A DNA stretch of 20,000 nucleotides from an uncultured virus (IMG/VR IMGVR_UViG_3300027688_000449) (taxonomy: Duplodnaviria > Heunggongvirae > Uroviricota > Caudoviricetes). Shown one piece after another: positions 1 through 20,000 of the stretch. The stretch lies in the IMG/VR virus record IMGVR_UViG_3300027688_000449, one strand, 5' to 3'. The notes beneath the pieces are model-generated. The model saw only the letters and a program-made list of their open reading frames with translations. It did no database searches and was not told the origin of the DNA. The position numbers were made by a program, and so were the translations under genes. Every line of letters begins with the position of its first letter. Position 1 is the stretch's first letter.

Positions 1-1
1 T

Positions 2-3000
2 GGAACATGGTTATTAGAAGTTCCAATGAATTTGGATTATGTAACCACTAATGAATTTGGTGAACAAGTTTTAAGTCCTGACCCAAAAATTGGTATACCA
101 ACTAGAGGAAAATATAGATTTAAAATCAAATATTCACAACCAGCCAACTTTGCAAAAGATGAAGTTAGACGAGCATATTATTTAGTACCAAATATTAAAG
201 AATATGGTTGGGGTACTGCAAATCCATACGATGACCCAATTTATAAACCTGACAGTAATGTGGGTTATCAAGAGTTAATAGGTTCTTATTATTTTGGTTT
301 AGATTGGAGTGGATATACTAACGCACAAGATGCTATTGATTGTAAAGATACATTCTATGAGTTTCAATATAATAAAGTCTATACGGTATCACAATTAATT
401 GATGAATATAAAAAAGGTACTAATAGAAAAAAGTTTATTGGTATTAAAGAAATTACTAATACTGAATGTGAAAGTGAAAATAATAGATTTCCGGCAACAG
501 ATGGGTTAAGACAAAATTTTAGTATAATACCAACCTTAGTGACGTATTTGTTATATACAGCATCATTAACAATTATGATTTTATTACCTATTGTCCATGT
601 GTTAGCATTAATATGGCCAATTATAAGTGTATTATTAAAAGTTGTGTTTGGAACAATTTTGACAATTGTTTCAGTTATTTGTAAAGCGATTAATAAACTG
701 CGTGGTGCTGATAATCAAATAAATTGCCCAAAACCATACAATTTTCAAAATCTTTTTAAAGAATTAACAAATCCATTTAGTAAAATAACATTACCAAATT
801 TAACATATCCTGAATGTCAGTTTTGTGAATGTAAACAAGAACCTGTACCACAAGACAATGATGAGTTAACAGCAATTCAAGAAGCCGCGGCACAAAATTC
901 ATTATCATTAAATGCCGATTTTTTTGTGTATGACAATTGGAATCCAAATCAATCTAATGTAACAGAACACCAAGAAGTTTTTGCGGGTAAAGGATTTAAT
1001 ACTGAAAGTGTTAGAGTCCCAATTAGAAAAAATGATAATAATGATTTTGATTTTATTGATAAATTACCACCATGGGAAATTATCAACAAGTATAATTTAA
1101 AATCAAAATATTTTGATACTGACCCCTACGCTGGTTCAAACAGAATTAAAGTACAAGTAGAACCAAAGTACAATTCAAATACAAATCACTTTGATAATAT
1201 CATGGCGGTATTTGTTGACCCAGATGTTCAAAATACTTTTATTTCGGGGCAACTATTATCTTTCCAAGAGTTGACCAAATCAACTGACCCAAATACAAGT
1301 GGTGCGACTTCAACACCTGAAACAGGGATAACAGGAACAACAAACGTTGGTAAAAGTGTAACGATGACATTTGCCAATCCAACATCACCAAATTTATCAA
1401 ATAGTACTGTAACATATAATTTCCCGACAGTACCAAATGAAACTAAATCTTACAAGTTCCCAACGGACATTGAATATTTCCAAGTTATTACTGGTGTTAC
1501 TTACAATGATTTTGTATCTCAAAACGCGGCATATGCTAAAGGAACTACAACTTGTAACTACCTTAATTATACTGTAACAAATCAAACTACAAATCCAATC
1601 ACCATTAATTATACGGATTACAATGGAACTTCACAAACAGCAACAATTGGTATTGTTGTGGACCAAGACACAAATACAACTTATGGTGCGACTGAAAATA
1701 TATGTGCTTGTGAAAATAGTTTAAGTTCAACAAAAAAATTCAGTATAGATAATATAAATTCTTGTTCAGTTCCAGCACCTGCTGGTTCGGTCTTACCAGG
1801 AAATTTATTAACTCAATTATATCAAAAAATTGAACTTTTTAAAAATGATGGTAAAGACGGTCATGATTTTTATGATTCATATATTGGACAATGGATTGGT
1901 GGTGAAATTAGTTTAGTCTTTATGGTTAGGGGTGTTGACCCACACAGTGGACGTAAATCAATCAAATATGATTTATCAAGAATTTTTGGTTATAGTAGTT
2001 ACGGTCAAAAAGTGATTAGTGGTGATTTTTACATGAACGTTCCCGTCCAACAAGGTTTAAAGACCGTAAGAAATGCAGAATTAACAAGTAACTTACAATC
2101 CAATTCAAATGGATATTTGTATTTCAACTCTTTTCAATACACCGCTGGTACTCAATATAGTGCTTATACCACTACACTTCAAAATTATTATTCAGCATTA
2201 GACCTTAACCGAGTTGATAAATATAAAATCAACTCTGATAATGAGGATAGCTTATTAACAACTGCGATGGTGTATAATGGTGGAAGTGGACAATTGGTTG
2301 CAAACAGTAGTACTGAAGGTTATATACAAGGTGAATATATTGAAGGTGGTTCGTTTATATGGGCAGAAAAGGCTAAGGGATTAAGTAAAATTAAAAAAGA
2401 TAAAAACGGTAATGATAATAATAATACAAGACCGTGGTTATATTTTGCACCATCTTATGGTAATGGAGGACTCGGTAAAATGGTTGTGTATAGTCAAAAA
2501 ATGGTTATGAGGTCAGATAGATTACCTGTTGGTACTATATTTGATGGTAGTGCTAATAACTACTTTGCTTGGCAAGCATCAAACGCATTACCTTATACCT
2601 TTGTCGATGATAATGGTACATCTAATACCCAACTTGTTGTACCATCATTTGATTTTAGTGACCCAACAGCAAATCCTGATTTAGTAACAGGTGCGACATT
2701 TAATGCTATCGCCAATTCATTTACCTGTAATGGTATGGTTGATTTGTCTTGTTATCAAGGTGACGGTAGAAATTTTACTGCATTACCCGCAACCAATGAA
2801 TGTAATACTAATACTAAAAAGGGAGATAAAGTTGTTGTTAAGGGTTGTTACATATTAGTAAACAAACCAATTGGTACCCTCTTTGGTAGGAACAATGATT
2901 ATTCATTAATTATAGAATGGATTGGAAGACTTAGATTAATGATTGCAGTATGTCAAGGAACTTTTTCACATACGTTTGTAAACTCTTGGATAAATGGAAC

Positions 3001-4081
3001 ATTGTTTGCGTTCCCATTCCAAAATGCTGTTAGATTTAATGCTAAGAATGAGCCAATTGTTAGAACAGTTGTTTTAAATAAAGCCTTTTATAATTTTTGT
3101 GCCGATACAATAGTGTACGAACCACAATCTAATAATTTTTATTATCGTTCAAGTCCATGGGATGGTCAAAATTTTATAGGTCAATACCCACCATCAGGAC
3201 TATTTAATTCACCAGTGAATGATAGAAACTTATTATACCCAACTACAATTATGGATTTGGGTCCAAAATTTATTTGGAGTAAAGATGTAAACAAAAGTCC
3301 AAATTACTTTGGATATCAAATGGATAGGTTCAATGCAACATCTTGGAACAATGTGTCTGATTTATTGCAATTATTTATAATATCAAGAATATCAAACTCT
3401 AACCTATTAAAATCAACCAAAACAGGTTTAGACACATCAATTTCTGCATTTTTCAGTAGACCCCAATTAAGGGTTGATGGTGATTATGCTCAGATGTTAC
3501 AAATCAATTCACAGTATGGTATTGTACCATATACTGCGGATAATTATTTTGATGACCCTGCAACAACAACTGACAATGTTGTTTACGTGTCTGTTGATAA
3601 TCAAAAAAATTCGGTATTTGGTATTTTTTATAGTGGGTATACTGAAGAAAGGGATTTAATTTCACCACGTAGAATAGACAGAACATTTACTGGAAATACA
3701 TTAATTGCTGATTATTTAGGAACCAAATCACAAGAAGTTCCATTTTATAGATGGTCAAATACAGCATATATTGATGGTCAACCGTCCATTTTTGGTAACG
3801 AGGAAAACAATTGGTATACAGAAGGTAATGCTTACAAAGAAAAATATCAAAATTTAGATAGAATGTTAAACCCAATGTTCATTGGAGGAAACAATCAAAT
3901 TCAAAACAGAAAAGGTTACATTTACCAAACAAATAGTTTGGGACAATATTCCCAATCACCGGCACTTGGTAATAATAATGAAACTATAACAAGTGCACCA
4001 TGGTATTTTTATTTCGGTTTAAAGAAAGGTTCGTCTGCCATGGATAAATTTACAAAATTATATATTAAATCAGAAGAATGA
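2..4081 (+). CDS. Large putative virion/baseplate-associated protein, 5'-truncated (>1359 aa), with a long hydrophobic segment and Cys motifs
   Basis: The frame is open from base 2 (GTWLLEVP-MNLDY), so the Met at 26 is probably internal. Hydrophobic stretch at 518-691, CxxCxC at 815-832. The TGA overlaps the next ATG (ATGA). Function inferred from context only. Confidence 0.75.
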   Translation, partial: GTWLLEVPMNLDYVTTNEFGEQVLSPDPKIGIPTRGKYRFKIKYSQPANFAKDEVRRAYYLVPNIKEYGWGTANPYDDPIYKPDSNVGYQELIGSYYFGLDWSGYTNAQDAIDCKDTFYEFQYNKVYTVSQLIDEYKKGTNRKKFIGIKEITNTECESENNRFPATDGLRQNFSIIPTLVTYLLYTASLTIMILLPIVHVLALIWPIISVLLKVVFGTILTIVSVICKAINKLRGADNQINCPKPYNFQNLFKELTNPFSKITLPNLTYPECQFCECKQEPVPQDNDELTAIQEAAAQNSLSLNADFFVYDNWNPNQSNVTEHQEVFAGKGFNTESVRVPIRKNDNNDFDFIDKLPPWEIINKYNLKSKYFDTDPYAGSNRIKVQVEPKYNSNTNHFDNIMAVFVDPDVQNTFISGQLLSFQELTKSTDPNTSGATSTPETGITGTTNVGKSVTMTFANPTSPNLSNSTVTYNFPTVPNETKSYKFPTDIEYFQVITGVTYNDFVSQNAAYAKGTTTCNYLNYTVTNQTTNPITINYTDYNGTSQTATIGIVVDQDTNTTYGATENICACENSLSSTKKFSIDNINSCSVPAPAGSVLPGNLLTQLYQKIELFKNDGKDGHDFYDSYIGQWIGGEISLVFMVRGVDPHSGRKSIKYDLSRIFGYSSYGQKVISGDFYMNVPVQQGLKTVRNAELTSNLQSNSNGYLYFNSFQYTAGTQYSAYTTTLQNYYSALDLNRVDKYKINSDNEDSLLTTAMVYNGGSGQLVANSSTEGYIQGEYIEGGSFIWAEKAKGLSKIKKDKNGNDNNNTRPWLYFAPSYGNGGLGKMVVYSQKMVMRSDRLPVGTIFDGSANNYFAWQASNALPYTFVDDNGTSNTQLVVPSFDFSDPTANPDLVTGATFNAIANSFTCNGMVDLSCYQGDGRNFTALPATNECNTNTKKGDKVVVKGCYILVNKPIGTLFGRNNDYSLIIEWIGRLRLMIAVCQGTFSHTFVNSWINGTLFAFPFQNAVRFNAKNEPIVRTVVLNKAFYNFCADTIVYEPQSNNFYYRSSPWDGQNFIGQYPPSGLFNSPVNDRNLLYPTTIMDLGPKFIWSKDVNKSPNYFGYQMDRFNATSWNNVSDLLQLFIISRISNSNLLKSTKTGLDTSISAFFSRPQLRVDGDYAQMLQINSQYGIVPYTADNYFDDPATTTDNVVYVSVDNQKNSVFGIFYSGYTEERDLISPRRIDRTFTGNTLIADYLGTKSQEVPFYRWSNTAYIDGQPSIFGNEENNWYTEGNAYKEKYQNLDRMLNPMFIGGNNQIQNRKGYIYQTNSLGQYSQSPALGNNNETITSAPWYFYFGLKKGSSAMDKFTKLYIKSEE

Positions 4082-5769
4082 GCGAAAGTAATTACATAGT
4101 AGTTAAACCTGATTTGAGGTATAAGTCGGCACCCGATGCAGATTTATCTTTTGTAACAGAATTAAATCAAACACAATCACAAGTAATTGATTATGATAGA
4201 ACTGTTAATGTTAATTTAGCAACATTGTTTGATGCTGAAAGGCAAAAATCTGTATTGTTTAGACCAACAGTTAAGTTATCATATATCTACAAAAATAACT
4301 TGGTAGGTTATAGTAATTACAAACCGTATAGAGATAATTTATATTATATTAATCCCGAGTTGTCTGTAATCAATGGGATATGGAGTGGATTACCAACATA
4401 TCAAGAATTTGAATTTATTAGAACAGATGTGGAATCAACCCAATTAAATTTTGTTGCAAAAAGTGCGTCAACATATAATTGGAATGTTGTTTTATCCTAT
4501 CCATATGAAAATGACTATACGGTACCAATGCAATATTACTTTTCAAATGGTCAGTCATTAACACCATGGGTATCAGGGGATGGAATACCATTTAAAATAT
4601 CTCAAGGAACTGAAAATGGAACACCGTTAATTCAGTTTACTTGCCCTGTTCCACACGGGTTATCTGTTAATGAATATGTTGAATTGTCATTTAATTATAG
4701 TGGTGTTAACACATTCCAAGTTTCTTATTTGGGTGATAATACAATTGGTTCAGATGAATATATTTTTAGTATATACAATGTTGGATTTACGGGTTCAACA
4801 TTTAATAGTGGTAATCAAGGATTCTTTAAACGAATCATAGACATTAATAATTCTGGTGAAACAAAATCAAAATATTATGTTAGATTACATAAGATTATTA
4901 GTAATCCACATGATTCAATCATTACAAGAAACGGATTTGAATTGAATCCATTTAGTGATGGTTCATTTTATCAATTTTCTTCATTAACACCAAACAATGT
5001 TGGAAGGGTTGTTAATTATCAAAGCTCAAACACATATAATATTACCATGGCTCGTGATTTGGAAGTTACAAATCAAGTTGATAATAATAAAAAACCTTTA
5101 ACACAAGTGTTTGCAACATTTCAAAACGTTGGATACTTTGGTTGGTTCAATCAATTAAGAAGAGGTTGGGGATTTAATATGGTGCCAAAGACAACAAACC
5201 CGTGGTGGGCAACAACAAATCCAACATCATTAGAAAATAACACAACATCAGGATACACAAAAACACAAAATGGTGTTCCTTATAATTTTACGGTTAATCT
5301 ACCAAGATATAGTGGGGATACAATGTATGGTGATTGGTGTGAGTGGAATGAAAGTAATCAATCAGAAAGGGTTATTTCAAACTACATGAATAAAATGACC
5401 TATTACCAAAAAGCGTTTGATATTGCACCTACCGCATCTACAAACCCAAGTGGGTTTTATTACCAAGTTCATTATCCAATTACCTTGAAAGTGTTTTCAG
5501 ATTATATTGAAACTGCTGAACAAAGTGGAACTGAAGGAATTCCATATTGGGCTTACTTCAGTGATAACAACAAGTTATGGTTTTGGAGAGATATTTACGA
5601 ATATGGTTATATTGACAATTTAGGTAGAGGTGTTGATTATCCATACTTGAATACTGCCCACTACCCATTCCAAGATATTACTTTCAGATTATATCCTGAA
5701 GGTGCGTCATTTGACATAACAGATTTGTACCAAATTGTACCAGACCCTATAATAGATGGATGCGAATAA
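4078..5769 (+). CDS. Hypothetical phage structural protein (563 aa) with a small 'PHGL..N..V' beta-domain
   Basis: Long ORF coupled to both neighbours. IQFTCPVPHGLSVNEYVELS (from 4630) resembles the 'T..PHGL..G..V' FCCH-like module I recall from phage virion proteins. Confidence 0.75.
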   Translation: MSESNYIVVKPDLRYKSAPDADLSFVTELNQTQSQVIDYDRTVNVNLATLFDAERQKSVLFRPTVKLSYIYKNNLVGYSNYKPYRDNLYYINPELSVINGIWSGLPTYQEFEFIRTDVESTQLNFVAKSASTYNWNVVLSYPYENDYTVPMQYYFSNGQSLTPWVSGDGIPFKISQGTENGTPLIQFTCPVPHGLSVNEYVELSFNYSGVNTFQVSYLGDNTIGSDEYIFSIYNVGFTGSTFNSGNQGFFKRIIDINNSGETKSKYYVRLHKIISNPHDSIITRNGFELNPFSDGSFYQFSSLTPNNVGRVVNYQSSNTYNITMARDLEVTNQVDNNKKPLTQVFATFQNVGYFGWFNQLRRGWGFNMVPKTTNPWWATTNPTSLENNTTSGYTKTQNGVPYNFTVNLPRYSGDTMYGDWCEWNESNQSERVISNYMNKMTYYQKAFDIAPTASTNPSGFYYQVHYPITLKVFSDYIETAEQSGTEGIPYWAYFSDNNKLWFWRDIYEYGYIDNLGRGVDYPYLNTAHYPFQDITFRLYPEGASFDITDLYQIVPDPIIDGCE

Positions 5770-6538
5770 GATAAGAGTGTTGTTTAATAACCAACCAAAA
5801 GATTTGGTTATACCTCTTCAACAAGAGTGGGACTTCTATGGTCAGCAACAAGCCATTGAACAATACGAGTCAACCATTATTGAAAAAATATTAAATCAAG
5901 GGGATGATTACGAAGTTAATAGGTTTGACCATCAGTTATATGATGGAACAAAAAGTTCTTTAAACTATGATTTTTATTTAAACAATCCCGTGTTTGCGGT
6001 TAACAATTTTTGGGAAAATTCTTACTTGGCAAAATTTACTGCTGACCAAGTATATTATTATAGTCCATCATTTACAAAATCTTTTTGGAAAATAGATTTT
6101 TATGATAGTCCAACTACAAGAACACAAAAATCTTATTTTACTACAATATTACCAGTACAACAAGGAAAGTTTCAACCAACAGTTTTAAATAATACAACAG
6201 CGGTTACAATTAAAAGACCAAGTTATCAATTAGATTACATTGGTGATAAAGAAGGGTTTTTTCTTTATTGGTTGAAATCAAGACAATTCTTGAATATCAA
6301 TACTTTTTATATGACGGCCAAGTTCTTTGATGGTAATACAGGACAGTTTATAAAAATGATGAAAGCACCTCAAAGTTCTTTACCAAACTATTATGATTTT
6401 CCATCTGAAGAATATTTTTACTACAAAGTAGATTTAGATTATGCAACACAAACATATCAAGTGTTTGATTACCCAAGAGGGGTACGAGCCGGAACAGTTT
6501 CAAATCCGATAAAATGGTATGAATACGTAAACCCATAA
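5756..6538 (+). CDS. Hypothetical phage protein (260 aa, aromatic-rich, likely structural)
   Basis: Overlaps the upstream gene by 14 nt and the downstream gene via TAATG. Codon style matches its neighbours. Confidence 0.75.
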   Translation: MDANKIRVLFNNQPKDLVIPLQQEWDFYGQQQAIEQYESTIIEKILNQGDDYEVNRFDHQLYDGTKSSLNYDFYLNNPVFAVNNFWENSYLAKFTADQVYYYSPSFTKSFWKIDFYDSPTTRTQKSYFTTILPVQQGKFQPTVLNNTTAVTIKRPSYQLDYIGDKEGFFLYWLKSRQFLNINTFYMTAKFFDGNTGQFIKMMKAPQSSLPNYYDFPSEEYFYYKVDLDYATQTYQVFDYPRGVRAGTVSNPIKWYEYVNP

Positions 6539-7617
6539 TGGATACACAAGTAATGAATATCAGGGTATCACCCGAAGTCTTGAATACAATCATTCATGAT
6601 GTTACTTACTCAGGTGAGACATTTGGGGTGTATTCATCTATGACCCAAACTTTAACAAGTGGTGTTAACAACACGTCAAGTTTAACAGGTCTTACAGTTC
6701 CAATTCTTTTAACACAAAATACAATTGATTTGGGTTATTACTCTGTATTTGATGGTGCAATTTCACAAATAAATGTTGTAAATAATTTTATATTTTCATC
6801 TACAACAGGAAATCCATTTACTTGGTATGTTTATAATACCGCAGATGTTGAGTTTAATGCCTACCTTCAGTTGTCAACATATTTTTTAGATTGGGGTGAT
6901 GGAACACCATTACAACCAATTAATACGTACGCGCCTAATTCTATTGTTCACACGTATAATACAAACCCAAGTGAATATACAATTACATTATCACAAAATA
7001 ATCCTTGGGGAAACACAACGGTATCTAAAAATATTCAAACACCATATGTTGAAGTTCCTGATTTTAATCCAAGTGGAACTGCATACTTTACACCAAATGT
7101 TGGTTCTTGGAGTGCAACACCAATATCGTACAACTATATTTTTACTGGTGACAGTGTTAATTTAGTTGAAGACCAAGTTTCATCGGCATATGTTTCAGTA
7201 CCATTTACTGTTAGTGGATATACTGATTCAAGAATTAACGACTTGGCATTTTATGGTACACCAAAATTTAAATTATTAGTACCTGTTCAAAAGAATAATG
7301 TTGATTATGGTATTATTACTGAAATTAATTTAGTTTATACTGCATATACAATACAGAATGTTGATTATGTTGACTATGCTGATGGTACTACAATTTTCTT
7401 TCTTCAGTCATCGGGTTTAACCGCAGATTGGATGGTACAAGAACCCTTAGTAAAAGATGAATTATTGTTGGGTGTCATTGCTCAAGCTGAAGTCCAATCC
7501 AATATATTCATTGAACGAGGTAAAAATTCGGCGTATGAAAGAATACAAAGAATTGGTGAGGTTGATAATTTGGGAGACTTAATAAAATATGGATATTACT
7601 TTTTTAATGTTACATAA
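6538..7617 (+). CDS. Putative virion protein with a PKD-like Ig domain (359 aa)
   Basis: YFLDWGDGT...VHTY...EYTITLSQNNPWG (about 6880-7035) fits the PKD signature (W-D/x-F/W-G-D-G...HTY...Y.V.L). Confidence 0.7.
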   Translation: MDTQVMNIRVSPEVLNTIIHDVTYSGETFGVYSSMTQTLTSGVNNTSSLTGLTVPILLTQNTIDLGYYSVFDGAISQINVVNNFIFSSTTGNPFTWYVYNTADVEFNAYLQLSTYFLDWGDGTPLQPINTYAPNSIVHTYNTNPSEYTITLSQNNPWGNTTVSKNIQTPYVEVPDFNPSGTAYFTPNVGSWSATPISYNYIFTGDSVNLVEDQVSSAYVSVPFTVSGYTDSRINDLAFYGTPKFKLLVPVQKNNVDYGIITEINLVYTAYTIQNVDYVDYADGTTIFFLQSSGLTADWMVQEPLVKDELLLGVIAQAEVQSNIFIERGKNSAYERIQRIGEVDNLGDLIKYGYYFFNVT

Positions 7618-7631
7618 AAAAATAAAAATGG

Positions 7632-7638
7632 TATTTAT
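7632..7638 (+). promoter_or_regulatory. Candidate late-promoter/regulatory motif TATTTAT
   Basis: Lies in the 43-nt gap before the ATG at 7661. The same core recurs in the other three non-coupled gaps. Confidence 0.4.
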
Positions 7639-7660
7639 TACTAATAGATAAAATAAAAAA

Positions 7661-8569
7661 ATGGCTACAGGAACCTATGGTACAATAAGACCGGCAGATG
7701 TATCACCCGAAGACGTAAGTATCGTCATGAATTATACACCATCAAGAGATGTGACGGACAATTTTGTTCTAACCACTTTGGATGCGACAACAATATTAAG
7801 ACCTTATTTTAATAATGCAGCAACTGGCGGAAACTCAAATGAAATCTTGGGTGGTTTATACAATCTTAGATTACCCGCAGAAACATTCACTCAATTAGGT
7901 ATCTACACTCTTTATATAAGACCAGCGGAAATTAGAACAAGTATTACTGATTGTGGTGTGTTATCAGCATTACCAAACGTTAAAGGAATTGTAATTGATT
8001 TAAGTAACGTACCAAGTCAATATGTTAATAAATTTGTTGCTCAAGGACTTGTTGGATTTAGAATTGAATATTTAAACTCTGATGGTAGTAAAATACCTAA
8101 CTTCTTTAGGATTGTTACTTCAAATTTTTATTGTGAGCCTGTTATTCAAAATTTAACTAATACTTTACAAAAGGCTGTTAGATATAGATATACTGAAGGT
8201 CAAACTAATTTGGTGTTTTGTACTTTATCACCAAGTTCATCACCAACAAACAAACCAAACGCCACACCATATATTGGACAACCAGCTCAGAGTATTGTAT
8301 TATCAAATACTTACTTCAATCCATTAATGTTAGAGGTTCAAGTTTCTGAATATGACATTGATACATTGGGTATTGCTCTTTATGGTAATCAAACTAAATC
8401 TATGGAGGATGGTATCTACACAATCTATGATGCTCAAAACAACATTTATCAACAATTCAACTTGTATGAAATTAAAGATGACTTTAATAACTTGTTGTAT
8501 GAGGTTAAAGATAATAGAGGTACAAATATTGACTTCAGTAAAAGTTATCAAAATATTACGGCTCAATAA
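7661..8569 (+). CDS. Hypothetical phage protein (302 aa), likely baseplate/tail component
   Basis: Clean ORF after an A-rich leader, TAATG-coupled to the wedge-like gene. No recognised motif. Confidence 0.75.
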   Translation: MATGTYGTIRPADVSPEDVSIVMNYTPSRDVTDNFVLTTLDATTILRPYFNNAATGGNSNEILGGLYNLRLPAETFTQLGIYTLYIRPAEIRTSITDCGVLSALPNVKGIVIDLSNVPSQYVNKFVAQGLVGFRIEYLNSDGSKIPNFFRIVTSNFYCEPVIQNLTNTLQKAVRYRYTEGQTNLVFCTLSPSSSPTNKPNATPYIGQPAQSIVLSNTYFNPLMLEVQVSEYDIDTLGIALYGNQTKSMEDGIYTIYDAQNNIYQQFNLYEIKDDFNNLLYEVKDNRGTNIDFSKSYQNITAQ

Positions 8570-11526
8570 TGGCTAAAACGTTCATACCTAACACAGCGGC
8601 TTCAGGAGCCGGAACTCCCTTTGATAATATCGTAGGGTTACAAACTGTGCAAGGTGGTGGATTAACACAAGGTAATTTTGAGTTTGATTTAGGACTTTCA
8701 GAAAAAACAAATAGAACATTTAATATTGGAACGTTTCAAAATCCAGTATCATTAGAAAATTTAGATTTAGATTCAATAAACGCTTCAAGGGAGTTGTTAG
8801 CGAAAGAATATAGAGTTTATCCAAATTATGATTTATCAGTTGTAACTAATTTTACAATATTTGGTTCGTTACAAAAAAGATTTGAAGTATCAATACAAAA
8901 AATATTAAACTTTTTTCCTGCGGCAATTGAAGTTGATGCAATCTATTATGATTTTACATCAGGATTAACCGCTGAGAATATTATATATAGTTCAGTCCCA
9001 AATGAAACTGAATTTACAATTGATGTCGCAAGGATTAAAAATCCATTCAACATTGATTACTCAGTTAATTCTATAATTAATCTTCAAAACAGAGAACAAA
9101 TATTTTCACCTATTAGGGATTTAACAAATAGATACCGAGATTATAGTTTGTTTGTTAATGGTAATGAATATCCAATTATTGATTTAGACCCAACAACAAG
9201 TTTATATTCTGGTAATCTTAAATTTATTGTTACAGGACAACCATTTAGTGGTGCTTCATCAACGGTAGATTCAATTTATATTAAACCAAACACATATTAC
9301 ACCGAAAAAGGATTTTCGGAAGATTTTGATGAGGTTGAAAAGTTCTTGTTAAATAGATTAGCGACACCACCATTTACAGCAACATTTAATGTTCCTGTTG
9401 AAACTGACTCAGGTGTTGTATCAATACAAACATCTACATTGACTTGGCCTAAAGATGGTCTTTGGAATTTAGATATTAGAACTCCATTATTTACAACTTA
9501 TCTTGAGAAGTTAAATGAAATTGCGATTAATTTTGATTCATTCAAAACAAACTTAATTACCCGTTTTTTAACAACAGAATCATTTTTAGAATTTGACACG
9601 CCAGACCATAGAGTTGCTAAAGTATTACAAATATATGGAAGAAGTTTTGACCAAATAAAACAATTCATTGATGCGTTGGCATACATGAATTCGGTTAACT
9701 ATACTCCAGGTAATGACATACCATCAATGTTATTGAAAAATTTAGCACAGACATTAGGATGGAGTACAAACATATCACCAATTACGAATGAAAACTTTTT
9801 AGATTCAGTATACTCGTCAACAGGTGTTACACAATACGCTGGTTTTTCAAGAGAACTTACACCATCAGAATTAAATTATCAATTTTATAGAAACTTAATA
9901 TTAAACTCGGCATATCTTTTTAAATCTAAAGGTACAAGACGTTCAGTTGAATTTACATTAAGATTGGTTGGAGCTCCTGAAGCGTTGGTTGAATTTAATG
10001 AACACGTTTATGTTGCTGACCAAAGAATTAATATGAGACAATTTGGTGAACAATATGCTCAAATTACAGGTGGTACATATATTGAAAATACAACAGCATT
10101 AGCAACTGGTAATACATTTTCAATTTACGGTCAAACATATACCGCATTTACATCATCAACACAAACTTTTTTTGTGGGTGAAACAATTGATGATTATCCA
10201 GTTGATGAATTTGGATATCCAAGAGCACCAATTGAAACATCAGATTATTATTTTGAAAAAGGTGCAGGATGGTTTGAATCAACACCACAACACAGAAGTC
10301 CACAAATTGTAAATCAAACCACTTCAGTTTTTACTGGCAATAGCCCAAATGTTCAAACAACATTACAGCCTTTTACTTACGGACAAGAATATTTTGATAG
10401 ATTCAGGAATTTCCCATATATGAATTTGGGTTATAACTTAAAACTTGTACCTGACAATAAAAAAAGTTGGCAACCACCAACATTCAGAGTTAGTGTTGAA
10501 TCAGGGTATAATGCATATTATGTAGTTTCAGATGACAAATTAGTTCTTAATGCCAAGAATGTTGATTTGTTTATGAACCCTGGTCAAGGTATCCTTTATA
10601 ATGTTTGGTCAATGTCCAAGAATTATAATTACCCAATTCCTAATTCAGGAATGACATCGCCATACCCAAGTTTGGAAACTTATGATTGGACATATATTAA
10701 TCCTGAAGCAAACAAAAAAACATTCTTTGAATTCGCTCAAACATTTGTTAACAATACAATTAATATCAGAGACAGGTGGTATTCAACAGATGGTAAAACT
10801 GGTGGATATCCAACACTATTAAATATTTTTTACAATTACCTTCTTTCTGAACAAAATGTTGGAATTCCAAATGATGATTTTACATATCAAAAATTAATTG
10901 AATATGTTGATGGTCTTGGTCCATATTGGATTAGATTAACACAACAAATGATTCCAGCATCTACAATATGGAATACTGGTACCCGTTTAGAAAACTCAGC
11001 ATTACAAAGACAAAAATATGTTTATAGAAGACAAAGAGGTTGTCAATTAGTACCAATTGAAAATGACCCATGTTTGGCAACAAGTCAATTATTTTCTTTT
11101 GATTGCACCAAACAAAGTGCAACATGTTCAATATATCCTTGGATTGGTGCAAACCCTGGTGATGTTACATCATTCTCACAAATTCTATATAACGTATTAT
11201 ACAATTACTTAGACACACAAGGTTATCTACTTTCAGATTGTAACGCAAACTCATTGTATTCACAATGGTATGTTGATGTTAAGATTGATGGGGCAACTGT
11301 AATACAAAATAAATTTTTTGATGGTTATGGAACAGGACAAGTTCCAACAAATAACCAATGGAAGACAGCGCTTATTTTAAATCTACAACAATTAGTTAAT
11401 TATGGTTATTTCTTTTATGTGAACGGTAATGAGGTTACAATATATAACTTGACATGTGCTTCAAGTTCAGAACCAATTACTTTACAAATAAACGTGGGGG
11501 TTAATATAGACATTAGTTGTCAGTAA
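8569..11526 (+). CDS. Putative baseplate wedge subunit (P2 gpI / T4 gp7-like core) with extensions (985 aa)
   Basis: IPSMLLKNLAQTLGW...FYRNLILNSAYLFKSKGTRRSVEFTLRLVG (about 9718-9972; KGT at 9928-9936) matches the pattern 'L..LA...G...R..I......K.KGT...I...L..LG' typical of the Tail_P2_I family. Confidence 0.65.
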   Translation: MAKTFIPNTAASGAGTPFDNIVGLQTVQGGGLTQGNFEFDLGLSEKTNRTFNIGTFQNPVSLENLDLDSINASRELLAKEYRVYPNYDLSVVTNFTIFGSLQKRFEVSIQKILNFFPAAIEVDAIYYDFTSGLTAENIIYSSVPNETEFTIDVARIKNPFNIDYSVNSIINLQNREQIFSPIRDLTNRYRDYSLFVNGNEYPIIDLDPTTSLYSGNLKFIVTGQPFSGASSTVDSIYIKPNTYYTEKGFSEDFDEVEKFLLNRLATPPFTATFNVPVETDSGVVSIQTSTLTWPKDGLWNLDIRTPLFTTYLEKLNEIAINFDSFKTNLITRFLTTESFLEFDTPDHRVAKVLQIYGRSFDQIKQFIDALAYMNSVNYTPGNDIPSMLLKNLAQTLGWSTNISPITNENFLDSVYSSTGVTQYAGFSRELTPSELNYQFYRNLILNSAYLFKSKGTRRSVEFTLRLVGAPEALVEFNEHVYVADQRINMRQFGEQYAQITGGTYIENTTALATGNTFSIYGQTYTAFTSSTQTFFVGETIDDYPVDEFGYPRAPIETSDYYFEKGAGWFESTPQHRSPQIVNQTTSVFTGNSPNVQTTLQPFTYGQEYFDRFRNFPYMNLGYNLKLVPDNKKSWQPPTFRVSVESGYNAYYVVSDDKLVLNAKNVDLFMNPGQGILYNVWSMSKNYNYPIPNSGMTSPYPSLETYDWTYINPEANKKTFFEFAQTFVNNTINIRDRWYSTDGKTGGYPTLLNIFYNYLLSEQNVGIPNDDFTYQKLIEYVDGLGPYWIRLTQQMIPASTIWNTGTRLENSALQRQKYVYRRQRGCQLVPIENDPCLATSQLFSFDCTKQSATCSIYPWIGANPGDVTSFSQILYNVLYNYLDTQGYLLSDCNANSLYSQWYVDVKIDGATVIQNKFFDGYGTGQVPTNNQWKTALILNLQQLVNYGYFFYVNGNEVTIYNLTCASSSEPITLQINVGVNIDISCQ

Positions 11527-11541
11527 ACTACCTTATAATAA

Positions 11542-11549
11542 TATTTAAT
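11542..11549 (+). promoter_or_regulatory. Candidate regulatory motif variant TATTTAAT
   Basis: Lies in the 27-nt gap before the ATG at 11554, preceded by TATAAT at 11534-11539. Confidence 0.3.
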
Positions 11550-11553
11550 AGTT

Positions 11554-14154
11554 ATGGCTTGTAGTACTTGTATTAGATGGATGGTTTGGAATGAATCGGA
11601 CAGTGACCAAACATTTTATTATTATGATTGTACTGATGGTACCACATTATTAAGTAATTTATTTGGTGCTGGTCAATTTTATAGTGTTTGTGGTTGTCAA
11701 GCAAGTGGTTCTTATGCAACAAGTGACGATGTTTATATTGAAGATGGTGGAACAGGATATATAAATTATGGAGGATTATTATTACCTCCTTGTGAACCAG
11801 AACCAACACCATCACTTACTTTAACACCATTTCCAACAAGAACCCCAAATCATACACCGACACAAACACCAAGTGTAACACAAACGCCTACAATTACGTC
11901 AACTCCGACTGTAACACCAACAAATACTTTAACACAAACGCCTACAATTACACGAACTCCGACTGTAACACCAACAATTACACAAACTCCGACTATAACA
12001 CCAACAATTACGCCAACGGAACCTCCACTAACTCCAACACCAACATCATCACCATATAACAATGGTAATACATTTGCATATACTTTAACAGTTACAGGTG
12101 CTTGTGAAACAGGATTGGGTTCGGCATTAATTACCGCTAGTGGAGGAACACCACCTTATACATTTGATTGGTATAATCCAAACTTAGGCACCGGTGACTA
12201 CAAAACAAATTTACCTGCAGGAACTTACTATGTTAGAGCAAATGACTCGACAGCACCTACAAATAACGAATTTTATATTAACGTTGTTATTGGTTCAGGG
12301 TTGACAATTGGATTTCAAACTGAAGTTGCAACAACATGTGGTTTAAATAATGGTTCATTGACGGTAACAGCAACATCAAGTTGTAATATTATTAACTATT
12401 ATTTATATTCTGCTTATGGATTTGCTGATTCACAAACAACCTCAACAAATATTGGGACGTTTAATAATTTATCGGCTGGAACTTATTCAGTAACAGCAGT
12501 TGACTGTGCTGGTTGTTCAGGAACTTCTGAGACTTGTATAATATATTCATCAAATACGCTTGATTACGGATTTTATATTGTAAATGACACCGAATGTGCT
12601 AGTCCAACAGGAAAAGTGTATGTTACTGGAGTTACGGGTAACGCTCCGTTTACTTATGAATGGTCTGATGGTATTACAGGAGATACTATTACAGGTCTTA
12701 CAGCTGGTGGTTACGAAGTTACAGTAACATCATCAGATGGTTGTGTATTATCACAAGTGGCTACAGTAGATTATGTCCCAAGTATTGGGTTAGGTTCATG
12801 GACTGCGGTTACACCTTCTTGTTTTGTTGCTGATGGTTCACTTACATTGACTATAACTGGTGGAACTGGGCCTTATTATTATTCAGGTTCAAATGGTACC
12901 GTTGCGATTACTTATGCAACATCATATGTTTTTTCGGGATTATCGGCAGGACCATTCTCAGTAGATATTACTGACGCAGCTTTATGTAAAGCGACATTTT
13001 CAACAGTTTTACAAACGCCAAATACATTTAATAGTTTATCTGTTACTCAAACTAACTCTACTTGTGGTAGTAGTGATGGTAAAATATCAATTACATTAGA
13101 CGGTGGTGAAATTCCATATACATATACATTAGTTTATCCTGATTCATCAACAGTTAATGCGGTTTCAAATTCAACTGCTTATGAGTTCGTTAATTTGGAA
13201 AGTGGAACTTATACAGTTTATGTTTCTGATAGTAGTGGTTGTTTATATGAACAAGAAATAACCATCATAGCCGAAAATCTTTATAGTGTAACAACATCAA
13301 GTTCAGGTTCAACTTGTAATTTAAATAATGGTAGTGTTACACTTACATTATCAACAGGTGGTACCGCACCATATACCTATCAATTAAGTACAGGTCAGTC
13401 CGTTAACACTAGTTTTAGTGCTGCAACGTTTGGTGAATTAGGAACTGGTACTTATGGTTATACGGTGACTGATACAACAGGTTGTGTTCAATCAGGAAAT
13501 GTTACGGTATCATACGGTACACCATTACAATATTCTTTATACCCAACAGGTTGTGGAACTGGTTCAGGTGGTACAATCACGGCATTGATTAGTTCAGGTA
13601 CACCACCATTTACATTTACTTGGTCTGATAATGTTAGTGGTAATCCACCAAATATAACTGTAACAGGTCTTACGGGTGGAACATATAGTTTAACAATAGT
13701 TGATGATAATGGATGTGTTCAAGCAAGAAGTACAATTATAAGTTGTACAGCAATTGAATCAACATATCAAATTTACACAATGTGTGAAAGAGAATTTCAA
13801 TATACTTCAGGGACTGAACGAGGTATTCTTCAAATGTTAAATGAAGGCTATTATGATATTATATCTGGTCACACCAATTGTTTATTAAGTGCGGCAACTT
13901 TTGTTGCTCAAGTGGAAGTTAGTGGTGTAACATATACCGATTCTTTTTATACGGGTACAACATTATTAGACATTCCAACCAATCAACAATGGTATGATGC
14001 GGTTGAAACAATTTTATTGTCAATACCAGGTGTTAGTAGTGTTACAATAGATACGGTATCAAGTGTTGTAACAATAGCCACAGAAGGTGAATTGGCAAAC
14101 CAACAAATTATAATTGACCTAATAATCCAATACGATATTAATTGTGTGAGTTAA
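11554..14154 (+). CDS. Cys-rich adhesin-like virion protein: N-terminal Cys module, Thr-Pro linker, 7 SprB-like repeats, C-terminal domain (866 aa)
   Basis: Repeats of C....GS.T....GGT.PY.Y.W......GL.AG.Y.V.V.D..GC match the Bacteroidota SprB-repeat pattern. About 26 Cys. No N-terminal signal peptide visible. Confidence 0.75.
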   Translation: MACSTCIRWMVWNESDSDQTFYYYDCTDGTTLLSNLFGAGQFYSVCGCQASGSYATSDDVYIEDGGTGYINYGGLLLPPCEPEPTPSLTLTPFPTRTPNHTPTQTPSVTQTPTITSTPTVTPTNTLTQTPTITRTPTVTPTITQTPTITPTITPTEPPLTPTPTSSPYNNGNTFAYTLTVTGACETGLGSALITASGGTPPYTFDWYNPNLGTGDYKTNLPAGTYYVRANDSTAPTNNEFYINVVIGSGLTIGFQTEVATTCGLNNGSLTVTATSSCNIINYYLYSAYGFADSQTTSTNIGTFNNLSAGTYSVTAVDCAGCSGTSETCIIYSSNTLDYGFYIVNDTECASPTGKVYVTGVTGNAPFTYEWSDGITGDTITGLTAGGYEVTVTSSDGCVLSQVATVDYVPSIGLGSWTAVTPSCFVADGSLTLTITGGTGPYYYSGSNGTVAITYATSYVFSGLSAGPFSVDITDAALCKATFSTVLQTPNTFNSLSVTQTNSTCGSSDGKISITLDGGEIPYTYTLVYPDSSTVNAVSNSTAYEFVNLESGTYTVYVSDSSGCLYEQEITIIAENLYSVTTSSSGSTCNLNNGSVTLTLSTGGTAPYTYQLSTGQSVNTSFSAATFGELGTGTYGYTVTDTTGCVQSGNVTVSYGTPLQYSLYPTGCGTGSGGTITALISSGTPPFTFTWSDNVSGNPPNITVTGLTGGTYSLTIVDDNGCVQARSTIISCTAIESTYQIYTMCEREFQYTSGTERGILQMLNEGYYDIISGHTNCLLSAATFVAQVEVSGVTYTDSFYTGTTLLDIPTNQQWYDAVETILLSIPGVSSVTIDTVSSVVTIATEGELANQQIIIDLIIQYDINCVS
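11797..12054 (+). repeat. Thr-Pro-rich low-complexity linker (about 86 aa)
   Basis: PEPTPSLTLTPFPTRTPNHTPTQTPSVTQTPTIT...TPTPTSSP. Confidence 0.9.
12076..13740 (+). repeat. Seven diverged SprB-like beta-sandwich repeats (about 75-85 aa each)
   Basis: Cores include GGTPPYTFDW..NLPAGTYYV, NLSAGTYSVTAVDCAGC, GLTAGGYEVTVTSSDGC, GLSAGPFSVDITDAALC, NLESGTYTVYVSDSSGC, ELGTGTYGYTVTDTTGC and GLTGGTYSLTIVDDNGC. Confidence 0.8.
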
Positions 14155-14155
14155 A

Positions 14156-14467
14156 ATGGCAATGATAGAAATCATATCAATAACAGGTACATCACCATAT
14201 CAGGTGTATGTTTCTGATGTTTATGGTAATAACGAATACTTTGTTGGAACAATTGGAGGAGCGGTTCCACCTGTTGAAAATTTTTATCTTCCTACATTAT
14301 TTGATAACGCACCGGCAATCATGTTAAAAATAACTGATGCTAATGGATGTTCAAAATTTAAAATTCTTGAGTGTAGATATGGTTGCGGATTTACAATTCA
14401 AGTGGTTGCTTCAGATTGTATTTATAATATTATTCTTGAACCTCCAAGTTGTGATTTTACTATTTAA
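14156..14467 (+). CDS. Small Cys-containing protein resembling a single SprB-like module with a short Cys-repeat tail (103 aa)
   Basis: Starts 1 nt after the upstream stop. ITGTSPYQVYV...LKITDANGC echoes the GGT.PY...VTD..GC repeat. Confidence 0.7.
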   Translation: MAMIEIISITGTSPYQVYVSDVYGNNEYFVGTIGGAVPPVENFYLPTLFDNAPAIMLKITDANGCSKFKILECRYGCGFTIQVVASDCIYNIILEPPSCDFTI

Positions 14468-14523
14468 TTTTAACTTTTATTTTAAATTATTTAAAGTTTC
14501 ATTTAAAAACTATAATGTCTTTG

Positions 14524-14531
14524 TATTTATA
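14524..14531 (+). promoter_or_regulatory. Candidate late-promoter/regulatory motif TATTTATA
   Basis: Lies in the 82-nt AT-rich gap before the ATG at 14550. TATAAT occurs at 14511-14516. Confidence 0.4.
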
Positions 14532-14549
14532 TAGGAAATCAAAAATTAG

Positions 14550-16574
14550 ATGGCGGTAAATTATGAAATTATTGTAGTAAATACGGCAAGCGGTTGTGAT
14601 AACCCTGTCTCGTCACAATACTCAGTTACTGCGTGCTCTCAAAGTGTTATTATAAGATTTGATGGTGTAAATAATGCTGTAGGTCCTTTTGATATTTACA
14701 CAGGAACAACAGGAACAACGGCAGTTTATACAGGTGCTTCAAGGACTGACATGTATAATGGTGTTGAAATTATACTTTCAGACCCTGCGGCTTGTTCAGG
14801 ATTAACACCAACGCCAACACGAACAGTTACACCAACACCAACATTAACGCCAACCAACACTTTAACACCAACATTAACACCAACACCAACCACCACTAAC
14901 GCAGGTGCTCCAACAACACCATCTCCAACACCTACAGTAACACCAACTAATACTGAAACTTTAACACCTACGGTTACACCAAGTGTTACAACAACATCAA
15001 CACCTACAGTAACACCTACGGTTACACCAAGTGTTACAACAACATCAACACCTACAGTAACACCAACAACTTCTCAAACATCAACACCTACAGTAACACC
15101 AACAAATACTGAAACGCCAACTCAGACAGTAACACCTACTAATACACTTACTCCGACTCAGACAGTAACACCTACAAATACTGAAACGCCAACTCAGACA
15201 GTAACACCAACAAATACTGAAACGCCAACTCAGACAGTAACACCAACAAATACTGAAACACCTACTAATACACCAACTCCAACAGTAACACCAACAAATA
15301 CTGAAACGCCAACTCAGACTGTAACACCAACAAATACTTTAACACCAACAAATACTGAAACACCTACTAATACACCAACTCCAACAGTAACACCAACAAA
15401 TACTGAAACGCCAACTCAGACTGTAACACCAACAAATACTTTAACACCAACAAATACTGAAACGCCAACTCAGACTGTAACACCAACAAATACTAAGACA
15501 CCTACACCAACATTAACACCAACAAATACACTTACTCCAACAAATACGCTTACACCAACCAATACAATTACACCAACTAACACAATTACACCTACTAAAA
15601 CTGTAACACCAAGTGTAACACCGACAAAGACAGTTACACCAACGGTAACTCAGACACCAACTAATACAGTAACACCAAGTGTAACAGCAACGGTGACTAA
15701 AACACCTTCTCAAACACCTACTGAAACACCAACAAATACGCCAACGGTAACTCAGACACCAACTAATACGCCAACTAATACACTTACTCCGACAAACACT
15801 GTTACACCTACAAATACTTTAACACCAACACAAACACCAACGGTAACTAATACTCCAACAAATACTAATACACCAACATTGACTGAAACACCGACTAATA
15901 CACCAACAGTTACACAAACACCAACTAATACATTAACTCCAACTAATACATTAACTCCAACTAATACATTAACTCCAACGAAAACACCTACTCCAACACC
16001 TTCTGGCGCGGCATTTAGGGCTTACATATTTGCTGAACCACAAACTAGTGGAGCTGATGCAACTTTATTAGCTTACGCCACAGCAAGTAATGCTCAAGAA
16101 TGGTATAGTTATTTTTCAGTAGGTGGACCACCGAATAATGGAGCAGGAAATTATAGTGGTGATTTAAATATTTACGCACACCAACCTTCGTTTGTAAATG
16201 GTGGTAGTGATTTCGTAACTCCTGTTACTTTAAGCGGACCAATATCACAAATTAATTATTTATTTACTAACATCCAAGTTTCATCTAGTGTTGTAAATCC
16301 AACTTTGTCATATTTTTATTCAATTTGGTTACCTTTAGATGGTATTGGTGGCTCATTAAATAATTATGTTATGGATGTTGGAACATCACCAAGTGCAGAT
16401 GACGTACAGGCGGCAGTACCAAGTTTAGTGCCATCAACAAATGCGTTTAACGTTACTGTTACTTCAGGAGCTGCGGTTCCAAGTGGAACTTATAGAGTTG
16501 TTTGGGTTACACCTAACTTCCTATTGACTGTAGCAACTGGTTCAAATTATTATAACGCAACATCAAAAACATAA
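14550..16574 (+). CDS. Mucin-like stalk protein: 85-aa N-domain, 400-aa (Thr-X)n/TPT repeat, about 190-aa C-terminal globular domain (674 aa)
   Basis: Long ORF with non-repetitive termini flanking the TPTxTx array. No signal peptide visible. Confidence 0.8.
14805..16004 (+). repeat. Coding tandem array of TPTxTx / TPTx units, containing exact 48-bp and 102-bp duplications
   Basis: Thr at alternate positions for about 400 codons. The 48-bp unit starts at 14963 and 15011. The 102-bp unit starts at 15241 and 15343. Confidence 0.92.
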
Positions 16575-16602
16575 CCAAAACTAACTAAACAAAATAATCA
16601 TC

Positions 16603-16610
16603 TATTTATA
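16603..16610 (+). promoter_or_regulatory. Candidate late-promoter/regulatory motif TATTTATA
   Basis: Lies in the 41-nt gap, ending 5 nt before the ATG at 16616. Confidence 0.4.
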
Positions 16611-16615
16611 ATCAT

Positions 16616-19600
16616 ATGTCATTTCCTTATAAAAATCCCGTAGCTAATTCCACGTTATCCGCACCCCAAGGTGTGTCATTAACAAGTACGCAAGGAACTA
16701 ATTTTTCAGTTTCTCAAGTTGGGGGATATATGGAGGTTTATTATCTTGAAAATTTAAAGTTAACATTTAGTGGTACAGGGTCTCAAGCGTTATCCGCTAA
16801 TACAATTCCAATTGCTATTGCGGTACAACCTAATACTGGTTTGTCATTCACTCAATTAACTCTTAATTCTGATAATATATCTTCAGGTAGAAGAAGATTA
16901 GGTATGCAAGTCCATGTACAAGAAAATGATACAGTTTATCAATATACTATTCCCAATTACACAGCTTTATGGGATTCGTTATCTGGACTTACAGGTACAT
17001 CAGCAGTAACTCAATCATCTACTTTTACCACCGTAAATGCTCGTTCACAAGCAGGTAGAGATTTCATTGCTGCTTGGACTGGTTCAACAATTGAAGGTGT
17101 TAGTGGTGTTACAAAAAATGATGCTAGATGGCAAATATTTTATGGTTCTGATGTTCAAATTACAGGTGGAACTTATTTTTCAGGAACACAAGAATTAGAT
17201 TTATTTAATAGTACTGGTGGTACTGTTACAATTACAGGATTTACTGGTACTGTCACAGGTGGAACATATAATAGTGGTAATGGCACGCTTACTTTAAACA
17301 ATAGTGATGGTACTTCAGTAGCTGTTACAGGATTCACATCAGGTGGAGGAGGTAATCCACTTACAGTTTATGATGCCACGTCAGGTGTAACGGCAACAAA
17401 CGTTACAGGAATGACTTTTTCAGGTGCTTCAGTTGTTAATAACGGAAGTGGTAATGTAATAATTAATTTTACGGGTGGAACTGCAGGTTCAAGTGGTTCT
17501 TCAGGTTCATCAGGAACATCAGGTATTTCTGGTATAGATGGTTCAAGCGGTTCTTCAGGTTCAAGCGGTTCTTCAGGTTCAAGCGGTTCTTCAGGAACAA
17601 GTGGAGAAAGCGGAACAAGTGGTTCTTCAGGTTCAAGTGGTTCTTCAGGAACAAGTGGTTCATCAGGTTCAAGTGGTTCTTCAGGTTCTTCAGGTTCAAG
17701 TGGTTCAAGTGGTTCTTCAGGAACAAGTGGAGAAAGCGGAACAAGTGGTTCTTCAGGTTCAAGTGGTTCAAGTGGTTCTTCAGGTTCAAGTGGTTCAAGT
17801 GGTTCTTCAGGAACATCAGGAGAATCAGGAACTAGTGGTTCAAGTGGTTCATCAGGTTCAAGCGGTTCTTCAGGTTCTTCAGGAACAAGTGGAGAAAGCG
17901 GAACAAGTGGTTCTTCAGGTTCAAGTGGTTCAAGTGGTTCAAGTGGTTCTTCAGGAACAAGTGGAGAAAGCGGAACAAGTGGTTCTTCAGGTTCAAGTGG
18001 TTCAAGTGGTTCTTCAGGAACATCAGGAGAATCAGGAACTAGTGGTTCAAGCGGTTCTTCAGGTTCAAGTGGTTCTTCAGGTTCTTCAGGAACAAGTGGA
18101 GAAAGCGGAACAAGTGGTTCTTCAGGTTCAAGTGGTTCAAGTGGTTCTTCAGGAACAAGTGGAGAAAGCGGAACAAGTGGTTCATCGGGTTCAAGTGGTT
18201 CATCAGGTTCTTCAGGAACAAGTGGAGAAAGCGGAACAAGTGGTTCATCGGGTTCAAGCGGTTCATCAGGTTCTTCAGGAACAAGTGGAGAAAGCGGAAC
18301 AAGCGGTTCATCAGGTTCAAGTGGTAGTTCAGGTTCTTCAGGAACATCAGGTTCAAGTGGTTCATCAGGTTCAAGTGGTAGTTCAGGTTCTTCAGGAACA
18401 AGTGGTTCATCAGGTTCAAGTGGAGAAAGCGGAACAAGCGGTTCATCAGGTTCAAGTGGTTCTTCAGGTTCTTCAGGAACAAGTGGAGAAAGCGGAACAA
18501 GTGGTTCATCGGGTTCATCAGGTTCTTCAGGAACAAGTGGAGAAAGCGGAACAAGTGGTTCTTCAGGTTCAAGTGGTTCTTCAGGTTCTTCAGGAACATC
18601 AGGAGAATCAGGAACTAGTGGTTCAAGTGGTTCTTCAGGTTCTTCAGGAACATCAGGAGAATCAGGAACTAGCGGAACATCAGGTTCAAGCGGTTCTTCA
18701 GGTTCTTCAGGAACATCAGGAGAATCAGGAACTAGTGGTTCAAGTGGTTCATCAGGTTCAAGCGGTTCTTCAGGTTCTTCAGGAACAAGTGGAGAAAGCG
18801 GAACAAGTGGTTCTTCAGGTTCAAGTGGTTCTTCAGGTTCAAGTGGTTCAAGTGGTTCTTCAGGTTCTTCAGGAACAAGTGGAGAAAGCGGAACAAGTGG
18901 TTCAAGTGGTTCATCAGGTTCTTCAGGAACAAGTGGAGAAAGCGGAACAAGTGGTTCTTCAGGTTCAAGTGGTTCAAGTGGTTCTTCAGGTTCAAGTGGT
19001 TCAAGTGGTTCTTCAGGTTCTTCAGGAACATCAGGAGAATCAGGAACTAGCGGAACATCAGGTTCAAGCGGTTCTTCAGGTTCCTCAGGAACAAGTGGAG
19101 AAAGCGGAACAAGTGGTTCTTCAGGTTCAAGTGGTTCAAGTGGTTCAAGTGGTTCATCAGGTTCTTCAGGAACATCAGGTATAGACGGAACATCAGGTTC
19201 TTCAGGTTCAAGCGGTTCATCAGGAACTAGCGGAACATCAGGTTCTTCAGGTTCAAGTGGTTCTTCAGGAACATCAGGTTCTTCAGGTTCAAGTGGTTCT
19301 TCAGGAACATCAGGTTCTTCAGGTTCAAGTGGTTCTTCAGGTTCATCAGGTTCATCAGGAACATCAGGTATAGACGGAACATCAGGTTCTTCAGGTTCAA
19401 GTGGTAGCTCAGGTTCTTCAGGAACTAGCGGAACATCAGGTTCAAGTGGTTCTTCAGGAACTAGCGGAACATCAGGTTCAAGTGGAGAAAGCGGAACAAG
19501 CGGTTCATCAGGTTCAAGTGGTTCTTCAGGAACTAGTGGGACATCAGGTTCAAGTGGAGAAAGCGGAACAAGCGGTTCATCAGGTTCAAGTGGTAGCTCA

Positions 19601-20000
19601 GGTTCTTCAGGAACATCAGGTTCAAGTGGTAGCTCAGGTTCTTCAGGAACTAGCGGAACATCAGGTTCAAGTGGTAGCTCAGGTTCTTCAGGAACATCAG
19701 GTTCAAGTGGAGAAAGCGGAACAAGCGGTTCATCAGGTTCAAGTGGTAGCTCAGGTTCTTCAGGAACATCAGGTTCAAGTGGAGAAAGCGGAACAAGCGG
19801 TTCATCAGGTTCAAGTGGTTCTTCAGGAACTAGCGGAACATCAGGTTCAAGTGGTAGCTCAGGTTCTTCAGGAACATCAGGTTCAAGTGGAGAAAGCGGA
19901 ACAAGCGGTTCATCAGGTTCAAGTGGTTCTTCAGGAACTAGCGGAACATCAGGTTCAAGTGGTAGCTCAGGTTCTTCAGGAACTAGTGGGACATCAGGTT
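16616..20000 (+). CDS. Collagen-like (Gly-X-Ser)n fibre protein, 3'-truncated (>1128 aa); absent from the supplied ORF track
   Basis: Manual translation from ATG 16616 gives MSFPYKNPVANSTLSAPQG...SSGRRRLGMQVHVQENDTVYQ...NVIINFTG-GTAGSSGSSGSSGTSGISGIDGSS... with no stop before base 20000. It was probably omitted from the track because it has no stop in the window. Confidence 0.92.
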   Translation, partial: MSFPYKNPVANSTLSAPQGVSLTSTQGTNFSVSQVGGYMEVYYLENLKLTFSGTGSQALSANTIPIAIAVQPNTGLSFTQLTLNSDNISSGRRRLGMQVHVQENDTVYQYTIPNYTALWDSLSGLTGTSAVTQSSTFTTVNARSQAGRDFIAAWTGSTIEGVSGVTKNDARWQIFYGSDVQITGGTYFSGTQELDLFNSTGGTVTITGFTGTVTGGTYNSGNGTLTLNNSDGTSVAVTGFTSGGGGNPLTVYDATSGVTATNVTGMTFSGASVVNNGSGNVIINFTGGTAGSSGSSGSSGTSGISGIDGSSGSSGSSGSSGSSGSSGTSGESGTSGSSGSSGSSGTSGSSGSSGSSGSSGSSGSSGSSGTSGESGTSGSSGSSGSSGSSGSSGSSGSSGTSGESGTSGSSGSSGSSGSSGSSGTSGESGTSGSSGSSGSSGSSGSSGTSGESGTSGSSGSSGSSGSSGTSGESGTSGSSGSSGSSGSSGSSGTSGESGTSGSSGSSGSSGSSGTSGESGTSGSSGSSGSSGSSGTSGESGTSGSSGSSGSSGSSGTSGESGTSGSSGSSGSSGSSGTSGSSGSSGSSGSSGSSGTSGSSGSSGESGTSGSSGSSGSSGSSGTSGESGTSGSSGSSGSSGTSGESGTSGSSGSSGSSGSSGTSGESGTSGSSGSSGSSGTSGESGTSGTSGSSGSSGSSGTSGESGTSGSSGSSGSSGSSGSSGTSGESGTSGSSGSSGSSGSSGSSGSSGSSGTSGESGTSGSSGSSGSSGTSGESGTSGSSGSSGSSGSSGSSGSSGSSGSSGTSGESGTSGTSGSSGSSGSSGTSGESGTSGSSGSSGSSGSSGSSGSSGTSGIDGTSGSSGSSGSSGTSGTSGSSGSSGSSGTSGSSGSSGSSGTSGSSGSSGSSGSSGSSGTSGIDGTSGSSGSSGSSGSSGTSGTSGSSGSSGTSGTSGSSGESGTSGSSGSSGSSGTSGTSGSSGESGTSGSSGSSGSSGSSGTSGSSGSSGSSGTSGTSGSSGSSGSSGTSGSSGESGTSGSSGSSGSSGSSGTSGSSGESGTSGSSGSSGSSGTSGTSGSSGSSGSSGTSGSSGESGTSGSSGSSGSSGTSGTSGSSGSSGSSGTSGTSG
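17477..20000 (+). repeat. 9-bp-unit coding array of about 280 Gly-X-Y triplets (GSS, GTS, GES; rare GIS/GID/GTA)
   Basis: Gly codons at 17477, 17531, 19178, 19367 and 19988 are all separated by multiples of 9. Units include GGTTCAAGT, GGTTCTTCA, GGAACAAGT, GGAGAAAGC and GGAACATCA. Confidence 0.95.

Follow-up and report, generated by a model that had tools for sequence, protein, structure and literature searches.

A Gly-X-Ser collagen-like array without proline in a probable tail fibre gene of a large lake myophage

The 20,000-nucleotide stretch of viral DNA analyzed here (the window) ends inside an open reading frame (ORF) that consists largely of Gly-X-Ser triplets, which raises the question of what a collagen-like gene without proline encodes and what could hold its product together. 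The source is a large lake bacteriophage, a myophage with genes for the sheath, gp25, baseplate-J and the gp23 capsid. The ORF closes the baseplate/tail block, on the same strand as and downstream of the sheath, gp25 and baseplate-J genes, and the 72,634-bp contig ends at the window edge. The features referred to below are the following:

11554..14154, + strand: SprB-repeat protein, 866 aa (Pfam SprB, 101.9 bits), in the same structural block
14550..16574, + strand: Thr/Pro-rich mucin-like protein, 674 aa, upstream of the head; its stalk has 192 Thr and 77 Pro in 397 aa
16616-19999, + strand: fibre ORF, 1128 aa, no stop up to the window edge
16616..17476, + strand: N-terminal head, 287 aa (residues 1-287), a conserved module without a Pfam or PHROG family
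16736..17140, + strand: core folded domain of the head (~residues 41-175), AF2 monomer pLDDT mostly 88-96
17360..17476, + strand: small knob module right before the array; loci L041-L046 match this stretch only
17477-19996, + strand: Gly-(Ser/Thr/Glu)-Ser array (residues 288-1127), 280 triplets without interruption, open at the contig end
17368..19998, - strand: antisense open frame with Pro/Glu/Val/Leu/Asp repeats, a shadow of the repeat
17801-17931 and 18701-18831 (span 17801..18831), no strand: pair of 131-nt exact repeats flanking 900 nt that are missing from the sister assembly G001
19731..19983, no strand: pair of 145-nt exact repeats with a period of 108 nt, near the contig end

An earlier note on this DNA had described a 287-aa head followed by about 280 in-register triplets running off the edge, and this was borne out, with Gly at every third residue in 280/280 triplets and no stop. 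The triplets were GSS (171), GTS (78), GES (26), GID (3), GTA (1) and GIS (1). Ser is at Y in 276 of the 280, in keeping with the note. A residue count agreed that Pro, Lys and Arg are absent from the array, and Thr at Y was not found either. The match of the ORF to Pfam Collagen (PF01391), a check that the note had proposed, scored 392 bits against a cut-off of 27.2. The longest G-X-Y run in the six frames of the rest of the contig was 5, and in 1000 shuffles of the array residues it was at most 11. The stabilizers typical of prokaryotic collagens (Pro at X, charged pairs or Thr at Y) are lacking in the window array and present only in the probable C-terminal piece described below.

We are all but certain that the ORF is a real gene. 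Its array uses both TCN and AGY codons for Ser, which suggests selection at the protein level. The array is composed of 20 nine-base units and, since its longest internal exact repeat is only 145 nt, the 2.5-kb array is not a duplicated stretch; the 145-nt repeat pair likely accounts for the halt of the assembly at the contig end. Neither the antisense frames across the array nor the shifted ones were accepted as genes, being shadows of the repeat. Antisense shadow frames of the same kind were called as genes by the annotators of the phage Mel-JY01.

The remainder of the gene was sought in G001, a sister assembly (98% complete) of a ~295-kb T4-like myophage, which has 0 mismatches to the window across the 17,476 nt preceding the array. 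The G001 array equals the window array less an in-frame 900 nt (100 triplets) between the two 131-nt exact repeats, a difference that, judged from the sequences, is a collapse or a deletion allele. The other contig end in G001 has 15 GSS/GTS triplets, then 143 Pro-rich GAQ/GPQ/GAV/GPL triplets and then a Peptidase_S74 domain (58.8 bits), which is a trimer chaperone. G001 carries one head, and of its 19 Collagen matches 18 were listed, all 18 within the two ORFs at its contig ends; the same kind of break is seen in G006 (100% complete). This other contig end is probably the C-terminal part of the window gene, as pieced together from two halves without overlap (the window ORF and the S74 piece had no 40-mer in common). 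Because the halves do not overlap and some relatives (L091, L122, L142 and L152) carry a tandem pair of Ser-type fibre genes, a boundary between two genes could lie in the gap. The joined protein would probably have at least 1782 aa and 438 triplets and be about 375 nm long. As for the gene end, which the note had hoped to see located, the window's own contig stops at the window edge and the probable C-terminal part with S74 comes from G001; the note's term "proline-free" is apt for the N-terminal arm but probably not for the whole protein, in view of the 143 Pro-rich triplets. Peptidase_S74 promotes oligomerization and cleaves itself, according to a phage fibre atlas (PMC12143355). Among 28 distinct C-terminally complete Ser-type ORFs, 11 match the G001 tip (that tip counted in) and 17 have tips that are not S74-like; S74 was confirmed in 8/10 scanned tips, eight of which had been chosen as blast hits and two had not.

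The opposite end of the protein, the head, is likely the end that attaches to the virion. No named family was found for it in Pfam/PHROG profiles, PDB sequences, INPHARED, a Pfam scan of 94 members or the ESM Atlas, where the best match (0.91) was an unnamed viral cluster; 40 full-head loci in IMG/VR mark it as a conserved module. Head relatives form 381 clusters at 50% identity, and 142 of the best 150 are without any Gly-X-Y array. An early AF2 head model (24 sequences, pLDDT 44) was discarded in favour of a better one. The core of the better model had no match among PDB folds at E <= 0.001 and a sole match in BFVD, the uncharacterized homologue A0A6J5L6I5. Comparison (VIA) with small trimerization domains of the Collagen XV/XVIII or Mtd_N type gave values that were all below the tool background (3n3f, Z 4.0, rmsd 3.9, 53 aligned; 1yu0, Z 3.1), and there were no head-core candidates with PF20010 or PF18454. 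The knob module was found again between the arrays of other fibre proteins. RNA-library contigs cover the head in part (X17, >=99% alike, 16649-17284, low depth); they may be DNA carry-over and were not counted as expression. A host call from head matches in four MAG contigs (3-7 kb, labelled Thiobacillus, Flavobacterium and Bacteroidetes) was rejected, as these are likely binned phage pieces.

In 40/40 loci the full head is preceded by a Thr/Pro mucin-like gene and runs in frame into such an array, 38 of the 40 loci break off inside it, and two closed ORFs of 2733 aa exist among the head-array genes. Such genes are routinely lost, both because assemblies break inside them and because annotators take the antisense frame. 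Pro was found at X in 0 of 12,182 pooled triplets, though it is one base change away from Ser or Thr codons, and Ala occurred there 200 times; Thr makes up 49% of X and Ser 84% of Y, and Lys/Arg are nearly absent. Arrays of 280, 585, 588 and 621 triplets are without any register break, and those of L060 and L071 have many breaks of two residues. In G001 and Mel-JY01 the Ser triplets pass into ordinary Pro collagen in one frame. A natural GTS repeat also occurs in Plasmodium MSP1 block 2; the paper on that block has nothing on the structure of the repeat.

The explanation that we put forward is that the gene encodes a very long homotrimeric tail fibre with a Ser triple helix stabilized by phage-made O-glycans, and as a whole it is a serious candidate that stops a little short of being probable. 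Its parts differ in strength: the protein is very likely a trimeric tail fibre, a triple helix in the Ser arm is predicted with moderate confidence, and the arm is, with similar assurance, putatively glycosylated by phage enzymes, with the choice of TibC-like enzymes as the agents being tentative. The head would anchor the fibre at the baseplate, and folding would start at the C-terminal trimer and proceed through the Pro-rich collagen into the Ser arm, whose serines would be glycosylated by two phage enzymes, one fused (GT4-TibC) and one stand-alone (TibC-like). The finished thread may let the phage catch hosts over a wider radius in dilute lake water. Counting against the proposal, Ser supports triple-helix formation poorly. 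(Gly-Pro-Thr)10 is described in PMC11923368 as a coil until galactosylated; as a counter-point, that glyco-Thr model combines Pro at X with Thr at Y, and the window array has neither. The note's proposal of a long virion fibre stabilized by glycosylation gained partial, circumstantial support from S74 at the probable C-terminus, the place of the gene as the last of the baseplate/tail block and TibC/Aah-type enzymes in the same phage, and such a fibre is best termed putative.

Two genes like TibC/Aah-family serine O-glycosyltransferases are located in G001 about 8 kb beyond the C-terminal piece. Against TIGR04414 (cut-off 200) the GT4-fused copy scored 229.8 bits and the stand-alone copy 193.5 bits, slightly under the cut-off, and in an alignment to TibC (4rap) both conserve the catalytic Asp110, the donor-pocket residues Thr226 and Lys230 and the four iron-finger Cys. 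PMC4358343 reports that TibC glycosylates Ser and not Thr, peptides included, and that its natural substrate is a beta-helix. Of 28 proteins scanned from the island and its flanks in G001, none matched an autotransporter family, and the heptose gene GmhA was found in 0/5 phage records. The enzyme gene directly adjoins the fibre gene in L010/L011, L060 and L071, and array and TibC-like gene are also paired in G008, LR756501 and the deposited isolate Mel-JY01, where the pairing is unannotated and on which no paper was found in the literature; in LR756504 there was no Ser array within 20 kb. Mel-JY01 (PP395634.1) is recorded with Microcystis elabens as its host, and its array protein is encoded at 2-3052 on the + strand, probably carried over from the other end of the record. 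Ser arrays were near 16/80 viral TibC-like loci versus 2/77 control loci (p = 0.0007, but the loci are kin and the counts not independent). In the DNA fetched, 64 of the 80 TibC-like loci had no Ser array (22/32 among those of >= 15 kb) and 10 had only Pro-type collagens. TIGR04414 had no match in G003 and G004, nor in the 26 records reached via head or knob matches, a result that is uninformative because these records are 7-31% complete, almost all of them stopping inside the array. Many other glycosyltransferases are also encoded near the fibre locus.

Four other explanations were weighed. It is unlikely, though conceivable, that three Gly/Ser/Thr chains, flexible, unwound and perhaps carrying sugars, link a trimeric head to a trimeric tip, act as an entropic tether and keep register only through expansion of the nine-nucleotide repeat. 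Gly/Ser repeats are standard flexible linkers, and a tether would suit the 20 nine-base units, which change by whole blocks, the frequent breaks in L060 and L071, and the AF2 monomer pLDDT of < 50 over the triplets, a value expected of a monomer of any collagen. Against it are the unbroken register of the four long arrays despite synonymous codon diversity, the position-specific composition of X and Y and the one-frame passage into Pro collagen.

Rather improbable is a sugar-free triple helix that relies, at the temperature of the lake, on its length, on clamps at its ends and on water bridges, with the TibC-like enzymes acting on the Thr/Pro mucin, beta-repeat fibres, the capsid or host glycans. 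The mucin-like protein is a rival substrate for glycosylation, TibC-like genes are present in about 2000 viral stretches, mostly with no Ser array in view, and polar hydration networks stabilize bacterial collagens according to PMC8968730. Yet with no Pro at X and hardly any Lys/Arg, both known sugar-free stabilizers (PMC11923368, PMC3368898) are gone. The adjacency of enzyme and array in several lineages also speaks against it.

Polyglycine-II bundles have short Gly-X-X segments with turns between them. A chain folded back on itself in this manner, as in the snow-flea antifreeze protein, was another option of the earlier note, and it would agree with Gly at every third residue and small polar X and Y; it is a poor fit to 280-621 triplets without turns and to related arrays that end in trimer chaperones, and we judge it very improbable. 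An assembly artefact or non-coding repeat is scarcely credible, for although the sister assembly is 100 triplets shorter and nearly all full-head loci break within the array, the extra 900 nt are not a duplicate, every head continues in frame and the closed ORFs exist.

Returning to the glycosylated trimeric fibre, we compared it with known systems. EPclA/EPclB of an E. coli O157:H7 prophage (PMC3368898) likewise have globular ends, a Gly-X-Y stalk, a tail-fibre context and a C-terminal trimerizing domain; their stalks are short, with Pro at about half of X and charged pairs, whereas the window Ser arm has neither, spans at least 280 triplets and follows a head unrelated to any library family. 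TibC-TibA and Aah-AIDA-I (BAHT, TIGR04414; PMC4358343) share the enzyme family, catalytic residues, Ser specificity (presumed for the phage enzymes) and an enzyme gene beside that of a Ser-rich surface fibre; here the enzymes are phage-encoded, one is fused to GT4, there is no autotransporter, and the proposed substrate is a Gly-X-Ser repeat rather than a beta-helix. Riftia cuticle collagen and Bacillus BclA, as cited in PMC11923368 and PMC8968730, also have a hydroxy amino acid in place of hydroxyproline at Y with proposed O-glycan stabilization, but they employ Gly-Pro-Thr or Thr at Y, and the phage array has Ser at Y, Ser/Thr at X and Pro excluded from X. The C-terminal S74 of the probable C-terminal piece and many relatives is shared with Peptidase_S74 tail fibres (PF13884), whose shaft is a triple-beta one and not Gly-X-Y; the available atlas text (PMC12143355) does not mention collagen. 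By size and habitat the phage resembles moraphages, 200-307-kb freshwater T4-like myophages with core glycosyltransferases (PMC12619734), the main text of whose paper mentions neither collagen nor heptosyltransferases; DnaK, carried by some moraphages, was found in 0/5 phage records.

Phage collagen-like fibres are known as a class; our literature searches found no study on sugar-stabilized serine collagen chemistry of this kind. That a widespread group of aquatic phages makes a triple-helical Gly-X-Ser "glyco-serine collagen" of 0.2-0.8 micrometres, which folds only after a TibC-family enzyme has coated its serines, is a speculative suggestion. PMC11923368 calls it unknown whether glycosylation precedes triple-helix folding, and if the helix is real this question becomes testable, one chain probably containing both Pro collagen and Ser collagen as a built-in control; since the deposited isolate Mel-JY01 has both array and enzyme, virions can be examined. 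A real helix would also break the rule that collagens require imino acids or charge pairs. If the glyco-serine reading is true, triple helices could be stabilized in a third way, next to hydroxyproline and salt bridges; the autotransporter glycosyltransferase family would have a role in viruses; and, in this phage, a serine collagen would be fused to an ordinary proline collagen within one chain.

The fibre ORF at the right edge of the window is genuine, and its architecture is as the earlier note had proposed, with a 287-aa head followed by 280 Gly-X-Y triplets, all in register, and a reading frame still open where the window and the 72,634-bp contig G000 end together. The features referred to below are the following:

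Window 16616-19999, + strand: fibre ORF, 1128 aa, no stop before the window edge
Window 14550-16574, + strand: Thr/Pro mucin-like protein, 674 aa, with a stalk of ~400 aa
G001 (sister genome of the same phage), other contig end, same strand: 5'-open ORF, 654 aa, with Ser triplets, Pro-type triplets and a Peptidase_S74 (S74) tip
G001, about 8 kb from that tip: two TibC/Aah-like genes (serine O-glycosyltransferase family)
Mel-JY01 (phage isolate, PP395634.1), L171:2-3052, + strand: 202-triplet GTS/GSS ORF, unannotated, antisense frames being called instead

The window array comprises GSS (171 triplets), GTS (78), GES (26), GID (3), GTA (1) and GIS (1), with Ser at Y in 276 of the 280 and no Pro, Lys or Arg among them, in agreement with the composition first claimed for it. 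Both TCN and AGY codons are used for Ser. Gly-X-Y runs reached 5 at the longest outside the array on the same contig and 11 in shuffled controls (n=1000). The suggested Pfam Collagen search returned 392 bits, and the PHROG matches, to collagen-like tail fibres, arose via the repeat only, the head alone giving zero PHROG matches.

In G001 (294,914 bp, 98% complete) the 17,476 nt upstream of the array match the window with 0 mismatches, and the array is that of the window less an in-frame 900 nt flanked by two 131-nt repeats. Because exact repeats inside the array are 145 nt at longest and the 900 nt lie in frame between the 131-nt repeats, the additional length in the window is not a duplication, and we read the shorter G001 array as a collapse or deletion allele. 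In the 654-aa ORF, 15 GSS/GTS triplets are separated by a short break from 143 further triplets (GAQ/GPQ/GAV/GPL/GAT/GPT), and the S74 tip follows these; the same end piece is present in a second assembly (G009). The simplest reading is that one gene joins both G001 ends and would encode at least 1782 aa, with 438 triplets (about 375 nm), given that G001 has a single head copy, that all 18 of the Collagen matches listed for it (of 19 in total) fall within the two contig-end ORFs, and that the genome G006 (317 kb, 100% complete) is broken in like manner. Counting against this reading are the lack of overlap between the head half and the S74 half and the tandem Ser-fibre genes in four relatives. 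In view of the Pro-type triplets of the end piece, the description "proline-free" holds for the N-terminal Ser arm but probably not for the whole protein. A tip matching that of G001 occurs in 11 of the 28 distinct Ser-type ORFs whose C-terminus is intact (the G001 ORF itself included), and 5 have another tip in common; S74, which self-cleaves and helps oligomerisation (PMC12143355), was present in 8 of 10 tips scanned. In G006 the Ser-type fibre is accompanied by three GAQ/GPT/GPQ collagen fibres encoded in tandem, each with an S74-like tail (L162:5378-12154). Immediately after the Pro-rich G001 end lie genes for 2OG-Fe(II) oxygenases (one fused to GT2), DUF6445 and GT2 (L054:12159-17067), which could possibly hydroxylate prolines of, or glycosylate, the collagen end, yet its Pro is mostly at X.

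Forty-six viral loci matched the head, 40 of them over most of its length, and in all 40 GTS/GSS/GTD/GID arrays continue from the head and a Thr/Pro mucin-like gene (325-859 aa) lies upstream of the fibre. The contig breaks within the array in 38 of the 40; the remaining two ORFs are complete, each encoding 2733 aa with 369 + 336 triplets. The largest relative has 984 triplets in at least 3325 aa, the longest unbroken array is 621 triplets, and at the triple-helix rise of 0.286 nm per residue the relatives' predicted stalks would be 0.5-0.8 micrometres long, with globular inserts that differ between them. Head homologues formed 381 clusters; since 142 of the best 150 were without any Gly-X-Y array (7 had a Ser-type one) and some wider head-module proteins terminate in S74, we infer that the Ser stalk substitutes for other fibre shafts behind a common head. 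AF2 (94 sequences) folded head residues 41-175 confidently. Fold searches with this model gave no clear structural match, the top rows, all under background, being no more than a hint of likeness to the trimerisation domain of collagen XV (Z 4.0) and to small N-domains of tailspikes.

The 52 G000 proteins scanned included tail sheath, gp25, baseplate-J, gp32, PolB and a sugar-enzyme cluster, and G001 encodes a gp23-type capsid with LR756508, Mel-JY01, Flavobacterium phage immuto and Rhodothermus RM378 as its closest INPHARED matches (36-44% identity). Of 24 runs listed, 14 contained at least half of the words; every one of these was a metagenome from freshwater, a lake or a crustacean, and all were flagged as possible sources. 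The phage is like the moraphages (PMC12619734) in size and habitat, and Bacteroidota as host is a guess. The G000 left end holds a second sugar-enzyme cluster (L047:54-11950: class II aldolase, EcbF/BcbF phosphatase, Fringe-like GT, epimerase, WcbI, NTP transferase, HtrL-like) and an Fe/Mn SOD (L047:16656-18200).

Pro codons are one base away from Ser or Thr codons. In a pooled, redundant set of 87 Ser-type runs that includes kin (12,182 triplets), X was Thr in 49%, Ser in 41%, Ala in 200 triplets and Pro in 0, and Y was Ser in 84% and Asp in 10%. Pro at X is the usual collagen stabiliser (PMC3368898) and salt bridges are the other (PMC11923368); the absence of both suggests that hydroxyls are under selection in Ser arrays. 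(Gly-Pro-Thr)10 needs galactosylation to fold (PMC11923368), and BclA carries glycosylation (PMC8968730). In this glyco-Thr precedent, however, X is Pro and Y is Thr, and glycan stabilisation would extend to Gly-Ser/Thr-Ser only by analogy.

The island after the G001 tip (2OG-Fe(II) oxygenases, GT2s, methyltransferases, nucleotidyl- and aminotransferases) was covered in 3/3 DNA runs without differing letters. The TibC/Aah-like pair scored 229.8 and 193.5 bits against TIGR04414 (cut-off 200 bits) and conserves Asp110, Thr226, Lys230 and the four iron-finger Cys of TibC, residues whose roles are described in PMC4358343. In that account TibC targets Ser and not Thr, has a beta-helix as natural substrate and also accepts peptides. 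With the G001 enzyme as query, a Ser-type stretch was found at 10 of 18 loci (two of them belonging to the phage of the window). An alignment query matched the family in about 2000 viral stretches, a GT4 fusion being frequent; at the best 80, counted in fetched DNA only, 16 had a Ser array, 10 Pro-type collagen only and 54 neither, versus 2 with a Ser array and 0 with Pro-type collagen only at 77 control-gene loci (Fisher p 0.0007 for Ser arrays, the loci not being independent of kinship). Enzymes at Ser-array loci are 47-100% alike (median 57%), and three Pro-only loci carry the same genes as G008, where a GTS/GSS fibre of 716 triplets lies a short way past them. The enzyme gene adjoins the fibre gene in L010/L011, L060 and L071. 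Four INPHARED records (3 genomes) carry the enzyme. In Mel-JY01 and LR756501 a GTS/GSS array lies no more than about 2 kb from the enzyme gene or gene pair, and no Ser-type array lies within 20 kb of the enzyme in LR756504.

Several of these loci have features of their own. The 170-kb phage G008 lacks the head module; it encodes a 2645-aa GTS/GSS fibre and then two GPI/GPQ collagens (L160:2346-16875). In a different phage type (L072-L074), a TibC-like fusion is flanked by a GSS/GTS ORF on one side and a Gln-rich GAQ/GSQ/GNQ collagen on the other; this collagen has next to no Pro and is interrupted at regular intervals by 2-residue breaks. The 585-triplet GSS/GTS fibre of G005 is followed by genes of sulfotransferase, APS kinase and cytidylyltransferase-like type (L057:7387-10791), and the fibre or its glycans may be sulfated. 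The Mel-JY01 ORF probably continues from the record's end (1771 aa by length); this fibre does not share the head module, and the accompanying GT4-TibC scored 317 bits against TIGR04414. A second short array gene there (L171:9152-9986) is apparently frameshifted. The stated cyanobacterial host of Mel-JY01 is doubtful because its capsid is kin to those of Flavobacterium phages.

We tentatively favour, at somewhat below even chances, a trimeric tail fibre in which Pro collagen passes into a Ser arm stabilised by O-glycans that the phage adds. The trimer would be nucleated at the S74 tip and the helix would zip from there via the Pro collagen into the Ser arm, where O-glycans added by the phage enzymes would hold it, while the head would anchor the fibre and give it a long reach toward hosts. 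This reading is weakened by other transferases, by the absence of GmhA in 5 phage records, and by two points that also favour a sugar-free helix and other targets for the enzymes, namely the mucin-like protein as a rival substrate at 40/40 loci and the lack of a Ser array at most TibC-like loci. A flexible tether of three chains is rather unlikely, and the sugar-free helix is slightly more doubtful still. A polyglycine-II bundle is improbable, and an artefactual array scarcely credible.

Phage collagen fibres, glyco-Thr collagens and BAHT enzymes (the TibC/Aah family) are each already known singly. For Gly-X-Ser phage collagen and phage TibC homologues, no paper was among the best matches in open-licence PMC and bioRxiv, and two huge-phage papers, one of them PMC12619734, mention neither collagen nor heptosyltransferase in the main text. 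What is added here is the Ser-to-Pro hybrid end of this phage, a controlled count of co-occurrence, the exclusion of Pro from X in Ser arrays, and an isolate, Mel-JY01, as testable material.
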